A stretch of DNA of 64,000 nucleotides, from contig LJXT01000001.1 of assembly GCA_001314815.1 (NCBI GenBank), positions 7,301-71,300 on the forward strand, read 5' to 3'. A program made the translations under genes and the position numbers. Source of the stretch: Algoriphagus marincola HL-49. GTDB taxonomy: Bacteria > Bacteroidota > Bacteroidia > Cytophagales > Cyclobacteriaceae. Below are positions 1 through 64,000 of the stretch, piece by piece (within the stretch, counting starts at the first letter, position 1; every line of letters starts with the position of its first letter). The notes under the pieces were generated by a model, which was not told where the DNA came from, did no database searches, and was given only the letters and a program-made list of their open reading frames with translations.

Positions 1-1269
1 ACCTATCGGAAAATGGGGAAACAGAATCTTCAGCTTCAAAAACTCCAAGAACTGGAGGCCCTCATTCCATTTGAGCCGGAGGATTTTTATTTGGAGGCTC
101 TGACTTATTTTTCACTTTCTAGACACTTTGGTGAGAAAAACGATATAGAGTATCAAACACAATATTTCCGAAAAGGTGAAGAAGTTAAAGATAAAGTTCC
201 TCAAAACTGGAATGAAAATGGGGCTTATTTAATCACAAAAGGCCTTCTTGAAATAAAGTTGGGAAACCTAGTTGAGGGCAAAGCAATTGCTCAGCAACTA
301 CTCGATCTATCAGCCACCAAGGAAAATATGGATCACCGAATAGGGGCTTTGGAGCTTTTGGAAGAAGCTTATGAAAAATCAGGTCAAACTGATGAGGCGC
401 TCAATGCTCTCCGCCAGCTTACAAGTTATAAGGACTCTATTTTTGAAGCGAATCAGGCAACATCTTTTGCTTACTATCAGACACTCTACGAGACAGAGAA
501 AAAGGAAAGAGAAATCCTTCGGAAAAATCTTGAGCTCGAGGATTTACAAACTGAATCCAGATTTCGCATTCAAGTATTCCTGGGGATCATTTTAGTTCTA
601 ATCGTTGGGGGTATTATCTTTTTCCTATCCTTAAATCTGAAAAACACCCGAAAGGCAAAGAAGCTTCAGGAGGAATTTTCGCAAGAACTACTTAAAATTC
701 AAGAAGAGGAACGAAAGCGAATATCAAAAGACTTACACGATGGCTTAGGGCAAAGCCTTCTCCTCATCAAAAACAAAGTTGCTCTCAATCAACCGGAAAA
801 TGCAGGCGAAATGCTCGATACCGCAATCAGCGAATTGCGATCCATCGCCAGGTCACTTCATCCCATGCAATTGGAAAAACTGGGATTAGCTCAGGCATTG
901 ACTCAGCTGCTGGATCAAATAGATTCGGAGACAGATATTTTCGTATCCCATGAAATAGCACCCTTGTCCAAAACATTGGATAAAAATGTGGAGTTGCAAT
1001 TATACCGAATCGCGCAGGAAAGTATCAATAACATTCTGAAGCATTCGGAGGCTAAAGCCATGCGGGTGATTCTCGAAACACGAGAAGACCAGATCGAGTT
1101 AAGCATTGAGGATAATGGAAAAGGGTTTGATTTTTCGGAGAAATACCAAGATTTTCATAGCCTAGGTCTTAAAACCCTCAAAGAACGTACGGCGTCTATT
1201 AAAGGGAGCATGAAGGTAAATAGTGAAAAGGGAAAGGGGACCAAGCTAAGTTTTTTAATCAATGCATAA
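1..1269 (+). CDS. Sensor histidine kinase (TPR-like sensor, TM helix, HisKA_3, HATPase_c); 5' end probably outside the window
   Basis: H-box ERKRISKDLHDGLGQ, N-box RIAQESINNILKHS, DNGKGF and GLKTLKER G-boxes. Frame is open from base 1. Confidence 0.9.
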   Translation, partial: TYRKMGKQNLQLQKLQELEALIPFEPEDFYLEALTYFSLSRHFGEKNDIEYQTQYFRKGEEVKDKVPQNWNENGAYLITKGLLEIKLGNLVEGKAIAQQLLDLSATKENMDHRIGALELLEEAYEKSGQTDEALNALRQLTSYKDSIFEANQATSFAYYQTLYETEKKEREILRKNLELEDLQTESRFRIQVFLGIILVLIVGGIIFFLSLNLKNTRKAKKLQEEFSQELLKIQEEERKRISKDLHDGLGQSLLLIKNKVALNQPENAGEMLDTAISELRSIARSLHPMQLEKLGLAQALTQLLDQIDSETDIFVSHEIAPLSKTLDKNVELQLYRIAQESINNILKHSEAKAMRVILETREDQIELSIEDNGKGFDFSEKYQDFHSLGLKTLKERTASIKGSMKVNSEKGKGTKLSFLINA

Positions 1270-1894
1270 ACAGCGCCATCAAGTAATCATTGCAGACGAT
1301 CATCCAATACTTCTGAAGGGACTTCACGAATTTTTGGCAGACCTTGGACTGGAAGTGATTGGGGCCTTCCATAATGGTAAAGATGCTTTAGATGCCATTC
1401 AAGATAGCCAACCTCCACTTGCTATTCTCGACTTGGAAATGCCCGAAATGACTGGTTTGGAGGTAGCCGCAGATTGCAAAAAATTAGGCTTAAAAACCCG
1501 AGTAATTCTATTGACCCTGCACAAAGAATTGAAATTTTATCAGCAAGCCAAGGAACTCAACATCAGTGGGTATATCCTTAAGGAATTTGCTCTAAATGAT
1601 CTTCGAAAAGCGGTTGACACCGTGCTATCTGGAGGGGAGTTTTTCAGTGAAAAACTTTTTGAAGGTCTTAAAAAGGAAGATTGTCTTTCTGACCATTCTT
1701 TAACACCCTCTGAACTCAAAATTCTCCGCTTGATCGCAGATGGTCATTCGACCAAAGAAATTGCTGAGCAGCTTTTTATCTCCGAGCGAACAGTCGACAA
1801 ACATCGCTCAAATATTATTTCCAAGCTTAATCTGGAGAAAAAGCACAACTCCCTATTGATCTGGGCTCAAAACAACAAGGAAAGCTTGTACTAA
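1262..1894 (+). CDS. NarL/LuxR-family response regulator
   Basis: IIADDHP receiver, LDLEMP phospho-Asp, C-terminal LTPSELKILRLIADGHSTKEIAEQLFISERTVDKHR HTH. Overlaps the kinase stop. Confidence 0.95.
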   Translation: MHKQRHQVIIADDHPILLKGLHEFLADLGLEVIGAFHNGKDALDAIQDSQPPLAILDLEMPEMTGLEVAADCKKLGLKTRVILLTLHKELKFYQQAKELNISGYILKEFALNDLRKAVDTVLSGGEFFSEKLFEGLKKEDCLSDHSLTPSELKILRLIADGHSTKEIAEQLFISERTVDKHRSNIISKLNLEKKHNSLLIWAQNNKESLY

Positions 1895-1970
1895 GGACAG
1901 GGCTTAAAGCTCAATTTTTAAAGCAGTTTTCTGACTCTCAAAAGCAGTTTCTACGCTATAAGACCAAAAA

Positions 1971-2017
1971 TAGGTATTTCTACGTATTGTCTTCTACTAG
2001 GCGATTTCCTAGGTTTG
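1971..2017 (+). promoter_or_regulatory. Sigma-A promoter (-33 TTG 1987-1989, -7 TAGGTTTG 2010-2017) with adjacent TAGGTA-tttc-TACGTA palindrome
   Basis: Matches the Bacteroidota TTG-N20-TAnnTTTG consensus. The imperfect 6-4-6 palindrome abuts the -33. Confidence 0.55.
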
Positions 2018-2041
2018 AATGTAATTAATCACTTTTAAGCT

Positions 2042-2317
2042 ATGAAAATTTCAAGTCAACTTGGAAATTTTAAGATAATTCAAACTATCAAGGATAGAGA
2101 CGAATTATTGATTTTGGGCAGTTGGGCAGACTTGGTCAAACTCTTTGATAGCAAGCGGACCTTTCGAGTAAATGAGAATCAAAACTTGTTTGGAATAAAC
2201 GTTTGCAAGCAAGAGTGTGCCGAGTTTTTGACTAGAATCTTACAAGACATTGATTACCACGAATGGGAGGACTTTCAATTGGAAAAATCCAACCTCTCTC
2301 GTAGGTATCTCGCGTAA
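2042..2317 (+). CDS. Hypothetical protein, 91 aa
   Basis: ATG after an AT-rich leader, promoter upstream, protein-like composition, fills the intergenic gap. Confidence 0.7.
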   Translation: MKISSQLGNFKIIQTIKDRDELLILGSWADLVKLFDSKRTFRVNENQNLFGINVCKQECAEFLTRILQDIDYHEWEDFQLEKSNLSRRYLA

Positions 2318-2330
2318 GGGTGATCACTTT

Positions 2331-3194
2331 TTAAGCAACGAATAATTCTAAGGCTGCGTGGATCAACGTATCCACGGTTTTTGCAGCGTTTTTATCAAAT
2401 TCATTTTTGGGACGATTGGCTACGATAGCATTCAGGCTTAGTACCTCATGGCCCAGCAATTTACCCATAGCATAATAGCCAGCCGTTTCCATTTCAAAAT
2501 TGGTTAAGCGCTTACCCTTTGATTCGATAGATGACAACCTTGAAATCATATCCTCAAATCGAGGTTTCAATCGAACTTCCCTTCCCTGCGGAGCATAAAA
2601 TCCGGGACAAGTCAGCGTGATACCTCTTAGAAATCGTTCATCGAGCCTACTTAGCAAGGCTGATGAAGCCGATGTCTGATAAGGCAAAAAACCAAGACCC
2701 AACTCTTTTCTAATCAGCTCTGCTATGTACTGATCTTCGGATAAAGATGGGTAAAACTGCATCAGGGTATCCATTCCAATCCCTACTTCGGAGGCGAGAA
2801 GACTTCCTACCGGGATATCCGCCTGCATACTTCCTGAAGTCCCCAAACGAATGATTTTAAGTGCCTTTTTTTGATCATTCACCGTTCGATGCTCCAGGTC
2901 CACATTGACTAAAGCGTCCAATTCTGTCATGAGGATTTCAATATTATCTGTACCCATTCCCGTACTCATGACAGTCAGCCGCTGCCCCCTGAGATAACCC
3001 GTATGCGTCACAAATTCACGCTTTTGCTTTTTGATTTCTATCCGGTCAAAATACTGAGAAACCTGAGCTACCCGATCCGGATCTCCAACCGTAAAAACAA
3101 GTGAAGCCAGGTCTTCTGGCTTCAAATGCAAATGATAAATACTTCCATCCGGATTGATAATCAACTCAGATGCAGGAATCCTGTGTTTCTCCAT
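2331..3194 (-). CDS. Nucleoside (uridine) phosphorylase family protein
   Basis: VGDPDRV, REFVTHTG, STGMGTDN, IIRLGTSGS and NFEME motifs of the PNP/UDP family. Confidence 0.9.
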   Translation of the reverse strand: MEKHRIPASELIINPDGSIYHLHLKPEDLASLVFTVGDPDRVAQVSQYFDRIEIKKQKREFVTHTGYLRGQRLTVMSTGMGTDNIEILMTELDALVNVDLEHRTVNDQKKALKIIRLGTSGSMQADIPVGSLLASEVGIGMDTLMQFYPSLSEDQYIAELIRKELGLGFLPYQTSASSALLSRLDERFLRGITLTCPGFYAPQGREVRLKPRFEDMISRLSSIESKGKRLTNFEMETAGYYAMGKLLGHEVLSLNAIVANRPKNEFDKNAAKTVDTLIHAALELFVA

Positions 3195-4170
3195 GTAGTT
3201 TTAAGATCTGATCCTTATTTGGCTTTCGGTGAAGTCCTTTATAAGGATTGTAACCGTTGGTATTTTTTTGATAGTATCCTGTCCCATCATAGGGACGCTT
3301 CTCGGGATGCTCTTTGCACTCGGGGGAGCAAGCACCTTCTAATTCCCACCCGCATGATTCACAGATAGGCACATGGATATTGCAGACCGAGTTGGCACAA
3401 TTGACCATGCGGTCGGAGGGAGTACCACAGACATGACACTTGGATACGATGGTCGGATTCACTTTGTTGACATCTACAGCGATCCGATTGTCAAAGACAT
3501 AGCATTTGCCTTCGAAATCCTCTCCGCCCGCTTCCATTCCGTATTTGATAATGCCACCATGAAGCTGGTAGACATCTTCAAAACCCTGCTCCAAAAGAAA
3601 TGCGGATGCCTTTTCACACTTGATTCCTCCTGTGCAATAGGTCAAGACTTTCTTGTTCTTCAAATGCTCCAGTTCCTTCACTTTTTCTGGGAAATCCCGG
3701 AAATTGTCAATATCCAAAGTGAGCGCATTCTTGAAGTGCCCTAGCTCATGCTCGTAGTTTGAGCGGACATCCAAAATGACCACATCTTCCTGGTCTTTGA
3801 GCTTTTTAAACTCTTCCGGCTCCAAATGCTTACCGGTGCGGACATTTGGATCCAAATGCCTGAGGGAAGAGTGTACAATCTCCGGCTTATACCTGACGTG
3901 AATTTTAGTAAAGGCATGCTTGTCATGACTGTCAATCTTGAACTCTGTCTTGGCAAATCGAGTATCGGCATGGACATAGGCCATGTACTTTTCACAATCC
4001 TTTTTCAGTCCAGAGACCGTTCCGTTCAATCCCTCATCTGAAATGATGATTCGACCCCGGATATTGTTTTCCACGCAAAATAGGTGGTGCTGCTCCCTGT
4101 ACTCTTCGGGATTTTCGATTTTTGCATAGCAATAGTACAGGAGGATTTGGTAGTCTTTGTTTTGTTCCAT
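3166..4170 (-). CDS. trhO: tRNA uridine(34) hydroxylase TrhO (rhodanese-related, YceA family)
   Basis: GRIIISDEGLNGT, LDVRSNYE, YCTGGIKCEKAS, LHGGIIKY, FVFDNR-type motif, C-terminal Cys cluster. Confidence 0.85.
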   Translation of the reverse strand: MEQNKDYQILLYYCYAKIENPEEYREQHHLFCVENNIRGRIIISDEGLNGTVSGLKKDCEKYMAYVHADTRFAKTEFKIDSHDKHAFTKIHVRYKPEIVHSSLRHLDPNVRTGKHLEPEEFKKLKDQEDVVILDVRSNYEHELGHFKNALTLDIDNFRDFPEKVKELEHLKNKKVLTYCTGGIKCEKASAFLLEQGFEDVYQLHGGIIKYGMEAGGEDFEGKCYVFDNRIAVDVNKVNPTIVSKCHVCGTPSDRMVNCANSVCNIHVPICESCGWELEGACSPECKEHPEKRPYDGTGYYQKNTNGYNPYKGLHRKPNKDQILKLHGETQDSCI

Positions 4171-4257
4171 AACTCAGGCCCTGTTTCGGCAGGGTGTTGA
4201 AGGATTTATGATTTACGATTTAAAGAAGTACGAAATTTGTATCAATTGAATGTTGAT

Positions 4258-4893
4258 TTATTTCACTTTGGCCGCCGGATTTCCAAAGACCGTTTCATTC
4301 GCTCCCACCGAGCTGATGACCACCGAACCGGCTCCGATTCGGGCATTCTTTCCAATAGTCACTCCAGATACGATTGTTGCGCCAGAACCGATAAAGGCAC
4401 CTTCTTCGATCGTCACCTCCGAATTGATAATGCTTCCTGCACCAATCTGCACATAGTCTGCCACTTTCACATGATGATCTATGATCGCTCCGGTGTGCAA
4501 AATACAATGCTGACCAATTTCGGTACCTGTACCGAGAGTAACCCGAGCATTGATGAAATTGCCATGGCCAATCGCCGCATCACTGGAAATAAATGCTGTG
4601 CTATGAATCGCATTGACCGGCTGTACCTTACGCCGCTCATTCAAAAGCTCCACAATAAACTTCCGATACTTGGCATCATCGACTGCTACAAAGGCTTCTG
4701 TCTTCTTTCCAATCAGTTTTAGAAATCCATCATCTTCCGGATGGCCCAAGACAGGCACCGTATTGATTTCAGAGCCATGCAACTTTTCGTCCTCCTCGAG
4801 AAAGCCATAGACCACAGCTTCATTGCTATTGAAAATCTCCAAAGCTGGCTGGGCTATTCCTTTTGCTCCAAATATTATGATTGGTTTATCCAT
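4258..4893 (-). CDS. NeuD/PglD-like sugar O-acyltransferase (hexapeptide repeat)
   Basis: N-terminal IIIFGAKG Rossmann-like segment, left-handed beta-helix repeats, GAGSVV and VFGNPA. Start MDKPII chosen because TACTTTTG (4913-4920) lies just upstream. Confidence 0.85.
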   Translation of the reverse strand: MDKPIIIFGAKGIAQPALEIFNSNEAVVYGFLEEDEKLHGSEINTVPVLGHPEDDGFLKLIGKKTEAFVAVDDAKYRKFIVELLNERRKVQPVNAIHSTAFISSDAAIGHGNFINARVTLGTGTEIGQHCILHTGAIIDHHVKVADYVQIGAGSIINSEVTIEEGAFIGSGATIVSGVTIGKNARIGAGSVVISSVGANETVFGNPAAKVK

Positions 4894-4947
4894 TTTTCTT
4901 GATTTTGGATTGCAAAAGTACGGCAATTCAACACCATCGCCAAAAAA

Positions 4948-6243
4948 TCAACCTTTTGTCGACTTAATCAAACTTTGGGCGATTTTGCATTGCAAGCATT
5001 TCTTAGGAGAACAATAGGTCCGGAATAGCCCTATCATCCCTTGGGAATCGAAGGCATTGGCCGCTTTCCAGTCGGATGACTCAAACTTTCGAATAATAAA
5101 ATTCCGCTCAGCAGGTATCTCTTGAAGGAGATCAAAGCATCGCTCCTGCCAATCTGGATTTTGGAAATAGCGACCGTAAGCAAACCACAGCGGCATAACA
5201 AAATTAATGATAAGCAGCTGCAAAACTGTACCAGAGATGCCTCTAGAGGCCATTTTTTCGGAAGACTTCCCAAAAGAGTAATGATATAACCAATAGTCTG
5301 AAGGCTGGACTTGCAATAGCTTTTTGAAGGAAGCAAAGTCCCGGGAATCTTCCATCACCGCCTGAAGTAAATTGGGAGCTTTAGCCAAAATTGCAGCAAG
5401 TTGGGCGATCCTTAGAGTTGGAAAATTACTGGGGCGAACTCCCATAAAATTCCAGTGCTGACGAAGGAGCTGATCCTGCCAGCCAAACTTTTTCTGATAA
5501 AAATCATACTCCCGAATCAGGTGCTGCACGTAGGGTTCTTCCGTTTTGTCGGGCAGAAGCCCCGCCAAACCAAAAAGCATCGCTTCCACCGCAGATAATT
5601 GATTTCGATGCTTTTGCAGGATTTTATAAGGTAGCAGGCTAGCTAAATCCAGCATCGGACTAGCATTGGTCTTGAAACCAAAACACTGAAACAGCCAACG
5701 ATAAGCCGTCTCTTCCCAATCGCCCTTGGTCTGATCCAGAATCTGAAGAATCTGCTCTGATTTTTGATGCAAGCGTTCTACTAGAGCCTTTTCCAGAGCT
5801 GAAAATCGGATGATTTCGGGCACCTGAGACAAAGCGTGACCACAAGGCAGGTCTTGCTCATAATGGAGAAGCTGCTCGTAATTCCGCCAAATTTCCAGAA
5901 AAATCCTCCCCTCCAATTCCAAGGTAGGAATACGAGTTCCATCTTTTCGCAGAGCGGATTTATCATCTTTCCAGACCACATGGAGGATGACCGAATTGTA
6001 GGCCGAATCTCCATCATGTGCGTGCTGCTTCCACTCAGAAGCCAAGCGATGCACCTCCACATGGCCATGAAATGTCACTCCGTCTAAAACTATCGTCGCA
6101 TCTCTGAAATCCGGACCTTCGCCTAGATTATGAATACCTACATTCAGGATTTGGACCGATTGTCCATCTGTGGTTTGGAGGCCTTTCCGATCAAAGTATT
6201 GATACTTCCAGACGAGTTGTAAAAAGTCTTCTTTAAAATTCAT
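4948..6243 (-). CDS. DUF2851 family protein
   Basis: MxEDFLQLVWKY, GPDF, HVEVH..SEWKQHAH..D.AY.SVILHVV, RPSNFPTLRIAQLA, C-terminal C..KKCLQCKI. Confidence 0.9.
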   Translation of the reverse strand: MNFKEDFLQLVWKYQYFDRKGLQTTDGQSVQILNVGIHNLGEGPDFRDATIVLDGVTFHGHVEVHRLASEWKQHAHDGDSAYNSVILHVVWKDDKSALRKDGTRIPTLELEGRIFLEIWRNYEQLLHYEQDLPCGHALSQVPEIIRFSALEKALVERLHQKSEQILQILDQTKGDWEETAYRWLFQCFGFKTNASPMLDLASLLPYKILQKHRNQLSAVEAMLFGLAGLLPDKTEEPYVQHLIREYDFYQKKFGWQDQLLRQHWNFMGVRPSNFPTLRIAQLAAILAKAPNLLQAVMEDSRDFASFKKLLQVQPSDYWLYHYSFGKSSEKMASRGISGTVLQLLIINFVMPLWFAYGRYFQNPDWQERCFDLLQEIPAERNFIIRKFESSDWKAANAFDSQGMIGLFRTYCSPKKCLQCKIAQSLIKSTKG

Positions 6244-6477
6244 AAGTCTGAATATTAAAAGCTTATGGAAATTAAAAAATTCAAACTAAAGACGCAAATA
6301 GCAGCTTTAAAAAACCATCCAACTCCGCTTTGTGGCCTGCCATTTTCGAAGGAAAGTCTGCACTCACAGCCAATCAAAAAGAAGAGAATTAGAAACTAAT
6401 TTATCTAGTTCGGCCCTTCAAAAACGTGAGTAATGACACTCCCGTTGGTTGGCAAGGAGTTTTTAGAATCGCCTTGC

Positions 6478-7293
6478 TTACAGATACTGCTCTAACAAAC
6501 TCTTCATTTCTACCTGAAGCTTTTCTGCTTCCCTTTGTGCTGCCTTCGCAAAGTCTTTTTCTCCCGAAGCGTAAATAATCCCCCGACTGGAATTGACCAA
6601 AAGCCCACAAGTGGAATTCATTCCGTATTTGGCAACCTCGGAGAGGCTTCCACCTTGAGCACCTACGCCAGGCACGAGGAAGAAATGCTCAGGGGCGGAT
6701 TTTCGCACTTCGCCGATCAGTTCTCCCCGAGTTGCCCCAACCACATACATGAGGTTTTCCGGGCTTCCCCATTCTTGACTTTTAGCTAAAACCGATTTAT
6801 AAAGGGGTTGACCAGATTCGTCCTGAATTAATTGAAAATCGGATGAACCCGCATTCGAAGTCAGGGCGAGAAGAATCACCCATTTATTTTCAAACTCCAA
6901 AAAGGGAGAAACCGAGTCTTTTCCCATGTAGGGTGCCACGGTAATCGAATCAAAATCCATAGTCTCAAAAAAAGCCTTGGCATAGAGTTTTGACGTATTC
7001 CCGATATCCCCACGCTTGGCGTCAGCAATGGTAAAAATATCATCTGGGATCAGTTCTTCTACCCTGGCTAGCGTCTCCCAACCCTTAGCTCCTAGCGCTT
7101 CAAAGAAGGCAATATTAGGCTTGTAAGCCACCGCAAAATCGGCTGTCTCCTCGATAATGGCTTTGCAAAAGCTAAAAATCGGATCCGGCTCAGCAAGTAA
7201 ATGCCGGGGAATTTTCTCCAAATCCGGATCAAGACCTACACATAGAAAGGAAGATTTTTGCTGAATTTGGGCAAATAGTTCGGATCGGGTCAT
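6478..7293 (-). CDS. pyrF: Orotidine-5'-phosphate decarboxylase (type II)
   Basis: [37 protein letters not shown] and NSSRGIIYA motifs. Confidence 0.97.
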
Positions 7294-7458
7294 GGGGATT
7301 TTTTAGGATTCTGACAAAAGTAAGGAATCCGAGCGAGTTCGAAAACCCCCGAAAAATACCCACTTTTGGGTATCGCCTTTTAAAAAAACAGTTTTTATTG
7401 AACTAATTTTTCAAAAATAACTACATTGAATGTTCTTGAGATTTAAAAACCAAACAAA

Positions 7459-8004
7459 ATGAAAGTCTACCTAAATATTATAGTATTATTTTTTTCAATT
7501 TCCTTTCATTCTATTGGTCAAATTCCGGGATACCGAGAAGATACTGCTTTTCCTACCTTTGACCTGAATTTCCTAATTATTAAATCCACCCAAGATTCGA
7601 ATAAGGAATTTAGATTTCTTAAATCTGATATGGCTGACTTCTTAGAAAAGTTTCCGAACCCTGATAGAAACGAGGATTATTACTACGAAATGCAGGAGGT
7701 AATGACTCGACTGATTTCTTACGATGTTTCTGAGCTTTACTTTCTCGAAGGTAAACTAATTGATTTCAGATTTCAAGATTCTAAATTCTCAATTGGAAAT
7801 GGTGAAAGTTTCATCAAAGTTGGGGACCATTATTCAGAGGTCGAAAAAATATATCCTAGCTACAAAAACCAATTTGACACTTTAAAACGAGAAAATATCG
7901 GGAGGATATTCATTATTCTTTCAAATAAGAAAATAGTTTTAGACGATGGCTTGGGTGTATTTTTCGATTTGGCAACCGGAAAAATAACCAGCATACAATT
8001 TTAG
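7459..8004 (+). CDS. Hypothetical secreted protein
   Basis: N-terminal signal peptide ending SIG-Q, AT-rich codons, 181 aa. Confidence 0.75.
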   Translation: MKVYLNIIVLFFSISFHSIGQIPGYREDTAFPTFDLNFLIIKSTQDSNKEFRFLKSDMADFLEKFPNPDRNEDYYYEMQEVMTRLISYDVSELYFLEGKLIDFRFQDSKFSIGNGESFIKVGDHYSEVEKIYPSYKNQFDTLKRENIGRIFIILSNKKIVLDDGLGVFFDLATGKITSIQF

Positions 8005-8158
8005 TTCAATTTGGTTTTATGGAAAAAGCTTCTGTTGATTTATTCGGATTTTCCTCTATCCAAGATACCATAATTCGCATTCTGAAAATAATCAAGATTT
8101 CAGGAGAGAATCAATAATTTATATTCTTAGTTTATAGATAATTCACTCTTAATTCACA

Positions 8159-9325
8159 ATGAAATTTAAATCACTTAGCCTCTTTCCAGTTTTCGTATTG
8201 GCTGCTATTAATCTTTCGTGTCAAACAGATAAATCCAAGGAAAGCGAGGGTGCCGAATCAGAAAAATTACAAATAAGACTTGACAAAACGATTTCATTAG
8301 ATATTTCCGGTGGGTTCCCTAAGCTTCAGGGAAACCCTATTTTCTTTTCTGATCAGAATGGTTCGTATTTTTATATTCAGACCAATGGTGGAATAGGCAC
8401 ATTTGATCTTAGCAAGGGAGGATTACCTGTTGCCAATCTTAAATTAGAGAAAATAGAAGATTTCAGAGGAGATAGAACCACTGGTCAGAACAGCTTTATA
8501 CCTTACGAGAAAAACAGCTTTCTCTATTTTGACAAAAAATCCAGAGAAATTTCAATTTTCGAAGAGGGAAAATTTACCAAGAGCCAAAAATTAGCTCGTA
8601 TTTCAACCGAAAGCCCAAACCCACTTATTGGTGTTCTTCGGTTTGCTTTGAAAACAGACAAAATCGTATCCGCACTCAATATGCTGGAATTATATGGAAA
8701 GCCCCCCTTCGAATATTCTAATTCCGAAAATACAATTGGTATCTATTCAGAAAATCTCGATGAATTCAAATCAGGACTTCCTTTACCCGAAGAATATTTG
8801 GAAAAGAAAGTCAATGCTTATGACTTGTTGATTTCAATGGACTTTGACGCAAAAGAAGGTGAATACATCCTGAATTTTCCAATTTTGGATGACTTAATCA
8901 TAACAAAAGATTTTGAAAATTACCGGAGATTAAATGCTGCACCAAAAGAGAGCTTTGTAAGCTTAGCCAACCGATCTGGGATAAACTTTGGAGAATGGAA
9001 AAAGGAATACTACACAGAAAACAGTTTCTTTACAGTTTATTACGACCCTTTTCGGGATCTTTATATTCGTCATTATCGGGAAGCATTATCTGAGGGTGAT
9101 TATGAGTCTTTGGCTGCAAACTCCTATAAAATGTTTGATCCAAAGAATAAAAACTTTCTTTTGTTTCTAGACAAGGATGGGCAGCATCTGCATACAATGG
9201 ACGTTTCGGAATACAATCATTTGTATATTCATTTTGGAAAAGAAGGAATGTATATCTTAAATGATACTGAATTAGAAAATGAAGATTCCCTAACATTCAG
9301 TCTTTTTACGATTGAAAAGATTTAG
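8159..9325 (+). CDS. Lipoprotein, DUF4221-like beta-propeller
   Basis: Lipobox NLSC followed by a charged export-signal stretch; YYTENSFFTVYYDPFRDLYIR matches the DUF4221-type YDPYR.VYYR pattern. Confidence 0.7.
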   Translation: MKFKSLSLFPVFVLAAINLSCQTDKSKESEGAESEKLQIRLDKTISLDISGGFPKLQGNPIFFSDQNGSYFYIQTNGGIGTFDLSKGGLPVANLKLEKIEDFRGDRTTGQNSFIPYEKNSFLYFDKKSREISIFEEGKFTKSQKLARISTESPNPLIGVLRFALKTDKIVSALNMLELYGKPPFEYSNSENTIGIYSENLDEFKSGLPLPEEYLEKKVNAYDLLISMDFDAKEGEYILNFPILDDLIITKDFENYRRLNAAPKESFVSLANRSGINFGEWKKEYYTENSFFTVYYDPFRDLYIRHYREALSEGDYESLAANSYKMFDPKNKNFLLFLDKDGQHLHTMDVSEYNHLYIHFGKEGMYILNDTELENEDSLTFSLFTIEKI

Positions 9326-9338
9326 CAAGTTCTTTTTG

Positions 9339-10514
9339 TCAAGTCTTTGATTTCACTTTTTTCAAAAATTCAGACAACCCTACAGCAAAAGTTCCCTCTG
9401 AAATAGGAAACTCTTCTTGGCCTGCATAGATAAAATACCTATGGGTAGCCTTAATATCCGCAGCTCCTGTAGAAAAGCCTTTGGATAATTTTGGACTTAG
9501 CGTCCGTTTGATTTCAATAGCCCAAAGTTCACTACCTAGCTGAATGATCAAGTCCAACTCCGCTCCTGCTGATGTACGATAGAACCCATAGTCCGCATTT
9601 TTTGGCAAAACGGATAGAATATTCTCAATCACAAAACCCTCCCAACTAAAACCCAATACCGGATGGCCGAGCAGGCTATCAAAGTTATTGATTTGAAGAA
9701 GTGTATGGGTAATGCCTGAATCCCGTATATACACTTTTGGAGTTTTCACCAAGCGCTTTCGCACATTTGCAGTCCAAGGACGCAAGGACCTGACTAATAG
9801 TAGATCTTCCAAAAGCTCCACATAGGACTTGACCGTGGGGGAACTGAGATCAAGACTTGCCCCAAACTTAGAGAAGTTGATCAGCTGTCCCTGCTCATGT
9901 GCGAGCATGGTCCACAACCTTCTCAGGCGATTGGTAGGTACAAACTGGGCAATTTGAGGAATATCTCTTTCCAGATAAGTAGTGATGAAATTTTGTCTCC
10001 AAGTCATACTGGACTTGTCCGAACTCGCCAAAAACGAGTCAGGAAACCCTCCCCGAAGCCAGAGCTTTTCTAAATTATCTTCATCACTTCCCACTTCTAA
10101 GATGGAGAAGCCAGCTAACTCTTCATATGCTATTCGTCCTGCCAGGCTCTCAGATGATTGTCGAATCAGCTCGAGAGAAGCCGATCCTAGAATCAGGAAT
10201 TGGCAAGAGCGCAAGCCATCTTTCCTATTTCGATCAATAACTCCCCTCAAAACTTGGAATAGATCCGGCATACGCTGGATTTCATCTAGGATGATGAGTT
10301 TGCCATCGTTCAACTCAAAGTATTGCTCTGGTTCTGCCAGTTTGGCTCGGTCACTTGGACTTTCCAGGTCAAGGTAAATGGACTCCTGATCAAAGTTTTC
10401 AGCCAAAGCTTGTGCAAGCGTAGTCTTTCCCACTTGCCGCGATCCTAAGATGGCAATGGCTGGGAAATCCGGCATTAATTCTTCGAGTCTTTTGTAAAGC
10501 AATCGTTTAATCAT
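9339..10514 (-). CDS. AAA_14 ATPase with winged helix and DUF4143 (PD-(D/E)XK-like) domain
   Basis: Walker A GSRQVGKT, Walker B IILDEIQ, ESLAGR, LRGGFP, TPKVYIRDSG, C-terminal ELDL..AIEIK. Confidence 0.92.
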   Translation of the reverse strand: MIKRLLYKRLEELMPDFPAIAILGSRQVGKTTLAQALAENFDQESIYLDLESPSDRAKLAEPEQYFELNDGKLIILDEIQRMPDLFQVLRGVIDRNRKDGLRSCQFLILGSASLELIRQSSESLAGRIAYEELAGFSILEVGSDEDNLEKLWLRGGFPDSFLASSDKSSMTWRQNFITTYLERDIPQIAQFVPTNRLRRLWTMLAHEQGQLINFSKFGASLDLSSPTVKSYVELLEDLLLVRSLRPWTANVRKRLVKTPKVYIRDSGITHTLLQINNFDSLLGHPVLGFSWEGFVIENILSVLPKNADYGFYRTSAGAELDLIIQLGSELWAIEIKRTLSPKLSKGFSTGAADIKATHRYFIYAGQEEFPISEGTFAVGLSEFLKKVKSKT

Positions 10515-10551
10515 CCTTGCAAATTTAAAATCATATTTTAAATTTGCAAGG
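10515..10551. promoter_or_regulatory. Perfect 17-3-17 palindrome containing the promoter of the ATPase gene
   Basis: CCTTGCAAATTTAAAAT-cat-ATTTTAAATTTGCAAGG. On the minus strand TTG-N19-TAAATTTG ends 5 nt before the ATG. Confidence 0.7.
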
Positions 10552-10580
10552 TAAAAAAATTAAAAATGGTTGATTTTCAA

Positions 10581-11456
10581 TTATTTATAACTTTTTCCCA
10601 AATCCACTTTCACGAATGCTCCGATCAAAGAAACTCCCGCTGTAATCAGAAAAAAGATCAGACTGAAAGCTACTGCTGCAGCCTCTTCGATTCCTGCATA
10701 CTGATGAGCATAGACAAAAACCAATTCACGGGCTCCTACACCCCCAATCGTCAGCGGAAGAACCGCCACGATGGAAGAGAGCAAAAAGACCAATTGGTAC
10801 GCCAGAACCTTCTCATCGATTCCTAAGGCCATCAAGATAAACCAAGCACAGATCAATTGAGCAATCTGTCCTGCAAAAGACCAGGCATTGGCTGACCAAA
10901 AAGAGGGAAGAAAATCTTTAAAAAGAAGCTTTTGGACTAGCCAAAAAGCAGGAATAGTCAGTATCAAGCCTCCAATCATCAAAGCGTTCCAAATTGAACT
11001 TTCCAAAAAATCCAGCTCTGCGTCCACCATCAAAAACAATCCAAACAATAAAAAAACGATCGCTACCAATCCTCCCAAACGATCCAAGAGCGCAGCCTGA
11101 AGCAGTTTTTTGACAGGAGTTTTGAATTGTTTATTGAGCAGGTAAACCTTGTAGCCATCTCCCCCGATGCCTCCAGGTAGAAACAAATTGTAAAACATCC
11201 CGACCAGGTATAATCGGAAGTTTAACTTTTCCGAGAGGTACAAATCAATATTCTTGAAATACTGATTTAATCTAACCGCAGTAGCCACCTTACTCAATAC
11301 AAAAAGGACAGTCGCCGGGATCAACCAAGGCCATTGAAGGGTTTGAATAATTCCTAAAAGCTGCCCAGTGTCAATCTTTCGAAAAACCAGATACAAAGCC
11401 AATCCGGTGAGGATGAGTTTGAGGAGTGTTTTCAGCTGGTTTTTATACTGATCCAA
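10581..11456 (-). CDS. Lysylphosphatidylglycerol-synthase TM region / YbhN (UPF0104) flippase-like membrane protein
   Basis: GMFYNLFLPGGIGGDGYK, LDRLGGL, LPLTIGGVGARE; multiple TM helices. Confidence 0.88.
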   Translation of the reverse strand: MDQYKNQLKTLLKLILTGLALYLVFRKIDTGQLLGIIQTLQWPWLIPATVLFVLSKVATAVRLNQYFKNIDLYLSEKLNFRLYLVGMFYNLFLPGGIGGDGYKVYLLNKQFKTPVKKLLQAALLDRLGGLVAIVFLLFGLFLMVDAELDFLESSIWNALMIGGLILTIPAFWLVQKLLFKDFLPSFWSANAWSFAGQIAQLICAWFILMALGIDEKVLAYQLVFLLSSIVAVLPLTIGGVGARELVFVYAHQYAGIEEAAAVAFSLIFFLITAGVSLIGAFVKVDLGKSYK

Positions 11457-11464
11457 ATGAACAG

Positions 11465-11513
11465 AATTGAGAATTGTTAATTGTTAATTGTTAATTGTTA
11501 ATTGTTAATTGTT
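11465..11513. repeat. Heptamer tandem repeat (AATTGTT)x6 plus one degenerate unit
   Basis: Exact copies at 11472-11513; spans the stop codon of the GT2 gene (QLTINN*). Confidence 0.97.
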
Positions 11514-12456
11514 TTTTCTCTCCCACAAAAACCGACCGCACCGTGTAGGTCTTCTTATTCTGAGACTCAAAGTAGGTTCTCACAATGATCTCAGCAATGA
11601 TCCCAGTCGTGATCAACTGAATTCCTCCCAAAATCAAAATAAAACCCAAAATCATGATCGGTCTGCCCCAGATATCCTCACCCAGTAGCTTTAACACCAA
11701 GAGATAAAAACTGATCATAGATCCCAACAAAAAGGACAAAAGACCTATTCCTCCGAAAAGATGAATCGGGCGTTGAAGGTATTTTTGGAAAAAGAGCATC
11801 AGAATCAGATCTGACAATACTTTGAAAGTCCGGCTCAATCCATACTTCGAAGTTCCGTGGATTCGTGGATGATGCTTGACGTCCATTTCCGTCATTCGAG
11901 CTCCCTGCTCCTTTGCCAGGACAGGAATGAAGCGGTGAAGCTCTCCATACAATCCCATATTCTGAGCGATCTCTGCCTTGTAAACCCGTAGTGTACACCC
12001 ATAGTCACTCAGGTAAACCTTGGTAGAGTTTCGGATGATCCAGTTGGCGATTTTGGATGGAATCTTTCTTAGGACAAATCCGTCCTTGCGCTTGGCGCGA
12101 ACGCCGGCCACTACATCCCAGTCCTCATCGATAGCTTTTTGAAGCATGCCGGGAATATCCGTCGGGTCATTCTGAAGATCCCCATCCATGGTGACAATGT
12201 ACTCACCCTTGGCATGATCAATTCCTGCTGCCAAAGCCGTAGTTTGCCCAAAATTCCGGTTGAAGATGATGAGTTTCGTCCGCTCATTGGCATACTTTTT
12301 CACCTCGGAGACGGTCCCATCCGTAGAGCCATCCTCGACAAGGATCAATTCGTAATCCAAGTCTTGAAGTGCTCGGTAGCATTGGGCAAGGAGGGGTTGA
12401 ATATTTTCTTCTTCGTTGTAGACCGTCACGACAACGGACAAAAGTGGCTGGCTCAT
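11491..12456 (-). CDS. Polyprenyl-phosphate glycosyltransferase, GT2 (ArnC/DPM1-like)
   Basis: LSVVVTVYNEE, VEDGSTDGT, RNFGQTTAL, MDGDLQNDP, ELHRFIP, two C-terminal TM helices. Start at MSQPLL. Confidence 0.92.
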   Translation of the reverse strand: MSQPLLSVVVTVYNEEENIQPLLAQCYRALQDLDYELILVEDGSTDGTVSEVKKYANERTKLIIFNRNFGQTTALAAGIDHAKGEYIVTMDGDLQNDPTDIPGMLQKAIDEDWDVVAGVRAKRKDGFVLRKIPSKIANWIIRNSTKVYLSDYGCTLRVYKAEIAQNMGLYGELHRFIPVLAKEQGARMTEMDVKHHPRIHGTSKYGLSRTFKVLSDLILMLFFQKYLQRPIHLFGGIGLLSFLLGSMISFYLLVLKLLGEDIWGRPIMILGFILILGGIQLITTGIIAEIIVRTYFESQNKKTYTVRSVFVGEKKQLTINN

Positions 12457-12574
12457 GGGATAAAATTTGGTCAAAAATACTCCAAAAAGCCAGCCTTGAC
12501 AAAAAAGCCTTATCCCAATTCCAAAACCCAAAGAAAATTCTGAAACTGCTACGTCTGAAAACTTATCTTTACGC

Positions 12575-14233
12575 ATGCTTTTGTCCTCTTCCAGCGAGCT
12601 TAAAATCAACCCATGGATTCTGATGGCAGCCTATTGCTTGTTGATAGGTCCATTTGTCCTGAATTTTCACATGCATTATCCGGATGAGATTTATTACCGG
12701 GATGCTGCTATCAAGATGCTTCAAAATGGGGATTACCTCACCACCTACTTAGGAAGCGGAGAACTACGATTCAAAAAACCTATTCTAACATATTGGGCGG
12801 TTTTGGCAGGTTTTAAGTTGTTTGGTATTCATGAGTTTGGTTCAAGAATTTTCTTTTTACTGGCTGGTGCAGGGACAGTAGGACTCACTTTTTTACTCTC
12901 CAAAATCCTTTTCAAGGACAAAAAAATCGCCGGCCTCTCAGCGCTGATTATGACAGCAAACCCCGTATTGATCCTTTCTTCAGGGCGATCAATTCCCGAT
13001 GTCTTGCTGGTTTTGACCATGACCTTGAGTGCTGTTGGCTTTGCAGGCTTGCTACGGGATGGGGAAAAAGCCCATTCAAAGTTTATTTGGGCGATGTATG
13101 TGGGATTGGCTTTAGCATTTGAAGTGAAAGGACTTCCAGCAGCAGCCTTGGGTGTCCTGGGGATTCTGGTATTGCTTCTGAACCCCTGGAAGCGGGTGTC
13201 GTGGAAAAAGCTCCTACACCTGCCAGCACTTATACTAAGCATAGCCATCGCGCTTTTTTGGTTTGTCGCCATGTGGAAAATCCACGGCCCCACCTATCTG
13301 GACAGTTTCTTGGAGGATCAGGTTGGGATCCGCGTAGCATCCCGCTTTCTCCTGATTTTACAAAATGGACTATTAGCCCTCCTGCTACTCCTGGTAATGT
13401 TTATTCCCTGGATACTGCTCATCATTCCCAACTTGAGGCAAACAATCAAAAAGACTTGGAAAGAAAACCCTCAGTTTTTCCTGTTTGCAATTGTGTGGGG
13501 CTTGGCGATTTTGGGAATGAGTGCTCTGACCAGTAAATTTTATGAGCGATACTTGCTTCCAGTAGCCCCAGTTTTGGCTGTTTGGATTGCCTGGATTGGC
13601 GTAGAAGGAGGATTATTTGAGCGCATCAAGTCCCTCAAAATTACCATTGCCTTATTCTTACTTTTGATCCTAATTCTGACTGGGTTCAGTCTTTGGATAA
13701 ACTTCGGAGAGGCGGGTAATTTTTGGCTTCGGCTTCAAGCAGGGATTGGTGTTATTTTCTTGATTTATGCCATTTATACAGGCTTGAAAACCCCGGATAA
13801 GCTTCCGAAAATCATTTCTTACACCTTCCTAATGATTTTTTTCCTATTGAGCTCCATCACCTATCATATCTCGCTGCCGCATCAAGGAACTCAAGCAGCA
13901 AGCCTAATCCAAGCTGAAAATATTCGAGAGCCAATTGCTTTTTATGGAAATCTCCATGCCGGGAGCAAAATCCGCATGAGCCTAGGCCCGGATTATGAAT
14001 TGATCGATCTACCTAAAAGCCAATGGCAGGCTGAAGCGACAAAGTATCCATTTATAATTTTGGAAGATCGCTGGCTTGAAGAGATGGATTTGACTGCATA
14101 CGAGGTAAAAACCACCTCTCGGAATTGGGACTCCAAGGCTATCCCCAATCTACTTTCTCAGATCCACAGGGCTGAGTTTGAGGAATTGCTGGAAGCCAAC
14201 AGTAAAAAGTATTATTTGCTTGAAAAAAAATAA
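12575..14233 (+). CDS. ArnT/PMT-family (GT83/GT39) integral membrane glycosyltransferase
   Basis: YPDEIYY, RFKKPILTYW, PDVLL, VKG, RYLLPVAP; many TM helices. Confidence 0.88.
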   Translation: MLLSSSSELKINPWILMAAYCLLIGPFVLNFHMHYPDEIYYRDAAIKMLQNGDYLTTYLGSGELRFKKPILTYWAVLAGFKLFGIHEFGSRIFFLLAGAGTVGLTFLLSKILFKDKKIAGLSALIMTANPVLILSSGRSIPDVLLVLTMTLSAVGFAGLLRDGEKAHSKFIWAMYVGLALAFEVKGLPAAALGVLGILVLLLNPWKRVSWKKLLHLPALILSIAIALFWFVAMWKIHGPTYLDSFLEDQVGIRVASRFLLILQNGLLALLLLLVMFIPWILLIIPNLRQTIKKTWKENPQFFLFAIVWGLAILGMSALTSKFYERYLLPVAPVLAVWIAWIGVEGGLFERIKSLKITIALFLLLILILTGFSLWINFGEAGNFWLRLQAGIGVIFLIYAIYTGLKTPDKLPKIISYTFLMIFFLLSSITYHISLPHQGTQAASLIQAENIREPIAFYGNLHAGSKIRMSLGPDYELIDLPKSQWQAEATKYPFIILEDRWLEEMDLTAYEVKTTSRNWDSKAIPNLLSQIHRAEFEELLEANSKKYYLLEKK

Positions 14234-14257
14234 CCCCGGAGGGTTAATCCGGGGTTA
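14231..14257. terminator. Hairpin between convergent genes, probable bidirectional terminator
   Basis: TAACCCCGGA-7nt-TCCGGGGTTA, perfect 10-bp stem. Confidence 0.75.
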
Positions 14258-14278
14258 GGGTCAAGTTTGTTTTTGGGT

Positions 14279-14584
14279 TTATTGCTTGGCCAAGACTACT
14301 TTTTCCTTGTACTTTTTGATCTGTCTTCTCAAGCCTTCCACCGCCTCATCGGCTGCCGCTTCGAAAGAGTCTGTTTGATGCTTTGCAAAAAACTGCTTGC
14401 CGGGAACATTTAGTTTAATTTCAACGATTTTATTTTCATTTTTTTCGTTTTTGTCCAATCTCATGAATACTTCCCCGTCAATAATCCGGTCGTAATAGGT
14501 GTCCAGTTTGTCAGCTTTTCTCTGGATAAAATCAATCAACTTCTGATCAGCATCGAAGTGAATAGAGTGCATTTGCAGTTTCAT
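14279..14584 (-). CDS. hpf: Ribosome hibernation promoting factor / RaiA
   Basis: MKLQMHSIHFDAD..L..FI..K..KL, SFEAAAD.AVE.LRRQIKKYK; position in the rpsU-xerC-hpf block. Confidence 0.93.
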   Translation of the reverse strand: MKLQMHSIHFDADQKLIDFIQRKADKLDTYYDRIIDGEVFMRLDKNEKNENKIVEIKLNVPGKQFFAKHQTDSFEAAADEAVEGLRRQIKKYKEKVVLAKQ

Positions 14585-14618
14585 AGCATTTAGCATTTTA
14601 GGTTGAACAATTAATTAA

Positions 14619-15503
14619 TTATGCTTTAGGATGTGCCTGTTCAAACACAGCCTTCAGTTTTTCCATGGAGTTGTGGGTGTAGACTTGGGTAGCCGCCAGA
14701 TTGGCATGTCCCAATAGATCTTTCACCGCATTCAGATCTGCTCCCTTATTGAGCAGGTGTGTCGCAAATGTGTGTCTCAGCACGTGTGGACTGCGTTTGC
14801 TAGTCTGAGCAAAGCGATCAAGATACTGCCGAACCGTGCGATAGACCATCATGGGATAGCTTTGTTTACCTGAATTTGTTACGATAAAATAGGGATTTTG
14901 GCACAAATCCGGAAACCTTTCCTCAAATACTTTTCGGTAAGAAATAATATTCTGAATAAGGCCTTTAGAAAGCGGGATTACCCGTTCTTTCTTTCGTTTT
15001 CCGAGTACCCGAACTTGCATTTGCGGTAAATCCAAGTCAGACCATCGAAGTCCAATCAACTCAGATAATCTCACACCGGTCAAGTACAGAAATTCCAAAA
15101 TCATTTTGTCACGCTGTCCTTCAAATCCAGGATCGTAAACATCCGATTCTAAAACGTCCTCAATACTGGATTCTTGTACAAATTCGGGGAGTTTTTTGGG
15201 GTTTTTAAGACTCTTTAACTTATAGGTGGGATCTTGACTGATGTGCTCCTGTCGAAGTAAAAATTTATAGAAAGAACGCAGGGTAGCTAATTTTCGATTG
15301 ACTGAAGTGGTGCTTAATCCTTGCTCGACCAAGTCGATAATCCATGCCCGAATCTCCGAATGTTCTGCTAAACTCAAATCGGATTGCTCAAAGGACAGTG
15401 AAAGAAATTCCTGAAACTGAAGTAGATCCCGTTCATAGGCCTCCACCGTATGGGCACTGCTACGTTTTTCGTATTGGAGGTAACTGACAAAGGAGTCGAT
15501 CAT
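14619..15503 (-). CDS. xerC: Tyrosine recombinase XerC
   Basis: TGVRLSEL, GKRKKER, SPHVLRHTFATHLL, LLGHANLAATQVYTH; conserved context. Confidence 0.9.
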   Translation of the reverse strand: MIDSFVSYLQYEKRSSAHTVEAYERDLLQFQEFLSLSFEQSDLSLAEHSEIRAWIIDLVEQGLSTTSVNRKLATLRSFYKFLLRQEHISQDPTYKLKSLKNPKKLPEFVQESSIEDVLESDVYDPGFEGQRDKMILEFLYLTGVRLSELIGLRWSDLDLPQMQVRVLGKRKKERVIPLSKGLIQNIISYRKVFEERFPDLCQNPYFIVTNSGKQSYPMMVYRTVRQYLDRFAQTSKRSPHVLRHTFATHLLNKGADLNAVKDLLGHANLAATQVYTHNSMEKLKAVFEQAHPKA

Positions 15504-15598
15504 CTGGCCTAGAATTGAATTTTAAGATAGTAGAAAAAAAGGAGACTATCTTCTGACAAAAGTCACAAATCGAAAAAGCATGCTAGAAATAGAGAACC

Positions 15599-15629
15599 AA
15601 AAAAAACAGCTACCCATTGGATAGCTGTC
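15599..15629 (-). terminator. Intrinsic terminator after rpsU
   Basis: Minus strand ACAGCTATCCA-A-TGGGTAGCTGT followed by a T run. Confidence 0.75.
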
Positions 15630-15654
15630 TCTATTTTATGATAAGGAGTAACAA

Positions 15655-15849
15655 TTATTTGTTTGCCTCCTCCTGCATCCGCTGTTTGTAAGCAGCTTTG
15701 ATGACTTGATCTCTTCTTTTGACGGAAGGTTTCGTGAAAGCCTGACGGGCTCTAAGCTCGCGAACCGCACCGGTTTTGTCAAACTTCTTTTTGAAACGCT
15801 TTAGCGCTTTCTCGATGGATTCGTTTTCTTTTACGTTTACTATGATCAT
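15655..15849 (-). CDS. rpsU: 30S ribosomal protein S21
   Basis: MIIVNVKENESIEKALKRFKKKFDK..ELRARQAFTKPSV.RR; promoter -7 TACATTTG at 15874-15881. Confidence 0.97.
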   Translation of the reverse strand: MIIVNVKENESIEKALKRFKKKFDKTGAVRELRARQAFTKPSVKRRDQVIKAAYKQRMQEEANK

Positions 15850-15940
15850 ATGTGTACACCCCCTTTCGTGGTGCAAATGTAGGAAAATTATATCAAAATT
15901 AGAATATTAGAAGATTTAAATTGTGAATCCTCGGAAAGAC

Positions 15941-15972
15941 GAAAAATACATCAAACGCACAGTGCTTAGACC
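15941..15972 (+). repeat. 32-bp direct repeat, copy 1 (part of a gene-end remnant KDEKYIKRTVLRPTEN*)
   Basis: GAAAAATACATCAAACGCACAGTGCTTAGACC, 31/32 identical to 17467-17498. Confidence 0.93.
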
Positions 15973-16186
15973 AACAGAAAATTAATTCCTGAAATCCATT
16001 ACCTGAGAGACTACATAGAGAAACCACTCAAACTAATTTTTTATCCCCCCAATCATTTTCGACCGAATATCATTTTATCCAAAGTTTTAACTGAATTATT
16101 TTGGACAACTAACGTCCCTTTCCCTACCTTTAAATCAAAGCTAGCTTTTTTAATTCTTTCTTTTCACTTCATAAACAACTAAGTTG

Positions 16187-16387
16187 ATGAAGAAAACAAT
16201 GATTTTAGCCCTAGCTGTACTTGGTATAGTTTTGGGTAGCTTTGCAGTGGTCCAGCCGGTGAAAGCTCAAGGTGGTCCATGCGGCCCTGTAATTCGAAGT
16301 GGGGATTGTCAAATCCAAGAGCGCGGAGAATGTATTTATCACGAGTGCCCAACCGGTAATTTTATCAGATGCTTTCCGGGAGGATGA
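16187..16387 (+). CDS. Small secreted Cys-rich peptide (66 aa; about 39 aa mature)
   Basis: MKK signal peptide, VKA-Q cleavage site, 5 Cys; stop overlaps the next ATG (ATGA). Confidence 0.8.
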   Translation: MKKTMILALAVLGIVLGSFAVVQPVKAQGGPCGPVIRSGDCQIQERGECIYHECPTGNFIRCFPGG

Positions 16388-17511
16388 AAAATCAAATCAT
16401 TATTTACTTAAGCATTGCTATTCTTTTCATGATCTCATGCAAAAATGATCAAACAGAAAATAGCGTTTTCGAAAAAATTGAATTAGAATGGATTGACTCA
16501 ATTTCAGTTGCTGAAAATAATGATTTCTTTAACGGAGCTTCTGATGCTCAATTAATTGGGGACAGTCTATTGGCTGTCTCCAGTTTTTTGACACCAGGTG
16601 TTTGGTTTTTGGATGCCTCCAATGGGGAGATTAAGTATAGAGTATCTGATTGTGATATAGTTGATATCCCTTTATACCCAGCAGGCTTCTTGATACAAGA
16701 TTTTCCTGAACTGCACATTTTGGACCCAAAACAGAAATCCATTTTTGTATTTCATGTAATTGATCAAACTCTAGTAAGAAAGTTTCTCCTTTCTATTCCT
16801 GAGAACAAAATGATCAGAACTGTTGACTCATTTTTTTGGAAAAATGAAGACTTCTTCATGGTTGAACTATTTCCCTCATTATTAAATCACAACAAGGTGG
16901 GCTTCTATAAGGAGGTAGATGAACTTATCGGAATATTTGATCATAATGGTACTCTGGTTAATAGATTTCTTTTTTATCCTAAGAAACTTAAAAAACTGGA
17001 CTACCCCATTACACCTTATCAAACTTTTACCCAAACTAAATCAAATTTAAATTCTTTAAAAATATCTTTTCCATCGGACAGATTCATCCTTGAATACAAT
17101 TCCATAAACACTGGTAAGATCAATGAAATTCTGGAAATACCATCTCAAAGTGATTTTTTTGAATTCAACCCAGCTGGTTTAGAAAAAGAATTCAACCCAG
17201 AGTTTCAAAAATATTGGCAAGTCCCAAATCCTCATTTTTTCAAAAATATGGTTGAGAATGAAAAATTTTTAATTATTCAAACGATAATGAGAAATAACAA
17301 TAATTTGAAGAATTATGAGGCAAAAAGTCATCTATTCGTTTACGATAAAAATAAGAAAAAGTGGTTTGAGTCCTCAAACCCCACAAATATCAATCGAATG
17401 GGATACCTAGCCGGAATCATAAATGAAGAGTTAATTTTTTTTGAAGGTAGTCAAAGAATATCAGAAGAAAAATACATCAAACGCGCAGTGCTTAGACCGG
17501 TAGTGGATTAA
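16384..17511 (+). CDS. Lipoprotein, probable beta-propeller
   Basis: Lipobox MISC, WIDSI.V motif, AT-rich; C-terminus EEKYIKRAVLRPVVD. Confidence 0.8.
   Translation: MKNQIIIYLSIAILFMISCKNDQTENSVFEKIELEWIDSISVAENNDFFNGASDAQLIGDSLLAVSSFLTPGVWFLDASNGEIKYRVSDCDIVDIPLYPAGFLIQDFPELHILDPKQKSIFVFHVIDQTLVRKFLLSIPENKMIRTVDSFFWKNEDFFMVELFPSLLNHNKVGFYKEVDELIGIFDHNGTLVNRFLFYPKKLKKLDYPITPYQTFTQTKSNLNSLKISFPSDRFILEYNSINTGKINEILEIPSQSDFFEFNPAGLEKEFNPEFQKYWQVPNPHFFKNMVENEKFLIIQTIMRNNNNLKNYEAKSHLFVYDKNKKKWFESSNPTNINRMGYLAGIINEELIFFEGSQRISEEKYIKRAVLRPVVD
17467..17498 (+). repeat. 32-bp direct repeat, copy 2 (inside the 3' end of the lipoprotein gene)
   Basis: GAAAAATACATCAAACGCGCAGTGCTTAGACC. Confidence 0.93.
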
Positions 17512-17522
17512 GGCATTTTTAC

Positions 17523-17551
17523 CTTTTCCAAAGTTCCAAACTTTGGAAAAG
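17523..17551. repeat. Perfect 13-3-13 palindrome (REP-like)
   Basis: CTTTTCCAAAGTT-cca-AACTTTGGAAAAG. Confidence 0.8.
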
Positions 17552-17566
17552 ATATCCACAAAAACA

Positions 17567-17596
17567 AAAAGTCCAACCCTTCCGAGTTGGACTTTT
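17567..17596. terminator. Bidirectional intrinsic terminator (atpC / lipoprotein)
   Basis: AAAAGTCCAAC-8nt-GTTGGACTTTT with flanking A and T runs. Confidence 0.85.
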
Positions 17597-17616
17597 CTGT
17601 TTTTTATAGTTTTCGA

Positions 17617-17862
17617 TTAGCCGATGACTTTTTCGGCCAGTACCACGATCACATTGTTTTTCACTTCCACCACTCCGCCGTCCACGATCATGGATTGCTT
17701 TCCTTCCGATGTGGTAAAGGAAACAGTCCCTTTGGCCAAAGCAGATACGATCGGAGCGTGACTATTCAATACCTGAAATGCACCCGATGCTCCGGGGAAG
17801 CTCGCTTCAGATACTTCTCCTTCGAAGACTTTCTTATCCGGTGTGACAATTTCTAATTGCAT
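17617..17862 (-). CDS. atpC: ATP synthase F1 epsilon subunit (short Bacteroidota type)
   Basis: MQLEIVTPD, PGASGAFQVLNSHAPIVS, GGVVEV; follows atpD. Confidence 0.95.
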   Translation of the reverse strand: MQLEIVTPDKKVFEGEVSEASFPGASGAFQVLNSHAPIVSALAKGTVSFTTSEGKQSMIVDGGVVEVKNNVIVVLAEKVIG

Positions 17863-17945
17863 ATCTTTTTCGTTTGATATAAACACGAAAAATAATCGGG
17901 GCAGATCTAAATTCTTACCGATTACTTTTCATCATTTGCAAATTA

Positions 17946-19499
<1,554 letters not shown>

Positions 19500-19775
19500 T
19501 TAATCAATAAAGACTAATACCAAAGGATATTTGGAAAATTAATCCTTTCAAATTCAAAGACATTTAAAGCCATCGACTTTCAAGCCCCAAATGAAATTTC
19601 CTTTTTTTTCGGACACCTTATTATATAAAGCATACCCATTGATTCACCTTCCCACTCTTAGCTTTAGCCAAGTCCATTAACTGCTAACTTCTACTTAAGA
19701 GAAATTAGATCCCCTTGCAGGACAGGTAAATACATAAATAATTTTTGCTTTTTGATAAGAATAATCTATCATTTT

Positions 19776-19838
19776 TTATTTGGATTGAATCTAATTAGCA
19801 ATTACTTTTGGACCATTATTCAAATTCAATCTAAATAA
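19776..19838 (+). promoter_or_regulatory. hmu operon promoter with two Fur-box-like 11-1-11 palindromes
   Basis: -33 TTTG 19779-19782, -7 TACTTTTG 19803-19810. Palindromes TTATTTGGATT-G-AATCTAATTAG (19776-19798) and TTATTCAAATT-C-AATCTAAATAA (19816-19838). Confidence 0.7.
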
Positions 19839-20708
19839 ATGAGAAAGCTTTTCGCTTCTTTAATCGTACTGCTTGGGGTCATTTCGTGCGACAGCCCTCA
19901 AAATTCAGCAGAGACCACGGAGACTACACTCCCAAAAATCGTCACGGCTGGTGGCACCATCAGTGAAATTGTGGTTGGATTGGGCCTAGGAGACCAAATC
20001 ATCGCGACAGATCGCACTTCTACATTTCCCGCTTCTTTGCAGAGCCTTCCTAGTATTGGTTACCGAAACCAAATCAAAGCAGAGGGGATCCTTTCTTTGG
20101 GTCCCGATATGATTTTGGTGGAAGAGGGATACTTAAATGAAGAAGTCATAAGCCAAATTCAAAGCGTCTCTAAGATCAAATTGGAAGTCTTCCCAAAGAC
20201 GCAGTCTAAAGAACAAACCATTGCCCTAATCCAACAGATCGCTGCATTTTTTGAGATGGAAGAGCAAGGACAGGCAATGATTGCCGAACTCGAAAAAGAT
20301 CTCCAAAATCTGAATGATTTCCTTTCTAACTCACAGCCAAACGGTAAAGCCGCCTTTGTAATGGCTAGAGGACCTGAGTCTTTGTTCATCGCAGGTGATG
20401 GAAGTTTTTCTGAATCCATCTTCGGAATCGCTGGCGTGGAGCAAGTAGAAACAAATTTTGAAGATTTTGTGCCACTTACTCCCGAGGCTTTAATCAGCCT
20501 AAACCCTGATTATTTAGTCCTGTTCGAATCAGGACTTGAAAGCTTGGGCGGGAAGTCTGGTTTGACCAAAATACCCGGAATCACGGAAACGACCGCATTC
20601 CAAAAAGACCAAATTATCTCAATGGATGGACTTTACCTATCAGGATTCGGTCCTCGCATGGGAAAAGCAGCACTTGAACTCGCCAAGGCAACAAGAACGC
20701 AAGAATAG
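19839..20708 (+). CDS. hmuT: Heme ABC transporter substrate-binding protein
   Basis: Lipoprotein; IVTAGGTISE, SIGYRNQIKAEGILSL (heme-ligand Tyr motif of the ShuT/PhuT type), GFGPR. Confidence 0.88.
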   Translation: MRKLFASLIVLLGVISCDSPQNSAETTETTLPKIVTAGGTISEIVVGLGLGDQIIATDRTSTFPASLQSLPSIGYRNQIKAEGILSLGPDMILVEEGYLNEEVISQIQSVSKIKLEVFPKTQSKEQTIALIQQIAAFFEMEEQGQAMIAELEKDLQNLNDFLSNSQPNGKAAFVMARGPESLFIAGDGSFSESIFGIAGVEQVETNFEDFVPLTPEALISLNPDYLVLFESGLESLGGKSGLTKIPGITETTAFQKDQIISMDGLYLSGFGPRMGKAALELAKATRTQE

Positions 20709-21766
20709 TGATCGCCGGAATCCCCATATCGAAGAATTCTTATCAGGCATTAGTGCTTTCCGTCCTGGGAATAGCATTGGTTTTAATCATGCTGCTATCC
20801 CTGTCGCTTGGTGCCTATGCCATTCCTTTCTCTTCGGTTTTGGCTATTTTGGGTGAGCAATTTGGATTGAGTTTGGAAGGAGTGGATCGAAGTGCAGCCA
20901 ATGTTCTGCTGCAAATCAGACTTCCCCGAATCATCATCACGCTGTTAATAGGTGGTGGATTGGGCATAGCTGGTGCAGCTCTTCAGGGATTATTTAGAAA
21001 CCCACTGGTAGAGCCTGGATTGATCGGGGTCAGCAGCGGAAGCGCGCTCTTTGCGGTAGTTTTCATTGTGTTGGTTCCCGGTTTAGTCAGCGGTTCACTA
21101 ATCCAGAATCTGGGCATGCCATTATTTGCTTTCCTGGGCGGATTGACGCATGTGTGGGCTGTATATCAGTTGGCCAGAACTCAAGGAAGAACGGATACAG
21201 CCACCTTGATTTTAGCAGGTGTTGCCATCAATGCTTTGGCTGGAGCATTAATCGGTCTGACCTTGTTTTTTGCAGACGATTCTGCCTTGCGAAGTTTTAC
21301 TTTCTGGAGTTTGGGAGACTTGGGAGCTTCCTCCTGGGGTAAGTTTCCGGTAGCCATAGCTCTCATCGGCATTCCTTCGATCATGCTGATGCTCGAATAT
21401 AGAAATCTGAATGCGCTGTCGCTAGGCGAACGGGAAGCCTTTCACATGGGAATCTCCGTACAGCGGGTCAAAATAAAAACATTAATCCTATCCGCACTAA
21501 TCGTGGGCGTGGGGGTATCCCTTGCGGGAATGATAGGCTTCGTCGGGCTAGTCGTGCCACATTTGATACGAATTGGATTTGGAGCTAATCACCGCTTGGT
21601 ATTACCGGCCTCTTTTCTGCTGGGAGCAATTTTATTAAATGTAGCTGACCTTATGGCTAGAACCGTCGTGTCACCGGCAGAATTACCCATAGGAGTCTTG
21701 ACAGCTCTTATCGGTGCTCCTTTCTTTATTTATCTGATTTTCAAACTCAACAAAATTAACTCCTAA
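20708..21766 (+). CDS. hmuU: Heme ABC transporter permease (FecCD family)
   Basis: IRLPR, LQGLFRNPLVEP, GEREAFHMGI, IGFVGLVVPH, ELPIGVLT. Confidence 0.9.
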   Translation: MIAGIPISKNSYQALVLSVLGIALVLIMLLSLSLGAYAIPFSSVLAILGEQFGLSLEGVDRSAANVLLQIRLPRIIITLLIGGGLGIAGAALQGLFRNPLVEPGLIGVSSGSALFAVVFIVLVPGLVSGSLIQNLGMPLFAFLGGLTHVWAVYQLARTQGRTDTATLILAGVAINALAGALIGLTLFFADDSALRSFTFWSLGDLGASSWGKFPVAIALIGIPSIMLMLEYRNLNALSLGEREAFHMGISVQRVKIKTLILSALIVGVGVSLAGMIGFVGLVVPHLIRIGFGANHRLVLPASFLLGAILLNVADLMARTVVSPAELPIGVLTALIGAPFFIYLIFKLNKINS

Positions 21767-22575
21767 TGTTGCAAGCCGAGGACATTCACTTTTGTATCAG
21801 ACAGCGGCCTATCGTCAAGAAGGCAAGCATATCCGTCAACCCAGGTGAGATTCTGGCTGTCTTAGGTCCAAATGGTGCCGGAAAATCTACGCTTTTCAAA
21901 ATCCTTGCGGGAGAAATCTCCTGTACCCGAGGCCAAGTGGATTACAACGGCCAAAATCTAAAGGCACTCAAAACCCACCAATTGGCAAGTGTCCGTGCAG
22001 TGATGCCGCAGCATTCTACGGTAAGCTTCCCTTTCACCGCCAGAGAGGTGGTTGAATTAGGACTTCCCAAAGATTCTAAAAGAAACTCAGAGAGAAATAT
22101 CCGTGAAGTGATGGAGCTGACAAAAGTGGTTCACTTGGAAGACAGACTCTATCAGCAGCTTTCCGGAGGAGAAAAACAGCGAGTACAACTAGCGAGGGTA
22201 TTGATTCAGATTTGGGAGAAAAAGCCCTTCCCCCGCTACCTACTTTTGGACGAACCAACCTCGAGCTTGGACATTTCCCAGCAGCACATTGTCTTGGATA
22301 TTCTTAAAAAACTAAAATCTCAAAATATCGGCGTATTGATCGTACTGCATGACCTGAATCTAGCAGCACATTACGCAGATCGAATTGCCATCGTGAAGGA
22401 TGGGTTGATCGCAGGATTTGGCAAGGTGGAGGAAGTCTATTCAGAAACCCTCCTCTCCGAGGTTTTCGATCATCCGATCAGACTGGTCCGAGATCAGGAA
22501 ACACAGCAAATCCTCGTAAGCAGTAATTCCAAATTTCATTCAGATCTAAAAATCTCAAAACAAGCACAAGCATGA
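21766..22575 (+). CDS. hmuV: Heme ABC transporter ATP-binding protein
   Basis: GPNGAGKST, LSGGEKQRVQLARVLIQ, LLDEPTSSLD, HDLNLAA. Confidence 0.9.
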   Translation: MLQAEDIHFCIRQRPIVKKASISVNPGEILAVLGPNGAGKSTLFKILAGEISCTRGQVDYNGQNLKALKTHQLASVRAVMPQHSTVSFPFTAREVVELGLPKDSKRNSERNIREVMELTKVVHLEDRLYQQLSGGEKQRVQLARVLIQIWEKKPFPRYLLLDEPTSSLDISQQHIVLDILKKLKSQNIGVLIVLHDLNLAAHYADRIAIVKDGLIAGFGKVEEVYSETLLSEVFDHPIRLVRDQETQQILVSSNSKFHSDLKISKQAQA

Positions 22576-23618
22576 ATACCGCAATCGAAACTACCTCACT
22601 CAAGCAGGCCTGGACCAATCTAAAGGAACAAGAGCCAAAACTTCGAATTCGTGACGCTGCCAAAAAATTGGGCGTTTCAGAAGCTGAATTACTAGCAACA
22701 GGAATCGGTGAAAATGTGATCCGACTATCCGAGGACTTTGTGGAACAGCTTGAAAAATTTCCAAAGCTGGGTCGGGTAATGTCTTTGACACGAAATGAAG
22801 GCTGTGTTTTGGAGCATAAAGGGACTTTCCAAAAAATCGAGGTGCATCAGGCCGGACCTCAAAAAATCGCCACGGTGATCGGACCAATTGAGCAGCGGGT
22901 ATTCTTTAGCGGATGGAAATTTGGCTTTGCGGTAGTTTCAGAAACTCCACGTGGCCCGATGTTTAGTCTTCAGTATTTTGACAAAGCTGGTGATGCCGTC
23001 ATGAAGGTGTTTTTGCAGGAGGATTCTGATTTTGACTTCTCTGAAGAATTGGTCAAAGCACATACCCACGCTGATCAGTCCTCTGATTTGGCTACTGAGA
23101 CATTCGAAAAAGCGGAGTACGTGAGTAAAGGGGACTTGGACTTTGAAAGCTTCTCTTCCGATTGGGAAAACATGAAAGACACCCATGATTTCTTCGGAAT
23201 GCTTCGCAAATACAAATTGAACCGACTTAATGCGGTCGAGTGGATTGATGATCAGTGGGCTTATGAAGTGGGTCGGCTTTCTGTGAGAAGTGTATTGGAA
23301 ACTGCCTCTGACATCAAGCTTCCTATCATGATTTTCGCAGGAAATAAGGGGAATATTCAGATTCACCAAGGCAAGGTGAAGACCATCAAACAATTAGGAG
23401 ATTGGCTCAATGTCATGGATCCTGAATTTAATATGCACCTCAATGAATCCGTTGTGGACCGTGCCTTCGTAGTTCATAAAAATACGACTGAAGGATTGGT
23501 CTCTGCCTTAGAGCTTTTTGATACGGAAGGAGAAATGGTTGCTCAGTTCTTTGGATTGCGCAAACCTGGAATTCCTCAAAAGCCCGAATGGAAAGCAATT
23601 CTCGACAGTTTGAACTAA
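22572..23618 (+). CDS. hemS: Hemin-degrading/trafficking protein HemS/ChuS
   Basis: RIRDAAKKLGVSEAEL, TRNEGCVLEHKG, DTHDFFGML, QIHQG, QFFGLRKPG. Confidence 0.9.
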   Translation: MNTAIETTSLKQAWTNLKEQEPKLRIRDAAKKLGVSEAELLATGIGENVIRLSEDFVEQLEKFPKLGRVMSLTRNEGCVLEHKGTFQKIEVHQAGPQKIATVIGPIEQRVFFSGWKFGFAVVSETPRGPMFSLQYFDKAGDAVMKVFLQEDSDFDFSEELVKAHTHADQSSDLATETFEKAEYVSKGDLDFESFSSDWENMKDTHDFFGMLRKYKLNRLNAVEWIDDQWAYEVGRLSVRSVLETASDIKLPIMIFAGNKGNIQIHQGKVKTIKQLGDWLNVMDPEFNMHLNESVVDRAFVVHKNTTEGLVSALELFDTEGEMVAQFFGLRKPGIPQKPEWKAILDSLN

Positions 23619-23660
23619 ATCAAACAAGCGGAGTTGGACCTCCGCTTAAATTTTAAACCT

Positions 23661-25958
23661 ATGTTTAGAATTAATCTAATTAAAATTACAGCTATTTTTC
23701 TTCTAATTCCCCAACTTGTATTTGGAGCTTATCAAGAAGGGGAAAAGATTATTTTGGATGAAAAGGGAAATCCTATTCCATTTGCCCTAGTCAAAGTCGA
23801 TGGGCAAAAGCCTATGCAGGTGGATGAAAGTGGTCAGGTCATCTCCCCTTCTACAGGCGAACGGGTGATGATTTTTGCACTCGGCTATGAAACCCAGCAG
23901 CTTACTTGGGAAGAATGGCTGGCATCCGAAAAAATCATTCTTCATGAAAAATCCGGAAACCTCCAGGAGGTTGTGGTGGCAGCTACGCGAACTGAGCGAA
24001 GTGTGGAGGATCTTCCTATGCCGGTAACTGTCTTGAATACTGAGAAGATTCAGGAAACAGGCGGGATACGACTTTCGGAAATTTTGCAGGAGCAAACTGG
24101 CCTTCAAATCGCCTCAGACCATGGCGCAGGTTTGCAGATGCAAGGGCTTGACTCTGATTACATTTTAATTCTACTAGACGGCGAGCCATTGATTGGTCGT
24201 ACAGCAGGCACCTTTGATCTGGACCGCATATCTGTCTCCAATATTGAGCGAATCGAGATTCTTCGCGGACCTTCCAGTGCGATTTATGGGAGTGAAGCCA
24301 TGGCCGGGGTAGTGAATATCATTACCAAAAATAATTCGGGTCAGCCCAAAGCTGATATCGCTCTTCGTCATCGATCATTTAACAGCTGGAACCCATCCTT
24401 GGAACTAGGAACAGGAGGCGAAATGTGGGATGCCAATGTATTTTTGGATCACTTCCAAACGGATGGTTTTGACCTGACTCCAGAAACCATCGGACAAACG
24501 CAAAACCCTTACAAAGCAACCACTGCTCAGGTGAAAATCAATGGAAACCTGGCTCCAAAATGGGATTTGAGCCTATTTGCAAGAGGCTATTCAGAAACTT
24601 CAGATGGTCTGATGCAAACAGGTGGCGCAGCTAATCCTGAGCTTTTGGAAATGGACAATGCCCGCCGGGATATCAACCTCAACCCTACTCTTCGATTCAA
24701 GCCCAATGAAAAGTGGCTTTTTACACTCAGAGGGATGAGCTCATGGTTTAGTACAAACTCAAACACCCGATTTCAATCCAGCGGAGAAGTTTTCGATTTG
24801 CAGGATTTCCAGCAGTTTTATCATCGAACCGAACTTCAGACAGACTATCAAATCAAACCCAATCAGCTCTTGACACTAGGTTTGGGGCAGTTGATCGAGA
24901 CGGTAGAAGCGACTCGTTACGATGATTTGAATCGTTTCGATGCAGGCTACTTTTTCCTTCAGCATCAGTGGGACCCAGGGCAGCGGGTGAATGTAGTCTC
25001 CGGTCTACGAGCCGACTTCCATAGCCAATATGGCAATCGACTCAGCCCAAAAGTTTCTGGGCAGTACAAGATTTCTGAAAAACTCAGTTGGCAGGCATCC
25101 TTCGGGGCAGGTTTCAAAGCCCCAGATTTCCGCCAACTTCTTTTAAACTTCAACAATGCTGCTTCGGGATACTATGTCTTTGGAGCCACTTTAGCACAAG
25201 AGGGAATAGCCCGCCTGCAGGAGCAAGGCTTGGTGGCCCAAATTTTATTCGACCCATCTACCTTCGGTGATTTGCAGGCTGAGACTTCATGGGCTTTCAA
25301 TACAGGTTTTCGATGGAAAGCCAGCCAAAGAGCCAGCCTGCAGGTAAACGCCTTCAGAAATGCCATTGACAATCTGATTGAAACGGCGCCAATTGCACAG
25401 CTAAACACGGGACAGAACGCATTCTCTTATTTCAACGTGCGAAGCGTAATCACCCAGGGAGTAGAAGTAGACGCCTCTTTTCAAGTACTTGAAAATCTAT
25501 CCCTAAGCGCAGGTTATGCCTTTTTGGATACTCGTGATTTGGATGTGGTGGATCGAATCGAAAATGGTGAAGTTTTCAAACGAAATAGCCAAAATCAAAC
25601 CCGAAGAGTCACTCTGGAAGATTACGGGGGCCTGTTCAACCGAAGTCGCCACAGCGGAAACTTCAAGATTAACTACCGGGAATTAAATACCGGAATTGAC
25701 TGGGCCTTGCGTGCCATATACCGAGGAAAGTTTGGCTTTGCTGACCGCAATGGTAACCTCATCCTAGACGATGAGAGCGAGTATGCTGATGGTTGGGTTT
25801 CGGTCAATCTTACTGCCTCCAAAACCCTTTCGAACGGAATATTCTTCGAAGCAGGCGGAACCAATCTATTGAATACCGCCACTCCAGCACAACCCAATAA
25901 TCCCGGCCGAGTGCTTTTCCTTGGTGTCAAAATTCCAGTAATAAACCTTATAAATTAA
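23661..25958 (+). CDS. TonB-dependent receptor (HmuR-like)
   Basis: Plug LQEVVVAATR, IERIEILRGPSSAIYGSEAMAGVVNIIT, GAGFKAPDFRQL; lies between hemS and hmuY. Confidence 0.9.
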   Translation: MFRINLIKITAIFLLIPQLVFGAYQEGEKIILDEKGNPIPFALVKVDGQKPMQVDESGQVISPSTGERVMIFALGYETQQLTWEEWLASEKIILHEKSGNLQEVVVAATRTERSVEDLPMPVTVLNTEKIQETGGIRLSEILQEQTGLQIASDHGAGLQMQGLDSDYILILLDGEPLIGRTAGTFDLDRISVSNIERIEILRGPSSAIYGSEAMAGVVNIITKNNSGQPKADIALRHRSFNSWNPSLELGTGGEMWDANVFLDHFQTDGFDLTPETIGQTQNPYKATTAQVKINGNLAPKWDLSLFARGYSETSDGLMQTGGAANPELLEMDNARRDINLNPTLRFKPNEKWLFTLRGMSSWFSTNSNTRFQSSGEVFDLQDFQQFYHRTELQTDYQIKPNQLLTLGLGQLIETVEATRYDDLNRFDAGYFFLQHQWDPGQRVNVVSGLRADFHSQYGNRLSPKVSGQYKISEKLSWQASFGAGFKAPDFRQLLLNFNNAASGYYVFGATLAQEGIARLQEQGLVAQILFDPSTFGDLQAETSWAFNTGFRWKASQRASLQVNAFRNAIDNLIETAPIAQLNTGQNAFSYFNVRSVITQGVEVDASFQVLENLSLSAGYAFLDTRDLDVVDRIENGEVFKRNSQNQTRRVTLEDYGGLFNRSRHSGNFKINYRELNTGIDWALRAIYRGKFGFADRNGNLILDDESEYADGWVSVNLTASKTLSNGIFFEAGGTNLLNTATPAQPNNPGRVLFLGVKIPVINLIN

Positions 25959-25982
25959 TTAAATAAAATCGAGTAAACACAC

Positions 25983-26591
25983 ATGAAAACTATTCAAAAA
26001 CTCCTCTTTACAGCAGCTATTTCAGGCTTCCTGTTTTCTTGCGATAGCAATGATGATCCTTTACCAATTGTACCACTTGAAGCCATTTTGGTCGAAGACC
26101 TGGCAGCACCCAATGACGTCATCGACAGGAATACCGGTGAAGTGACTGAAGAGCGACCTTTCCAGTTTTTCAGCCTAGAACAGAATGCCCTAGTGTCTGA
26201 AAACGAGGATTGGGACCTAGCTTTCAAAGGAACGACCATTCGGGTTAACAGCAGTAAGAATGTAAGTGCGGCTGTGGTCAATGGTATCTTTGAAGAAATC
26301 ACCGAAGTGCCTGCAAACGCCACTTTTGCTACCGACACAGAGTCTAGTTTTGCGATCCCTACGGGAAGTGGCAACGGTTGGTACAACTACAATTCGGCTA
26401 CTTTTACAGTCACGCCGATTCCCGGTCGTGTCATCTTAGTCCAAACGACTGAAGGGAACTACAGCAAAATCGAAATTCTCAGCTATTACAAAGGGAACCC
26501 ACCCGTTGATCAAATTGACCCGAGAAGTACTCCAAGCGGTCATTACACTTTCCGATATGTCTTGAGACCTGACGGTACAAGTGATTTCTAA
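25983..26591 (+). CDS. hmuY: HmuY family lipoprotein
   Basis: Lipobox LFSC, FFSLE, WDLAF, GNGWYNY, PIPGRVILVQT..G.YSKIEILSYY, G.YTFRY. Confidence 0.88.
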   Translation: MKTIQKLLFTAAISGFLFSCDSNDDPLPIVPLEAILVEDLAAPNDVIDRNTGEVTEERPFQFFSLEQNALVSENEDWDLAFKGTTIRVNSSKNVSAAVVNGIFEEITEVPANATFATDTESSFAIPTGSGNGWYNYNSATFTVTPIPGRVILVQTTEGNYSKIEILSYYKGNPPVDQIDPRSTPSGHYTFRYVLRPDGTSDF

Positions 26592-26615
26592 TTTTAATTT
26601 CATGGGGCTAATTGT

Positions 26616-26644
26616 AAAAAGGAGCGCTTCGGCGCTCTTTTTTT
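26616..26644. terminator. Intrinsic terminator of the hmu operon (likely bidirectional)
   Basis: GAGCGC-TTCG-GCGCTC followed by T7 and preceded by A5. Confidence 0.9.
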
Positions 26645-27140
26645 ATTCCAGCAATCTTCTTGCAAATAAAAAAGCCTTGTTCCAATAGCGATTGCTCAGA
26701 TAATCCTCCGATACCCCGAGTGAAGTAGATGCATGGATAAAACGAATATCTCCCTTATTCACTTCCGTGACGATTCCTGCGTGTGTCACTCTTTTTTTCC
26801 GCCTGCTTGTTGCAAAAAATAACACATCCCCGGGTTTTAAGTCTCTGGTATTGACCTTTACTCCTTGCTTGGCCTGATCTGCCGACATGCGAGGCAAATT
26901 GACCCCCACTGAATAAAATGAATGAAATAGTAAGGCCGAACAATCCATTCCCGCCCTCGTGGTCCCGCCAAACTTGTAGGGCGTACCATAATAGGACTTT
27001 GCTGTACTGATGACCTTGAAAGCCGGGTCATCTTTTGCTACTTTTGAAGACTTGCAGGAGGCAAATACAAAAACGAATAAAAAAAGTAAGGCCCAATTGA
27101 TTCCGAGGCGATTCTGAATAGAAAAATTCCGATAGTTCAT
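26643..27140 (-). CDS. NlpC/P60 (C40) peptidase lipoprotein
   Basis: YYGTPYKFGG..GMDCSAL, DLKPGDVLFF, HAGIV, FIHAS. Start at MNYRNF. Confidence 0.92.
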   Translation of the reverse strand: MNYRNFSIQNRLGINWALLFLFVFVFASCKSSKVAKDDPAFKVISTAKSYYGTPYKFGGTTRAGMDCSALLFHSFYSVGVNLPRMSADQAKQGVKVNTRDLKPGDVLFFATSRRKKRVTHAGIVTEVNKGDIRFIHASTSLGVSEDYLSNRYWNKAFLFARRLLE

Positions 27141-27251
27141 GGAACCAATTTTAAAGACTAATCCTTTGTGATGCAATGCTTTTTCAGAAATATTATCGAA
27201 TAGAAATCGCAATCTGATTAGAAGGATGTTACGTGACATGCATCACCAAAA

Positions 27252-27277
27252 CTGACTTTTGTCAGGTTTTACCTTTG
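27252..27277 (+). promoter_or_regulatory. Promoter -7 TACCTTTG (27270-27277) preceded by the palindrome CTGAC-TTTT-GTCAG
   Basis: Seen directly upstream of the MBL/rhodanese gene. Confidence 0.55.
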
Positions 27278-27307
27278 TGGTATCAATTCAGAAAAAACTT
27301 ATACAAC

Positions 27308-28654
27308 ATGAATATCCAACAATTTTATGACGAAGGCTTGGCACATGCCAGCTATGCCATTTTAAGTGAAGGAAAAGTAGCACTCGTAGACCCAGGGAGA
27401 AATCCTCAGCAGTACTACGATTTTGCGGAAGCAAATAATGCAAAAATCGTTGCGGTTATCGAAACGCACCCGCATGCTGACTTCGTAAGTTCTCACCTTG
27501 AATTTCATCAAAATGAGGATGCAACAATCTATGTTTCTAAGCTTGTAGGAGCAGAATACCCACATACAGGATTTGATGAGGGAGATTCTTTTCAGATGGG
27601 TAAGGTTACTTTCCATTCCATTCATACCCCAGGTCACTCTCCAGATTCTATCAGTATCCTATTGAAAGATGAGAATGGAAAGGACCATGCATTATTCTCT
27701 GGAGACACCCTTTTCATCGGAGACGTAGGACGACCTGACTTGCGTGAAAAAGCCGGAAACATGAAAGCTCAGCGTGAGGAATTGGCGAAAATGATGTTCC
27801 ACACGGTACAAGACAAATTGAAGCCTTTGGCGGATGATGTCATTGTTTATCCAGCACACGGTGCAGGTTCGCTTTGTGGTAAAAACCTCAGTGATGCCCG
27901 TCAGTCAACCATCGGTGAGCAGCGAGCAACTAACTGGGCATTTGGAGATGTAGACGAGCAAACTTTTGTGAGTTCTCTTCTAGAAGGACAACCGCACATC
28001 CCAAAATACTTTGGCTACGATGTAGATATGAACAAAAAAGGTGCTCCTGCCTATCAGCGATCAATTTCTCAGGTGAGCATTTGGCCAGCAGGTTCTGCCA
28101 TTCCAGAGGGAGCCTTGGTTATTGATAGCCGCGAGCAGGACAAGTTCCGTGCAGGACACGTACCAGGAGCCATCAATATCATGAATGGTGGAAAATTTGA
28201 AACTTGGTTGGGATCCATCGTAGGACCTGAGGAGAAATTCTTCCTCGTAGCAGATACAGAAGCTGAGTTGGAGATTTTGATTTTCAAAGCTGCAAAAATC
28301 GGCTACGAGCAATTGATCAAAGGCGCCGTAGTCAATCCAGCAGGAATGAATGCCACCGGAGAAGAATTTGATGTAGAAGCATTCAAAGCGAATCCAGATG
28401 CCTATACCATCGTGGATATCCGAAGTGCGGACGAGCACAAAAACACTCCGATTTTCGAGTCTAGTATCAATATTCCTCTTCATGAATTGCGTGAGCGAGC
28501 CAATGAAATCCCAGCTGATAAGCCAGTTTTGGTACACTGTGCAGGTGGATATCGCTCGGCTGCCGGCTCAAGCATTGTATCGAGTGAAATGAATAATTCA
28601 GAAGTATTGGACTTTAGTGAGGCTATCAAGGACTTCCAGGAAGAAGTTCACTAA
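27308..28654 (+). CDS. MBL-fold persulfide dioxygenase-rhodanese fusion (CstB/Blh-like)
   Basis: THPHADFVSSH, TPGHSP, GDTLFIGDVGRPDL, PAHGAGSLCGK, two rhodanese domains (HCAGGYRS). Confidence 0.9.
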   Translation: MNIQQFYDEGLAHASYAILSEGKVALVDPGRNPQQYYDFAEANNAKIVAVIETHPHADFVSSHLEFHQNEDATIYVSKLVGAEYPHTGFDEGDSFQMGKVTFHSIHTPGHSPDSISILLKDENGKDHALFSGDTLFIGDVGRPDLREKAGNMKAQREELAKMMFHTVQDKLKPLADDVIVYPAHGAGSLCGKNLSDARQSTIGEQRATNWAFGDVDEQTFVSSLLEGQPHIPKYFGYDVDMNKKGAPAYQRSISQVSIWPAGSAIPEGALVIDSREQDKFRAGHVPGAINIMNGGKFETWLGSIVGPEEKFFLVADTEAELEILIFKAAKIGYEQLIKGAVVNPAGMNATGEEFDVEAFKANPDAYTIVDIRSADEHKNTPIFESSINIPLHELRERANEIPADKPVLVHCAGGYRSAAGSSIVSSEMNNSEVLDFSEAIKDFQEEVH

Positions 28655-28676
28655 GCGGAAAACAAAACCGACAATC

Positions 28677-28708
28677 AAAGCCCCAAGAATAAAATCTTGG
28701 GGCTTTTT
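28677..28708 (+). terminator. Intrinsic terminator
   Basis: AAAGCCCCAAGA-6nt-TCTTGGGGCTTT followed by T residues. Confidence 0.88.
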
Positions 28709-28798
28709 GCTTTTAGAATATTTCACGGACTAATTCAAAAAATCACGCATTCCCCGAACCATTTTGATTAATTTGGAGTCAGAAGTAAAAACAAGTTC

Positions 28799-29041
28799 AT
28801 GAGCCGAGAAGAATTCAGCGATATGCCTCTCCACCAAAAAATCAAGACCCTCTATCTAGAGGGTACCTTCGTGGTGGCTATTCGCTACTACCGGCACAAG
28901 GTGAATCTGTATCTGTTGGAAAATGATTACGTTGAGGTTTTTTACAATCACAAGGAAGACAAGATTGATAAAATCGACTTTTTACCCCGGGACCACAGCC
29001 GGATGAAATTTTATCTTGATCAGATTAAATTAGTAAATTGA
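28799..29041 (+). CDS. Small hypothetical protein, 80 aa
   Basis: Protein-like pattern (LYLL...YVEVFY...KI..I...YLDQIKL) that I recall from small Bacteroidota proteins. Confidence 0.75.
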   Translation: MSREEFSDMPLHQKIKTLYLEGTFVVAIRYYRHKVNLYLLENDYVEVFYNHKEDKIDKIDFLPRDHSRMKFYLDQIKLVN

Positions 29042-29044
29042 GCT

Positions 29045-29242
29045 ATGGAAAAAGTAACGATTAGTATCCTTGATAAGAAGGCATTCAAAAAGCTTGAAGC
29101 ACTTGCAAAACAAAAATTGATAGAAATTAATAAGGGGCAAACCAGTTCAACGGTAGACTGGGAAAAGTATGTTGGCAGTGTTAAAAAGCTACCCCTTTCT
29201 GAGATTGAGAAAGATATTAAGGAATTTAGAAACTGGGAATAA
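29045..29242 (+). CDS. Probable antitoxin (VapB partner)
   Basis: 65 aa charged protein ending IKEFRNWE; its stop overlaps the PIN gene start. Confidence 0.75.
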   Translation: MEKVTISILDKKAFKKLEALAKQKLIEINKGQTSSTVDWEKYVGSVKKLPLSEIEKDIKEFRNWE

Positions 29243-29622
29243 TGGTATGGGATACAAATGCAATAATTTTTTTTCTGCAGGATCTCCTTCCAGAATCCTC
29301 CAAACTCTCACTTTTTAAGGAATTAAATCGACGTGATCAATATTATTCCATCATTACAGAAATAGAACTTTTATCTTGGAAGAGGCTCACAGAAAAAGAG
29401 AAACTGGTGATTTCGGATTTTTTATCCCATTTCAGAAAAATAGAACTTTCTGAAGAAGTCAAGGACGAAACTATCCGCATTAGAAAGAAATTAAACATTA
29501 AAATTCCTGATGCTATAATAGCTGCTTCAGCTCTAGTACAAGGGCAGGAATTATTAACTCACAATCAAAAGGATTTTGAAAAAGTAAAGGGACTGCGAAT
29601 TTTTAATCCAATGGAGCTTTAG
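29242..29622 (+). CDS. vapC: PIN-domain VapC toxin
   Basis: DTNA, ITEIELL, KIPDAIIAASA, LLTHNQKDF acidic PIN core. Confidence 0.9.
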   Translation: MVWDTNAIIFFLQDLLPESSKLSLFKELNRRDQYYSIITEIELLSWKRLTEKEKLVISDFLSHFRKIELSEEVKDETIRIRKKLNIKIPDAIIAASALVQGQELLTHNQKDFEKVKGLRIFNPMEL

Positions 29623-29650
29623 AAAATTATTTTGTAAAATTATTAACTAG

Positions 29651-29675
29651 GTCCTCGACTCGGCTCGGACTGACA
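29651..29675. repeat. Solitary REP-like element
   Basis: Reverse strand TGTCAGTCCGAGCCGAGTCGAGGAC: GTCC/GGAC stem with GA mismatches, resembling Bacteroidota REP-like hairpins. Confidence 0.6.
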
Positions 29676-29767
29676 TTGTCCTAGACTCCCTTCGAATCTT
29701 TTTAACCCAAAATTCCCCTTCAAGTAAAATTAACTTTTCTTCTTTCCAGAAGACTATCTTAAAACAA

Positions 29768-29799
29768 AAAAACCGCAGAACTCAGGCCCTGCGGTTTTT
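29768..29799. terminator. Intrinsic terminator (bidirectional) after the DPP IV gene
   Basis: AAAAACCGCAG-10nt-CTGCGGTTTTT. Confidence 0.85.
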
Positions 29800-29818
29800 A
29801 TCTTTTTTTGAAAATCAA

Positions 29819-32005
29819 TTACAGTTTTCGCTTAAGGAAATCGGTCATTTGAGAATACAAATGCCAAGTGGTATTTCCTCCATAGATCCCATGGTTTCGG
29901 TTTGGATAATAGAAGGTCTCAAACTGCTTATCCGCCGTGATCAGGGCATCAACCAGGTCAACTGTGTTTTGGAAATGAACATTATCATCACCCGTACCAT
30001 GAATCAGTAGAAAATTCCCTTTCAACTTGTTCACATGAGTGATCGGGCTATTGTCATCATAGCCTGCAGGATTGAGTTGCGGTGTCTGAAGATAGCGCTC
30101 AGTGTAAATCGTATCATAGTATCTCCAAGTGGTTACAGGCGCCACAGCGATGGCAGTTTTGAAGACATCATTGCCTATCATCAAGGAAAGAGAAGACATG
30201 TATCCTCCGTACGACCATCCCCAGATTCCGATTCGACCCGGATCTACAAAGGCTTGCTTCGCAAAATACTTCGCTCCTTCTATCTGATCAATAGTTTCTA
30301 ATTTCCCAAGGTTCGCATAGGTCGAATGCTTGAAGTCACGACCCCGGGCTCCTGTACCGCGATTGTCTACACAGGCTACGATATAACCCTCAGCCACCAA
30401 AGCCTGATGCCAAAAGTCACGGGTACCACCCCAAGAATTCAAGACATTTTGAGAACCTGGACCGCCATAAACGTACATCAGCACCGGATATTTTTTATTT
30501 GGGTCAAAATCTGCCGGCTTGATCATATATCCGTTCAAGGAGGTACCATCCACTGTAGGAAAAGTGAAAAACTCCTTTTTACCCAAGGCAAAGCTTTTCA
30601 AGGTCTGCTCCAAAGCTTCATTTTCTTCCAAAGTTTTTACAGGCGTACCATTTGCTTCGCAAAGCACAACTTTTTGAGGGATTTCGGTAGTAGAGAAATA
30701 ATCGATAAAGAAACGATGGTCCGGACTCATATTGATTCGGTGCGTACCGGATAGTGGAGTTAGGGATTTTTTATTTTTCCCATTCAAATCAACCACATAA
30801 AAGTTTCGCTCAAGTGGGGATACCTCGGTAGATACAAAATAGATTTTCTTTCCTTTTTCGTCCACTCCAACCAATTCTGTCACTTCCCAATCACCGGAAG
30901 TAACCTGCTTGATTAAGCTTCCATCCATGGCATGATGGTAGATATGCTTGAAGCCATCCTGCTCCGATGTTCGGATAAAGCTTTTTCCATCACTCAGATA
31001 TTGGAGATTGTCATTGTAGTTCAGGTCCACATAGGTCTCTGACTTTTCCGAAATGATCAACTTGCTTTCGCCTGTATTTGCATTGGCGTGAAATAGATCC
31101 AGTTGATTTTGGAGACGATTGAGTCGGATAAAAGCCAGTTGATTGGGATCTTGCGTCCAGTAAATTCTGGGAAGGTAAATATCAGTCTCCGAACCAGCAT
31201 CCATTTTCTGGATATTACCAGATGTCAAATCATAGACATGAATACTAACCTCCGCATTCTTTTCTCCTGCCTTTGGATATTTGAATCGGTAATCGGCCGG
31301 ATAAAGCGGCCCCCAGAGTTGCATATTAAACTCAGGAACATTTGTCTCATCAAAGCGGATAAATGCGATTTTCTTCCCATCTGGAGACCATTTGAAAGCC
31401 TGTGCCATGGAAAACTCCTCTTCATAGACCCAATCTGCAGCTCCATTGATGATTTTGTTCCATTCGCCGTCTTGAGTGATTTGGGTCATCACATTGCTTG
31501 ACAAATCGACCATGAATAGGTCATTATCCTTGACGAAAGCGACCTTGTTATTGTCAGGTGAAAGCGTGGCATAAGAGATTTTCTCTCCATCTGCGAGTTG
31601 CTGCTTTTCGCCAGTAGCCATATCAACCACATAGAATATTCCCTTGCTGGATCTTCGGTAGATAGACTCCACATCAGATGCAATCAGCGCTTTGGACTCA
31701 TCCGTATTGAAGGAATAGGAAGTAAATTTGACTCCAAGCGCCCTGCCGTCTATAAGGACCGCTTCTTCCTCGCCCGTTGCAAGATTGATCTTGACCACCA
31801 TGGGAGAGCCAGCCCGATTCACCAAACTGCTGTAAAATTGCCCGTCTTTCATCCAGTTGATGCCATAGACGGATTTTTGGGAGAAGGTGCCTTTTTTAAA
31901 AACATCCTCAAGCGTTACTTTTTTCAAAGCCTGTGCTTGTAGCATGGAGGCTGTGCTGATCAAAACCAGTAAAAGCATACCGGTCTTTTTCAAACTTTTA
32001 ATCAT
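29819..32005 (-). CDS. Dipeptidyl-peptidase IV, S9B family
   Basis: DWVYEEE, GWSYGG nucleophile, GTGDDNVH, NRNHGI catalytic His. Confidence 0.95.
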   Translation of the reverse strand: MIKSLKKTGMLLLVLISTASMLQAQALKKVTLEDVFKKGTFSQKSVYGINWMKDGQFYSSLVNRAGSPMVVKINLATGEEEAVLIDGRALGVKFTSYSFNTDESKALIASDVESIYRRSSKGIFYVVDMATGEKQQLADGEKISYATLSPDNNKVAFVKDNDLFMVDLSSNVMTQITQDGEWNKIINGAADWVYEEEFSMAQAFKWSPDGKKIAFIRFDETNVPEFNMQLWGPLYPADYRFKYPKAGEKNAEVSIHVYDLTSGNIQKMDAGSETDIYLPRIYWTQDPNQLAFIRLNRLQNQLDLFHANANTGESKLIISEKSETYVDLNYNDNLQYLSDGKSFIRTSEQDGFKHIYHHAMDGSLIKQVTSGDWEVTELVGVDEKGKKIYFVSTEVSPLERNFYVVDLNGKNKKSLTPLSGTHRINMSPDHRFFIDYFSTTEIPQKVVLCEANGTPVKTLEENEALEQTLKSFALGKKEFFTFPTVDGTSLNGYMIKPADFDPNKKYPVLMYVYGGPGSQNVLNSWGGTRDFWHQALVAEGYIVACVDNRGTGARGRDFKHSTYANLGKLETIDQIEGAKYFAKQAFVDPGRIGIWGWSYGGYMSSLSLMIGNDVFKTAIAVAPVTTWRYYDTIYTERYLQTPQLNPAGYDDNSPITHVNKLKGNFLLIHGTGDDNVHFQNTVDLVDALITADKQFETFYYPNRNHGIYGGNTTWHLYSQMTDFLKRKL

Positions 32006-32135
32006 ATCAGAATTAATTTGGGGTAAATGCGTGAATTAACAGGGACGAATATAAGAAAATAAGGCGCTGAAGGGGCATTATCTTTGGAGGGTTTGGATAA
32101 ATTAAGCTACTTCGCATATTCATTTTACTCCAGCT

Positions 32136-33122
32136 ATGAAGAAAAAAATTGCCCTCGTTACAGGCGGATTTACCGGTGAGTCGGTGATCTCTTTGAAAAG
32201 CGCTGCTGTCGTGGAAAAAACCATAGACCGTAGCCGTTACGATGTCTATAAAATCCTAATTTATCCCAATGACTGGCATTTTATCTGCGATTCTGGAGAA
32301 AAGATTCCGGTGGACCTCAATGATTTTTCGATCACTATCGGCGATGAAAAAATCAACTTTGATGGAGTGTTCAACATTCTTCATGGTTCACCAGGGGAGG
32401 ACGGAAAGCTGGCCGGTTATTTTGACATGTTGGGAATTCCCTATACGACCTGCGACCAACTCACCTCTGCCATCACGATGAACAAGGGCTATACCAAAGC
32501 CATTGTGGACGATATTCCTGAGCTTCACATCGCCAAATCGCTTCAATTATTTGCGAATACTCTTGAAAACAAAAAACGAATCGAATCTGAATTGACTCTC
32601 CCGCTTTTTATCAAACCGAATAATGGAGGAAGTTCGATCGGGATGAGCAAGGTGAAAACTTGGGAGGAACTTCCGCAGGCTTTGGAAAGTGCCTTTGCTG
32701 AAGACAAACAGGTCTTGGTGGAGGAGTTTGTATCCGGTAGAGAATTCTCGATTGGGGTTTTTCGGGGAAAAGGTACAATCACGGTACTTCCTGCCACCGA
32801 AATCGTCAGCAGCAAGGAGTATTTTGATTTTGAGGCCAAGTATACCGCAGGAGTCACGGAAGAAATCACTCCAGGCCGAATGAGTGAAGAAGAGGCAACG
32901 CGTGTCAGCCGAATCGTTGAGAAGGTCTACGAAAAGCTCAACTGCAAAGGGGCGGTTCGAATTGATTATTTTTTGGAAAAAGAAAGCGGAAAATTTTACT
33001 TTATCGAGATCAATACCGTTCCCGGGCAAACAGAAACCAGTTTGATTTCTCAGCAGGTACGCGCCATAGGTATGGAAGTGAAAGAATTCTACAGTCAGTT
33101 GATTGAGGAGATGTTTGAGTGA
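32136..33122 (+). CDS. ddl: D-alanine--D-alanine ligase
   Basis: GGFTGESVISLKSA, LHGSPGEDG, FIKPNNGGSSIG, FDFEAKY, EINTVPG. Confidence 0.96.
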   Translation: MKKKIALVTGGFTGESVISLKSAAVVEKTIDRSRYDVYKILIYPNDWHFICDSGEKIPVDLNDFSITIGDEKINFDGVFNILHGSPGEDGKLAGYFDMLGIPYTTCDQLTSAITMNKGYTKAIVDDIPELHIAKSLQLFANTLENKKRIESELTLPLFIKPNNGGSSIGMSKVKTWEELPQALESAFAEDKQVLVEEFVSGREFSIGVFRGKGTITVLPATEIVSSKEYFDFEAKYTAGVTEEITPGRMSEEEATRVSRIVEKVYEKLNCKGAVRIDYFLEKESGKFYFIEINTVPGQTETSLISQQVRAIGMEVKEFYSQLIEEMFE

Positions 33123-33131
33123 GGTGGGGTG

Positions 33132-33189
33132 GGAAGATGGAAGATGGGAGCAAAAAGTAAGTGGTGAGCGGTAAGTAGTAAGTAGTGGG
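33132..33189 (+). repeat. Purine-rich degenerate heptamer repeats after the ddl stop
   Basis: GGAAGAT x2 then GGGAGCA; AAGTAAG TGGTGAG CGGTAAG TAGTAAG TAGTGGG. Confidence 0.75.
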
Positions 33190-33216
33190 TTTTCGTCAGT
33201 CATAGAGAAGTACAAA

Positions 33217-33491
33217 ATATCTTGTGAGGCGGAGCCGAACCTATCTTGCTGAACGAAGTGAAGCATATCTTGCCAAAGGCATATTTCATCGAGCGAAGCG
33301 TGATATATTTCTACTGTATTTCGTGAGGCCTATTTCAACGAGCGAAGCAAGTTGTATTTCCATCGTATTTCGCTAAATGCCTATTTCAACGACCAAAGCA
33401 CAAAATATCTTTTGAGGCGTAGCCGAACCTATCTTGCTGAACGAAGTGAAGCATATCTTGCCAAAGGCATATTTCCCCAAATACATATTTC
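33217..33491. repeat. Array of 15 heptamers (NTATCTT/NTATTTC) alternating with 4-17 nt inserts; includes a 76-bp direct repeat
   Basis: Parsed base by base. 33212-33287 and 33400-33475 match at 74/76. Confidence 0.92.
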
Positions 33492-33559
33492 CTGCAAATC
33501 CCTTCCTCAATGAATCGGAATACTTAACTTTGTTTATTGGTAACCAATCCCAAATCTCC

Positions 33560-34723
33560 ATGAACGAGCGCTACATGCAGCGCGGTGTTTCCGCCTCCAA
33601 AGAAGATGTGCATCAGGCCATCGCCAACCTTGACAAAGGCCTTTTTCCAAAAGCATTCTGCAAAATCGTCGAAGACACACTGGGCAATGACCCGGAATTC
33701 TGCAATATCATGCATGCAGACGGCGCAGGCACCAAGTCTTCACTGGCTTATCTCTATTGGAAAGAAACGGGTGACCTGAGCGTATGGAAAGGGATCGCTC
33801 AGGATGCCATCATCATGAATACCGACGATCTGCTATGTGTAGGTGCGATCAATAATATTCTTGTCTCCTCTACTATCGGTAGAAATAAAAACTTAATCCC
33901 TGGAGAAGTCATTTCAGCCATTATCGAAGGCACAGAAGAAGTACTTCAAATGCTTCGTGACAAAGGAGTCAACGCAGTACTTACCGGAGGAGAAACAGCC
34001 GATGTGGGCGACTTGGTGCGTACTGTGATTGTAGACAGCACCGTCACATCTCGCATGCGAAGAGAGGATGTCATCTCCAATGACAAAATTCAGGCAGGAG
34101 ACGTCATTGTTGGTTTAGCTTCTTTTGGCAAATCAAACTATGAAGCCGAATACAATGGTGGAATGGGAAGTAATGGTCTAACCTCTGCCAGACATGATGT
34201 TTTTAATAAACTTTTGAAGACGAATTATCCGGAATCTTACGACCCTGCAGTGCCGGAGGAATTGATTTACACAGGGAAATACAACCTGACTGATCCAGCA
34301 CCTGGAGCTCCTTTGGATATGGGCAAGCTCGTACTTTCCCCTACCCGAACGTATGCCCCCATCATGGTGGACGTGCTCAATTACTTGAGACCACACATTC
34401 ACGGTTTGGTTCATTGCTCCGGAGGCGCACAAACCAAAGTGCTTCATTTCATCGAAAATCTCCATGTGATCAAAGATAACCTCTTTGAGACTCCTCCTCT
34501 TTTCCGAATCATTCAGGAAGAAAGCGGCACGGACTGGAAAGAAATGTACAAGGTTTTCAATATGGGACACCGAATGGAAGTTTACCTAGATGAGCGCTAT
34601 GCCGAAGAAATCATCGATATCGCAGAATCCCACGGCGTCGAAGCTCAAATCATCGGTCGGGTCGAAGCCTCCACCGAGAAAAAGGTAACCATCCATAGCC
34701 CTTATGGGACTTATGAATACTAA
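33560..34723 (+). CDS. purM: Phosphoribosylformylglycinamidine cyclo-ligase (Bacteroidota type)
   Basis: RGVSASKEDVH, HADGAGTKS, GGETADVGD, GMGSNGLTSARH, VFNMGHRME; -7 TAACTTTG at 33525-33532. Confidence 0.95.
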   Translation: MNERYMQRGVSASKEDVHQAIANLDKGLFPKAFCKIVEDTLGNDPEFCNIMHADGAGTKSSLAYLYWKETGDLSVWKGIAQDAIIMNTDDLLCVGAINNILVSSTIGRNKNLIPGEVISAIIEGTEEVLQMLRDKGVNAVLTGGETADVGDLVRTVIVDSTVTSRMRREDVISNDKIQAGDVIVGLASFGKSNYEAEYNGGMGSNGLTSARHDVFNKLLKTNYPESYDPAVPEELIYTGKYNLTDPAPGAPLDMGKLVLSPTRTYAPIMVDVLNYLRPHIHGLVHCSGGAQTKVLHFIENLHVIKDNLFETPPLFRIIQEESGTDWKEMYKVFNMGHRMEVYLDERYAEEIIDIAESHGVEAQIIGRVEASTEKKVTIHSPYGTYEY

Positions 34724-34726
34724 TTC

Positions 34727-36076
34727 ATGAACTGGAAATCCATTTTTATCACTTTTGGAAAGGTCCTTCTCGGGATCTTTCTGTTTTTGTTGCTAGTGGC
34801 AATTTTCACCCTTACGCGTGTGGACCGATCGCCGATTGAGAATCAGGATTTTTATCAAAATACCCTCCAAAGCCTTCAAGACTTACCTATTGAATCCACC
34901 CAGGGAGATTTTTGGCTAGCAGGCTGGGGCAAGGCTAATATGACTCCCGACCAGCCGATTGATTTGGTCGGGTATGCACCACGGGGAGCTTATGATTTTG
35001 TTCAGGATAGCAGTTTTGTCAAAAGCATCGTACTGAGTAATGGCAAAAGCAGCATTGCTTGGCTAAATCTGGAACTCCTGATTGTCCACCCTTACTTGGC
35101 AAAATCCATCGAAAGCGCGGTCAAAAAAACCTTTCCTGAGCTTTCTCAAGTGATTTTCACCGCTACACATACCCATTCTGGCATGGGTGGCTACATGCCT
35201 GGTCCAGTGGGTGAATTAGCCTTTGGTGGTTTTCAGGAGGAAATAGTCCAAATGATCTCGGAGAAAAGTTTAGAGGCTATTTCTAAGGCAAAAATGGAGA
35301 TGGATACGGTTTCTATCACTTACCGAAAGGCAAATGCCGGAGAGCTGCTTGCCAACCGATTCATCAAGGATGGCCCGACAGACCCCTTTACCCGTCAGCT
35401 AATCTTCACCCAAAAATCTGGTCAAAAAGCCACCTTGATCACCTATTCGGCTCATGCCACTTGTCTCAGTTCTAAATTCATGGGGCTTTCTGGGGACTAT
35501 CCTTTCTACCTCATGAAGAACCTAGAAGAAAAAGAGTTTGACTTTGCGCTTTTTGCTTCCGGCACAGTCGGTTCTCACCGGCCAATTGCCCCTGGAAATC
35601 AGGTAATGGATATTCAGGAATACGCCTTTCAACTAGATTCTGTCAATCGCTTGAAAATGACTCGTTATGCTACGATTCGAAATACCAGCCTGAAAAATGC
35701 GCGATTGAATATTCAGCTTCGGGAACCGCACCTTCGAATTTCTGATAATTGGCGGATTCGCCCCTGGCTTTTTGACCGGCTAGTGGGAGATACCAATGCG
35801 CATTTCGATATCACACAAATTGGGAATACACTTCTGATCTCTTCTAGCGGTGAAATATCCGGCGTATTCTATAAAAAGTGGGAAAAGCTCGCTGAATCAA
35901 AGGGGCTTAACTTGATAATCACGACTTTCAACGGAGGCTATATCGGCTACATCACGCCTGATGATCTTTATGACGAGCACTTTCACGAAGTACGGGAAAT
36001 GAACTGGTATGGACCGGGGAATGGAACGTATTTCGATGTCCTGATCACAATGATTATCGAAAAAGCTGGACGCTAA
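34727..36076 (+). CDS. Neutral/alkaline ceramidase N-terminal-domain protein
   Basis: ATHTHSG, YSAHAT, LSGDYP, GGYIGYI motifs; N-terminal TM anchor. Confidence 0.8.
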   Translation: MNWKSIFITFGKVLLGIFLFLLLVAIFTLTRVDRSPIENQDFYQNTLQSLQDLPIESTQGDFWLAGWGKANMTPDQPIDLVGYAPRGAYDFVQDSSFVKSIVLSNGKSSIAWLNLELLIVHPYLAKSIESAVKKTFPELSQVIFTATHTHSGMGGYMPGPVGELAFGGFQEEIVQMISEKSLEAISKAKMEMDTVSITYRKANAGELLANRFIKDGPTDPFTRQLIFTQKSGQKATLITYSAHATCLSSKFMGLSGDYPFYLMKNLEEKEFDFALFASGTVGSHRPIAPGNQVMDIQEYAFQLDSVNRLKMTRYATIRNTSLKNARLNIQLREPHLRISDNWRIRPWLFDRLVGDTNAHFDITQIGNTLLISSSGEISGVFYKKWEKLAESKGLNLIITTFNGGYIGYITPDDLYDEHFHEVREMNWYGPGNGTYFDVLITMIIEKAGR

Positions 36077-36666
36077 TTCAGCCTCCAAATCTGAGATCGA
36101 ATCCAACCACCTTCCCATTTTTTTTCCTCCATCAGACAAAATCCAGCTTTGGAAAGCAGCCTTTCTAAATCAGGTAAATCCCCTCGGGAGTGACTGGCAA
36201 AAAGTTGAAAAAAGCGGATCATCATCCAGGTAATCATTTTCTGATAATAGGTAGAAGGAAAGAAAAAATCGGAAAGGATGAGTAAGCCGTCTGACCGGAC
36301 ATTTTTTTTCACTTTTTCAAGAAACTTGAGCATCTCCTGATCCCCCATCGTATCCAATACAAAAGGCAGGAAAATCAGATCAAATTCGGATAAGGAATTG
36401 AAGTGTCCGAGATGAAAAGACAAGTTGCTTTGGCGAAGGTTTTTTATAGCCTTTGATAGCATGCTGGGAGACAATTCCCAGTATTCTCCCTCCAACTCAG
36501 CCTCGATGGGTTTAAAATTACTTCCATCTCCTCCCCCGATGATTAATACGGCTTTGTTTGGTATCTTAGAGAAATGCATTGCATTAGCCCGTTTGAGCTT
36601 TTGGCCAAAAACAAGTGATGTCAATGCCTGGTAAGTGGAGGAAATAAATCGATACTGATCTTTCAT
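36073..36666 (-). CDS. Class I SAM-dependent methyltransferase
   Basis: VLIIGGGDG motif I, ELSPSML, FDLIFLPFVLD. Start at MKDQY. Confidence 0.8.
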   Translation of the reverse strand: MKDQYRFISSTYQALTSLVFGQKLKRANAMHFSKIPNKAVLIIGGGDGSNFKPIEAELEGEYWELSPSMLSKAIKNLRQSNLSFHLGHFNSLSEFDLIFLPFVLDTMGDQEMLKFLEKVKKNVRSDGLLILSDFFFPSTYYQKMITWMMIRFFQLFASHSRGDLPDLERLLSKAGFCLMEEKKWEGGWIRSQIWRLN

Positions 36667-36875
36667 TGGTTCCAAAATCAAAGGATTTAATTGATTAAAT
36701 CCAATACCTAAATGCATCAAGCTTGGCTGCTTCTACCAGGTTTGTCTGAGGAAAAAAGTGTGGCTTAGAAAGTCAAAACCTAGTTTAAATGGTTCAAAAG
36801 CCAGATTTTCCGAATAAATGTCTAACAAGACGGGTAAAACAGTTTATGTCGCAATAAAAACTCAATAGTTTAAAA

Positions 36876-38234
36876 ATGAAAAATCTCTTCAAAAATATCG
36901 CAAATATCCGTCAGCTTTTAAAAACAATAGACATCGACCAAATCTCCAAACTATCCAAGAAGGTGGATTTGTCCAAAATGGTTGGATTAGTTGCTAATAT
37001 GAGCGAAGAAGATCTCTCAAAAATGATGGGAATGCTCAAAGGAGGAAGCAAACCGAAGGAAATCCCGGCCATCAATGGGGATTTTTACGAGCTGGGTAGA
37101 AACCTTCCCAAACATGAGCGGGAAATCCAACTCCGAGTTCGGGATTTTATGGATCGGGAGATTAAGCCGATCGCGAATTATTATTGGAATCGGGCCGAGT
37201 TTCCGATGGAAATCATTCCAAAAATGGCCGAATTGGATATAGCCGGGCTGACCTATCAGGGTTATGGCTGTCCGGGTCATTCCTTTTTACTAGAAGGTTT
37301 CATTGCAATGGAGATGGCTAGAGTGGATACCTCGATTTCTACTTTTTTCGGAGTTCAAAGTGGACTGGCTATGGGCTCCATCTATCATTGTGGCTCCGAG
37401 GAGCAGAAAAATGAATGGCTTCCCAAAATGCAAAAGCTGGAAAAAATCGGAGCCTTTGGACTGACCGAGCCTGAAGTGGGTTCCGGTGTTGCGGGTGGAC
37501 TGACTACCACCTGCAAGCGAGAAGGAGATATGTGGATGCTGAATGGTCAGAAAAAATGGATCGGAAATGCGACCTTTTCAGATATCACCATCATTTGGGC
37601 TCGGGATCTGGAGGATCAGCAGGTAAAAGGTTTTATCGTCCGCAAAGAAAATCCGGGGTTCAAAGCCGAAAAAATGGAAGATAAAATGGCCTTGCGTACG
37701 GTTCAAAATGCGCTGATCACGTTGACAAATTGTGAAGTTCCCGAATCGGACCGCCTGCAGGAAGCCAATTCCTTTCGAGATACTGCAAAAGTCCTTCGGA
37801 TGACTCGGGCCGGAGTCGCCTGGCAAGCGGTAGGTTGTGCGCGTGGTGCGTATGAATTGGCACTTGCCTACACAAACAAGCGAAAGCAATTTGGACGACA
37901 AATCGCTTCTTTCCAGCTTGTCCAAGATTTGTTAGTCACCATGCTTGGGGATCTGACAGCGATGCAAACCATGGTCTTTCGCCTATCCCAGATGCAAGAT
38001 GATGGAGAGCTCAAGGACGAGCACGCTTCGCTAGCCAAAGTATTCTGCACGCTTCGGATGCGATCTATCGTGGATCAGGCGAGGGAATTATTCGGAGGAA
38101 ATGGAATTTTATTGGAGCATGACATTGCCCGGTTTGTAGCTGATGCAGAAGCAGTGTATAGCTATGAGGGTACCAAGGAGATCAATTCTCTGATCGTCGG
38201 CAGAGCAATCACTGGGCATAGTGCATTTATTTGA
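36876..38234 (+). CDS. Acyl-CoA dehydrogenase (glutaryl-CoA dehydrogenase-like) with N-terminal extension
   Basis: GAFGLTEP..GS, LNGQKKWIGNA, RKQFGRQIASFQLVQ, GGNGI, YSYEGT. Confidence 0.92.
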   Translation: MKNLFKNIANIRQLLKTIDIDQISKLSKKVDLSKMVGLVANMSEEDLSKMMGMLKGGSKPKEIPAINGDFYELGRNLPKHEREIQLRVRDFMDREIKPIANYYWNRAEFPMEIIPKMAELDIAGLTYQGYGCPGHSFLLEGFIAMEMARVDTSISTFFGVQSGLAMGSIYHCGSEEQKNEWLPKMQKLEKIGAFGLTEPEVGSGVAGGLTTTCKREGDMWMLNGQKKWIGNATFSDITIIWARDLEDQQVKGFIVRKENPGFKAEKMEDKMALRTVQNALITLTNCEVPESDRLQEANSFRDTAKVLRMTRAGVAWQAVGCARGAYELALAYTNKRKQFGRQIASFQLVQDLLVTMLGDLTAMQTMVFRLSQMQDDGELKDEHASLAKVFCTLRMRSIVDQARELFGGNGILLEHDIARFVADAEAVYSYEGTKEINSLIVGRAITGHSAFI

Positions 38235-38452
38235 TGAAATTTAGCCTCTAAAGGTATCAGATCTGAAACCTACCTGCAGATCTATCAATCGCTTAGCAAT
38301 ATAACCCCAACCTGCCCGAAAATAAGATAAACCGCCCACCAAGAGATTACCGAATATTCCCCTGTGTTTATAATTTGACATTGATCAGGGTGATTTAGCT
38401 GTCTCTACACCTAGCCATTTAAGGCATTGTTTATTGGTATAGAAATACTCTT

Positions 38453-39283
38453 TTAGAAAAGCAACAAAAGCCAGGGAATCGAAAATGCCCACTCCATCCA
38501 TAGCCGCTTCTGATCCGAGTCGAGCTTTTGATTCGAAAAAGCCCAATGATGAACAAGGATCATCGATAGAAGAAGCCATCCAAAAATTTTATAAAAGGAG
38601 GTCAAAAAAAATAGTGTGAGGATAGAAGCAAATGCCAAAATCCCAATCACATAGAAAATCAAACGCCTTAGTTTGTCGGGAGCAAAAGCATTTGTGGCTG
38701 AAAAAAATCCTGCTTGACGATCTTCTTCCACATCGAGATAAGATAAAATCCAAAGATTCAATAGTGCTAGAATCAAATAAATTGCAAAAAAAAGGAAGAA
38801 CTCATCACTTCGGTCAAGTGGATTTGCCCATAGATAGGGAAGCCATGCAATCCCTACCACGTAAAAAAGGGCAATACTTATCTCTTTCATCCATCCTTTG
38901 CCCAATTTCCAGACCAATAGTCTAACCAAGCCGATCAGCACACCGAGTCCCAAGGTGAGTTGTAGTTCTTTGCCCCACCCAAACCACCAAATTCCTCCAA
39001 ACACCCCCAAAACAGTGAGTATCGCCAAAATAAAAACGAGCGTTTTTCTATTGCGATGATGAAATTGACGGCGGGGAGAATTCAAATCAGGCTGACTTTG
39101 GGAATCCAAAATATGGTCCAAATTGTAGATACACCATACAGCAAGAGACAAAAGGAAATAGGGCGGCCAATCAAGTTGCACATGCAAGACTTCCGCGAAA
39201 TAATACATGCCCGCAGTCGCCCCGATGACCACATCGATCGATAGCCAAGAAAGACACAGAAGCACCTTTTTAAAGATGAACAT
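38453..39283 (-). CDS. Integral membrane protein, UbiA-prenyltransferase-like
   Basis: WCIYNLDHILD and LSYLDVEEDRQAG Asp-rich motifs, about 8 TM helices. Start at MFIFKK. Confidence 0.65.
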   Translation of the reverse strand: MFIFKKVLLCLSWLSIDVVIGATAGMYYFAEVLHVQLDWPPYFLLSLAVWCIYNLDHILDSQSQPDLNSPRRQFHHRNRKTLVFILAILTVLGVFGGIWWFGWGKELQLTLGLGVLIGLVRLLVWKLGKGWMKEISIALFYVVGIAWLPYLWANPLDRSDEFFLFFAIYLILALLNLWILSYLDVEEDRQAGFFSATNAFAPDKLRRLIFYVIGILAFASILTLFFLTSFYKIFGWLLLSMILVHHWAFSNQKLDSDQKRLWMEWAFSIPWLLLLF

Positions 39284-39374
39284 GCTGTAAAAATAGATTC
39301 CTAATTGCTGGAAACAAGCCTTTTTTACTGAACAAAATTTCCTATTTTCCTGCTTCAATAAACCTATTCTACCT

Positions 39375-40010
39375 ATGAAAGCCCTTTTGCTATCGCTTGC
39401 AGCGTTTTTACTAAGTTTACCGGTCTTTTCACAGGAGCCCATCAAAATCGCCTGTGTGGGAAATTCCATCACGCAAGGACCCGGTAGAGACCATCCGGAC
39501 AGTTACCCTCTTCAAATGCAAGCCATCCTGGGTGATAGCTATCAGGTCAAAAACTTTGGCGTCAGCGGGAGGACGCTTCTTCGAAAGGGCGACTTCCCAT
39601 ATTGGAACGAACCGCAATTTCAGGAGGTAAAGGACTTTTCTCCAGACATTCTGGTGATCATGCTAGGCACCAATGATTCCAAACCTCAAAATTGGGCTTA
39701 CAGCTCAGAATTTAAACAGGATTATTTGGATATGATTGCAGAATTCAAGGCTCATATGCCGAAAGACGGAAAAGTCTACGTAGTCATGCCAGTGCCTGTA
39801 ACTAAGGATAATTTTGGAATTACTGCTGATGTAATGAACAATGAACAGCGGATGATGATCATCGATATCGTCAAATCCAGTGGTTCTGAAATGATCGATT
39901 TGTACACTCCTTTGATGGATAGGGCAGATTTGCTTCCAGATGGAGTGCATCCAAACACAGAAGGTTTGGGTATCATGGCTGCTGCAGTAGCCCGCGCTAT
40001 CAGACTTTAA
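39375..40010 (+). CDS. SGNH/GDSL esterase, secreted
   Basis: IACVGNSIT, NFGVSG, MLGTND, DGVHP. Confidence 0.92.
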   Translation: MKALLLSLAAFLLSLPVFSQEPIKIACVGNSITQGPGRDHPDSYPLQMQAILGDSYQVKNFGVSGRTLLRKGDFPYWNEPQFQEVKDFSPDILVIMLGTNDSKPQNWAYSSEFKQDYLDMIAEFKAHMPKDGKVYVVMPVPVTKDNFGITADVMNNEQRMMIIDIVKSSGSEMIDLYTPLMDRADLLPDGVHPNTEGLGIMAAAVARAIRL

Positions 40011-40092
40011 AATTTTCGAGAAAAAAGCCGTTGGTTTTGTAACCTTTCCCGACTTTTTTACTTTTAGAAGTTTAGTGACCTTTATTCCTTAA

Positions 40093-41313
40093 ATGCATAT
40101 GAAATTATATCGAGCTTTTCTACTCCTCCCTTTTGTGAGTTTATTCGCTTGTTCTTCAGATTCGGAAAACAGTAATTCTGAGAATTTCCCAAGCTTCCAA
40201 ATTACCGAAGACATCATTCAAAGTCCAGAACAAGTATTGGGCGAAGTGGAGTTTATCCCTTTGAAAATTCCGGAGGGTACGCCAATTCAATTTTTCGGCT
40301 TTGACCCGAATATGGCTATCTCTGATGATCGGATATTCTTGAATACCGATCCCTACATGAATCCATCCATTCATGAATTTGACTTGCAAGGCAAGCATAT
40401 TCAGTCAATTGCAAGAAAGGGTGGTGGACCAAATGAATACGAGAGTATAGACAAATTAGGATTGACTGAGGAAGGTCGCTTAGCAGCTATTTCCAGAACA
40501 TCCCTTTTAGAGTTTGATGAAAAGTTGGACATCCAAAACAGAATCAATCTCCGCCAAGTCGGTTCTTATTTTGTTATTGACTTTCATCCTTTTGAGGAAA
40601 AAAAGTGGCTTGTCGCCTTGAGAGGGACAGACCCAGAGGAGGATGGCTACTTCAAAAATTTTGCAGTCTTTGACCGGGACTCTTTGACTTATGAATTTTT
40701 ACCCTTGAAATCCTATCCAGCTTCAGGAAGTGGGGAAGCGGGTTCAATCGTCCCCTATGAAGAAGGATTTTTGTTGAATTTCGGCGCTTCTGATACGATA
40801 TTTTACTATTCAAAAGGTACGATTCAGCCGCTTTTGAGTATGAATTCGGGTGATAGAAGTATGCCTGAGGAAAGCCGGCTTCAACCGGAAGACAAAGCAG
40901 ATGAAGAACTGGAGCGAATGATTGCCACACAGACTTATGATTTTTACTTCGGCAATGTGGAAGTAGCCGGAGAGACCATCAATACGCAAGTTTTTGGAAT
41001 TACGCCAAAGCCATTAAGTCCTTCTGAATTGGAGGAAATGGAAGAAATACCGGCAGATTTTCCGGTTTATGAGGTATTTATGCATCCAGGTACGAAGCAA
41101 ATCAAAGCTTCGAAGGTAGTTCCTGGTCTGGGAGGGATGCCCTTTTCAGATGGAGAGTACTTCTACCGACTGCTCTACACCGAAACTTGGAATCAACTGT
41201 TAGAAACCGGGCAGTTGGGAGAAAAGCATACGCAGGCCCTTCAGATTGCCTCTGAGCAACTCGTAGACCAAGAAGACCCGATTGTCATTCGGTATAAAGT
41301 CCGGTGGGATTAA
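40093..41313 (+). CDS. 6-bladed beta-propeller lipoprotein
   Basis: Lipobox LFAC, VEFIPL, I.RKGGGPNEY..I motif, C-terminal EDPIVIRYK. Confidence 0.85.
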   Translation: MHMKLYRAFLLLPFVSLFACSSDSENSNSENFPSFQITEDIIQSPEQVLGEVEFIPLKIPEGTPIQFFGFDPNMAISDDRIFLNTDPYMNPSIHEFDLQGKHIQSIARKGGGPNEYESIDKLGLTEEGRLAAISRTSLLEFDEKLDIQNRINLRQVGSYFVIDFHPFEEKKWLVALRGTDPEEDGYFKNFAVFDRDSLTYEFLPLKSYPASGSGEAGSIVPYEEGFLLNFGASDTIFYYSKGTIQPLLSMNSGDRSMPEESRLQPEDKADEELERMIATQTYDFYFGNVEVAGETINTQVFGITPKPLSPSELEEMEEIPADFPVYEVFMHPGTKQIKASKVVPGLGGMPFSDGEYFYRLLYTETWNQLLETGQLGEKHTQALQIASEQLVDQEDPIVIRYKVRWD

Positions 41314-41333
41314 TTCCAACAGTCTACCAAAAA

Positions 41334-41585
41334 TCACAGCACTCTCGACTCTGAAAATAAGTCGTAAGCAGCTACCAGCAATTGCCTTTCAGGTGAGGTC
41401 CCATATCGTGAATAGGAATGGATCTGTGATCGCTCCTCTACATATATGGGCAAATAGGTGTTTTCGATTTCATCCCATATCACCAGCAAATAGGCATACG
41501 GGATCGGCTTTTCCCGGCCGATTTCAAGCCATTGCTCGAAGAGGTCTTCAGAAAGTGATTGGGGATATTCGGGACTATCAAACAT
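41334..41585 (-). CDS. Small hypothetical protein, 83 aa
   Basis: MFDSPEYP..L.EDLFEQWLE.GR and LVAAYDLFSES; protein-like, fills the gap between genes. Confidence 0.75.
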   Translation of the reverse strand: MFDSPEYPQSLSEDLFEQWLEIGREKPIPYAYLLVIWDEIENTYLPIYVEERSQIHSYSRYGTSPERQLLVAAYDLFSESRVL

Positions 41586-41695
41586 GAATTTTGTTCTAAA
41601 AGCTGATTAAGAATATTTTGTCAGGAAACTTTTTACAAATCCTAAAAGCTCCCTATCTGAGAGCTGTCATCTACTTGAGTGAATCAAATACAGCA

Positions 41696-42760
41696 TCACA
41701 TCTTTTTCCAGAGATTTTCCCAGCCTAAGCCCTTGAAATGAGGTCCTGTACTTGCTTCCGAATAGATAATCCCGGGATAATCTGTATTCCACTCCATAAT
41801 TTTGATTTCTCCAGTATCAGTTACCGCGGCATCCCAAGCGATCAATTGAAGATGTGGAATTTTATCGTGTAGTTTTTCGCAGCATTCAACCATTTTCCTG
41901 TAGTATGGAACAGCACTGTCTGAAAAAGGAAGTCCACTTTCGGGATGTGAGGAATAGCTTTCCCAACCTGAAGTGATCCCCACTCCAATAAATTCGCCAG
42001 TCTCCAAATTAACAGGAACTCGAATGGAGTCTTTACCATCAATTACATCTACCCCTTTTTGCCCTACTCTGAGACCAGAAAGTATATTCCGGGCAGGATT
42101 TGCATTTCGCTTAAGCGTCGTAATGCGTATGGTGGCAACAGCACTTGGACTCAGTTCCTGCAAAAAGGAATGCTGGAAAATGGGTGCTTGAATTACCGAA
42201 TTTCCAAAGGCTTTAAAATCAAAAGCATCAAACTCTTTTGACGTTAATTTAATAACTCCTTTCCCTTGAAAAGAGAGATCTTGCTTGATGAATATGTAAG
42301 GATAATCTTTGAAGCAGGCTGCCTTGACTTCTTCTAAAGAGACCTGTTCTCCAGAAAGCAAAACCCAAGTTCCATTGACAAAATAGGCTAAGTCAGGAAT
42401 TAAGTCTGTTTCTATGATTCGTTTGGATAAGGTTTTATAAAGCGAAATACTCCTGAGGTCACCATTCAGCACCCGGGGAATGACCCTACCCATATAATTA
42501 TCAGGAATCCACCCTTCTAGAAATTCCCCTCGAAAAGAAGTGTAAACTTGAAGCCAGGGAGAAAAGGATTTCGATCCTAGCACATCTTGGGCATACTCAT
42601 CACATTGTCTCACCAAGTCATCGGAAAGTCCCTTGCCCTGTTTAGCCAGTGAATCCAAGGCAATCTTTGCTTTCCCATTAATTTTCTTGTCGAAAAGAGC
42701 ATTCCATCTCTTTTGCCTTGACTTTCTATATTCTCTCTTTACGAACTGTACGAGTTTCAA
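41696..42760 (-). CDS. Sugar-transfer-associated ATP-grasp domain protein
   Basis: IFIKQD...GKGV, VIQAPIFQH, TIRITT, LIAWDAAV...IMEWN; TTG start. Confidence 0.8.
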   Translation of the reverse strand: MKLVQFVKREYRKSRQKRWNALFDKKINGKAKIALDSLAKQGKGLSDDLVRQCDEYAQDVLGSKSFSPWLQVYTSFRGEFLEGWIPDNYMGRVIPRVLNGDLRSISLYKTLSKRIIETDLIPDLAYFVNGTWVLLSGEQVSLEEVKAACFKDYPYIFIKQDLSFQGKGVIKLTSKEFDAFDFKAFGNSVIQAPIFQHSFLQELSPSAVATIRITTLKRNANPARNILSGLRVGQKGVDVIDGKDSIRVPVNLETGEFIGVGITSGWESYSSHPESGLPFSDSAVPYYRKMVECCEKLHDKIPHLQLIAWDAAVTDTGEIKIMEWNTDYPGIIYSEASTGPHFKGLGWENLWKKM

Positions 42761-43031
42761 AATGAAATGTCTTTAGGTTGGATCTGAAGATTTATTATTC
42801 TTTCTCAAACATAGAGAAAATCTAATTTATCACATCTCTAAATCTTTTGATTGGACTTATTCCCATCGATTGGTTCATTTGAAGAAAACAACACTATCCA
42901 GAGGACAACTATCAATACAAACCTTATTTCATCTATCGACACTCATGTTTAGCTTGGCTTGATTATATGACATTTAATGACAAATTCCAGGGAATATTTT
43001 TATTCAAAAACCCAGATTAGTATTTTTCAGC

Positions 43032-43523
43032 ATGCAAAAAAACCGACGAGTATTTCACTTTCTCTACCTCCTACTTTTTATAGGTTTATTCATTTCAAAT
43101 GAGTTAAACGCCCAACAAAAAACCGGACTACTCCGGGTGAGCAAGGTAGTTGACGGAGATACCTTTTGGCTGATCAATGCCCGGGGAGAGGAGGAAAAAA
43201 TCCGGCTTATCGGAGTGGATAGTCCTGAGGCTCGGAATGCAGGCCGGGTGAAAAAAGAGTATTTCGGTGCAGAGAGTACTGCTTTTGCGAAGCGGATGCT
43301 AGATGGAAAAAGGGTCCGACTCGAATATGACGCCCAACGCAAAGATCGCTATCAGCGAACTCTAGCCTATGTCTATCTGGAGGATGGCACTTTTTTTAAT
43401 GCGCTTCTCGTTCGTGAAGGCTATGCGACAGTGGCCACCTTTCCTCCCAATGTGAAATATGAGAAGCTCTTTATCCGCCTACAACGGGAAGCTCGCTCGA
43501 AAAAGAAAGGTCTTTGGAATTGA
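43032..43523 (+). CDS. Thermonuclease (SNase) family protein
   Basis: VVDGDT, IRLIGVDSPE, DRYQRTLAYVY, LVREGYA, AR..KKGLW. Confidence 0.93.
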   Translation: MQKNRRVFHFLYLLLFIGLFISNELNAQQKTGLLRVSKVVDGDTFWLINARGEEEKIRLIGVDSPEARNAGRVKKEYFGAESTAFAKRMLDGKRVRLEYDAQRKDRYQRTLAYVYLEDGTFFNALLVREGYATVATFPPNVKYEKLFIRLQREARSKKKGLWN

Positions 43524-43595
43524 GAAACCAAGCAGTTTCAAAGGTGGCTTCTTGATAATTACCGAGAAATATAATCCTTTAATCATGGAAGGAGG

Positions 43596-43904
43596 TTAAT
43601 CAGGTTTCAATCTCGACTCAATAAGCTCAGGGCTCTGACTAGTATTAAACACCGCCAAGACATATACTGATTTTTCCACTTCAACATAAAGAACTAAAAA
43701 AGGGAATTTTCGAAGTGGATATCCTCTAACTCTATCAAAGAATCTAACTTGAAACGCTTCTGGAGCATTGAGTATAGTTTTTTCAGCATTCTTGAGCTCA
43801 TTCAAAAAATACTTTCCCAGAGATTAACTGATGTCCTTATAGTATTTGAAGACTAATCGAACATCGGATTGGGCCTGACTTGAATAGGTTATCGACCAAG
43901 ACAT
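43596..43904 (-). pseudogene. ParE/RelE toxin interrupted by an in-frame TAA at codon 27
   Basis: ATG overlaps the antitoxin stop. MSWSITYSSQAQSDVRLVFKYYKDIS*SLGKYFLNEL...RKFPFLVLY...VLAVFNTSQSP; TAA at 43824-43826. Confidence 0.88.
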
Positions 43905-44128
43905 TACTCTGATTCAATTCTTGAAATCATTTCATCCCAGGTGCCAAATTTCATCATTCCAGCGTCAAACAAGTCCAATCTTCTTTTCAATTCGGCCTGT
44001 TGTCCGGAAGTTAATTCATAGTTAGACTCCTTGAATTCACTGACTACCGAAAACAAAATTTCCAATAATTTAGGGTCAGCAGAATCGACTACTTGATGAA
44101 GCTTTTCTTTAAGAACCGAATTTTCCAT
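43904..44128 (-). CDS. Putative addiction-module antitoxin
   Basis: LTSGQQAELKRRLDLF..G....WDEMISRI; directly precedes the ParE-like frame. Confidence 0.85.
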   Translation of the reverse strand: MENSVLKEKLHQVVDSADPKLLEILFSVVSEFKESNYELTSGQQAELKRRLDLFDAGMMKFGTWDEMISRIESE

Positions 44129-44184
44129 GCCTTCAAAGTTTATTGAATTTAATTCATTGTACGGGTTTCTCAAATGAATGAATA

Positions 44185-44212
44185 AAAACCACCCCATTTC
44201 TGAGGTGGTTTT
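44185..44212 (-). terminator. Intrinsic terminator of the ilv-leu operon
   Basis: AAAACCACC-10nt-GGTGGTTTT, followed by T residues on the minus strand. Confidence 0.7.
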
Positions 44213-44220
44213 CGATGAAA

Positions 44221-44241
44221 TTTGAGATTGCAAATCTCAAA
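44221..44241. repeat. 9-3-9 palindrome (GATTGCAAATC-core, REP-like)
   Basis: TTTGAGATT-gca-AATCTCAAA. Confidence 0.6.
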
Positions 44242-44267
44242 TCGCTACCATTTTGTAGGGATCTGAA

Positions 44268-45335
44268 TTACCCCAAAATCTTTGCTGCCAGCCAGTCTCC
44301 CACTTGGGAGGTTTTGTAGGCAGTCCCTCCGTCAGCAATATCCTCGGTCACATAGCCCTCAGCCAAGGAAAGATTCACCACATCAGATATGGCATCTGCC
44401 TCGGCTTTCATGTCAAATGCATACTCAAACATCATCGCAGCGGACAGGACAGTAGCCAATGGATTGGCGATGTCTTTTCCGGCAGCCTGAGGATAAGAAC
44501 CGTGAATCGGCTCAAACAATTTGACCTTGGACCCCAAAGAAGCCGATGGCATCAAACCCATAGAACCGGAAATCACCGAAGCCTCATCGGTCAGAATATC
44601 TCCAAAAAGATTTTCCGTGATCAAGACATCATAGGCTTTGGGCCACTGAATCAGCCGCATGGCTACAGCATCCACAAACTCATATTCCACCTTCACATCC
44701 GGGTATTCGGAAGCCAGCTCCTGCACCGTTTCCCTCCACAGTCTGGAAGTGGCCATGACATTGGCTTTGTCCACACAGGTCAGGAGTTTCCTTCGCTTTT
44801 GCGCAGCTTCAAAACCCATTCTGGCTAAGCGTACAATCTCCTCTTTGCTATATACATTGGTATCGAAAGCCTTGGTGCCCTGCTCATTACGACCTCTTGG
44901 CTCACCGAAATATACCCCACCGGTCAATTCTCTGAAGAAAACAAAATCCACTCCGTCCACCCGCTCCAGTTTCAGCGGTGACTTATGCACCAAAGAAGGA
45001 AAAGTAAAGGTCGGACGGACATTGGCAAAAAGTCCCAACTTCTGACGCATTCTCAGCAGTCCCTGCTCAGGTCTTACCTTAGCTTTCGGATCATTGTCAT
45101 ACTTCGGATCGCCAATGGCCCCAAAAAGGACAGCATCTGATGCTGCACAAATCTCATGCGTAGCATCCGGATAAGGGTCACCCGTCGCATCGATAGCGCA
45201 AGCGCCTACCAGACCTTCCTTGAAGGTGATTTGATGTCCGAATTTTTGGCCAACAGCCTTGACTACTTTGACAGCCTGAGCAATCACCTCAGGTCCGATG
45301 CCGTCACCCGGCAACAGCGCGATATTCATTTCCAT
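44268..45335 (-). CDS. leuB: 3-isopropylmalate dehydrogenase
   Basis: LPGDGIGPE, RPEQGLL, FRELTGG, DKANV, NLFGDILTDEAS, FEPIHGS. Confidence 0.97.
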   Translation of the reverse strand: MEMNIALLPGDGIGPEVIAQAVKVVKAVGQKFGHQITFKEGLVGACAIDATGDPYPDATHEICAASDAVLFGAIGDPKYDNDPKAKVRPEQGLLRMRQKLGLFANVRPTFTFPSLVHKSPLKLERVDGVDFVFFRELTGGVYFGEPRGRNEQGTKAFDTNVYSKEEIVRLARMGFEAAQKRRKLLTCVDKANVMATSRLWRETVQELASEYPDVKVEYEFVDAVAMRLIQWPKAYDVLITENLFGDILTDEASVISGSMGLMPSASLGSKVKLFEPIHGSYPQAAGKDIANPLATVLSAAMMFEYAFDMKAEADAISDVVNLSLAEGYVTEDIADGGTAYKTSQVGDWLAAKILG

Positions 45336-46950
45336 AATAAGTGGATTCTTCTTTATTGGGTTGGTAATTCATGTTTTCGATGATGTTGAGCATTTTTTCA
45401 GTAGCCATCATCGCCGCTACTGTTTGATCAGGGTCAAGCCCTTTGGTCTTAAATATCTTTCCATAATCCCAGGTGACTACCGTCTCCACAAAAGCGTCGG
45501 TCTTACCTCCCGGAGGAATAGAAACATGGTAGTCGACCAGTCTTGGAAGTTCACGGCCCAGGGATTTATAGATTTTTTTGAGTGCCTTCATGAATGAGTC
45601 ATACTGTCCGTCTCCTGTGGCACTTTCATCGTAAAACTTCCCGTGGATATTCATCCGAAGTTGTACCGTGGGCTTCAAACCTTTCGAATGAGTCATGTGA
45701 TAGCCCTCAATACTGATGTGCTTGGAAATGGAGTTGTTTTGTAGGACATCCGAAATGATGTAAGGCAAATCCTCGGTGGTCACTCGCTCCTTTTTGTCGC
45801 CGAGTTCAATAATTCGCTGGGTTACTTTGGTGAGTTCATCTTTCTCTAAAGAAATACCCAGTTCCTCCAAATTCTTCAGAATATTAGCCTTCCCGGAGGT
45901 TTTGCCCAAGGCATATTTCCGTTGCCTGCCAAATCGCTCAGGCATCAAATCGTTAAAATAGAGGTTCTTTTTATTATCTCCGTCTGCGTGGATTCCCGCG
46001 GTTTGGGTGAAGACATTTTCACCCACGACAGGCTTATTTGCAGGAATATTCTGCCCTGAAAACTGCTCCACCAGCTTGGATACACGGAAAATCTTATTTT
46101 CTCGCACTCCAATTTCAAAATGGGTAAAATCCTTCACCACAGCCACAATGGACTCCAAAGGAGCATTTCCTGCGCGTTCGCCCAAGCCATTCACAGTGGT
46201 ATGAATTCCGGCTGCACCATTAAGAATAGCCTCCATGACATTGGCCACAGAAAGATCGTAATCGTTGTGCGCATGAAAGTCAAAATGAGCATTGGGGAAG
46301 CGGGAAACGATGAGCTGGAAATAGTCTTTGACCTCTTCCGGAGAAAGCAATCCTAAGGTATCAGGAAGCATGATTCGCTTCACCGGCTGATGATCAAGAA
46401 AATCGATTAGGCTTAAGGTGTATTCCTGAGAATTCCGCATCCCATTTGACCAGTCCTCGAGGTACACATTAACTTCAATCCCCTTTTTCTGGGCATAGTT
46501 AATACACTCTTCAATTTCTGAAAAATGCTGCTCGGGAGTCTTCTTCAGCTGATGAACCAGATGATTGAGCGATCCTTTCGTAAGTAAATTCAGCACTTTG
46601 GCGCCAGCATCCTCGATCCAATCAACCGAAACAGGTGTATCTACAAATCCCAAGACTTCCACCTGATGGAGATGGCCTTTTTGACTAGCCCATTGGGTGA
46701 TTTTTTGAACTCCCTCCAATTCTCCTTCTGAAACTCTCGCAGAGGCCACTTCGATACGATCTACTTTCAATTCCTCCAGCAATAGCTTGGCAATTTGAAG
46801 CTTCTCTGAAGGCAAAAAGGATACACCTGAAGTCTGCTCTCCATCCCTCAGTGTCGTATCCATGATTTCGACATGTCGTTGGTTCAAACCCTCCAAGGGT
46901 TTGGACCCCTTGGAGGGTTGATTTTTGACTTGATTTCTACTTCCCTCCAT
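45304..46950 (-). CDS. cimA: (R)-citramalate synthase (Leptospira CimA type); true start may be TTG at 46887
   Basis: [69 protein letters not shown] match the Leptospira CimA sequence as I recall it. A separate leuA is present. Confidence 0.82.
   Translation of the reverse strand: MEGSRNQVKNQPSKGSKPLEGLNQRHVEIMDTTLRDGEQTSGVSFLPSEKLQIAKLLLEELKVDRIEVASARVSEGELEGVQKITQWASQKGHLHQVEVLGFVDTPVSVDWIEDAGAKVLNLLTKGSLNHLVHQLKKTPEQHFSEIEECINYAQKKGIEVNVYLEDWSNGMRNSQEYTLSLIDFLDHQPVKRIMLPDTLGLLSPEEVKDYFQLIVSRFPNAHFDFHAHNDYDLSVANVMEAILNGAAGIHTTVNGLGERAGNAPLESIVAVVKDFTHFEIGVRENKIFRVSKLVEQFSGQNIPANKPVVGENVFTQTAGIHADGDNKKNLYFNDLMPERFGRQRKYALGKTSGKANILKNLEELGISLEKDELTKVTQRIIELGDKKERVTTEDLPYIISDVLQNNSISKHISIEGYHMTHSKGLKPTVQLRMNIHGKFYDESATGDGQYDSFMKALKKIYKSLGRELPRLVDYHVSIPPGGKTDAFVETVVTWDYGKIFKTKGLDPDQTVAAMMATEKMLNIIENMNYQPNKEESTYYGNEYRAVAG
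46887..46919. repeat. Perfect 13-7-13 palindrome inside the cimA 5' region
   Basis: AACCCTCCAAGGG-tttggac-CCCTTGGAGGGTT. Confidence 0.85.
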
Positions 46951-46956
46951 TTGCTT

Positions 46957-47547
46957 TTATTTGGATGCTTCGAATGCCTCGATTTCAGAAGACATGTTTA
47001 GCAAGTAATCGATATCATCGAAGCCATTCTGCATATTGGCTTTCTTGTATTCATTGATGTCGAAAGATTCGGATTCTCCAGTTGCGAGCAGTTTGATTTT
47101 CTGTTCGGGTAGGTTGATTTCGATCTCGGTCTTAGGATCTCCCTCAATCGCATTGAATAGTTTATCAGCAAACTCGGGGGAAACTGTCACCGGAAGGACT
47201 CCAATATTCAGACAGTTATTTTTGAAGATATCTGCGAAAAAGCTGGAAACCACACAGCGAAAGCCATAATCATACAGTGCCCAAACGGCATGCTCCCGGC
47301 TGGAACCTGAGCCGAAGTTTTTACCAGCAACCAAAATTTTACCAGAATAGGTAGGATCGTTTAGCACAAAATCCTTTTTCGGATTACCTTCCACGTCATA
47401 CCGCCAGTCGCGGAAAAGATTGTCTCCAAAGCCTTCTCGTTCGGTTGCCTTCAAAAAGCGAGCGGGGATGATTTGGTCGGTATCCACGTTTTCGGTCGGC
47501 AATGGAACTGCCGTATCGCGGAGTATGGTGAATTTATCGTAAGCCAT
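46957..47547 (-). CDS. leuD: 3-isopropylmalate dehydratase small subunit
   Basis: NVDTDQIIPARFLK, NFGSGSSREHA, FADIFKNN. Confidence 0.97.
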   Translation of the reverse strand: MAYDKFTILRDTAVPLPTENVDTDQIIPARFLKATEREGFGDNLFRDWRYDVEGNPKKDFVLNDPTYSGKILVAGKNFGSGSSREHAVWALYDYGFRCVVSSFFADIFKNNCLNIGVLPVTVSPEFADKLFNAIEGDPKTEIEINLPEQKIKLLATGESESFDINEYKKANMQNGFDDIDYLLNMSSEIEAFEASK

Positions 47548-47590
47548 TTTAGTTAGTTCAAAGGTTTTTGAGTGGGAAGGTTGGAAGGTG

Positions 47591-47652
47591 GGCCATCTCA
47601 GCTAAGCCTGACATTCTTTTTCCCTGTATTTCGTATTTCTCACTTCGTATTT
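47591..47652. repeat. REP-like remnant plus GTATTTC heptamer units in the leuC-leuD spacer
   Basis: Minus strand TGTCAGGCTTAGCTGAGATGGCC (47591-47613); GTATTTC GTATTTC TCACTTC GTATTT (47626-47652). Confidence 0.6.
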
Positions 47653-49057
47653 AATTTTCGAAAACTTCCCTCGGGTCGGTGATACGCCCGGTGACGGCCA
47701 CTGCTGCAACTGTCAAAGGAGAGGCAAGCATAGTCCTCGCACCCGGTCCTTGACGACCTTCGAAGTTTCGATTAGACGTAGAAACCGCATATTTTCCAGC
47801 AGGAATCTTATCATCGTTCATGGCTAGGCAGGCTGAGCAACCCGGCTGACGAAGTTCGAAACCAGCTTCTTCCAAGATTTTCACCAAGCCTTCTTCATGA
47901 GCGAGCTTTTCCACTTCTCTGGAGCCCGGAACAATCCAAGCGGTGATATTATCCGCTTTTTTCTTGCCCTTGACGAATTGTGCTACTGCGCGAATATCTT
48001 CGATTCGCCCATTGGTACAGGACCCGACAAATACATAATCGACTTGCTTTCCTTTGACCGGTTCACCCGGCAGGAAGCCCATATAATCCAAAGATTTGAG
48101 GTAAGACTTTTTATTGGAGCCTTCCATCCCATCCGTGGTCGGAATAGAGTCTTTGACCTTGATCCCCATTCCCGGATTGGTTCCGTAGGTGATCATGGGT
48201 TCGATATCAGCTGCATCAAAGTGAAGTTCCTTATCGAAAACAGCCCCATCGTCCGTTTTGAGTGTCTTCCAGTAGGCTACTGCCTTATCCCAATCTTCCC
48301 CTTTTGGGGCATATTGTTTACCTTTCAGGAAAGCAAATGTTGTCTCATCCGGAGCAATCAAACCTCCTCTGGCGCCCATTTCGATGGACATGTTGCAAAT
48401 GGTCATCCGAGCTTCCATGGATAGGTTTCGGATCGCCGATCCTGCATATTCCACAAAATAGCCGGTAGCCCCAGCGGCAGAGATTTTGGAAATGATGTAG
48501 AGAATGATGTCTTTGGAGGTCACTCCTTTTCCAAGTTCTCCTTCTACAGAGATTCGCATTTTCTTCGGCTTGGACTGCATGATGCACTGCGTCGCTAGCA
48601 CCATTTCCACTTCGGAAGTACCGATACCAAAGGCAATCGCTCCAAAGGCCCCGTGCGTGGAAGTATGTGAATCGCCGCAAACGATGGTCATCCCAGGTTG
48701 GGTTACTCCCAATTCCGGTCCGATCACATGGACAATTCCGTGATGAGCAGATCCCAAATCATGGAGCTCAATGCCGTATTTTGCGCAATTTTGGCGAAGC
48801 CTTTCCACTTGCATTCGAGAAAGCTTGTCCTTGATTGTCTGATCCTGATCTATCGTCGGAACATTGTGATCTGGTGTTGCTATCGTCCGATGGGGATATT
48901 TTACGCCAATGCCTCTTTTCTCCAAATTCAAGAAAGCTACAGGGGAGGTTACTTCATGGATAAAATGCTTATCAATGAAGAACACATCTGGCCCCGCAGG
49001 TACCGATTTCACGACATGTGAATCCCAGATTTTATCAAATAATGTTGTCTTTTCCAT
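47651..49057 (-). CDS. leuC: 3-isopropylmalate dehydratase large subunit
   Basis: [50 protein letters not shown]. Confidence 0.98.
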
Positions 49058-49059
49058 AA

Positions 49060-50568
49060 TTAGGCAGTCACGTATTCTTTGACTGGTATTTTGTTTAATG
49101 CATCCACAAATGCTTGAGCAGATGCCAATACGATATCTTGGTTGGAAGCAAAGCCGTAGTAAGGCTTGTCGGATTTGATGACCCGCATATGAACTTTTGC
49201 CACATCATTGGAGCCATGGGTCATGGCTTGAATCAGAAATTCTTCCAAATCAACTTGGGGCTGGACGACTTTTTCGATAGCTGTCAAAACAGCATCTACA
49301 GGACCAACTCCGCTTGCTGAAGCTTCATGGGATTCATTACCGATTTTCACTTTTACTTGAGCATTGATCTCACCATTGGAAGAATAAGTCACTTCTTCCA
49401 ATTCAATGAAATTGGATTCATCCATGTACTTTCCTACCAGCTCCAGCAAATCTTTTCTACCAATATCTCGCTTTGAATCAGCCAAGAGCAAAAACTCTTC
49501 GTAGACTTTGCGAAGCTCTTCGCCTTCTAATTCCACACCCAAGGCATCTAGATGATGCTTCAAGGCAGCTCTTCCGGATCTTGCAGTCAAGACAATCGAA
49601 GACTCCTCCACCCCGACCTCTTTTGGATCGATGATTTCGTAGTTTTCTCTGTGCTTCAAGACACCGTCCTGATGAATCCCTGAGGAGTGAGCAAAGGCAT
49701 TTCTACCTACAATCGCCTTATTAGGCTGCACAGGCATATTCATCAGTTTGGATACCAATCGGCTGGTTTGGTAAATCTTCTGCGTAACGATATCCGTGTG
49801 AACAGGAATGGACTGATGACATTTGATAGCCATCACCACCTCCTCCATGGAAGTATTTCCGGCACGTTCGCCGATTCCATTGATCGTCACTTCAACCTGC
49901 CGGGCACCATTTTGAACACCGGCCACCGTATTGGCAGTAGCCATCCCCAAATCATTGTGACAATGGGTGGCTATGATGGCCTTGTCAATATTGGGGACTC
50001 GATTTTTGAGATTTGCAATAAAGCCCCCATACTGCTCGGGTAGGCAATAACCTGTCGTATCCGGAATATTCACCACAGTAGCTCCGGCTTTGATGACCTC
50101 TTCTATGATTTTACAAAGAAAATCAGGCTCCGAACGCCCGGCATCTTCTGCATAAAACTCCACATCCTCCACAAACTGCTTGGCAAATTTCACCGCTGCC
50201 ACCCCACGGCGGATGATCTCATCCGGAGTGGAGCGGAGCTTGTACTGAATATGATAGGGAGAAACCCCAATACCCGTGTGAATTCGGCCTTTTTTGGCAT
50301 ACTTGAGTGCCGCTGCAGCTACTTCGATATCCTTTTCTACCGCACGTGAGAGGGCACAAATGATCGGATTGGAAACAGCTTTCGAAATCTCCTGTACAGA
50401 ATTGAAATCACCTGGGCTAGAGATGGGAAATCCTGCCTCAATTATATCAACTCCTAGTTCTTCTAGGGCCTTTGCCACGATAATTTTCTCCTGGGTATTC
50501 AGCTGACACCCTGGCACTTGCTCCCCGTCTCGCAGGGTTGTATCAAATATCCACAGCTTCTCACTCAT
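49060..50568 (-). CDS. leuA: 2-isopropylmalate synthase
   Basis: [43 protein letters not shown]; C-terminal regulatory domain G.GPVDA. Confidence 0.95.
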
Positions 50569-50592
50569 GATCTTTGGGTTTAGGTTTGGGGT

Positions 50593-51636
50593 TTAATTAT
50601 TTTCTGGTCTCAACTGACGGACGACTGCACCGGCCTGCCACATTTCAGACTCACGCAATTCTTTCAACTCAGCCTCCAGCTTTTCTCTGTAATCTGACTT
50701 CGAATTGGAATCAATGGATTTTTGAGCTTCTTGTCCTGTTTTGACAGAATCATACAATGCCTCAAAAACAGGCTTGGTAGCATCCCGGAAAGGCTTCCAC
50801 CAATCTAGAGCACCTCGTTGAGCCGTAGTGGAGCAGTTGGCATACATCCAATCCATTCCATTTTCTGCTACCAAAGGCATCAAAGACTGCGTCAACTCCT
50901 CTACTGTCTCATTGAAAGCTTCGGATGGAGTATGACCATTTGCTCTCAAAACCTCATATTGGGCAGCAAAAATCCCTTGGATCGCTCCCATCAAAGTTCC
51001 TCTTTCACCGGTGAGGTCAGAAGTAACTTCACGGTAAAAATCTGTTTCGAAAAGGTATCCTGACCCTACTCCTATACCTAAGGCAACGACACGATCCTTA
51101 GCCTTACCTGTTGCATCTTGGTAAATCGCATAAGAGGAATTCAAACCACGACCCTCTACAAACATTCTTCTCAGAGAGGTGCCGGATCCTTTTGGCGCCA
51201 CCAAAATCACATCTACATCTGCCGGAGGTATGATTCCTGTTTTATCCTTATAAGTCACACCAAATCCATGCGAGAAGTATAATGCCTTTCCAGGAGTCAG
51301 GTGTTTTTTCACAGTTGGCCAAAGGGCAATTTGTCCAGCATCTGACAGCAAAAACTGAATGATCGTACCTTTTTCACAGGCTTCTTCGATCTCAAAAAGC
51401 GTCTCGCCAGGAACCCATCCGTCCGATACGGCTTTATCCCAAGTTTTGGAATTTTTACGCTGTCCTACGATGACGTTGAATCCATTGTCTTTAAGGTTCA
51501 AAGCCTGTCCTGGGCCTTGGACACCATAGCCAATGACTGCGATCACCTCATCCTTGAGTACTTCTCTGGCTTTCTCCAGTGGGAATTCCTCGCGGGTCAC
51601 CACATTTTCTTCAACATTGCCGAATTTTAATTTCAT
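50593..51636 (-). CDS. ilvC: Ketol-acid reductoisomerase
   Basis: IGYGVQGPGQ, FSHGF, VAPKGSG, SDLTGERGTLMG. Confidence 0.97.
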   Translation of the reverse strand: MKLKFGNVEENVVTREEFPLEKAREVLKDEVIAVIGYGVQGPGQALNLKDNGFNVIVGQRKNSKTWDKAVSDGWVPGETLFEIEEACEKGTIIQFLLSDAGQIALWPTVKKHLTPGKALYFSHGFGVTYKDKTGIIPPADVDVILVAPKGSGTSLRRMFVEGRGLNSSYAIYQDATGKAKDRVVALGIGVGSGYLFETDFYREVTSDLTGERGTLMGAIQGIFAAQYEVLRANGHTPSEAFNETVEELTQSLMPLVAENGMDWMYANCSTTAQRGALDWWKPFRDATKPVFEALYDSVKTGQEAQKSIDSNSKSDYREKLEAELKELRESEMWQAGAVVRQLRPENN

Positions 51637-51675
51637 GATTCTAAAATTAGGTTTAATAGATTGATTTTTAATGTT

Positions 51676-52176
51676 TTATGATAAATACTGATCAATTGTT
51701 CGCATTCGTTTCGCGACAGCAACTCTGCCAGATCTTGCAAACTCGAGAAGACCATAGCCCTTTAGAATTTCCAGCAGCTCCTGAGTTTGTTCTTTATGTC
51801 CAGCTACTTCCAGCACGACAAATTCCTGCTCTGCCGAAATGATTTTTGCATGATGCTGCCGAATGATTTTCTCCAAGCTTCCGTCCAAACGAGCCACAGG
51901 GATCTTGTAAAGGGCGATCTCCTGATAGACCACGCCGGAATCTTCATGATAAAATGCCTTGATGACATCAATGATTTTTTCGATTTGATTGACGAGCTGA
52001 ACCACCATTTCTTCGGAGGTAGTCACCTCGATCGTAATTCGATGAATCCCATCCACACTGCTTTCGGAAGCCGTAAGCGCATCGATATTGATACCCCTTC
52101 GGGTGAAAATGATGGTGATACGGTTGAGAATTCCGATAAAATTCTCCGTGATGACAAAAATTGTATAGCGTTTCAT
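51676..52176 (-). CDS. ilvN: Acetolactate synthase small subunit
   Basis: ACT domain EN..GILNRI...F.RRGINI..L; EFARSG. Confidence 0.95.
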   Translation of the reverse strand: MKRYTIFVITENFIGILNRITIIFTRRGINIDALTASESSVDGIHRITIEVTTSEEMVVQLVNQIEKIIDVIKAFYHEDSGVVYQEIALYKIPVARLDGSLEKIIRQHHAKIISAEQEFVVLEVAGHKEQTQELLEILKGYGLLEFARSGRVAVAKRMRTIDQYLS

Positions 52177-52182
52177 AGAATG

Positions 52183-53880
52183 TTAGCTTAGTCGTACTTC
52201 CTCCACCGAACATCCGGTAGCGATCATCGGGAATACATTATCTTCTTTCTCCACCACCACTTCCAAGAAATAAGGACCGTCATGGATCAGCATATCTTCG
52301 ATAGATTCCGTGAGCGTATTTCTTTCGGTGACCTTCTGGGCTTTGATGCCATAAGCTTCTGCCAGTTTGATGAAATCTGGATTGTTCAATTCGGTAAATG
52401 AGTAGCGCTTATCAAAAAACATCTGCTGCCACTGACGGACCATCCCGAGATAATTATTATTGAGCAATACAATTTTTACCGGCGCCTTGGTCTGCATGAT
52501 GGTACCTAACTCTTGGATAGTCATCTGGATTCCTCCATCTCCGACCACGCATACTACCTGTCGGGAATAGTCGTAGAGCTGTGCTCCCAAGGCCGCAGGA
52601 AGCGCAAAGCCCATGGTCCCCAATCCGCCTGATGTGATTTGGGTTCTTGTTTTTTTATACTGAAAATACCGCCAAGCGATCATTTGGTGCTGTCCCACGT
52701 CGGTAACCAAAACAGCATCGTCTGCCTTGTAGCGATTGATTTGATTGATTACCTCTCCCATGGTAAGGCCTACTTTGGTCGGAGTGATATCATGCTGCAT
52801 CACAGCTTCCTTTTCCATCTGCTCCAACTCACGAAACTTCCCTAGCCATTCCGGATGGGACCCTTGCTCTACCGCTTCGGTCAGCATGGAAAGACTTTCC
52901 TTACAGTCTCCCAAAACTCCTACTTCAACTTTGACATTTTTATTAATCTCAGCAGCGTCCAACTCAAGATGAATGACTTTTGCCTGCTTGGCATAGCGCT
53001 TCAGATCTCCGGTCACCCGATCATCAAATCGCATTCCTACCGCAATAAGAACATCGCATTGATTGGTCAGCAGGTTAGGAGCATAATTTCCGTGCATACC
53101 TAGCTTACCCACGTAATTTGGATGATCTTCAGAAAGTGCCCCTGAACCCAAAAGGGTAGAGGCACCAGGAATACCTGTTTTATCCAAGAAAAACTTCAAC
53201 TCGGTCTCAGCTTTTCCCAAGACCACGCCTTGTCCAAAAAGCAAATAGGGTCGCTTAGCCTGCTTGATCAACTCTGCAGCTTTCTGAATAGCATTTGGGT
53301 CTATTGGCTGATGAACTTTGTAAGATCTGAAGCCTAAGCAAGGCGTGTAGTTCATCTGCCCAAAGTCTACCTGAGCATTTTTTGTAATATCAATCAATAC
53401 CGGTCCGGGACGTCCAGACCTAGCGATGTAAAAGCCCTTTGCAATAGCAGGTGCAATATCTTCCACTCTTCTCACCTGAATATTCCATTTCGTCCCAGGC
53501 ATAGAAATACCGACCACATCCGTCTCCTGAAAGGCATCTGTACCCAAAAGGTGTGCGGCAACTTGCCCAGTAATACAAACCAAGGGTGTGCTGTCGATTT
53601 GCGCATCAGCCAGCCCCGTGATCAAATTAGTCGCTCCGGGGCCTGAAGTAGCCAAGCAGACTCCGACTTTTCCAGAAACCCGGGCATAGCCTTGTGCTGC
53701 ATGAATAGCTCCCTGTTCATGCCGAGTCAAGACGTGCTTGATCTGCTCATGATAATCGTACAGGGCATCGTATACAGGCATGATTGCGCCTCCAGGATAC
53801 CCAAAGATAATTTCTGCTTGCTCTGCGATTAGGGACTGCACAACTATGTCTGCCCCACGAATCATGGATTCTTCCTTCAT
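52183..53880 (-). CDS. ilvB: Acetolactate synthase large subunit
   Basis: FGYPGGA, RHEQGA, TSGPGATN, DVGQHQM, GDGGIQM, NNYLGMVRQWQ. Confidence 0.97.
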   Translation of the reverse strand: MKEESMIRGADIVVQSLIAEQAEIIFGYPGGAIMPVYDALYDYHEQIKHVLTRHEQGAIHAAQGYARVSGKVGVCLATSGPGATNLITGLADAQIDSTPLVCITGQVAAHLLGTDAFQETDVVGISMPGTKWNIQVRRVEDIAPAIAKGFYIARSGRPGPVLIDITKNAQVDFGQMNYTPCLGFRSYKVHQPIDPNAIQKAAELIKQAKRPYLLFGQGVVLGKAETELKFFLDKTGIPGASTLLGSGALSEDHPNYVGKLGMHGNYAPNLLTNQCDVLIAVGMRFDDRVTGDLKRYAKQAKVIHLELDAAEINKNVKVEVGVLGDCKESLSMLTEAVEQGSHPEWLGKFRELEQMEKEAVMQHDITPTKVGLTMGEVINQINRYKADDAVLVTDVGQHQMIAWRYFQYKKTRTQITSGGLGTMGFALPAALGAQLYDYSRQVVCVVGDGGIQMTIQELGTIMQTKAPVKIVLLNNNYLGMVRQWQQMFFDKRYSFTELNNPDFIKLAEAYGIKAQKVTERNTLTESIEDMLIHDGPYFLEVVVEKEDNVFPMIATGCSVEEVRLS

Positions 53881-53885
53881 AGACT

Positions 53886-55568
53886 TTAGAATTTATCGGT
53901 TACGCAGCCTTCTGATGCGGTTGCCACGAGTTGATTATATTTTTTCAGGGTACCCTGCAATCCTTCAATTTTCTTGGGTGACCAGGAATTTTTGCGCTCC
54001 GCAAACTCTTCTTCACTCACTTGCACTGAAAGCTCAAAATTATTCGCATCGATTGTGATAACATCTCCGTCTTTCAAGAGTCCAATGGGCCCTCCGCACC
54101 AAGCCTCAGGGGTAACGTGTCCCACTACAAAGCCATGCGTTCCACCAGAGAATCTACCGTCAGTAATTAGAGCTACATCTGAACCCAAGCCCGCTCCAAT
54201 GATCATGGAGGTTGGTTTAAGCATCTCTGGCATCCCGGGAGCGCCTTTTGGACCGACATTTCGAACTACCACTACATCTCCAGCCTGCACCTTGTGATCC
54301 CGTATGGCATTATTGGCCTCCAATTCAGAATCGAAAACTTTGGCTGGACCAGTGAATGAAACCCCTTCCTTTCCAGTGATCTTCGAAACTGCCCCTTCAG
54401 GAGCAAGATTTCCCTTGAGAATGCATAGATGACCGGTTTTCTTAATGGCTTGATCGATTGGCCGAATACAATTGACCAAGGATGGTACAATGGGGTCGAT
54501 ATTTTCCAGATTTTCGGCTAGAGTCTTCCCGGTGACGGTCATACAGTCCCCATGGAGCATTCCTTGATCTAGCATGAATTTCATGAAAGCTGGAAGCCCA
54601 CCTTGTTCATGAAGATCTTCCATCAGGAATTTTCCGGAAGGTTTGAAGTCTCCTAACAATGGGGTGATATCATTTACAGCTTTGAAGTCTTCAAGTGTAA
54701 AATCTACTCCAGCAGTACGCGCAATCGCCAGGATATGCATCACGGCATTGGTACTTCCACCTAGGGCTACGATGACTCGTACGGCATTTTCTACGCTTTT
54801 TCGTGTGACGATATCCTTTGGTTTGATATCTTTTTCAAGTAGGATTTTGATGTATTTGCTGACCTCTCTACACTCTCGGAGTTTCTCAGGGGAGTTGGCT
54901 GGATAGGAAGCTGAGTAAGGAAGAGACATTCCCATAGCTTCTGCAGCAGATGACATGGTGTTGGCGGTATACATCCCACCACAGGCGCCTGCTCCGGGGC
55001 AAGCATTTCGGATCACTCCATCATAGTCTTCATCTGAGATCGTTCCTTGGATCTTTTTCCCAAATGCCTCAAATGCAGATACGATGTTCAGTTTCTCACC
55101 TTTATAATTGCCCGAGGCAATCGTCCCACCATAAACCATAATCGATGGGCGGTTGATGCGAAGCATTCCCATGATCGCCCCGGGCATATTTTTATCACAT
55201 CCTGCTACTGCCACACAGGCATCAAAGGAGTGACCCAATATGAATGACTCAATCGAATCTGCAATGATCTCTCTGGAAACCAAGGAATAACGCATTCCTA
55301 GGGTCCCCATGGAAGTACCATCAGAAATCCCGATGGTATTGAAAACCAACCCGGTCAAATCATGCTCTTGAGTAGTTGATTTGATCTCAGAAGCAAAGTC
55401 ATTGAGGTGCATATTGCAGGGATTGCTTTCATAGCCACAGCTAGCGATTCCTACAAAAGGCTGCATTAATTTCTTATCAGATAGACCAGTGGCGTATAGC
55501 ATGGCTTTGCCTGCCGGATGCTCGGGATTATCAGAGATTTCCCAACTATATTTTTTAAGGTTTTTCAT
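53886..55568 (-). CDS. ilvD: Dihydroxy-acid dehydratase
   Basis: [44 protein letters not shown]. Confidence 0.97.
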
Positions 55569-55576
55569 AGGGGTAT

Positions 55577-55607
55577 AAAAAAAGTGCCTTCATGTAATGA
55601 GGCACTT
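55577..55607 (-). terminator. Attenuator terminator of the ilv-leu leader
   Basis: mRNA AAGTGCCT-cattacatga-AGGCACTT followed by a T run. Confidence 0.9.
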
Positions 55608-55644
55608 ACAGATTTTTTATTTTGATATAGTCTAGTGCCTCACC

Positions 55645-55695
55645 TTAGTATCCTAGGAGAATAATAATGCTAAGCAAAAAGACCACTCGATTCAT
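55645..55695 (-). CDS. ilv-leu operon leader peptide MNRVVFLLSIIILLGY (16 aa)
   Basis: 9 of 16 codons are Val/Leu/Ile. Followed by antiterminator TGAGGCACT (55634-55642), complementary to the terminator 5' arm. Promoter -7 TAAATTTG at 55734-55741. Confidence 0.88.
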   Translation of the reverse strand: MNRVVFLLSIIILLGY

Positions 55696-56077
55696 AGATT
55701 TTGGGTTGAGCTGCTGTGAATTCGAAATTTTGTCAAATTTAAGTTTCATGAAGGAGACTAACAATATTTAATTCGCTTAAAAATCTTTAACACAGAATAT
55801 AAATTATCGCAATATGAATTTTTATAGAATTTTATTCTTATATAATAACTTTTTATGCTTATTATTCTATTTGAAATATATTTTTTTTCAAAAAACAGAA
55901 TTTTATACTGAATTGACTTTTTTTTAATAAAAAGTGAAAAAGATTCCATTTTTATCAATCGAAGGGATCAATCGCCTTATTTTTCCTAATCTTTCCAAGA
56001 TTAACTTGAAAATATTCAAAGATCGAATTGTAAACTTTTCAGTCTAAAATCCACTTAATTTGCGGAAAGCTCTAGAC

Positions 56078-56884
56078 ATGATCACTTTCCCTAATGCAAA
56101 AATTAACCTCGGACTGCATATCCTAGGAAAAAGAAAGGATGGATACCACGAAATCGAAACTTGCATGGTTCCTATCCCTCTTCTGGATGCCTTAGAAATC
56201 ATTTTGGATAAAAAAGGCGGCTGGGAAAGCACCGGAATCCAAATACCGGGTGAGGCCAAAGACAATTTGATTTTAAAAGCAGAAAAGCTACTGAGAAAGG
56301 ATTTTCAGGGGCTACCACAACTCAAAATCCACCTTCATAAAAATATACCAATGGGAGCAGGTCTCGGTGGGGGTTCGGCTGACGGAGCTTTCGCTTTGAA
56401 ATTGATGAACAATCTTTTTGACCTCCATCTCGATGACTACTTTCTAGAAGAATATGCCGCACAGCTTGGAAGCGATTGTCCATTTTTTATCGAGAATACG
56501 CCAAAAATCGCCCGTGGTCGGGGTGAAATCCTCAATCCCGCAAATATATCTCTTGCAGGAAGCTATCTGGTCTTGATCAATCCGGGAATTCACATCGGCA
56601 CCAAAGAGGCCTATTCAGGCGTCCACCCTGCTGCACCAAAAGTGAAGATTGAGGAGGTTTTAGCAGATCGAAGTAGATGGAAAGATGAATTGGTCAATGA
56701 TTTTGAACCAAGTATTTTTAGAAGCCATCCTGAAATAGCCGACATCAAAAGCCAACTGTATCAAGCTGGTGCCTACTACGCAGCTATGTCCGGTTCCGGT
56801 TCCAGTGTATTTGGTCTTTTCGAAACAAAGCCAAGTGGAATTGATTTTCCGGAGCATTATTTTTGTTTTGAAAAAGAACTTTAA
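56078..56884 (+). CDS. ispE: 4-diphosphocytidyl-2-C-methyl-D-erythritol kinase
   Basis: PNAKINLGL, KNIPMGAGLGGGSADGA, LGSDCPFF, MSGSGSSVFG. Confidence 0.96.
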   Translation: MITFPNAKINLGLHILGKRKDGYHEIETCMVPIPLLDALEIILDKKGGWESTGIQIPGEAKDNLILKAEKLLRKDFQGLPQLKIHLHKNIPMGAGLGGGSADGAFALKLMNNLFDLHLDDYFLEEYAAQLGSDCPFFIENTPKIARGRGEILNPANISLAGSYLVLINPGIHIGTKEAYSGVHPAAPKVKIEEVLADRSRWKDELVNDFEPSIFRSHPEIADIKSQLYQAGAYYAAMSGSGSSVFGLFETKPSGIDFPEHYFCFEKEL

Positions 56885-56941
56885 ATTCTAAGAGCCTTCA
56901 ATAAGAAAACATCTACTTCAAATCAATTCTGCAAAAGCCAT

Positions 56942-57055
56942 TTGATATCAAAAATCAAGATATGGCTTAAAAAACGGGCTTACAAAAAATCTTTTCAACG
57001 TGCCAAAAAAGATCCCCAGATTATTGAGCTTGCAGAATGGGGAATGGATGATTAA
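56942..57055 (+). pseudogene. Short antitoxin-like ORF or remnant (LISKIKIWLKKRAYKKSFQRAKKDPQIIELAEWGMDD*)
   Basis: 37-codon frame below the ORF-track cut-off. SF.RA..D....LAE.G..D resembles C-termini of antitoxins paired with PemK/MazF toxins (from memory). Confidence 0.4.
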
Positions 57056-57074
57056 GCGAGTCAGCTGGATGATT

Positions 57075-57986
57075 TTAACCCAAAGTCCTCACAGTCTTTC
57101 TCCGCTTATTCCAGTAATTCAGTACAGGATAAATCAAAACCGAAACCAGAATAATCAAGGTCCCCAGATAAAACTCGGAAGTCATTTTTTCCTTTTCCCC
57201 AAAAATCAAAACGGCCAAAACAATTCCATACACCGGCTCCAGGTTAATCGTCAAATTGATCGAAAAAACAGTCAATCGCTTCATCAAATCCACCGAAACG
57301 GAAAAAGCATAGACTGTACACACTCCTCCCAAAACCAATAGCCAAAACCAATCCATCCCCTGCCAAGTCCATTGAATACCGGCCCCATCGGTCAGCCAAA
57401 TTGAATAAACAGGCATGAAGACCAGAATTGCCAAACAGGCTCCTGTCATCTCATAAAAGGTGATTTGGTAGGGATCGTGACGCTTGGTCAGTCGACCATT
57501 AATGACAGAAAAGCAAGCCGCCAAAAAAGCCGAAGCCAAAGCCATAGATAGCCCTAGCCAATAGCCTGTTTCAAATTTGAAAATGACCAAGAGGCCGGAG
57601 ATCACCAGTAAACCCAAAGCGACTTCGTACCATTTGATTTTTGCTTTATTGAAAAAGGGCTCGACAAATGCTGTCCAGAGAGAGGTCGTGGCCATTCCAG
57701 CTAAGCAAACAGAAACTGTGGAAACCCGCGCTGACCAAAAAAACAGAATCCAATGCAAGGCGATCAGTACTCCGGTACCCAACACTTTCCACATCTGGTG
57801 AGGAGGAATCAGGATATTTTTCTTTTTCCAGGCAAATAGCAGAGCAACGCCAATTGAGGCGATGAGGGTTCGGTAAAAAACCAGTTCAAGAGCCGGTAGA
57901 GAGATTAAAACTCCCAGAATAGCTGTAAAACCCCATATCAAAACAATGAGGTGGAGTAAAAGATAATCTTTCAATGAAGCCTGCAT
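57075..57986 (-). CDS. DMT/EamA family transporter
   Basis: LHLIVLIWGFTAILG, ALHWILFF, NLEPVYGI; 10 TM helices. Confidence 0.9.
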   Translation of the reverse strand: MQASLKDYLLLHLIVLIWGFTAILGVLISLPALELVFYRTLIASIGVALLFAWKKKNILIPPHQMWKVLGTGVLIALHWILFFWSARVSTVSVCLAGMATTSLWTAFVEPFFNKAKIKWYEVALGLLVISGLLVIFKFETGYWLGLSMALASAFLAACFSVINGRLTKRHDPYQITFYEMTGACLAILVFMPVYSIWLTDGAGIQWTWQGMDWFWLLVLGGVCTVYAFSVSVDLMKRLTVFSINLTINLEPVYGIVLAVLIFGEKEKMTSEFYLGTLIILVSVLIYPVLNYWNKRRKTVRTLG

Positions 57987-59060
57987 TTATCGCGGGACGG
58001 TTTTATAAAGCACTAGTCCTACTGAAGCAAAGATGATATTGGGTAGCCAAACAGCAAAAATGGGGAATTCGGATCCGTTTTCGGCGAAGGTTCTGGATAG
58101 TATAAAAAGCAATATGTAGATAAAAGCCATCAAAAAACCCATGGCAATCTGAAAGCCCGAACCACCCCGAGTCTTCCGAGCCGACATAATTACTCCGATG
58201 AAAGTCAAAATCAAGGCAGCAAAGGGAGACATAAACCGGACATAGCGTTCGATTTTGTAATAGGCGACATTATCAGCTCCCCGATCCTCCAAAATCCGGA
58301 TTTGTCGGCTGAGTTGAGGTAACTTGAGCGTCTCGTGATGATTCTCCGGCACTCCAAAGTCCTCTGGAACGATCGAAAGCACTGTATCCAATTCGGTACC
58401 TACCGACCATTTTTCACCTTCCTCCTTCAGTTCTCGGAGCCTCCAGTTTTTCAAAGTCCAGGCATTCTTTGCGGTATCCCATTCTATCCGGTCAGATGAA
58501 AGCTTGGCTAGCATCTCGCCGTCTCTGATAGTTTCCAATGTGAAATTATAGCCAGTGCTGTTAGTCTTAAAGAATCGACTCAAATATGCGTAGCTATCCT
58601 CCCCTACCTTGATGTGAATATTTTGCTCATTTTGAGGGGCTCCTTTTTCCAGATACACCAAGCGAAAAACCGTTAGATTCTCAGTAGCTGTAGGCAGCAC
58701 CCAACCATTGAGTAAAAAACTTACGCCTCCGATCAAAGCTGCGGAGAATAGAAAAGGGAAAAGCAAACGAACAAAGCTCACCCCACTTCCAAGTATGGCG
58801 ATAATCTCGGTTCGTCCAGCCATCTTGGAAGTGATGAAAATAACCGAAATAAAAACTGTAATCGGTGTGAGGAGATTATTCAAGTAAAGTCCATAGTTTC
58901 CCATGTACTTGAGTATCTCGACCGTAGGCACTTGATTTTGGATGTATTTGTCATTTTTTTCCGTAAAATCCAGTACCAAAACCACCAAAATCAACATCAA
59001 GACCACAAAGAAATAGGTCTTCAAAAAATCTTTGATAATGAGTCGATCGATCAGTTTCAT
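57987..59060 (-). CDS. LptF/LptG family LPS export permease
   Basis: IDRLIIKDFL, RTEIIAILGSGVSF.RL, RKTRGG, WLPNIIF. Confidence 0.9.
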   Translation of the reverse strand: MKLIDRLIIKDFLKTYFFVVLMLILVVLVLDFTEKNDKYIQNQVPTVEILKYMGNYGLYLNNLLTPITVFISVIFITSKMAGRTEIIAILGSGVSFVRLLFPFLFSAALIGGVSFLLNGWVLPTATENLTVFRLVYLEKGAPQNEQNIHIKVGEDSYAYLSRFFKTNSTGYNFTLETIRDGEMLAKLSSDRIEWDTAKNAWTLKNWRLRELKEEGEKWSVGTELDTVLSIVPEDFGVPENHHETLKLPQLSRQIRILEDRGADNVAYYKIERYVRFMSPFAALILTFIGVIMSARKTRGGSGFQIAMGFLMAFIYILLFILSRTFAENGSEFPIFAVWLPNIIFASVGLVLYKTVPR

Positions 59061-59061
59061 G

Positions 59062-60192
59062 TCAGAGACGAGTGCTTACTTTTTTGACCATCTGGGTTTT
59101 CCAGCTAGCAAAATCACCGGCTAAAATATGATTTCTTGCCTCTTTTACTAACCACAGATAGAAAGACAAGTTGTGAATACTGGCGATTTGTGCGGCCAAA
59201 ATTTCCTTAGAAATTGTTAAATGACGCAAATAGGCCTTCGAATAAAAAGTACTCGCATAATTTCCTATGGCGGGATCGATAGGAGTGAAATCATCTTTCC
59301 ACTTTTCATTTCGAATGTTGATGATCCCTTCTGAGGTAAAAAGCATCCCGTTTCGGGCATTTCGCGTCGGCATTACGCAGTCAAACATATCGACCCCAAG
59401 TGCGATGCATTCCAGAATATTGGCAGGGGTTCCCACCCCCATCAGGTAGCGGGGTTTATCCCTCGGCAAAAGGTCTGTGACGATCTCGGTCATTTCGTAC
59501 ATCATTTCAGCGGGTTCTCCTACAGAAAGACCACCTATTGCATTTCCTTCTCGACCTTGCTCAGCGATGAATTCCGCACTTTGCTTTCGCAAATCCTTGT
59601 AAACAGATCCCTGTACGATCGGAAATAATGTCTGATTGTAGCCGTATTTTCCTTCCGTAGAGTCAAATCGTTCGGCACAACGCTTGAGCCAGCGATGCGT
59701 CATTTCCATGGACTTTCTCGCATAACCATACTCGCAAGGATAGGGCGTACATTCATCAAAAGCCATGATGATATCCGCTCCGATAGTCCGCTGAATGTCC
59801 ATCACATTTTCTGGAGTGAAATTGTGCTTTGATCCATCAATATGGGATTTGAAGGTAACCCCTTCTTCTTTAATCTTTCGTGTCCCGGCAAGCGAAAAAA
59901 CCTGATACCCTCCCGAGTCCGTCAAAATCGGCCGATCCCAACCATTGAATTTGTGAAGACCTCCGGCTTTTTCCAGAATATCCAATCCTGGTCGCAGATA
60001 TAGATGGTAAGTATTTCCCAAAATAATCTGGGCTTGCACATCCTCCTTAAGTTCCCGCTGATGGACAGCCTTGACAGTACCTGCCGTTCCGACTGGCATA
60101 AAGATGGGCGTCTCGATCTTTCCATGGTCTGTTTCCACCAGTCCTGCCCTGGCTTTGGATTGAGGATCTTCCTGTGCTAAAGTGAACTTCAT
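59062..60192 (-). CDS. tgt: Queuine tRNA-ribosyltransferase
   Basis: TPIFMPVGT, NTYHL, TDSGGYQVFSL, IVQG, RYLMGVG, DCVMPTRNARNG. Confidence 0.98.
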   Translation of the reverse strand: MKFTLAQEDPQSKARAGLVETDHGKIETPIFMPVGTAGTVKAVHQRELKEDVQAQIILGNTYHLYLRPGLDILEKAGGLHKFNGWDRPILTDSGGYQVFSLAGTRKIKEEGVTFKSHIDGSKHNFTPENVMDIQRTIGADIIMAFDECTPYPCEYGYARKSMEMTHRWLKRCAERFDSTEGKYGYNQTLFPIVQGSVYKDLRKQSAEFIAEQGREGNAIGGLSVGEPAEMMYEMTEIVTDLLPRDKPRYLMGVGTPANILECIALGVDMFDCVMPTRNARNGMLFTSEGIINIRNEKWKDDFTPIDPAIGNYASTFYSKAYLRHLTISKEILAAQIASIHNLSFYLWLVKEARNHILAGDFASWKTQMVKKVSTRL

Positions 60193-60301
60193 CGAAGGAT
60201 TATTTTGATTGGGTGGCCAAAAAAGAGCCGAGACAAAATTATCTCTTTATTCCTAAACGAATGCTGAAATTGATTTTATATTTGCCGAGCACAACTAAAC
60301 T

Positions 60302-61435
60302 ATGGCCCTTCTTTTACTCTGGATTCTATTTGGACTTGGCATTTTTATTCAGCTGATTTATTTGTTACCCATATTTGGGAAAGTCGCATTTTTCAAGGCA
60401 AAACCAGACAGTAATTCTGAAAATACCGAAGGTGTTACCGTCTTGATCGCCGCTCATAATGAGTTCAAAAACCTAAGACGGCTGATTCCTCAATTATTTG
60501 AGCAGGATTATCCCAACTTTGATGTCCTGGTGATCAATGACCGAAGCAGGGATAGAACGAGTCGACTTTTGGAGGATCTCATGAGTCAGTATCCCAAACT
60601 GCGTACGGTCACTGTGAAATATACCCCTAACCATGTGACCGCCAAGAAATATGCACTCACTCTCGGTATCAAAGTGGCCAAAAATGACGTCATCTTATTG
60701 ACAGACGCAGATTGTATCCCTGCATCCGATCAGTGGATTCGTAAAATGACTCAGCCCGTTAGAAATCAAAATATGACCTTTTCGATTGGGTACTCCGGCT
60801 ATGAACAGCAAAAGGGATTCCTTAACCGATGGATTCAATTCGAAACGCTTAAAACAGCGCTTTTGTATCTATCCTTTGCCAAGTGGAAAAGCCCATTTAT
60901 GGGAGTTGGGAGAAACCTTTGCTACCGGCGTAGTTTTTTCATGGAAATCAAAGCTTTCAAAGACCTTTGGCATCTCGAGGGAGGTGACGATGACCTGTTG
61001 ATCAACCGTTATGCCACCGGTAAAAACACCCGTGCGGTTTTGGATACAGATGCAAGGACTATTTCTATTCCCAAGGAGAACTGGAAGGATTACTTTTCTC
61101 AGAAAAAAAGACATTTAAATATCGGAAAGCACTATTTGACGCAAGACAAGCTAAAAATCGGTTGGTATGCCTTTTCCCACCTTTTATTCTGGGCTGGAGC
61201 CATAGGTTTATTTATTTATTTGGCTTTGGAGCAGAAATGGGAACAAATTGCGATCGTTTTCGGTATATTTCTCATGAGGCTTCTGCTACTCGCTTGGGTA
61301 TTTTCCAAGGCCAACAGAAATCTCAATGGTCAAAAAAATCCATCAAACACCTTAATCAATGACTTTTTGTATTTAGGTTATTTTTGGATTTTGGGACCAA
61401 TATCCCATCAGTCAAAGGACATCAAATGGAACTAA
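60302..61435 (+). CDS. Membrane GT2 glycosyltransferase
   Basis: VLIAAHNE, INDRSRD, KKYAL, LTDADC, GDDDL, QKKRH; -7 TATATTTG at 60277-60284. Confidence 0.88.
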   Translation: MALLLLWILFGLGIFIQLIYLLPIFGKVAFFKAKPDSNSENTEGVTVLIAAHNEFKNLRRLIPQLFEQDYPNFDVLVINDRSRDRTSRLLEDLMSQYPKLRTVTVKYTPNHVTAKKYALTLGIKVAKNDVILLTDADCIPASDQWIRKMTQPVRNQNMTFSIGYSGYEQQKGFLNRWIQFETLKTALLYLSFAKWKSPFMGVGRNLCYRRSFFMEIKAFKDLWHLEGGDDDLLINRYATGKNTRAVLDTDARTISIPKENWKDYFSQKKRHLNIGKHYLTQDKLKIGWYAFSHLLFWAGAIGLFIYLALEQKWEQIAIVFGIFLMRLLLLAWVFSKANRNLNGQKNPSNTLINDFLYLGYFWILGPISHQSKDIKWN

Positions 61436-62037
61436 ACCAACGTGGATTTTCTAAGAAAGCACTCGAAGACTTCGATCTAATCGATCAAGCCGTTGAGGAA
61501 AAAGATCAGCAAGCTTATGCAGCTTTGATGAAGCGCTACAAGAAGGCTGTTTACTTCATGATTCTCAAGATGATCCGAGATGCCGATGATGCTGAAGATT
61601 TGACCATGGAGGCATTTGCCAAAGCCTTTAAAAACCTACATCGATTCAAAAAAGACTACACCTTTTCCACTTGGCTTTTCCGGATTGCAACCAATAATGC
61701 CATCGATTTTATCCGTAAGAAAAAGCTCAAAACCATGAGCCTAAACACCACCATGTCCGATGATAGTGGCAACTCAGTGACCATCGATGTGGAAGACGAT
61801 GACAACAATCCTCAGGATGAATTCATCAAGTCTCAGCGGATCGAAATGGTGCGGATTTTTGTCGATAAGCTTCCAGCCAAATACCGCAAACTGGTTCAAC
61901 TTCGATACTTTGATGAGCTTTCTTACGAAGAGATCGCCCAAGAACTCGAAAAACCACTCGGAACAGTCAAAGCACAATTGCACCGCTCCCGAGAACTATT
62001 ATATGAAATCGCCTCCGGCAAAGAAAAGCACATCTGA
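61426..62037 (+). CDS. ECF RNA polymerase sigma factor
   Basis: DAEDLT.EAF.KAF, FSTWLFRIATN, LSYEEIAQEL..PLGTVKAQLHR. Confidence 0.95.
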   Translation: MELNQRGFSKKALEDFDLIDQAVEEKDQQAYAALMKRYKKAVYFMILKMIRDADDAEDLTMEAFAKAFKNLHRFKKDYTFSTWLFRIATNNAIDFIRKKKLKTMSLNTTMSDDSGNSVTIDVEDDDNNPQDEFIKSQRIEMVRIFVDKLPAKYRKLVQLRYFDELSYEEIAQELEKPLGTVKAQLHRSRELLYEIASGKEKHI

Positions 62038-62681
62038 TGAACTCCGGCACCCAGCTGATTCTTTCCTATTTTCCTAATCTAACTGAAAAGCAGATTGAGC
62101 AATTCGATCGCTTACAGGAACTCTATGCTGATTGGAATGCAAAAATAAATGTGATCAGCCGCAAGGACATGGATCAGTTTTACATCCATCATGTCCTTCA
62201 TTCCTTGGGAATAGCCCAAGTCATGCGATTTCAGCCTGGCACCAAAGTACTCGATATCGGTACGGGGGGAGGATTTCCGGGAATCCCATTAGCCATTCTT
62301 TTTCCAGAAACTCACTTTCACCTAGTGGATTCGATTGGAAAAAAAATTACAGTTGTGAAAGAGGTAGCCAAAGCCCTTAAGCTCAGCAATGTAGAAGCCC
62401 AACAAGCCCGGGCGGAGACATTAGTACGGAAATATGATTTTGTGATCAGCCGCGCCGTGACCCGTATGATCAATTTTTACCCTTGGGTCAAAGGAAAAAT
62501 CAAGCGAGAGGATTTTAATGAATTTCCCAATGGCGTCCTTTACCTCAAAGGAGGCGATGTGGATGAGGAAATGGAGGAAACAGGCAAATCCTATGTAACC
62601 TACCACTTAAGTGACTATTTCAAGGAAGATTTTTTTGAGACCAAAAAGGTGGTCTATATGCCCTGGGAGGACAAAAGGTGA
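62037..62681 (+). CDS. rsmG: 16S rRNA m7G527 methyltransferase
   Basis: WNAKINVISRKD, HVLHSL, LDIGTGGGFPGIPLAI, DSIGKK, SRAV, LKGG. Confidence 0.97.
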   Translation: MNSGTQLILSYFPNLTEKQIEQFDRLQELYADWNAKINVISRKDMDQFYIHHVLHSLGIAQVMRFQPGTKVLDIGTGGGFPGIPLAILFPETHFHLVDSIGKKITVVKEVAKALKLSNVEAQQARAETLVRKYDFVISRAVTRMINFYPWVKGKIKREDFNEFPNGVLYLKGGDVDEEMEETGKSYVTYHLSDYFKEDFFETKKVVYMPWEDKR

Positions 62682-62684
62682 CAG

Positions 62685-62772
62685 ATTGTACCTTTTAAGA
62701 TACAGTTTGATCCTAAAATTGTACTTTTAAAGATACAATTCAACCCTTTTACTGTATCTTTGAAGGTACAGT
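62685..62772. promoter_or_regulatory. Three 22-bp imperfect palindromes at exact 33-bp period; the third contains the -7 element and overlaps the GTG start
   Basis: ATTGTACCTTTTAAGATACAGT (62685), ATTGTACTTTTAAAGATACAAT (62718), ACTGTATCTTTGAAGGTACAGT (62751); TATCTTTG at 62755-62762. Confidence 0.85.
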
Positions 62773-63967
62773 GGAAAACCTTTTAAAAAGATATCAATCG
62801 TTATTATCCAAGGTTCAACTTGGGTTTGAGAGAAATTTATCTTCCCAAATCAATTGGGAAGCAAGAGCTATTGGACTAAAAGGAGCACGTGGAACAGGGA
62901 AATCCACACTCATGCTTCAGCAAATCAAGAAGCGGGGGGATTTCTCCAAATCGGTATACATTTCATTAGATGACCTCTATTTCAAAAATAATACTGTCCT
63001 AGATACTGCTGAGCAACTTTATCGTGACGGGATCCGAAGACTTTATTTGGATGAAGTTCATAAATACCATGATTGGCAGCGGGAAATAAAAAATTTATAT
63101 GACTTCTACCCGGATCTAAAGCTGATCATTTCTGGATCTTCTATCCTTGAGCTTCAGAAGTCTAGTGTTGATCTAAGTCGAAGAGTTCTGTTTTATGAAT
63201 TACCGAGCCTTTCTTTTCGGGAATTTTTAGAATTAAAATATGGCATCATAATTCCAAAATTCACATTAGAAGAACTACAGAAAAATCATATTTCAATCGC
63301 ACAAAGTATTAAAGAAAAGCTAGATTCACCTCTCACCTATTTTCGTGAATTTCTAGAATATGGCGCTTATCCTTACTTTATGGAGGGGGTAACAGATTTC
63401 GGCTATCGGCTTCAGCAGGTCGTCAATGTAGTAATCGATTATGATTTACCTGAGGCCAAAGATATCTCGGTGGGCACCCAAAGCAAACTGAAAAAGCTTC
63501 TTTTTATACTCTCAGAATCAGTTCCCTTCACTCCGAATATTTCAAAACTTGCAACCCAACTTGAAACCACAAGGCCAATCCTATTGGAGATGCTCTATTT
63601 ACTTGAAGAAGCGCGTCTAGTCCGGAATCTGAGGTCCGCTAGCAAAGGAACTTCACTGCTTAATAAGCCTGAAAAAATTTATCTCTCAAACACCAGTTTG
63701 ATTCATAGTTTTTCTGAAAAAGGAAGAAATCAAGGAAATCTCAGAGAAACATTTGCCATTGACCAACTTCAAAATGCAGGCTATTCAGTCACATTCCCGA
63801 AACAGGGTGACTTTCTGGTTAATGAAACTTATTTATTAGAAATCGGTGGAGCGGGGAAAGGTTCGTCTCAGGTATCAAATTTTGAAAACCATCTTATCTT
63901 CTCAGACGATTTGGAAATAGGCTGGGGAAGAAAGCTCCCACTATTTTTACTTGGATTAATGTATTAA
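62771..63967 (+). CDS. AAA_14 ATPase with winged helix and DUF4143-like C-terminal domain
   Basis: Walker A GARGTGKS, Walker B LYLDEVHKY, SGSS, LSRR, YGAYP, PNISKLA..L, KPEKIYL, RETF, DFLV...EIGG.GK. Confidence 0.92.
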   Translation: MENLLKRYQSLLSKVQLGFERNLSSQINWEARAIGLKGARGTGKSTLMLQQIKKRGDFSKSVYISLDDLYFKNNTVLDTAEQLYRDGIRRLYLDEVHKYHDWQREIKNLYDFYPDLKLIISGSSILELQKSSVDLSRRVLFYELPSLSFREFLELKYGIIIPKFTLEELQKNHISIAQSIKEKLDSPLTYFREFLEYGAYPYFMEGVTDFGYRLQQVVNVVIDYDLPEAKDISVGTQSKLKKLLFILSESVPFTPNISKLATQLETTRPILLEMLYLLEEARLVRNLRSASKGTSLLNKPEKIYLSNTSLIHSFSEKGRNQGNLRETFAIDQLQNAGYSVTFPKQGDFLVNETYLLEIGGAGKGSSQVSNFENHLIFSDDLEIGWGRKLPLFLLGLMY

Positions 63968-64000
63968 GTCCCCAAAATGGGTGTTGTCCAATTTCAAAAT

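Follow-up and report, generated by a model that had tools for sequence, protein, structure and literature searches.

A perfect palindrome at the start codon of an Algoriphagus PDC-S01 ATPase-nuclease gene is a predicted promoter-operator cassette found across bacterial phyla

Introduction

The C proteins of type II restriction-modification systems, such as C.PvuII and C.AhdI, are helix-turn-helix dimers that autoregulate by binding palindromic C-box operators placed over the promoter, and their transcripts are leaderless or nearly so. In these systems a dangerous nuclease is kept in check after horizontal transfer. For lambda cI at PRM, the operator overlaps the promoter of the repressor gene itself, and the AUG is the 5' end of the mRNA.

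In the protein family considered here, DUF4143 is listed in the PD-(D/E)XK superfamily with function unknown (PMC3424549), and PDC-S01, an ATPase fused to a PD-(D/E)XK domain, is reported to rank fourth among the most common defence candidates of prokaryotes (PMC12988326). The literature that we found on DUF4143, COG1373, and PDC-S01 consisted of surveys and one superfamily catalogue, and held nothing on regulation or on a DNA target.

Here we analyze a PDC-S01 gene from Algoriphagus whose start codon adjoins a perfect 37-bp palindrome. We find it likely, with a probability of roughly 0.7, that this palindrome is a promoter-plus-operator cassette belonging to the ATPase-nuclease gene; the transcription start, the binding, and the sign of the regulation are all inferred from sequence. 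All coordinates refer to the window, i.e., the whole stretch of 64,000 nucleotides that was analyzed.

Results

An exact inverted repeat adjoins the ATG

Reading of the sequence and a repeat finder both identified positions 10515-10551 as an exact inverted repeat of 37 bp with the organization 17-3-17. The two arms, CCTTGCAAATTTAAAAT (10515-10531) and ATTTTAAATTTGCAAGG (10535-10551), are 17 nt each and 100% complementary, and are separated by the 3-nt spacer CAT. The ATG of the ATPase-nuclease gene lies on the minus strand at 10514-10512, and the base next to the palindrome, 10514, is the A of this ATG. An earlier note on this DNA had claimed a perfect 37-bp palindrome ending on the base beside the ATG, which was confirmed. 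In gene orientation the palindrome reads CC-TTG-N19-TAAATTTG-CAAGG-ATG, and the minus-strand TTG-N19-box ending 5 nt before the ATG, also claimed there, is present as written.

In the following the cassette is numbered in gene orientation, with position k corresponding to window coordinate 10552-k. Its extent (10515-10551, minus strand) is supported by the sequence and by conservation of arms, spacing, and ATG register. The -33-like TTG occupies cassette positions 3-5 (10547-10549, minus strand) and is contained in the outer arm CCTTGCAA (10544-10551, minus strand), which has a -35-like TTGCAA in non-Bacteroidota relatives. The putative -7 box TAAATTTG (10520-10527, minus strand; consensus TAnnTTTG) is followed by CAAGG (10515-10519) and the ATG. 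Two inner half-sites were recognized from covariation as described below, a distal TTAAAA at cassette positions 11-16 (10536-10541, minus strand) and a proximal TTTTAA at positions 22-27 (10525-10530, minus strand), the latter overlapping the upstream edge of the -7 box. By symmetry the plus strand carries a mirror-image -7 box (10539-10546) with a TTG at 10517-10519 and a predicted start near 10551-10552. The upstream neighbor (10581-11456, minus strand; LPG_synthase_TM family by Pfam) is co-directional and lies outside the module, with its stop codon 29 nt from the palindrome.

The gene encodes an ATPase with a winged helix and a nuclease domain

The gene (9339-10514, minus strand) encodes a protein of 391 aa with an AAA_14 ATPase, a winged helix, and a DUF4143 domain of the PD-(D/E)XK type. 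Both Pfam domains were found well above their cut-offs (PF13173, AAA_14: 4.8e-26, 91.7 bits against a cut-off of 27; PF13635, DUF4143: 4.4e-45, 153.7 bits against 28.1), and the PADLOC model PDLC04790 for the candidate system PDC-S01 was matched with E = 2.6e-91. The Walker A residues G24 and G29-K30-T31-T32 and the Walker B residue D77 were invariant in 30 homologues. Of the nuclease motif D321..E334-x-K336, D321 and K336 were invariant in the same homologues and E334 nearly so. The proteins closest to it were by name from Algoriphagus (Cyclobacteriaceae, Bacteroidota). The gene was found to sit among cell-envelope genes and not in a defence island.

The AlphaFold model (mean pLDDT 78.3) consists of an AAA+ core, a winged helix, and an alpha/beta domain that carries D321 and E334-x-K336. 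The winged helix-turn-helix covers residues about 194-263 (9726-9935, minus strand) and is built from helices 194-206, 214-221, and 225-237 and strands 241-244 and 260-263, with pLDDT values of about 78-91. A winged-helix segment had been proposed before, and the quoted segment corresponds to helix 2, the turn, and helix 3 of the model. The predicted recognition helix comprises residues 225-237 (about 9804-9842, minus strand). Residues 224-229 form the turn and the first turn of helix 3, which are the positions that usually read bases. The presumed specificity residues of this protein are S224 and P226, at the two columns where mutual information with the DNA site peaked (see below).

The best Foldseek match was Aeropyrum Orc1 on DNA (2v1u, E = 2e-6), followed by ORC subunits, Apaf-1, RuvB, and Cdc6. 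The global TM-scores were low, at most 0.36, with 0.35 for 2v1u. A sequence search of the PDB found no relative, and the protein did not match the Cdc6/ORC Pfam families. Membership of the Orc1/Cdc6 family was rejected because there is no match at the sequence level; the likeness is one of architecture only.

The cassette is single-copy and differs from dispersed repeats

Gene starts were called crudely across the whole 3.8-Mb assembly, and each was given the length of its longest perfect inverted repeat between -120 and +10. Perfect upstream repeats of at least 17 nt were found at only 3 of 2968 crude gene starts, all three belonging to DUF4143 paralogues. As a group, the 13 DUF4143 paralogues had longer upstream repeats than other genes (Mann-Whitney p = 1.9e-6), and other paralogues in the genome carry distinct palindromes of their own at the promoter. 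Genome-wide, we counted 55 perfect repeats whose arms measure 14 nt or more and whose spacer does not exceed 10 nt; most of them are A-run/T-run terminators. The full cassette was found once in this genome. A single further exact copy of the half-site 15-mer exists in the 3.8 Mb, at C142:11908; it lies within a coding region and is not palindromic, and was therefore dismissed as a chance match.

None of 62 genomes of the genus had more than one full cassette. It was present in 11 other genomes, adjoining the orthologue in 10 and present as a relic with the gene deleted in G002. The remaining matches to the pattern in the 62 genomes lacked the inner repeat and were compatible with chance. A second half-site flanking the gene, as expected of terminal repeats, was found at only 3 of 75 loci, and transposon terminal repeats were rejected on this ground. 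No family of Rfam 15 was matched, the best score being 22 bits compared to gathering scores of 47-91, with generic hairpin matches only. According to the earlier note, its proposal would fall if the palindrome were a dispersed REP unlinked to these ATPases. This is not the case, the cassette being present in at most one copy per genome, beside the gene or the remnant of its deletion. An identity as REP or MITE was rejected, since the sequence is neither present in many copies nor unlinked to one gene, and has no flanking second copies.

Conservation and loss within the genus

In 11 other genomes of the genus an orthologue with 75-83% identity was found at the same location, and all retain the palindrome against the ATG. 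Among the 12 orthologues of the genus the arms had a mean pairwise identity of 98.5%, compared to 39% for the 3-nt spacer, 66% for the 36 nt upstream of the cassette, and 67% for third codon positions of the first 20 codons. In one genome both arms had changed in a mirror-symmetric manner (CATTG...CAATG).

Within the genus, deletions have repeatedly removed the gene and left the palindrome or pieces of it in place. G002 has kept the palindrome and the ATG while the ATPase gene is deleted, G060 has kept 22 codons together with a perfect palindrome that carries two mirror-symmetric double changes, and fragments remain after gene loss in G023, G030, G021, and G010. Other genomes of the genus have truly empty sites, where the upstream gene is present without any palindrome; the palindrome is for this reason considered tied to the insertion. 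The relic palindromes, some of them still perfect, in genomes that have lost the gene indicate that the symmetry can outlive the protein for a time. Therefore, not all mirror-symmetric changes can safely be read as selection. The symmetry of the relics might persist through template-switch correction or because of a second role.

The cassette is found in at least 10 phyla

A profile of the orthologous subfamily retrieved 80 loci with 48-62% identity. These came from Bacteroidota, Alpha-, Beta-, and Gammaproteobacteria, Verrucomicrobiota, Nitrospirota, Cyanobacteria, Acidobacteriota, Chloroflexota, Myxococcota, Spirochaetia, Thermodesulfobacteriota, and others, i.e., at least 10 phyla in all. 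At 75 of 92 loci the ATG is preceded, at a distance of 0-1 nt, by an 8-nt arm, 21 nt, and the mirror arm, and the consensus across phyla is CCTTGCAA-N21-TTGCAAGG directly before the ATG. The palindrome frequently runs into the first codons (ATCATCC...GGATGAT). In metagenome contigs, which were scanned independently, 56 of 80 loci had the canonical geometry. Homologues were present in 119 plasmid records, 46 of them on conjugative plasmids, and the same cassette precedes the plasmid copies in Agrobacterium and Dinoroseobacter. Phage records gave just three distant matches of about 30% identity. One related clade carries a lone third half-site that is unable to pair.

The upstream neighbors at the loci from different phyla are unrelated, and in some of them a clear terminator precedes the cassette. 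As judged from these sequences, the cassette travels with the gene and not with its neighbors.

Residue 226 of the protein predicts the half-site class

Among 122 distinct cassettes, 73% of the mirror pairs were complementary. This compares to 17-35% when the dyad was slid by 1-3 nt and 58% in column shuffles, and none of 500 shuffles reached the observed value. Double changes numbered 335, compared to 164 ± 9 in shuffles. Mismatches of the G:T type (63) were not clearly in excess over A:C (49), which gives little sign of RNA pairing.

The pairs at cassette positions 13/25 and 14/24 were complementary in 111 and 116 of the 122 cassettes, respectively. Together these inner half-site pairs fall into three mirror-symmetric classes, AA/TT, GG/CC, and TC/GA. 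The Algoriphagus cassette, with its specificity bases at positions 13-14, belongs to the AA class. All 391 protein columns were scanned for information about the class. Column 226 carried 1.556 bits, which is the full entropy of the class, and column 224 carried 1.07 bits, while every other column had at most 0.77 bits. K226 with D224 was found with GG/CC (20/20), Q226 with S224 with TC/GA (14/14), and P, M, V, or T at position 226 with AA/TT (32/32). When every mirror pair was compared to every column, the only low-entropy matches were pairs 13/25 and 14/24 with columns 226 and 224. A weaker association was found between pair 11/27 and columns 225 and 229. No protein column explained the conserved outer arms, for which the search gave high-entropy noise columns only.

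The rule was examined in a replication set of 53 new distinct cassettes, mostly from metagenomes, and no violation with respect to residue 226 was found. D-x-K occurred with GG/CC 18 times and S-x-R with GG/CC once, P/T/V with AA/TT 22 times, and S-x-Q with TC/GA twice. S-x-S, accompanied by a left-hand CG or AG (CG/CA, CG/CT, AG/CA), is a possible fourth type. The Agrobacterium and Dinoroseobacter plasmid copies also follow the rule. A Thermus copy with D224/R226 and a 38-nt variant cassette was not classed.

In a tree that leaves out the helix columns, the half-site class changed at least nine times, with only 2-4 of the changes forced by well-supported branches. Part of the association between residue and base could consequently reflect shared ancestry. 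A paired sign test for co-switching of residue 226 and class had 2-4 pairs on supported branches and is underpowered; none of the pairs was discordant.

Based on this analysis we hold it to be very likely that the site is bound by the product of its own gene, with the reservation that the evidence is a statistical association and not a binding assay. That the operator is autoregulated by its own product, as had been suggested earlier, thus has comparative support from the covarying dyad and the replicated rule for residue 226, without data on binding.

Promoter elements and the predicted transcription start

The sequence TTG-N19-TAnnTTTG (at least 5/6 matches) followed by 5 nt and the ATG was found in 20 of 23 Bacteroidota cassettes. 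Outside the Bacteroidota, a sigma-70-like pair was identified by a strict test in 30 of 52 cassettes compared to 14% of shuffles. The pair consists of TTGCAA or TTGTAA and, after 16-17 nt, CATAAT or TAAAAT, with TTGCAA as the commonest -35-like hexamer. The distance from the end of the -10 hexamer to the A of the ATG is 6-8 nt in 26 of these 30 cassettes and exactly 7 nt in 21. A Shine-Dalgarno core 5-12 nt upstream was present at only one of the 52 non-Bacteroidota loci.

In mapped flavobacterial promoters the TAnnTTTG box is located at -12 to -5 (PMC9723704), which for the present gene would place +1 on the A of the start codon or on the G preceding it (10514 or 10515, minus strand) and give a leader of 0-1 nt. 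This start is inferred and not supported by RNA data. The near absence of Shine-Dalgarno sequences together with the fixed register of the promoter points to a leaderless geometry. In the absence of data on transcript 5' ends, we consider a main transcript with a leader of 0-2 nt to be probable from the geometry. The earlier note placed a promoter inside the palindrome and predicted a leaderless message. Comparison supports the first of these through phylum-appropriate elements in a fixed register to the ATG. Support for the second is comparative only and comes from the position of the box and from the 1/52 loci with a Shine-Dalgarno sequence.

Short leaders are described for members of the phylum. 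In B. thetaiotaomicron approximately 3.7% of 5' UTRs are below 10 nt, and in F. psychrophilum 5.5% of mRNAs are leaderless. The strict motif TTG-N18-20-TAnnTTTG had 221 sites in the present genome, 81 of them before long ORFs. Only 4 of the 81 were located 4-5 nt from an ATG; they make up a minority class, and the sites were too few to define a leaderless class from this census. A sigma-70 promoter scan of the window called none, as expected for a Bacteroidota genome, and is uninformative.

Across the family the -10/-7 element is found only in the gene-proximal half, and the mirror pairs 9/29 and 11/27 are asymmetric. This location of the element suggests a directional promoter superposed on the dyad. 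An antisense promoter had also been predicted from the symmetry. The Algoriphagus sequence does contain it, directed into the 3' end of the neighboring upstream gene, but the wider family has not conserved it. From this comparison we regard it as probably a by-product of perfect symmetry in the Algoriphagus lineage. The co-directional upstream gene has no recognizable terminator, and it remains possible that the ATPase-nuclease gene is transcribed by read-through, which could not be excluded.

Discussion

A model for the cassette

We propose that RNA polymerase would recognize two elements, the distal-arm TTG and the proximal-arm TAAATTTG box. Transcription would start at the ATG or one base earlier and give a message without a leader, for which no ribosome-binding site is needed. 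The ATPase-nuclease would bind its own promoter DNA as a symmetric dimer or a larger assembly, with the start of the recognition helix (residues 224-229) reading the two inner half-sites. These are 11 bp apart, corresponding to one helical turn, in the interval from the -33/-35 element to the -7/-10 box. Of the outer arms, one falls on the -33/-35 element and the other on the start region. The CCTTGCAA arms would be held by a contact that is not yet identified; one can only guess at a second DNA-contacting surface, such as Orc1 has. Occupancy from -37 to +1 would shut off the promoter, and negative autoregulation is taken as the most likely outcome because the bound region would cover this whole stretch. 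Given binding, we lean towards repression rather than activation, a preference inferred from position only.

The palindrome might instead act mainly as a hairpin in RNA or single-stranded DNA, where a 17-bp stem by the AUG would terminate, insulate, or block translation on read-through transcripts without any protein reader. The predicted RNA fold has -19.6 kcal/mol (z = -5.4), the upstream gene is co-directional and ends close by, mirror-symmetric double changes would preserve a stem as well, and relic palindromes persist downstream of the upstream gene after loss of the ATPase gene. However, no T-run follows the stem, which is A+T-rich and followed by ATGATT, and a terminator scan did not call it. 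Nor does a hairpin account for the ATG register being kept in other phyla behind unrelated upstream genes and behind clear terminators, for the genomes in which the upstream gene ends at an empty site, or for arms whose sequence, and not their pairing alone, is conserved. It likewise leaves unexplained the promoter-type asymmetry on the dyad, the lack of a clear G:T bias, the lone half-site that cannot pair, and a half-site class that tracks a residue of the encoded recognition helix, and no Rfam family supports it. We therefore regard this as an unlikely main function, and a role as terminator of the upstream gene was rejected on account of the empty sites, the unrelated upstream contexts, and the lack of a terminator call. 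A hairpin on read-through transcripts is still physically plausible, and insulation may be an added effect. That the palindrome is a mobile or neutral element (REP, MITE, or template-switch product) which by chance came to lie on a start codon is hardly credible. Relic copies without the gene exist as such an origin would allow, but there is a single copy per genome without flanking repeats or second ends, always tied to this AAA_14 + DUF4143 family across phyla, and under strong purifying selection.

The association with residue 226 indicates a protein that reads the site, which applies equally if the palindrome is chiefly a DNA substrate or anchor of the ATPase-nuclease, i.e., a cruciform-capable 'self' site for parking, loading, or licensing with only a secondary effect on transcription. 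The conserved PD-(D/E)XK motif, an AAA+ module like that of Orc1/Cdc6 initiators, the AT-rich center, and a recognized region of 37-45 bp, larger than a simple repressor requires, would fit such a role. It is set against the co-conservation of promoter elements and ATG register, which an operator needs and a mere anchor does not. Moreover, the genomes contain no second copy for the protein to act on, and there are no data on cleavage or cruciform extrusion. As the chief function it seems to us improbable, without being negligible; it is not excluded and may coexist with regulation. If a host factor bound the palindrome, or if it were just a strong symmetrical promoter, the link to the gene's own product would be coincidental. 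The promoter-like elements in both arms in Algoriphagus agree with this, as do outer arms that covary with no protein column. Conservation across phyla with different sigma-factor consensus sequences and no such shared regulator does not, and neither does a right outer arm that mirrors the left without having a promoter role. The inner half-site class, furthermore, follows residue 226 of the encoded protein, and we consider coincidence very unlikely. The reading as promoter-plus-operator of the ATPase-nuclease gene is the one that we retain.

Implications

The locus provides the PDC-S01 family with a 37-bp candidate DNA ligand, a predicted transcription start, and a simple rule linking residues 224/226 to two base pairs in each half-site. 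A non-coding control cassette that is conserved across phyla with different promoter grammars is unusual, and it suggests how a single gene could be both expressed and restrained immediately after transfer into an unrelated host. Taken furthest, the gene would be a host-independent, self-limiting unit of 1.2 kb, with a sigma-70/sigma-A promoter, a leaderless AUG, and an operator read by its own product, and PDC-S01 proteins would be sequence-specific ATPase-nucleases, programmable via residue 226; we put this forward as a speculation that we ourselves find doubtful. If true, a self-contained 1.2-kb unit would explain the spread over more than ten phyla and conjugative plasmids. If the rule for position 226 (P, K, or Q) is true, the operator would reveal the DNA specificity of each PDC-S01 protein. 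The operator could also be a 'self' site from which the protein is released, or at which it assembles, upon foreign DNA or stress. Should the cassette work as predicted, it is a possible broad-host-range, self-limiting expression element.

Comparison with known systems

The gene matches PDC-S01 (AAA_14 + DUF4143; COG1373) by HMM and by both Pfam domains. What differs is that the literature on PDC-S01 has no regulation, DNA target, or promoter, and that the defence role is unvalidated. With archaeal Orc1/Cdc6 and their ORB repeats the protein shares an AAA+ module followed by a winged helix, and Orc1/Cdc6 bind inverted repeats beside their own gene. Unlike these, it carries an additional PD-(D/E)XK domain, no evidence points to a role in replication, and the site is a promoter. 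Compared to Bacteroidota sigma-A promoters (-33 TTTG / -7 TAnnTTTG), TTG-N19-TAAATTTG fits both consensus and spacing, whereas the box is here only 5 nt from the ATG and the cassette reads as a sigma-70 promoter elsewhere.

The resemblance to lambda cI lies in an operator over the gene's own promoter and a start at the AUG, which is predicted here. Lambda cI is, however, a dedicated repressor with three operators and cooperative activation, while the present locus has a single cassette and a protein with enzymatic domains. The C proteins share with it a palindromic operator that overlaps the promoter of a nuclease-containing module. They differ in being separate small regulators that activate as well as repress, whereas the DNA-reading domain is here fused into the ATPase-nuclease, and in place of C-box operators there is one 37-bp dyad with inner and outer elements. 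Altogether, the kind of system is known, i.e., an autoregulated helix-turn-helix operator over a leaderless promoter as in the C proteins or lambda cI. What is new is the fusion of the DNA-reading domain into an ATPase-nuclease, a cassette shared across phyla, and a simple recognition rule.

Palindromes at DUF4143 Genes and After Gene Loss

Every other DUF4143 paralogue in the HL-49 genome was found to have its own, differing palindrome or repeat at its promoter. The paralogues concerned start at C57:4193, C144:18656, C172:13964, C162:4885, C99:8533, and C181:3068 (contig:position), among others. In the C144 paralogue the palindrome has arms of 17 nt and ends 1 nt before the ATG, and in the C57 paralogue the repeat ACCATGAAAA..TTTTCATGGT overlaps the start codon ATGGTAAAA. 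An outer CC(A/T)TG core is common to several of these promoter repeats. A second DUF4143 paralogue lies within the window (62685-63967); it begins with a GTG at about 62771 and is preceded by palindromic boxes of its own.

In same-genus genomes from which the ATPase gene has been deleted, the focal palindrome (window 10515-10551), or pieces of it, persists 3' of the LPG_synthase_TM gene, the upstream neighbor of the ATPase gene. One such relic palindrome is located in genome G002 at C95:23818-23854 (positions 2319-2355 of locus L133), and further relic loci are L137 (G060), L146 (G023), L150 (G030), L159 (G021), and L158 (G010). G060 retains 22 codons together with a perfect palindrome that carries two mirror double changes (CCTTGTAGATTT / AAATCTACAAGG).

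Among the perfect palindromes in the HL-49 genome, the longest lies outside the window, at G000:C89:20502-20548, and has 23-nt arms (AAAAACCATGCAATTTGAAAGTT-T-...). Its operator type is that of another DUF4143 clade (loci L036-L042), and there is no ATPase gene within 2.5 kb of it. It is either an orphan operator or a site that doubles as a bidirectional terminator.

Unrelated Repeats and an Antisense Reading Frame

A G+C-rich palindrome family, GGAGGGGAGG...CCTCCCCTCC, was observed on several HL-49 contigs (C93:87-129, C87:31720-31762, C31:514-556, and C129:29816-29850). The family looks REP-like and is unconnected with the focal palindrome. On the plus strand, 15 nt beyond the mirror promoter, begins an 86-aa open reading frame (window 10566-10826). 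It is antisense to the LPG_synthase_TM gene and is probably not a gene.

Plasmid-Borne Members

On plasmids of Rhodobacterales and Rhizobiales the gene with its cassette is often located directly 3' of repC of a repABC replicon, as exemplified by Dinoroseobacter shibae pDSHI06 (L246 175-2664) and by several other plasmid records in which the gene match falls some 3.5-5 kb into the sequence. In an Agrobacterium plasmid a tyrosine recombinase gene is followed by the gene with its cassette.

The member on Thermus thermophilus pTT27 (L245 1463-1500) has D224/R226 at the start of the modelled recognition helix and a variant 38-nt cassette, CCTTGCTTTTTAGACATCGCAATGCTAAATTGGCATGG|ATG. The HB27 plasmid match in the homologue search is a truncated copy, starting from residue 78, that may or may not correspond to TT_P0211. 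TT_P0211, a DUF4143 gene that strain HB27 carries on its pTT27, was reported to be upregulated 6.6-fold in the joint presence of plasmid DNA and Argonaute (PMC4406477).

Follow-up and report, generated by a model that had tools for sequence, protein, structure and literature searches.

A lineage-restricted family of hexamer-hairpin repeats in Algoriphagus and a fifteen-unit array between ddl and purM

Background

What kind of element is built from one short constant motif, repeated many times in a single intergenic spacer, and inserts that differ in sequence and come in only a few sizes? The question is raised by the spacer between ddl and purM in an Algoriphagus genome, where the heptamer N-TAT(CTT|TTC) recurs in this way. 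What is understood of small dispersed repeats in bacteria comes mainly from the REP/RAYT model of Proteobacteria, and Bacteroidota are poorly charted in this respect. The original prediction for this locus offered two readings, a heptamer tract acting as a landing pad for REP cores recognised by RAYT/HUH enzymes, or an undescribed structured DNA or RNA element.

Results

The array and its neighbours

Pattern parsing identified 15 N-TAT(CTT|TTC) heptamers within 275 nt of the window (the complete 64,000-nt stretch of DNA analysed), at 33217-33491, and reproduced exactly the number of heptamers and the insert lengths of the original prediction. The combined genome-wide frequency of TATCTT and TATTTC is about 0.95 per kb per strand, so that about 0.26 hexamers are expected in 275 nt, against the 15 observed. 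The features of the locus are as follows.

32136..33122, + strand: ddl (D-alanine--D-alanine ligase), upstream neighbour; Pfam Dala_Dala_lig_C/N, E 3.5e-52, from the ORF list
33123..33216, + strand: purine-rich, nearly C-free spacer, with GGAAGAT x2.3 at 33132-33147 and AGTAAGT x4.4 at 33156-33186 (TRF)
33217..33491, + strand (the structured strand): the array, with hexamer flavours in the order S S S F F F F F F F S S S F F, where S is TATCTT and F is TATTTC
Heptamer starts, + strand: 33217, 33241, 33265, 33281, 33305, 33316, 33330, 33354, 33365, 33381, 33405, 33429, 33453, 33469, 33485
Insert lengths in order: 17, 17, 9, 17, 4, 7, 17, 4, 9, 17, 17, 17, 9, 9 nt
33525..33532, + strand: putative -7 box of the purM promoter, TAACTTTG, of the Bacteroidota TAnnTTTG type, read from the sequence
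33560..34723, + strand: purM-like AIR synthase gene, downstream neighbour; Pfam AIRS/AIRS_C

The whole array is held in the 440-nt spacer between ddl and purM and begins 95 nt beyond the ddl stop codon, in sense orientation. The nearly C-free tract that separates it from ddl is context and lies outside the array proper; comparable C-free tracts adjoin some other arrays of the genome. The -7 box is located 27 nt 5' of the purM ATG, and a TA/TTAnnTTTG box is found at the equivalent place in nearly all orthologues of the genus and family, which together with the known Bacteroidota promoter consensus suggests that it belongs to the purM promoter. Since the array ends 33 nt upstream of this conserved box, it is assigned to the 3' flank of ddl rather than to the purM leader. 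The neighbourhood consists of ordinary housekeeping genes, encoding a DPP-IV peptidase, Ddl, PurM (98% identical to PurM of Algoriphagus formosus XAY3209), a ceramidase-like protein, a methyltransferase and an acyl-CoA dehydrogenase. That no cas or transposase gene is nearby, as had been noted from the letters, holds, and none of the eight Y1_Tnp genes of the genome is on the same contig.

Six of eight 17-mers in the window array fit a fold of stem, tandem G.A, 2-3 bp and GNA triloop, while the remaining ones are AACGACCAAAGCACAAA, which is degenerate, and TTGAGGCGTAGCCGAAC, which has one terminal mismatch. GCGAAGC forms the core of two inserts, at 33290-33296 and 33339-33345. No Rfam family overlapping the array was found in 32000-35000 at E up to 10, a scan of the array for the sigma-70 promoter consensus was negative, and no terminator-like sites were found in 32900-33700.

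Internal duplications

Three repeat features were recognised within the window array.

33208..33287, + strand: 80-nt direct repeat, copy 1 (units 1-4), 96% identical to 33396-33475 at a spacing of 188 nt
33396..33475, + strand: 80-nt direct repeat, copy 2 (units 11-14), missing in the orthologous array of A. formosus
33275..33400, + strand: 49-nt tandem repeat, 2.5 copies (TRF period 49, 77% matches, score 147), reiterating a 9-mer hairpin, a 17-mer hairpin and a 4-nt unit

About half of the window array is a 188-nt segmental duplication plus a 49-nt tandem duplication, and the 15 units are therefore not independent. The original units number roughly six to eight, the others being recent duplicates. 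Copy 2 is absent from the A. formosus array, so the duplication is either recent in this lineage or was deleted in A. formosus. The claim that the array is not simple slippage proves only half right: much of the window array is segmental and tandem duplication.

The family in this genome

The assembly (3.8 Mb, 190 contigs, 42% G+C) represents an Algoriphagus close to A. formosus. With at least four units required for an array, it contains 32 arrays and 172 units in all, and the window array is the largest of the 32. The building block is the hexamer TATTTC, or its variants TATCTT and TATCTC, and the insert that comes after it belongs to one of a few classes. Spacings from TATTTC to TATTTC on one strand peak sharply genome-wide at 11 (48 cases), 14 (22), 16 (21) and 24 nt (26), corresponding to inserts of 4-5, 7-8, 9-10 and 17-18 nt. 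Fillers of 4-5 nt follow the consensus N-A-Y-N-G, and those of 5 nt have A at position 2 in 134 of 135 cases and usually end in G. The 7-nt inserts are GCGAAGC, the commonest genome-wide, ACAAAGT and alike, with outer positions 97% paired, and the 9-nt inserts include GCCGAAGGC, ACCGAAGGT and GCCAAAGGC, with 81% paired. Hairpins of 16-18 nt come in two types, one with stem, tandem G.A and GNA triloop, the other with a perfect stem and a g-CNNG-c loop. The hexamer is kept in sequence, the hairpins in size and fold alone. Among small modules the commonest is TATTTC-(17-nt hairpin)-N-TATTTC-N5-TATTTC, in some cases extended by a further N5-TATTTC. All units of one array point the same way, and the sole inversion is that between the arms of '< >' composites. 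Such composites, found at many loci, consist of two modules with the fixed polarity GAAATA arm to TATTTC arm, regardless of the direction of the flanking genes.

Arrays of at least four units lie outside long ORFs with the exception of two (C101 32424 and C42 3516), where the overlapping ORF calls look spurious. They often occupy short spacers in operon-like runs, for example that of hisH, hisA and hisF. Spacers between convergent genes are enriched (8 of 26 arrays against a background of 13%, p = 0.017) and those between divergent genes depleted (3 of 26 against 26%), a placement shared with REP-like elements, and modules show a modest excess 3' of a co-oriented gene (32 vs 17). No orientation bias with respect to GC skew was found among solo arrays, with 8 of the same sign and 7 of the opposite.

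Taxonomic range

The canonical module TATTTC-hairpin-N-TATTTC-N5-TATTTC has 23 matches in this genome and is found in 20 of 25 sampled Algoriphagus genomes. Sixteen other families of the order, represented by one genome each, gave 0-1 matches, and the reversed pattern, used as a control, gave none anywhere. Among Cyclobacteriaceae the module is present in 35 of 251 genomes, with several copies in about a dozen of 132 genera, and there mostly has the form TATTTC-N5-TATTTC-GCGAAGC-N-TATTTC. A looser pattern, scanned against 401 Bacteroidota genomes, returned 7-25 matches in all five Algoriphagus and at most two in all but two of the other 396, both exceptions being simple 11-nt tandem repeats. 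The family is lineage-restricted: it belongs to Algoriphagus, is patchy in other Cyclobacteriaceae and is all but missing from the remaining Bacteroidota. A relative has pure 11-nt tandem runs, (TATTTCTACTG)n. Recurrence of similar arrays, proposed at the outset as a check, is seen in the genome, the genus and the family, and length classes and fold are kept there with compensatory changes.

Viral contigs yielded 80 pattern matches, none of which has a hairpin insert or more than 4 of 7 Watson-Crick pairs. A phage origin is rejected, as these matches are due to chance; being hairpin-free, they also provide a negative control for the hairpins. Population variants were not recovered from metagenomes by exact 40-mer search.

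Turnover between sister species

Whole units are gained, lost and replaced in the arrays. The ddl-purM spacer of A. formosus holds nine units, of which the first four and the last match those of the window array; in between, the two arrays differ, and A. formosus lacks the 188-nt duplication. Change in the arrays is internal and not polar. In other Algoriphagus species no array is found at the ddl-purM position, including one species in which ddl-purM synteny is kept. Sixteen loci, ddl-purM among them, were compared with A. formosus (flanks 76-99% identical), and the differences consist of whole units and of hexamer flavour. At several of these loci the array is replaced by one of the same architecture with TATCTT or TATCTC as the hexamer in place of TATTTC; at one locus A. 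formosus has no array, and at another the arrays agree in essence throughout, with one hexamer substituted. At one locus, a PIN toxin-antitoxin pair of A. formosus lies between two 56-nt modules of identical sequence; this genome lacks the cassette and has one module alone at that place. Because the pair is bounded by identical modules, the modules appear to take part in recombination. Homologues of the PIN toxin occur in five other genomes, with an array beside one only, probably at the same locus.

Hairpin structure and strand specificity

Pairing was assessed in 78 distinct 41-nt modules carrying a 7-bp hairpin. Paired cells amount to 69%, against 53.6% in shuffles, and the covariation score is 0.323 against 0.122 in shuffled sets, a value reached by none of 500 shuffles; controls with slid partners score 0.06-0.14. 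Double changes are found at all seven hairpin pairs. Together with the recurrence across the family, this covariation favours the second of the two original readings, that of an undescribed structured DNA or RNA element.

The structure is specific to one strand. In 141 modules read on the TATTTC strand, purine-purine mismatches (G.A, A.G, A.A, G.G) number 172 and pyrimidine-pyrimidine mismatches 10. Loops in the same modules are GNA in 67 and CNNG closed by G-C in 40 (CTTG 27, CCTG 7, CTCG 4, CATG 2), and neither the complementary TNC and CAAG loops nor GNRA or UNCG tetraloops occur among the 141. Mini-hairpin loops genome-wide are GAA or AAA in 29 cases and TTT in 2. The asymmetry between G.T (23) and A.C (16) mismatches is weak. 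Folding with RNA parameters places the TATTTC strand below its complement in energy for 91 modules vs 27. Nearest-neighbour folding of the whole window array gave no excess stability over shuffles for either strand with DNA or RNA parameters (Z +0.9 to +2.7). Folding energy is therefore uninformative, and the fold claim rests on motif knowledge and family covariation.

Because the stabilising features lie on one strand, the structure must act in single-stranded form. The Y-GA-R context seen in these hairpins is one that favours tandem sheared G.A pairs, and c-GNA-g and g-CNNG-c are said to have been recovered in selections for unusually stable DNA hairpins (reportedly by Nakano et al., in Biochemistry in 2002). 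The DNA form of GCGAAGC melts at 76.5 C, and CCGAAGG mini-hairpins are found in ssDNA priming and single-strand initiation signals (PMC13037366). As these loop classes are known from the literature to be exceptionally stable in DNA, the element probably acts as single-stranded DNA. The original view that the hairpins are DNA-type and strand-specific gains from the mismatch and loop asymmetry of the 141 modules.

Discussion

Lineage-restricted mosaic repeats as the favoured explanation

With moderate confidence, the window array is regarded as the largest cluster of a set of lineage-restricted, dispersed mosaic repeats that resemble REP/BIME elements and have a new architecture. The TATTTC strand would be read single-stranded, most likely as DNA, with the hexamers staying unpaired between extruded hairpins and offering a sequence-specific handle to a candidate trans-acting factor. 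Whole units may be turned over by slipped-strand or template-switch events and by recombination between hexamer direct repeats, which the hairpins would bring together. By one 188-nt duplication and a 49-nt tandem duplication the window copy has roughly doubled. In the 3' flank of ddl it is probably tolerated or mildly useful, as REP/BIME elements are, and not a gene-specific regulator. A search of the literature found no description of such a hexamer-hairpin family.

Some observations sit less easily with this explanation. GC-skew bias, which single-stranded DNA of the lagging strand might predict, is missing; the G.T/A.C asymmetry is weak, folding energy shows no excess, and copies number tens per genome, much fewer than those of classical REPs.

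A possible role at the level of RNA

Arrays could instead be transcribed as 3' UTR or intercistronic RNA, in which the hairpins would shield upstream mRNA from 3' exonucleases or function as terminators or insulators that are weak and bidirectional, and single-stranded UAUUUC repeats would bind an RNA-binding protein, as a sponge or a rut-like site. The excess of modules after co-oriented genes and the better RNA folding of the TATTTC strand give such a role some plausibility, and the enrichment at convergent gene ends is in keeping with it, as are the '< >' composites, which on both strands present an A-rich GAAATA arm, hairpins and a U-rich TATTTC arm, an arrangement like that of bidirectional terminators. 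In addition, g-CUUG-c is a stable tetraloop in RNA too. Selection on RNA is, however, expected to favour GNRA or UNCG tetraloops, whereas GNA triloops dominate here, and G.U is not clearly favoured over A.C. The window array has neither a terminator consensus nor an Rfam family. Elements also lie between hisH, hisA and hisF, where termination would be harmful, and some are placed antisense only or at divergent promoters. Taken together, we consider an RNA-level role unlikely.

Possible enzymes acting on the units

Still less probable is that the hexamer-hairpin units are substrates of an undiscovered, non-RAYT enzyme specific for ssDNA, which would recognise TATTTC beside a folded hairpin and insert, delete or exchange units; the units could then double as attC-like sites of cassette recombination. 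A hint of such a cassette role is the PIN toxin-antitoxin pair of A. formosus.

The RAYT/HUH reading put forward originally, in which a Y1 transposase would mobilise REP cores, cutting or targeting the heptamer, and the array would be their landing pad, is now very doubtful. HUH enzymes recognise strand-specific, ssDNA-type hairpins beside a conserved short motif, and the array units have both; gain and loss unit by unit fits cleaving and rejoining at repeated sites, and the genome does possess eight Y1_Tnp genes. 'Atypical' REPs have been noted for the Bacteroidetes RAYT subclass 2.6 (PMC6006769), and arrays occasionally stand in clusters with REPs that flank a 2.6-type RAYT. Against this, no Y1 gene lies beside arrays in four genomes: in this genome (G000) no array is within 600 nt of any of the eight, and in G019 and G002 no canonical module adjoins one. 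The phylogenetic profiles are unrelated, as Algoriphagus without the element have Y1 genes while one genome with the element yielded none, and a 2.6-like RAYT occurs in 17 of the 24 genomes that have the element and in 21 of the 30 that do not. The REPs that flank RAYT genes also differ from the array units. RAYT-like genes of this genome are flanked by other palindromes, some of which share mosaic clusters with arrays in A. formosus and rarely do so here (2 of 30 arrays); published REPs of subclass 2.6 are GCTAG-hairpins, unlike the array units (Quentin et al. 2018, supplement), and the stems here are not conserved, unlike those of REP families.

Double-stranded sites or neutral repeats as alternatives

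Alternatively, TATTTC-N5-TATTTC at an 11-bp phase might be bound in duplex form by a protein of the OmpR/PhoB type or of the nucleoid, with the hairpins incidental or serving as cruciform spacers. The commonest spacing is indeed 11 bp, one helical turn, and once the nearly invariant A and preferred G of the filler are counted in, the conserved unit spans about 11 bp. PhoP/PmrA-type boxes are likewise built of hexamers in direct repeat with 5 bp between them, and some arrays abut promoters. We nevertheless judge this reading improbable: strand asymmetry of mismatches and loops would be meaningless for a duplex, spacings of 14, 16 and 24 bp fall out of helical phase, arrays are located inside operons and at the 3' ends of unrelated housekeeping genes, and they are not conserved at orthologous promoters.

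A neutral, slippage-prone repeat of the microsatellite kind, whose hairpins persist since palindromes between direct repeats duplicate and delete easily, would account for the plain duplication that makes up much of the window array, the pure 11-nt runs of a relative, the very fast turnover and the lack of replication-orientation bias. It accounts poorly for the recurrence of the same hexamer and insert classes across a dozen genera and, within a genome, at dozens of unlinked loci, for compensatory changes together with a consistent strand-specific choice of mismatch and loop, for the fixed '< >' polarity of composites, and for chance pattern matches elsewhere that have no hairpins; its probability is accordingly put very low.

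An intrinsic terminator, which requires a GC-rich stem of 5 bp or more and a T-run after it, is rejected for the window array. Some type-B modules elsewhere have GC stems of 6-7 bp followed by N-TATTTC, which gives only 4 T in 8 positions.

Comparison with known repeat systems

The mosaic repeats favoured here are closest in kind to REP/BIME elements and fail the tests that define them. Both consist of short extragenic palindromic units in mosaic clusters with fixed-length linkers, located at gene 3' ends and inside operons, and both are confined to particular lineages, differ between close relatives and have been amplified in tandem together with segments that flank them. Whereas REPs conserve the stem and a foot (GT[AG]G/GTAG or CGTC), here the unpaired hexamer linker is conserved and the stems vary; orientation is direct throughout the array, where BIME units alternate; the hairpins are far smaller, with stems of 2-7 bp; and copies number tens rather than hundreds. 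Repeated extragenic palindromes are present, and a foot motif, a conserved stem, alternating orientation and a cognate RAYT were not found. The likeness to REPINs lies in the many copies made of two inverted arms about 20-35 nt apart, with fixed '< >' polarity and a total of about 100-130 bp. Unlike those of REPINs, the arms carry different hairpin types and match at hexamers only, and hence form no long doublet hairpin; nor does a single-copy RAYT flanked by these arms occur. Set against MITEs, the composites have inverted hexamer arms, but linkers and hairpins differ between copies, and inspection by eye showed no target-site duplication.

Among structural motifs, the DNA mini-hairpins d(GCGNAGC), d(cGNAg) and d(gCNNGc) offer the closest match, since the insert cores are identical to them (GCGAAGC, CCGAAGG, c-GNA-g and g-CTTG-c) and tandem sheared G.A stands in the Y-GA-R context. 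From this identity, mini-hairpins are likely to form in these arrays. These motifs are known from single-strand origins of phages and plasmids and from in vitro selection; we know of no case in which they occur as dispersed chromosomal repeats with a constant hexamer in between. Neisseria NIME/dRS3 and pneumococcal BOX elements are likewise modular, with a short constant repeat, variable internal units and strain-variable unit number, but their units measure 20-150 bp against 11-24 bp here and their sequences are unrelated. dRS3 is a target of phage integration, for which nothing comparable has been shown in these arrays. CRISPR, with repeats of 23-50 nt and foreign spacers of 26-72 nt, shares only the look of a repeat with differing inserts and is rejected, as the repeat here is 6-7 nt, the inserts are self-complementary hairpins of 4-17 nt, and the arrays are many, dispersed over dozens of loci among housekeeping genes, without leader and without cas nearby.

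Conclusions

The family is apparently undescribed, and its distinctive principle is a constant unpaired hexamer combined with variable, size-quantised, strand-specific mini-hairpins of DNA type. The usual logic of such repeats is inverted, as the linker is conserved in sequence and the hairpins in size class and fold, which points to a candidate reader of single-stranded nucleic acid that recognises sequence plus structure. The distribution over about 250 sequenced relatives is patchy and clear-cut, so that a partner gene could be sought by phylogenetic profiling. Arrays are also likely to be behind breaks in the assemblies of Algoriphagus genomes, and their hypervariability between sister species means that they could serve as typing markers.

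Sequences adjoining the array

The array between ddl and purM is preceded, directly after the ddl stop codon, by a purine-rich tract that is nearly free of C.

Window 33123-33216: purine-rich, nearly C-free tract, containing the heptamer repeats GGAAGAT and AGTAAGT

Genome-wide there are 248 comparable tracts, 45 nt or longer, that lack either C or G; they adjoin four array loci, an adjacency that does not clearly exceed the expectation for intergenic DNA. On the other side of the array, the inferred -7 box of the purM promoter (TAnnTTTG, window 33525-33532) is kept across the family, at about position 2440-2480 of the compared loci L012-L031. In several other Algoriphagus species this box is preceded by repeats of the TTTCAAT(T/C)TT type in place of the TATTTC array. 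Two other Algoriphagus genomes (loci L013 and L015) have purM without an adjacent ddl and carry, about 100-650 nt upstream of purM, a small opposite-strand two-gene cassette that looks like a toxin-antitoxin pair.

Y1_Tnp genes and other palindromic repeats

The Y1_Tnp (IS200/RAYT-like) genes of this genome number eight and fall into three types; they are located on contigs C70, C93, C85, C108, C113, C131 and C107, all outside the window. In four of the eight the Y...Q..HH motif, as is usual for subclass 1.2, is present. Another resembles subclass 2.6 (NHIH / YIHQNP), and two proteins are of the PNHFHFL / YIH(H/Q)NP type, with CCTTCGAGG-type palindromes on their flanks. The copy on C107 has a TAA in frame. 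Mosaic clusters of several other palindromic repeat families occur in the long spacers on either side of psd in the close relative A. formosus.

A. formosus L143 900-3350: mosaic repeat clusters of the psd-icd region

The palindromes of these spacers include AGCGCAAGTCTCAGGACTTGTGC, CGAGATTTGCAATCTCG and GGATTGAAAATCCTACGAT, and two of them are also found on the flanks of this genome's subclass-2.6-like RAYT gene (C113:3694-4179). Four near-identical TATTTC modules also lie within the spacers.

Module units at other loci

The "empty" unit of the array repeat family is amplified alone in another Algoriphagus genome, where at least eight copies of the 11-mer TATTTCTACTG are found.

G244:C7:47892-47974: perfect tandem run of the 11-mer

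In A. formosus (G291:C10:1822300-1824300), two identical 56-nt copies of the TATTTC module flank a toxin-antitoxin cassette encoding a PIN-domain toxin of 143 amino acids and an antitoxin of 75 amino acids.

A. formosus L144 545-600: 56-nt module copy
A. formosus L144 1486-1541: 56-nt module copy

At the orthologous position near 7145 on contig C109, this genome has a single module and lacks the cassette, which was either gained in A. formosus via recombination at the module or lost from this genome via recombination between the copies.

What the first reader, a model, noticed from the sequence alone, without database searches (positions are those of the whole stretch)
62685..62772. DUF4143 ATPase 2: three phased 22-bp palindromic boxes fill the whole upstream region
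Boxes of consensus A(C/T)TGTA(C/T)(C/T)TT-NN-AAG(A/G)TACA(G/A)T start at 62685, 62718 and 62751, an exact 33-bp period (about three helical turns), with unrelated 11-bp spacers. The first starts 4 nt after the rsmG stop. The third contains a perfect -7 element (TATCTTTG) and overlaps the GTG start, predicting a near-leaderless mRNA. This is the signature of cooperative binding by an oligomeric protein on one helix face, most simply the ATPase itself.
Basis: partly seen in the sequence, partly recalled or inferred. Interest (0 to 1): 0.8.

Follow-up and report, generated by a model that had tools for sequence, protein, structure and literature searches.

The report
Private operator array of ATPase-nuclease gene
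Three evenly spaced palindromes in front of an uncharacterised ATPase-nuclease gene (a very common candidate phage-defence family) are most likely the sites where its own protein binds to control the gene. Relatives keep the same 33-bp layout, each with its own site sequence.

Summary
Three 22-bp palindromes start at 62685, 62718 and 62751, exactly 33 bp apart. They fill the rsmG-ATPase gap, and they are the only three such sites in the 3.8-Mb genome.

The layout is family-wide. Of 173 homologous loci, 110 carry 2-3 or more related palindromes upstream of the start codon, spaced 32-33 bp apart. Their general form is nTTG[C/T]NNN...NNN[G/A]CAAn. The proximal box usually abuts the start codon and overlaps the Bacteroidota -7 promoter element.

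Each of the six paralogues in this genome has a different box sequence, found almost only at its own promoter. No neighbouring gene is conserved.

The AlphaFold model (pLDDT 93) shows an AAA+ domain, a winged helix and a small nuclease-like domain. Residue 269, at the start of the recognition helix, tracks half-site base 5: Asn goes with C (28 of 32) and other residues with T (45 of 48).

The best reading is self-binding that controls the gene's own promoter, probably repression by ATPase-linked dimers. Binding, sign of regulation and transcription start are untested.

The family is PADLOC candidate PDC-S01, which has no proven function. I found no published description of these operators.

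The parts
62037..62681 (+). rsmG (16S rRNA m7G methyltransferase), the upstream housekeeping neighbour. Its stop codon lies 3 nt before box 1.
   Evidence: ORF. Orthologues were found in 19 of 19 related genomes. In 5 same-genus genomes it is followed directly by dnaE.
62685..62706 (.). Box 1 (distal): ATTGTACCTTT|TAAGATACAGT, a 22-bp imperfect palindrome.
62718..62739 (.). Box 2 (middle): ATTGTACTTTT|AAAGATACAAT.
62751..62772 (.). Box 3 (proximal): ACTGTATCTTT|GAAGGTACAGT. It overlaps the GTG start codon by 2 nt.
   Evidence: The position relative to the start is conserved in the 90% and 67% relatives L002 and L103.
62755..62762 (+). TATCTTTG, a match to the Bacteroidota -7 promoter consensus TAnnTTTG, lying inside box 3. 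This is a predicted promoter element.
   Evidence: Sequence. TAnnTTTG is present in 85 of 101 family upstream regions against 10.7 expected. The orthologue L002 has TACCTTTG at the same place.
62771..63967 (+). Gene for a 398-aa AAA+ ATPase / winged-helix / PD-(D/E)xK-like protein, a divergent AAA_14-DUF4143 member hit by PADLOC PDC-S01.
   Evidence: AlphaFold2 model with pLDDT 93 and pTM 0.92.
62864..63250 (+). AAA+ ATPase core (residues 32-160). Walker A is G38xRGxGK44(T/S)T, Walker B is D94-E95, and the Arg pair is R137-R138. All are invariant in the 88-sequence alignment.
63461..63688 (+). Predicted winged helix-turn-helix (residues 231-306). The recognition helix spans residues 268-280 (63572-63610). 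Residue 269 (63575-63577, Pro here) co-varies with half-site base 5.
   Evidence: There is also a weak Rrf2 wHTH match at residues 254-305.
63689..63964 (+). C-terminal small alpha/beta domain (residues 307-398) with conserved E326, D347, E357 and K363, probably a PD-(D/E)xK nuclease fold.
   Evidence: conservation; model, pLDDT 90; all top hits are PD-(D/E)xK nucleases but weak, E about 0.1.

Best explanation
The three boxes are the private operator array of the gene that follows them.

Proposed mechanism:
- The 398-aa product has an AAA+ ATPase, a winged helix and a small nuclease-like domain.
- It binds each 22-bp palindrome as a dimer through its winged helix. The variable half-site positions 5-8 and 15-18 lie about one helical turn apart.
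- Dimers on boxes 33 bp apart (about 3.1 turns, roughly one DNA face) are linked through the ATPase domains.
- The proximal box covers the -7 promoter element and the start codon, so occupancy should shut off transcription. This would be autorepression, holding a potentially harmful ATPase-nuclease at a low, buffered level.
- Nucleotide state, or titration of the protein by another DNA ligand, could relieve the repression.

Boxes plus gene form a self-contained single-gene cassette. Here it is inserted between rsmG and the dnaE promoter.

Shown by computation: the boxes, their uniqueness, the family-wide 32-33-bp architecture, the lineage-specific sequences, the lack of a conserved partner gene, the domain model, and the covariation of residue 269 with half-site base 5.

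Inferred: binding, dimer-per-box stoichiometry, cooperativity, the sign of regulation, and the transcription start site.
For: 1. The boxes are real and unique: 3 sites in the window and in the 3.8-Mb genome, against 0.01 expected.
2. All five 39-45% paralogues in the same genome carry 2-3 palindromes immediately upstream of their ATG, each with a different sequence. Four of the five types occur only at their own promoter, 32-33 bp apart; the loose C117 core also matches four other places.
3. With no constraint on spacing, 68 of 101 family loci had at least 2 related palindromes within 120 nt upstream. Shuffles gave 7.3 and a stretch inside the CDS gave 1. Spacing peaks at 32-33 bp in 61 loci.
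4. In the pooled set, 110 of 173 loci pass a score threshold that about 1% of shuffles reach. Spacing is 33 bp in 74 loci and 32 bp in 33. There are 2 boxes in 54 loci, 3 in 45 and 4 or more in 11.
5. TAnnTTTG occurs in 85 of 101 upstream regions against 10.7 expected. It usually merges with the left arm of the proximal box.
6. Phylogenetic footprint: the 67% relative L103 and the 90% orthologue L002 keep three boxes in identical register to the start. Between L001 and L103, arm identity is 0.83 and spacer identity 0.27.
7. No neighbouring gene is conserved; the largest neighbour family occurs in 8 of 101 loci.
8. The model shows a winged helix with recognition helix 268-280.
9. In the 88-sequence set, residue 269 had the highest mutual information with a half-site base of any position. 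Asn269 goes with TTGC in 28 of 32 loci and non-Asn with TTGT in 45 of 48 (Fisher 4e-14, not corrected for phylogeny).
10. Among distant pairs matched for overall identity, residue 269 shows the largest excess identity in same-box pairs of all 398 positions.
11. Near-identical helices INRNT, INRTT and INRAT go with TTGCTTA, TTGTTTA and TTGTTTA respectively.
Against:
- The phylogenetically corrected covariation test is underpowered. On well-supported branches there are 5 independent pairs: 3 concordant, 0 discordant and 2 unchanged, giving p = 0.25.
- In the larger set, several ATPase-domain columns (125, 131, 149) rank as high as 269 in raw mutual information. This shows strong phylogenetic signal in that measure.
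- One clade (SRN-SLLNYL with TGTTGT boxes) breaks the Asn-to-C rule.
- About 36% of loci do not pass the box threshold.
- In this gene the -7 match sits in the box centre, not at its left edge as in most relatives. The 67% relative has TACCTTTA there, so the promoter assignment is uncertain.
- Repression rather than activation is inferred from position only.
Confidence: 0.75

Rival explanations
1. The boxes are bound by the ATPase, but mainly as an assembly or anchoring platform rather than for gene control. In this Orc1/Cdc6-ORB or DnaA-box style, an ATP-dependent oligomer (one dimer per box, so 2-3 boxes give a tetramer or hexamer) is built and then remodels, scans or cuts DNA. Any effect on transcription would be secondary.
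For: The best full-length fold match is DnaA, followed by RuvB, RFC and ORC. The design is an AAA+ domain plus a C-terminal winged helix next to its own repeated sites. Arrays of 2-3 boxes at a fixed period are kept across phyla. The Walker A, Walker B and Arg residues and the nuclease-like residues are invariant. In some loci the boxes sit 25-70 nt upstream of the start, away from the -7 element.
Against: In most loci the proximal box overlaps the -7 element and abuts the start codon, so binding must affect transcription. Fifteen strong AAA_14 family members in one genome argues against replication origins. TM-scores to initiators are low, at 0.25-0.38.
Confidence: 0.13
2. The boxes are operators for a different, trans-encoded transcription factor, and the ATPase does not bind them.
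For: Binding by the ATPase has not been shown. TGTA...TACA-type palindromes are used by many regulators (my own knowledge).
Against: The box type occurs only at this promoter in the genome. Each paralogue would need its own dedicated factor, yet no gene is conserved next to the unit in 101 loci. Box sequence tracks the ATPase's own recognition helix.
Confidence: 0.05
3. The palindromes act as RNA or DNA hairpins, for example an rsmG terminator or attenuator, a 5' structure that sequesters the start codon, or ends or recombination sites of a mobile cassette.
For: Each box can fold, at -4.2 to -11.8 kcal/mol. The whole 102-nt region folds at -32.5 kcal/mol with z = -6.2. The unit is an insertion between rsmG and dnaE and has a patchy, multi-copy distribution.
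Against: No terminator-like site was found, since the stems are AT-rich and lack a U-tract. No Rfam family matched. All boxes of a locus share the same half-site, and the strict 32-33-bp phasing and overlap with the -7 element are DNA-level features that hairpins do not require. Distal boxes lie upstream of the predicted promoter. Boxes lie on one side of the gene only, and no target-site duplication or terminal inverted repeats were seen at the insertion.
Confidence: 0.05

Closest known systems
AAA_14 / DUF4143 ATPases (COG1373), listed in PADLOC as phage-defence candidate PDC-S01
   Same: The AAA_14 domain matches at 8e-27. PDC-S01 models match at up to 8e-27 over residues 35-346. The protein shares the ATPase plus PD-(D/E)xK-type C-terminal design described for PDC-S01 (PMC12988326; Steczkiewicz 2012, PMC3424549). 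It is multi-copy and patchily distributed.
   Different: This is a divergent subfamily. The Pfam DUF4143 match is below the gathering score, at 26.9 against 28.1 bits. The nuclease motif is E-x-G-G-x-x-K rather than the usual ExK. No function is proven for the family. One PDC-S01 gene tested in E. coli B was not among the candidates that protected against T4, T5 or T7 (bioRxiv 10.1101/2024.09.26.614923). None of the papers I found mentions operators or autoregulation.
Autoregulated compact defence or toxin modules with operator palindromes on their own promoter, for example C-protein/C-box control of restriction-modification systems (my own knowledge)
   Same: Palindromic sites overlap the gene's own promoter. 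Site specificity is private to each system. The presumed purpose is to hold a dangerous nuclease at a buffered level.
   Different: Here the regulator and the effector are one polypeptide with an AAA+ motor. The array has 2-3 or more full palindromes at a fixed 32-33-bp period, rather than two adjacent sites. Nothing has been tested.
Archaeal Orc1/Cdc6 with origin recognition boxes, and DnaA with DnaA boxes at its own promoter (my own knowledge; DnaA 2hcb is the top fold hit)
   Same: An AAA+ ATPase with a C-terminal (winged) helix-turn-helix sits beside repeated cognate sites. DnaA also autoregulates through boxes in its own promoter.
   Different: There is no evidence of origin function. Up to 15 strong AAA_14 members occur per genome, each with different sites. 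There is an extra nuclease-like domain. The sites are two-fold symmetric. TM-scores are only 0.25-0.38.

Membership tests
AAA_14 / DUF4143 (COG1373; PADLOC PDC-S01) | AAA_14 P-loop ATPase domain above the Pfam threshold | tested here: met
   PF13173 matches at 94.2 bits against a cut-off of 27, E = 8.2e-27, residues 32-153. The Walker A, Walker B and Arg residues are invariant.
AAA_14 / DUF4143 (COG1373; PADLOC PDC-S01) | DUF4143 domain (PF13635) above the Pfam gathering score | tested here: not met
   The score is 26.9 bits against a cut-off of 28.1, E = 4.7e-6, residues 236-339. Window ATPase 1 reaches 153.7 bits. ATPase 2 is therefore a divergent sister subfamily, not a canonical member by Pfam's rule.
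AAA_14 / DUF4143 (COG1373; PADLOC PDC-S01) | Match to PADLOC PDC-S01 profile models | tested here: met
   PDLC04787 matches at 8e-27 over residues 35-346. Five further PDC-S01 models also match.
AAA_14 / DUF4143 (COG1373; PADLOC PDC-S01) | C-terminal PD-(D/E)xK nuclease fold with catalytic residues | tested here: inconclusive
   The domain model has pLDDT 90. All the best Foldseek hits are PD-(D/E)xK nucleases, including I-Bth0305I, Hjc and the tRNA-splicing endonuclease. They are weak, with E about 0.1 and TM about 0.44. E326, D347, E357 and K363 are invariant or nearly so, but the motif is non-canonical (ExGGxxK).
AAA_14 / DUF4143 (COG1373; PADLOC PDC-S01) | Anti-phage activity | not testable with these tools
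   The family is only a candidate (bioRxiv 10.1101/2024.01.29.577857). One tested member gave no reported protection (bioRxiv 10.1101/2024.09.26.614923).
Autoregulatory repressor-operator module | Two-fold symmetric sites overlapping the gene's own core promoter or start | tested here: met
   Box 3 contains TATCTTTG and overlaps the GTG. Family-wide, the proximal box abuts the start and merges with TAnnTTTG.
Autoregulatory repressor-operator module | Sites specific to the gene's own promoter and not part of a wider regulon | tested here: met
   This box type occurs only here in 3.8 Mb. Four of the five paralogue box types are also unique to their own promoter; the loose C117 core TGCTTT-N6-AAAGCA has 4 further matches elsewhere.
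Autoregulatory repressor-operator module | The product has a DNA-binding domain whose specificity residues track the site sequence | tested here: met
   The model shows a winged helix. Residue 269 tracks half-site base 5 with counts 28/4/3/45. It is the top position in the matched-pair analysis. The phylogenetically corrected test is concordant but underpowered, at 3:0:2 and p = 0.25.
Autoregulatory repressor-operator module | Demonstrated binding and a change in transcription | not testable with these tools
   This needs EMSA or footprinting and reporter assays. RNA runs were unavailable.
Orc1/Cdc6- or DnaA-type initiator with cognate boxes | AAA+ initiator-clade fold with a C-terminal DNA-binding domain | tested here: inconclusive
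   DnaA (2hcb) is the top Foldseek hit, and ORC, RFC and RuvB follow. TM-scores are only 0.25-0.38, and Avs STAND proteins score similarly.
Orc1/Cdc6- or DnaA-type initiator with cognate boxes | The boxes mark a replication origin | not tested
   No origin analysis was done. Fifteen strong AAA_14 members in one genome, each with private boxes, makes origin function unlikely.
Intrinsic terminator or structured RNA | GC-rich stem followed by a U-tract, or a match to an Rfam family | tested here: not met
   No terminator-like sites were found. Only sub-threshold microRNA noise appeared in Rfam.
Dispersed intergenic repeat (REP or MITE) | Many copies spread over the genome | tested here: not met
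   There are only the 3 copies at this locus in the assembly.

The most novel reading that the evidence does not exclude
AAA_14/DUF4143 (PDC-S01) proteins would be a large class of sequence-programmable AAA+ ATPase-nucleases. Each lineage would have evolved a private DNA 'address', read largely by one or a few recognition-helix residues such as 269. Each would keep a phased 33-bp array of that address at its own promoter as the platform on which an ATP-dependent oligomer assembles, one dimer per box. The array would act at once as autorepressor site and as a self-reference. When the protein is drawn away or remodelled by foreign DNA or a phage cue, the gene is derepressed and the nuclease is unleashed. 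This would make the fourth most common predicted 'defence system' a self-contained sensor, regulator and effector in one gene.
Probability: 0.15. Interest if true: 0.85.

Novelty: new variant of a known kind. Interest (0 to 1): 0.7.

Why it matters
PDC-S01 (AAA_14/DUF4143) is reported as the fourth most common predicted defence system in prokaryotes, with tens of thousands of copies (PMC12988326). Yet it has no known ligand, target or phenotype.

A conserved, lineage-specific DNA site that the protein most likely reads gives a first concrete experimental handle. It supplies a defined substrate for binding, ATPase and nuclease assays, a predicted specificity residue to swap, and a natural set of orthogonal protein-operator pairs. 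This genome alone has six.

It also explains how a genome can carry 15 or more paralogues of a potential nuclease without cross-talk.

Tried and rejected
- **Dispersed repeat or regulon motif.** Rejected. The genome-wide search finds only the three local copies, and the looser cores give unrelated single hits.
- **Terminator or RNA element.** No terminator-like site and no Rfam match were found. The strong fold of the whole region is the expected by-product of repeated palindromes.
- **Conserved partner gene (a separate regulator).** None was found among 101 loci.
- **Mobile-element ends.** Comparing five 'empty' rsmG-dnaE sites in the same genus showed an insertion, but no target duplication or terminal repeats. 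The intergenic region is too variable to fix the exact borders.
- **Sequence search of PDB.** Nothing found. The full-length Foldseek search gave only generic AAA+ hits with low TM.
- **Raw mutual-information scan in the enlarged set.** It is dominated by phylogenetic signal, with ATPase columns ranking alongside 269. I therefore added a matched distant-pair analysis and an independent-pairs test. The latter was concordant but underpowered.
- **Two searches with badly formed terms** failed.

Full report
**Observation**

The rsmG stop codon (TGA, 62679-62681) is followed by 'cag' and then by three 22-bp imperfect palindromes:
- Box 1, 62685-62706: ATTGTACCTTTTAAGATACAGT
- Box 2, 62718-62739: ATTGTACTTTTAAAGATACAAT
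- Box 3, 62751-62772: ACTGTATCTTTGAAGGTACAGT

The period is exactly 33 bp, and the 11-nt spacers are unrelated. It hits only these three in the whole 3.8-Mb assembly. The core TGTAY-N8-RTACA gives 3 hits in the window against 0.04 expected.

Box 3 contains TATCTTTG (62755-62762), a perfect match to the Bacteroidota -7 consensus TAnnTTTG. Box 3 overlaps the GTG start at 62771 by 2 nt. The start is well supported. It is the first possible start in the frame. The N-terminus VENLL aligns with ME.LL of all paralogues. The 90% orthologue has ATG at the same place. Every factual element of the finding is therefore confirmed.

**The gene**

The 398-aa product has a strong AAA_14 domain (8e-27). It has a sub-threshold DUF4143 match (26.9 against 28.1 bits) and a faint Rrf2 winged-helix match at residues 254-305. 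It hits six PADLOC PDC-S01 models, the best at 8e-27.

An AlphaFold2 model built on 88 homologues is confident, with pLDDT 93 and pTM 0.92. It shows:
- an N-terminal helix;
- an AAA+ core (residues 32-160);
- a helical lid (residues 166-229);
- a winged helix: H234-249, H257-263, recognition helix H268-280, and wing strands 284-287 and 302-305;
- a small alpha/beta domain (residues 307-398).

Walker A (G38, G41, G43, K44, T46), Walker B (D94, E95) and R137/R138 are invariant in the family. So are E326 and E357, with D347 and K363 nearly so.

Foldseek on the whole model finds DnaA, RuvB, RFC, ORC and Avs, with TM of only 0.25-0.38. The C-terminal domain modelled alone (pLDDT 90) finds only PD-(D/E)xK nucleases at the top, including I-Bth0305I, Hjc and the tRNA-splicing endonuclease. 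These hits are weak, with E about 0.1. There is no sequence relative in the PDB.

**The key result: the layout is a family trait and the sites are private**

The genome holds five paralogues at 39-45% identity. Each has 2-3 palindromes directly in front of its ATG, and each has a different sequence:

| Paralogue | Box core |
|---|---|
| C181 | TGTAAA-N6-TTTACA |
| C116 | TTGCACA-N6-TGTGCAA |
| C99 | GCACTG-N3-TAGTGC |
| C117 | TGCTTT-N6-AAAGCA |
| C113 | AGTTTTAAAACA |

For C181, C116, C99 and C113 the core occurs only at its own promoter, and the two copies there lie 32-33 bp apart. The looser C117 core has two copies at its own promoter, 58 bp apart, and four further matches elsewhere in the genome.

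I collected loci from four sources: related genomes, 80 species genomes that are mostly Bacteroidota with a few Treponemataceae, Lentisphaeria, Chlorobiota and Balneolales, and 80 metagenome contigs.

- A search with no constraint on spacing found at least 2 related palindromes within 120 nt upstream in 68 of 101 loci. Shuffles gave 7.3 and a stretch inside the CDS gave 1. Spacing peaked sharply at 32-33 bp (61 loci) and at 64-66 bp.
- In the pooled set, 110 of 173 loci pass a threshold reached by about 1% of shuffles.
- Spacing among these is 33 bp in 74 loci and 32 bp in 33.
- Counts are 54 loci with two boxes, 45 with three and 11 with four or more. A same-length stretch of CDS had no box in 100 of 110 loci.

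In a common register the box reads nTTG[C/T]NNNnnn|nnnNNN[G/A]CAAn. TTG/CAA is shared across the family, and positions 5-8 are specific to each lineage. The variable positions of the two arms are about 10 bp apart, as expected for a dimer that contacts successive major grooves.

**Relation to the promoter**

TAnnTTTG is present in 85 of 101 upstream regions, against 10.7 expected. Its G is most often 18-21 nt before the start, so it merges with the left arm (TTG) of the proximal box, which usually ends 0-3 nt before the start. The proximal site therefore covers the -7 element, the likely transcription start and the short leader. That is a repressor-type position.

The window's gene is a minority variant. 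The box position is the same, but the -7 match sits in the centre of the box, 8 nt before the GTG. This predicts a very short or absent leader. The orthologue L002 has TACCTTTG at that place, but the 67% relative L103 has TACCTTTA. The promoter assignment here is therefore plausible but not secure.

**Footprint**

L002 (90% protein identity, also downstream of rsmG) and L103 (67%, different context) keep three boxes of the same type in the same register to the start, without any indel. Between L001 and L103, arm positions are 83% identical and spacers 27%.

**Who binds?**

No neighbouring gene is conserved. The largest neighbour family occurs in 8 of 101 loci. The only protein that travels with each private box type is therefore the ATPase itself.

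Several lines point to its recognition helix:
- In the 88-sequence set, residue 269 has the highest mutual information with any half-site base of all positions (z = 12.3, against base 5). It directly follows the invariant R268 at the N-terminus of the recognition helix.
- In the pooled set, Asn269 goes with TTGC in 28 of 32 loci and non-Asn with TTGT in 45 of 48. Fisher's test gives 4e-14, not corrected for phylogeny.
- Near-identical helices differ in this way: INRNT goes with TTGCTTA, while INRTT and INRAT go with TTGTTTA.
- Among distant pairs (33-52% identity) matched for overall identity, residue 269 shows the largest excess identity in same-box over different-box pairs of all 398 positions, at 0.48. 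Residues 259 and 267 in the HTH are also on that list.

There are caveats:
- On a tree built without the helix columns, N269 changes about 10 times and C5 about 8 times. On well-supported branches there are only 5 independent pairs: 3 concordant, 0 discordant and 2 unchanged, giving p = 0.25.
- In the enlarged set, raw mutual information is also high for ATPase columns 125, 131 and 149.
- One clade breaks the rule.

I read the covariation as supportive, not conclusive. The private-site argument is the stronger one.

**Mechanism proposed**

Dimers bind each palindrome through the winged helix. The 32-33-bp period (about 3.1 turns) puts successive dimers on roughly one face, where the AAA+ domains could link them. 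Occupancy of the proximal box blocks the gene's own promoter, giving autorepression. Nucleotide state or competing DNA could modulate this.

One published hint of inducibility exists. A Thermus thermophilus AAA_14/DUF4143 gene (TT_P0211) rose 6.6-fold in the presence of plasmid DNA (PMC4406477).

**Rivals**

- A mainly architectural, Orc1- or DnaA-like assembly role cannot be excluded and may coexist with autoregulation.
- A separate trans-acting factor is unlikely, given the uniqueness of the sites, the absence of a conserved partner and the covariation.
- RNA or DNA hairpin roles are unlikely. There is no terminator and no Rfam family. The fold energies are what repeated palindromes give by construction.

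**Genomic setting**

In five same-genus genomes rsmG is followed directly by dnaE. In this genome and in G005 the boxes, the gene and about 110 nt sit between rsmG and the conserved dnaE promoter region. The family is patchy, present in 10 of 31 related genomes, and multi-copy. This genome has 19 AAA_14 matches, of which 15 are strong. Most of those inspected also have their own palindromes upstream. The unit behaves as a self-contained, horizontally moving single-gene cassette. No target duplication or terminal repeats were seen.

**What is known**

DUF4143/COG1373 is listed as a PD-(D/E)XK family of unknown function (PMC3424549). PDC-S01 is one of 145 untested candidates from 'guilt-by-embedding' (bioRxiv 10.1101/2024.01.29.577857). 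It is reported as the fourth most common defence-type system in prokaryotes (PMC12988326). One representative was not among the candidates that protected E. coli B against T4, T5 or T7 (bioRxiv 10.1101/2024.09.26.614923). Only four held papers mention DUF4143, and none describes operators or autoregulation.

Earlier notes of this scan describe the same theme in other genomes. They are AI notes and not independent evidence. I reached the reading before consulting them.

**Verdict**

This is a real, non-random feature. It is one instance of a family-wide architecture of phased private operators that appears to be undescribed in the literature. The kind of mechanism, autoregulation through promoter palindromes, is known. 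The fixed 33-bp array, the fusion of regulator, ATPase and nuclease-like domain in one protein, and the lineage-private specificity in a hugely abundant uncharacterised family make it a new variant with clear experimental value.

Noticed in passing
window 9339-10551 (- strand): A second, canonical AAA_14/DUF4143 gene (PF13635, 4e-45) has a 37-bp perfect palindrome, CCTTGCAAATTTAAAAT-atg-ATTTTAAATTTGCAAGG, ending on the base next to its ATG. It contains TAAATTTG. This is the same theme in the canonical branch of the superfamily.
   Followed up: partly
whole genome G000 (contigs C57, C142, C144, C146, C105, C162, C172 and others): The 3.8-Mb genome holds 19 AAA_14 matches, of which 15 are strong. 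Most of those inspected have their own distinct palindromes or repeats just upstream. Examples are GTGATTGTAATCAC / GTGAATATATTCAC on C146 and AGTTTCT...AGAAACT twice on C142.
   Followed up: partly
window 62682-64000 and C42:71268-71447, compared with L186, L189, L190, L193, L194: The boxes, the ATPase gene and about 110 nt are an insertion between rsmG and the conserved dnaE promoter region. Five same-genus genomes have the empty rsmG-dnaE arrangement. No target-site duplication or terminal repeats are visible.
   Followed up: yes
window 63131-63169 (residues 121-133 of the ATPase): A lower-confidence loop after the sensor-1 strand (pLDDT about 78) has several columns (125, 129, 131, 133) with high mutual information with half-site positions 5-7. 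This could be a second DNA contact like the initiator-specific motif of Orc1/DnaA, or it could be only phylogenetic signal.
   Followed up: no
L005 and L020 (G002:C103, about 5 kb apart): Two family paralogues lie on one contig a few kb apart, each with a different box type (TTGCTTA-type and GCACT...AGTGC-type). This illustrates orthogonal sites in close proximity.
   Followed up: no
L008 (G013:C30): This homologue has an in-frame TAA stop and is probably a pseudogene. Box-like palindromes are still recognisable upstream (TGTATAccaagaTGAACA).
   Followed up: no
window 62685-62772: The boxes are slightly asymmetric, with one arm TGTAC and the other TGTAT. The reverse complement of box 3 is closer to box 1 than box 3 itself is. 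As a result box 1 and box 3 can pair in a long hairpin (-32.5 kcal/mol). The asymmetry is not conserved in the orthologue.
   Followed up: partly

Follow-up and report, generated by a model that had tools for sequence, protein, structure and literature searches.

Restriction-modification controller (C) proteins with their C-boxes, and likewise toxin-antitoxin operators, achieve feedback control through palindromes that overlie the systems' own promoters, and their specificity varies among systems such that cross-talk is avoided. NrdR, a nucleotide-binding repressor, oligomerizes on two phased boxes overlapping promoters. Archaeal Orc1/Cdc6 proteins bind repeated inverted sites that often adjoin their own genes.

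The family that concerns us here is COG1373, which is the PADLOC phage-defence candidate PDC-S01. Its DUF4143 domain has been placed in the PD-(D/E)XK superfamily (PMC3424549). PDC-S01 is very abundant and often present in multiple copies, and is reported to rank fourth among "defence system" calls across prokaryotes and first among single loci in rumen genomes (PMC12988326, PMC13356809). Its candidate status derives solely from "guilt-by-embedding", and a PDC-S01 gene in E. coli B was not among the protective candidates against T7, T5, and T4 (bioRxiv 10.1101/2024.09.26.614923). In the literature on DUF4143, COG1373, and PDC-S01, we found no paper on regulation, DNA binding, or operator arrays.

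Two members of this family, p1 and p2, reside in a 64,000-nucleotide stretch of the Algoriphagus marincola HL-49 genome (the window), and both open reading frames were found exactly where an earlier, sequence-only reading of this DNA (the original prediction) had placed them:

62771–63967, plus strand: p1 gene, 398 aa, GTG start; AAA_14 / winged-helix / DUF4143-like ATPase-nuclease

9339–10514, minus strand: p2 gene, 391 aa; canonical AAA_14 + DUF4143 ATPase-nuclease

Both match the PADLOC PDC-S01 model (2.6e-91 for p2, 8e-27 for p1), both are single-gene, and both belong to COG1373. Judging from their sequences, p1 and p2 are probably single-gene modules in which the protein binds the palindromes at its own promoter and represses its own gene. 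The original prediction counted two paralogues and knew of no established function for the family; the genome in fact carries about 15 paralogues of the AAA_14 / winged-helix / DUF4143 family, p1 being one of six members of its subfamily, and the family is already listed as PDC-S01 and classed as PD-(D/E)XK (PMC3424549).

Two solitary genes for predicted ATPase-nucleases

Each gene stands alone between unrelated neighbors, as had been claimed: p1 is flanked by rsmG (GidB) and by a gene for a dnaE-type polymerase, and p2 by the genes for a protein that has no Pfam match and for an LPG_synthase_TM protein. The two proteins share 24% identity. The anticipated P-loop ATPase was borne out by profile matches to AAA_14 (PF13173), at 94.2 bits (8e-27; gathering score 27 bits) for p1 and 91.7 bits (5e-26) for p2. 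The p2 protein also matches DUF4143 at 153.7 bits (4e-45), both of its matches lying above the gathering score. For p1, the DUF4143 (PF13635) match reaches 26.9 bits (E 4.7e-6, profile positions 12–124 of 160) against a gathering score of 28.1 bits; an iterative search connects the p1 subfamily with canonical DUF4143 members, and the domain order is identical.

In the AlphaFold model of p1 (pLDDT 93.8), an AAA+ domain is followed by a canonical winged helix and then by a tail resembling a nuclease. Together with the Pfam and PADLOC matches, the model strongly supports an AAA+ ATPase core and a canonical winged helix-turn-helix for each protein, and the tails are probably of the PD-(D/E)XK type. 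The parts of p1 are laid out as follows:

62858–63235, plus strand: p1 AAA+ P-loop core, residues ~30–155, with the AAA_14 match over 32–153

63470–63685, plus strand: p1 winged helix-turn-helix, residues 234–305, from model secondary structure at high confidence

63572–63610, plus strand: p1 recognition helix H3, R268–A280, in which residues 269 and 272 co-vary with half-site bases

63686–63964, plus strand: p1 C-terminal PD-(D/E)XK-like domain, residues 306–398

The core carries Walker A (G38-x2-G41-x-G43-K44), Walker B (D94-E95), sensor (S123-S124), and R137-R138 residues, all of which are invariant among 96 subfamily sequences. In the model, the winged helix consists of H1 (234–250), H2 (257–263), H3 (268–280), and a beta-hairpin wing (284–305), and across the p1 subfamily its R268, K299, P300, and K302 do not vary.

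The tail motifs originally quoted are present in both proteins. The p2 tail carries E, ELD, and E-I-K in canonical form, its D...E-I-K motif being intact. In p1 the candidate catalytic set is E326, D347, E357, and K363, invariant in the subfamily, with E357-x-G-G-x-x-K363 forming a variant of ExK in which the lysine is shifted to position 363. An alpha-beta-beta-beta core, compatible with the alpha-beta-beta-beta-alpha-beta core of the PD-(D/E)XK superfamily, is visible in predicted models of the p1 tail. When the tail was folded alone and compared with the PDB by Foldseek, no match was significant, the best having an E of 0.17, and the weak matches were nearly all PD-(D/E)XK nucleases. A sequence search of the PDB returned generic P-loop matches only.

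Private palindromes at the predicted promoters

Three 18-bp palindromes of the form TGTAYC-N6-GRTACA precede p1, with start-to-start distances of 33 and 33 bp, the last abutting the start codon:

62687–62704, no strand: p1 operator O3, distal (putative), TGTACCTTTTAAGATACA; same-position site in the 90% and 67% relatives

62720–62737, no strand: p1 operator O2 (putative), TGTACTTTTAAAGATACA; 33 bp from O3

62753–62770, no strand: p1 operator O1, proximal (putative), TGTATCTTTGAAGGTACA; 33 bp from O2, adjoining the GTG start

62755–62762, plus strand: p1 candidate Bacteroidota -7 box, TATCTTTG (TAnnTTTG), within O1; read from sequence

The TAnnTTTG motif in the upstream DNA of p1 and p2 is what we take to be the -7 promoter box of the Bacteroidota consensus. 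O2 overlaps the expected -33 region, and the position of the candidate -7 box predicts a p1 mRNA that is leaderless or nearly so. In relatives of 90% and 67% identity, TGTAYC/GRTACA is kept at all three sites while the spacers have diverged; the 90% orthologue has ATG at the codon where p1 has GTG.

The architecture at p2 consists of a single, longer palindrome:

10515–10551, no strand: p2 operator (putative), a perfect 17+17 palindrome, CCTTGCAAATTTAAAAT-N3-ATTTTAAATTTGCAAGG, adjoining the ATG

10520–10527, minus strand: p2 candidate -7 box, TAAATTTG, in the right palindrome arm; read from sequence

Within this palindrome lies TTG-N19-TAAATTTG, the TTG (10547–10549) occupying the left arm 19 nt upstream of TAAATTTG, and these positions predict a leaderless p2 mRNA. 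Two same-genus genomes carry p2 orthologues of 81–82% identity with an identical upstream neighbor, and in these the palindrome arms are 100% conserved and the loop differs. The outer arms are retained in relatives down to ~50% protein identity. Thus, the expectation that each gene has its own distinct palindrome by the start codon held for both, with the amendment that p1 has three copies rather than one.

This organization extends to the other paralogues and to foreign genomes. Private palindromes or repeats lie upstream of nearly all paralogues in the genome, and exact copies of an operator are essentially confined to its cognate gene. The original prediction had proposed palindrome enrichment upstream of family members as its check, which we ran. 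A single best-palindrome score undercounts multi-copy sites, and k-mer coverage was used instead: median inverted 7-mer coverage was 50 for 16 family genes and 12 for 1377 intergenic control upstream regions (Mann-Whitney p=3e-9). Across 76 foreign loci, palindromes were enriched relative to flanking genes (p=1e-8), as they were against A+T-matched controls (p=3e-5). Under a strict criterion of two near-palindromes, 31–35 bp apart and terminating near the start codon, 41 of 85 loci passed, compared with 5 of 1700 coding-sequence windows.

Among 174 non-redundant p1 relatives, which span many genomic contexts, the sites peak at -20, -53, and -86 from the start (ranges -18 to -23, -51 to -56, and -83 to -87), and 56 of the 74 called pairs show a 33-bp spacing. 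TAnnTTTG occurs at -26/-27 in 126 of the 174 loci, and in 44 of the 49 loci with a called proximal site the box and that site overlap by two bases, the final two of the box and the opening two of the site. Between 41/85 and 97/174 of p1 relatives pass site calling, the rest having other geometries or weaker sites. That the private palindromes of p1 and p2 each overlie the gene's own promoter, as identified by the consensus motif, is strongly supported; at the level of motifs, the envisaged burial of the promoter in the palindrome agrees with the fixed position relative to the start and -7 box in the 174 relatives. The notion of a self-contained module with a private operator likewise accords with sites that are private in the genome and with half-sites that persist, despite spacer divergence, in the relatives of 90% and 67% identity.

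Two further observations concern the paralogues. Those on contigs C148, C142, and C105 lack the E and K of the ExK motif and still have upstream palindromes, so toxicity cannot be the sole reason for this design. Two others, on contigs C172 and C144, are bracketed, the complete operator module recurring right after the stop codon. Downstream copies are seldom found in the p1 subfamily (2 of 86), and bracketing was rejected as a general feature.

Operators track the recognition helix

Comparison of about 200 relatives strongly supports a correspondence between operator sequence and the protein's own recognition helix. Owing to shared ancestry, plain mutual information runs high well beyond the winged helix, in many columns of the protein, and normalized or corrected scores, clade-level counts, and close-pair contrasts were used in its place. 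Residue 269, the second residue of the p1 recognition helix, has the highest mean normalized mutual information with the half-site among the variable columns of p1 relatives. Asn269 is associated with C at half-site position 3 (25/28 versus 6/55, p=1.6e-12), also when counted by clade (10/12 versus 4/36, p=8e-6), and Asp269 with G at half-site position 5 (11/13 versus 4/72, p=4.5e-9). An example of the Asn type is the C116-type paralogue, with the half-site TGCACA. In close-pair comparisons, residue 272 ranks top, and 10 of the 25 top residues fall in the winged helix (p about 1e-3). Within the p2 subfamily, Lys at the position equivalent to 269 accompanies a GGAAT inner repeat (15/18 versus 1/11). 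These residue-base rules are correlations, though ones that survive clade-level counts. The original proposal that operator and winged helix co-diverge is supported to the extent that residue 269 predicts operator bases, also at the clade level.

Probable self-repression and its alternatives

Under self-repression, each palindrome would be bound by a protein dimer through helix H3, with specificity set by residues 269 and 272 and the invariant R268 serving as an anchor. For p1-type genes, a 33-bp spacing, or three helical turns, between the two or three palindromes would place the dimers on one face of the DNA, and the AAA+ domains may link them into a single complex that masks the -33 and -7 elements together with the transcription start, such that the gene would repress itself. 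Distinct operators would prevent cross-regulation among the many paralogues in one cell. Autoregulation leaves the need for an ATPase and a nuclease unexplained, and defence against phages or mobile elements is the leading guess for the role of the family.

A rather unlikely alternative is that the arrays, while bound by the cognate protein, serve mainly as a substrate or assembly platform, on which a nucleoprotein complex of the Orc1/Cdc6 kind, dependent on ATP, might for instance form to sense DNA or act upon it, or as nuclease cut or pairing sites for gain, loss, or exchange of the cassette. The fold of p1 is indeed related to that of DNA-bound Orc1/Cdc6, proteins that likewise have repeated sites beside their own gene, and the invariance of the nuclease-motif residues in the p1 subfamily and the bracketing of the C172 and C144 paralogues by operator modules point the same way. 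So does the turnover of the locus: depending on the species, the rsmG-dnaE gap holds p1 (two species), a gene of another DUF4143 subfamily with five 23-bp repeats (three), or neither (three). However, exact overlap with the -7 box and predicted start is needed by an operator and not by a docking platform, bracketing is rare in the p1 subfamily (2/86), and p2 has been passed down within the genus with its synteny intact. Furthermore, comparison of filled and empty rsmG-dnaE sites revealed no insertion ends, direct repeats, or target-site duplications, in intergenic DNA too diverged for boundaries to be placed, and the family is nearly absent from phage records (1/50,697) and rare in plasmid records (35/72,556, all typed non-mobilizable). 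The lack of ends and duplications at these sites, the lone phage record, and the non-mobilizable plasmids also argue against a mobile element or homing-type selfish gene. Turnover at rsmG-dnaE can be explained by exchange through the conserved flanks.

More speculative, and in our estimation unlikely, is a scheme in which DUF4143 / PDC-S01 proteins make up a huge family of sequence-programmable AAA+ nucleases whose recognition code is simple and readable. Residues 269 and 272 would read half-site positions 3–5, and the 33-bp-phased array, beyond serving as an operator, would be a platform holding three dimers at rest in a hexamer-like complex, ATP-controlled and nuclease-silent, until a trigger such as a phage factor or foreign DNA released or re-targeted it. 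Turnover of the cassettes would take place at hotspots in the chromosome, rsmG-dnaE being the one here, often beside replication genes.

It is highly improbable that the palindromes escape binding by their own product and represent instead another regulator's sites, terminators of upstream genes, or structured RNA or DNA such as hairpins, cruciforms, or REP-like elements. Single-strand folding of both upstream regions does beat shuffled sequences (z -7.0 and -6.6), and the p2 palindrome begins 29 nt past the stop codon of the upstream gene. Yet a search for a terminator-like site found none, and in the 90% orthologue long-range pairing is weaker (-19.4 versus -32.5 kcal/mol) while the half-sites are kept; on these two grounds the terminator or RNA-structure reading was rejected. 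In addition, the p1-type sites are A+T-rich, with 6-nt arms and 6-nt centers that make poor hairpins, and their position is fixed to the downstream start across unrelated contexts. Being private to each paralogue and tracking its own recognition helix, the sites behave in a manner not expected of a shared regulator or structure. Finally, although the upstream regions have an A+T content of 73%, a composition in which short palindromes turn up often, the odds that the repeats arose by chance are negligible, given the enrichment that persists against A+T-matched controls (p=3e-5), the 41 of 85 loci that pass the strict criterion compared with 5 of 1700 coding windows, and the sharp peaks 33 bp apart in the position histogram.

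Significance

The protein family is already catalogued (PDC-S01, COG1373); for the operator arrays we found no published description. A cognate DNA site for each member, combined with a predicted residue-to-base rule, offers a direct experimental handle on PDC-S01, and a defined 100-bp fragment suffices for tests of binding, ATP-dependent assembly, cleavage, and derepression. The roughly 15 predicted, mutually orthogonal repressor-operator pairs in one genome provide a set for studying how paralogues avoid cross-talk. Should the proteins only regulate themselves and play no part in defence, the huge "defence" tallies that rest on PDC-S01 would have to be revised.

Comparison with known systems

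Like PDC-S01 as catalogued, p1 and p2 are single genes in which an ATPase is fused to a predicted PD-(D/E)XK domain. The PDC-S01 papers that we searched cover the protein family and its distribution; operator arrays, autoregulation, and a DNA target go unmentioned in them. The p1 subfamily departs from PDC-S01 in lying just below the Pfam DUF4143 cut-off and in replacing ExK with ExGGxxK.

Structurally, the best full-length Foldseek match for the p1 model is the SSO1545-type "archaeal ATPase", an archaeal AAA+ ATPase (PDB 2fna; E 6.8e-8, TM 0.44–0.49), which shares the AAA+ domain plus helical and winged-helix parts and differs in sequence, at 14% identity with p1. We know of no function for 2fna, and the match therefore yields no mechanism. 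DNA-bound Orc1/Cdc6 follows (PDB 2qby_B; Foldseek E 2e-6), in which the AAA+ core likewise precedes a C-terminal winged helix. In contrast to Orc1/Cdc6, the p1/p2 family has an extra nuclease-type domain and is represented about 15 times per genome, with sites that are private to each copy and that lie over the promoter, their distance to the start being fixed. The copy number in a bacterial genome, the added nuclease domain, and the promoter sites argue against membership among the Orc1/Cdc6 initiators; the fold likeness is real, and the resemblance is one of working principle only.

As a putative nucleotide-binding repressor on phased promoter sites, the family also recalls NrdR. The folds are unrelated, however, NrdR consisting of a zinc ribbon and an ATP-cone, and NrdR runs a conserved regulon with one shared box, whereas p1/p2-family sites are private.

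With the C proteins and toxin-antitoxin systems, the family would share a DNA-binding fold, palindromic operators on its own promoter, and feedback control of a potentially harmful nuclease gene. Here, unlike there, the sites form arrays of two to three with 33-bp phasing, and regulator, ATPase, and nuclease make up a single polypeptide that dispenses with a partner methylase or antitoxin gene.

Two paralogues and their upstream sites

Two genes in the window encode ATPase-nuclease paralogues of the AAA_14/winged-helix/DUF4143 type, here termed p1 and p2, and each is preceded by palindromic DNA:

62771-63967, + strand: p1, 398-aa ORF starting with GTG
62687-62704: O3, distal candidate operator of p1, TGTACCTTTTAAGATACA
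62720-62737: O2, candidate operator of p1, TGTACTTTTAAAGATACA
62753-62770: O1, proximal candidate operator of p1, TGTATCTTTGAAGGTACA
9339-10514, - strand: p2, ORF of 391 aa
10515-10551: perfect inverted repeat of p2 (17+17 with a 3-nt loop), abutting the ATG

The two proteins share 24% identity. In Pfam, p2 matches AAA_14 (5e-26) and DUF4143 (4e-45), and p1 matches AAA_14 (8e-27) and, weakly, DUF4143 (26.9 bits vs a cut-off of 28.1); both match the PADLOC models of the phage-defence candidate PDC-S01 (p2, 2.6e-91; p1, 8e-27). The original prediction of a single palindrome beside the p1 start was right as to its presence and wrong as to its number, as three sites were found, with start-to-start spacings of exactly 33 and 33 bp and with O1 ending at the base immediately 5′ of the GTG.

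The promoter consensus of Bacteroidota consists of a −33 TTG and a −7 TAnnTTTG element. O1 contains TATCTTTG, and the p2 repeat, read on the coding strand, contains TTG-N19-TAAATTTG; the upstream elements of both genes thus fit this consensus as candidate promoters, which are predicted to yield leaderless or nearly leaderless transcripts. TTG-N19-TAAATTTG can also be read on the opposite strand of the p2 palindrome; as each arm of this perfect palindrome contains one of the promoter elements, a mirror-image antisense promoter is predicted, directed toward the 3′ end of the LPG_synthase_TM gene. The p1 −7 box lies just 8 nt before the start codon (62771-62773), predicting a leaderless mRNA, and the 90%-identical orthologue has ATG in place of GTG at the same codon. 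Because leaderless mRNAs that begin with GUG should be translated inefficiently, the p1 copy may be weakly expressed.

Conservation and geometry of the sites

The sites are conserved among relatives. In a 90%-identical p1 orthologue at the same rsmG-dnaE position in another genome of the genus (G405), and in a 67%-identical relative on a metagenome contig (L091) whose recognition helix is almost that of p1 (TTRPILLEM), all three sites occupy unchanged positions and retain the half-sites TGTAYC/GRTACA, with diverged spacers between them. Likewise, two same-genus orthologues of p2 (81-82% identical) carry both 17-nt arms unchanged and differ in the 3-nt loop and flanks, and the outer arms CCTTGCAAAT...ATTTGCAAGG-ATG are retained in p2 relatives down to approximately 50% protein identity.

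We gathered 190 p1-subfamily loci, comprising 80 from species genomes, 80 from metagenomes, and 30 obtained by scanning 401 Bacteroidota genomes, 49 of which contain a member. A usable start and upstream region were present in 188 (the genome's own six members included), and 174 remained once sequences at least 90% identical were removed. Across these 174 loci, 18-bp TG-N14-CA palindromes peak at −18 to −23, −51 to −56, and −83 to −87 from the start codon, that is, 33 bp apart, a spacing also seen in 56 of 74 called site pairs. A strict two-site criterion was passed by 41/85 loci vs 5/1700 coding-sequence windows. The proposed check for upstream palindrome enrichment was borne out, inverted repeats being more frequent than in flanking genes of the same loci (p=1e-8; A+T-matched, p=3e-5). 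A TAnnTTTG −7 box lies at −26/−27 in 126 of the 174 loci, and in 44 of the 49 loci where the proximal site was called, the final two bases of the box coincide with the opening two of that site. Given this overlap, the predicted transcription start lies within the proximal site and the −33 region within the next one, the arrangement expected of a repressor acting by occlusion.

Co-variation of operator and recognition helix

In the p1 model (AlphaFold2 with 96 subfamily sequences; pLDDT 93.8, pTM 0.92), the AAA+ core and helical linker are accompanied by a canonical winged helix (H1, 234-250; H2, 257-263; H3, the recognition helix, 268-280; wing, 284-305) and by a small alpha-beta-beta-beta domain. 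Invariant across the 96 sequences (p1 numbering) are Walker A K44, Walker B D94-E95, S123-S124, R137-R138, the first-turn residue R268 of H3, the wing residues K299-P300-x-K302, R325-E326, D347, and E357-x-G359-G360-x-x-K363. The anticipated P-loop ATPase and winged helix are both seen in this model.

Plain mutual information between protein columns and the operator is inflated by shared ancestry. By mean normalised score, the highest of all variable columns is residue 269, the second of H3, adjoining the invariant R268; residues 266, 267, 270, and 272 also score highly. Asn269 accompanies C at half-site position 3 in 25/28 loci vs 6/55 without it (Fisher p=1.6e-12), and Asp269 accompanies G at position 5 in 11/13 vs 4/72 (Fisher p=4.5e-9). 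The Asn269 rule persists when each clade, defined by clustering at 60% identity with the winged helix excluded, is counted once (10/12 vs 4/36, p=8e-6), and it is also true within one cluster of 21 close relatives. In close-pair contrasts, residue 272 ranks top, and the winged helix supplies 10 of the 25 top residues vs approximately 3.5-4 expected (p 7e-4 to 3e-3). Among p2-subfamily members, a Lys at the 269-equivalent position is associated with an inner repeat of GGAAT type (15/18 vs 1/11; p=2.6e-4, uncorrected for ancestry).

Operator and recognition helix thus co-vary, as had been proposed, and these patterns are as expected under direct read-out of the site by the gene's own helix. The core of the original prediction, that the protein would recognise a private operator through its winged helix and so repress its own promoter, is well supported by this comparative evidence. 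The strongest competing reading treats the arrays as a working platform for the protein, and not only an operator.

Paralogues across the genome

The window corresponds to contig C42:7301-71300 in a 3.8-Mb assembly (42% G+C). Pfam finds 13 DUF4143 matches in this genome, and iterative search identifies 15 unambiguous members of the family together with a single ATPase that is more distant, so the earlier count of only two paralogues does not stand. The p1 subfamily has six members (39-45% identical), and p2 has one paralogue at 50% identity. Read by eye, almost every member has a distinct palindrome or repeat within approximately 100 bp of its start, often in two or three copies 32-33 bp apart. 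The 16 family genes exceed 1377 control genes whose upstream region is intergenic, both in median inverted 7-mer coverage (50 vs 12 nt; Mann-Whitney p=3e-9) and in direct-repeat coverage (26 vs 0; p=3e-6). Exact matches of each operator pattern occur essentially at the cognate gene only, so the sites are private and form no regulon; the 12-base patterns have a few single matches elsewhere, about as expected by chance.

The more distant AAA+ ATPase (C103:22851-24207, 436 aa), which only the iteration seeded with p2 recovered, likewise carries an inverted repeat private to it, TTATTGTAA-N21-TTACAATAA, directly 5′ of its ATG. Two further members outside the window (C172:13896-15150 and C144:17205-18720) carry a second copy of the operator module just past the stop codon; the whole module of 55-65 bp is repeated near-identically, bracketing the gene with direct repeats, and no gene follows on that strand. 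This arrangement, rare in the p1 subfamily (2/86), could reflect looping, a tandem-copy remnant, or cassette ends.

The tail of p1 folded alone (pLDDT 85.7) gave no significant match in a PDB fold search, and its weak matches were nearly all PD-(D/E)XK nucleases (influenza PA endonuclease, I-Bth0305I, YaeQ, NhoI/Eco15I, and PvuII), the class to which DUF4143 has been assigned (PMC3424549). The canonical D...E-I-K motif is present in p2. In three paralogues (on contigs C148, C142, and C105), IQV[S/C/A] replaces the E-x-K motif, and these are now probably without catalysis. All three keep upstream palindromes, phased pairs in two, so self-regulation would persist in members that are probably nuclease-dead.

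Genomic context and turnover

The paralogues are dispersed singly, as originally described for p1 and p2, among housekeeping genes and outside defence islands. Five of the 15 adjoin genes for replicating or recombining DNA (a dnaE-type polymerase, dnaN, a C-terminal dinB portion, a XerD-like recombinase, and RNase H); a sixth adjoins an IS200-like Y1 transposase and another a PIN-domain gene. Such neighbours seem, by impression, commoner than chance would give.

The gap downstream of rsmG (stop at window position 62681) and before dnaE is a variable hotspot in the genus, with four states among the 12 genomes whose rsmG locus was retrieved, namely this one and 11 of the 30 others of the genus scanned.

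States of the rsmG-dnaE gap
p1-type gene: 2 genomes (own genome; G405, locus L246)
different DUF4143 subfamily: 3 genomes (G409, G418, G406; loci L243-L245)
empty: 3 genomes (G422, locus L247; G401; G430)
other downstream neighbour of rsmG: 4 genomes

The different subfamily shares 46% identity with the contig C162 paralogue, and ahead of its genes lie four or five copies of a direct repeat of approximately 23 bp (TGTACAATTTCAAAGTTAACC); the empty gaps span 219-453 bp. Such rapid gain, loss, or replacement at a single spot resembles that of defence or selfish genes. A search for element ends at these loci found none. Phage records almost entirely lack the family (1/50,697), and it is rare in plasmid records (35/72,556). 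The sole p1 relative in the phage collection, at positions 4051-5040 of MT839230.1 (5.9 kb, human faecal sample, without annotation), is 36% identical over 96% of the query.

Comparison with known systems

In the papers searched, PDC-S01 figures as a candidate nominated through "guilt-by-embedding" and as yet untested (bioRxiv 10.1101/2024.01.29.577857). It is highly abundant, reportedly ranking fourth in frequency among prokaryotic calls (PMC12988326); one representative, challenged in E. coli B with T7, T5, and T4, fell outside the four protective candidates (bioRxiv 10.1101/2024.09.26.614923). The literature searched yielded no report of operator arrays, autoregulation, or a DNA target for this family. 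In fold, the p1 model most closely resembles the archaeal AAA+ ATPase SSO1545 (2fna, E 6.8e-8), with DNA-bound Orc1/Cdc6 (2qby_B, E 2e-6) also among its best PDB matches.
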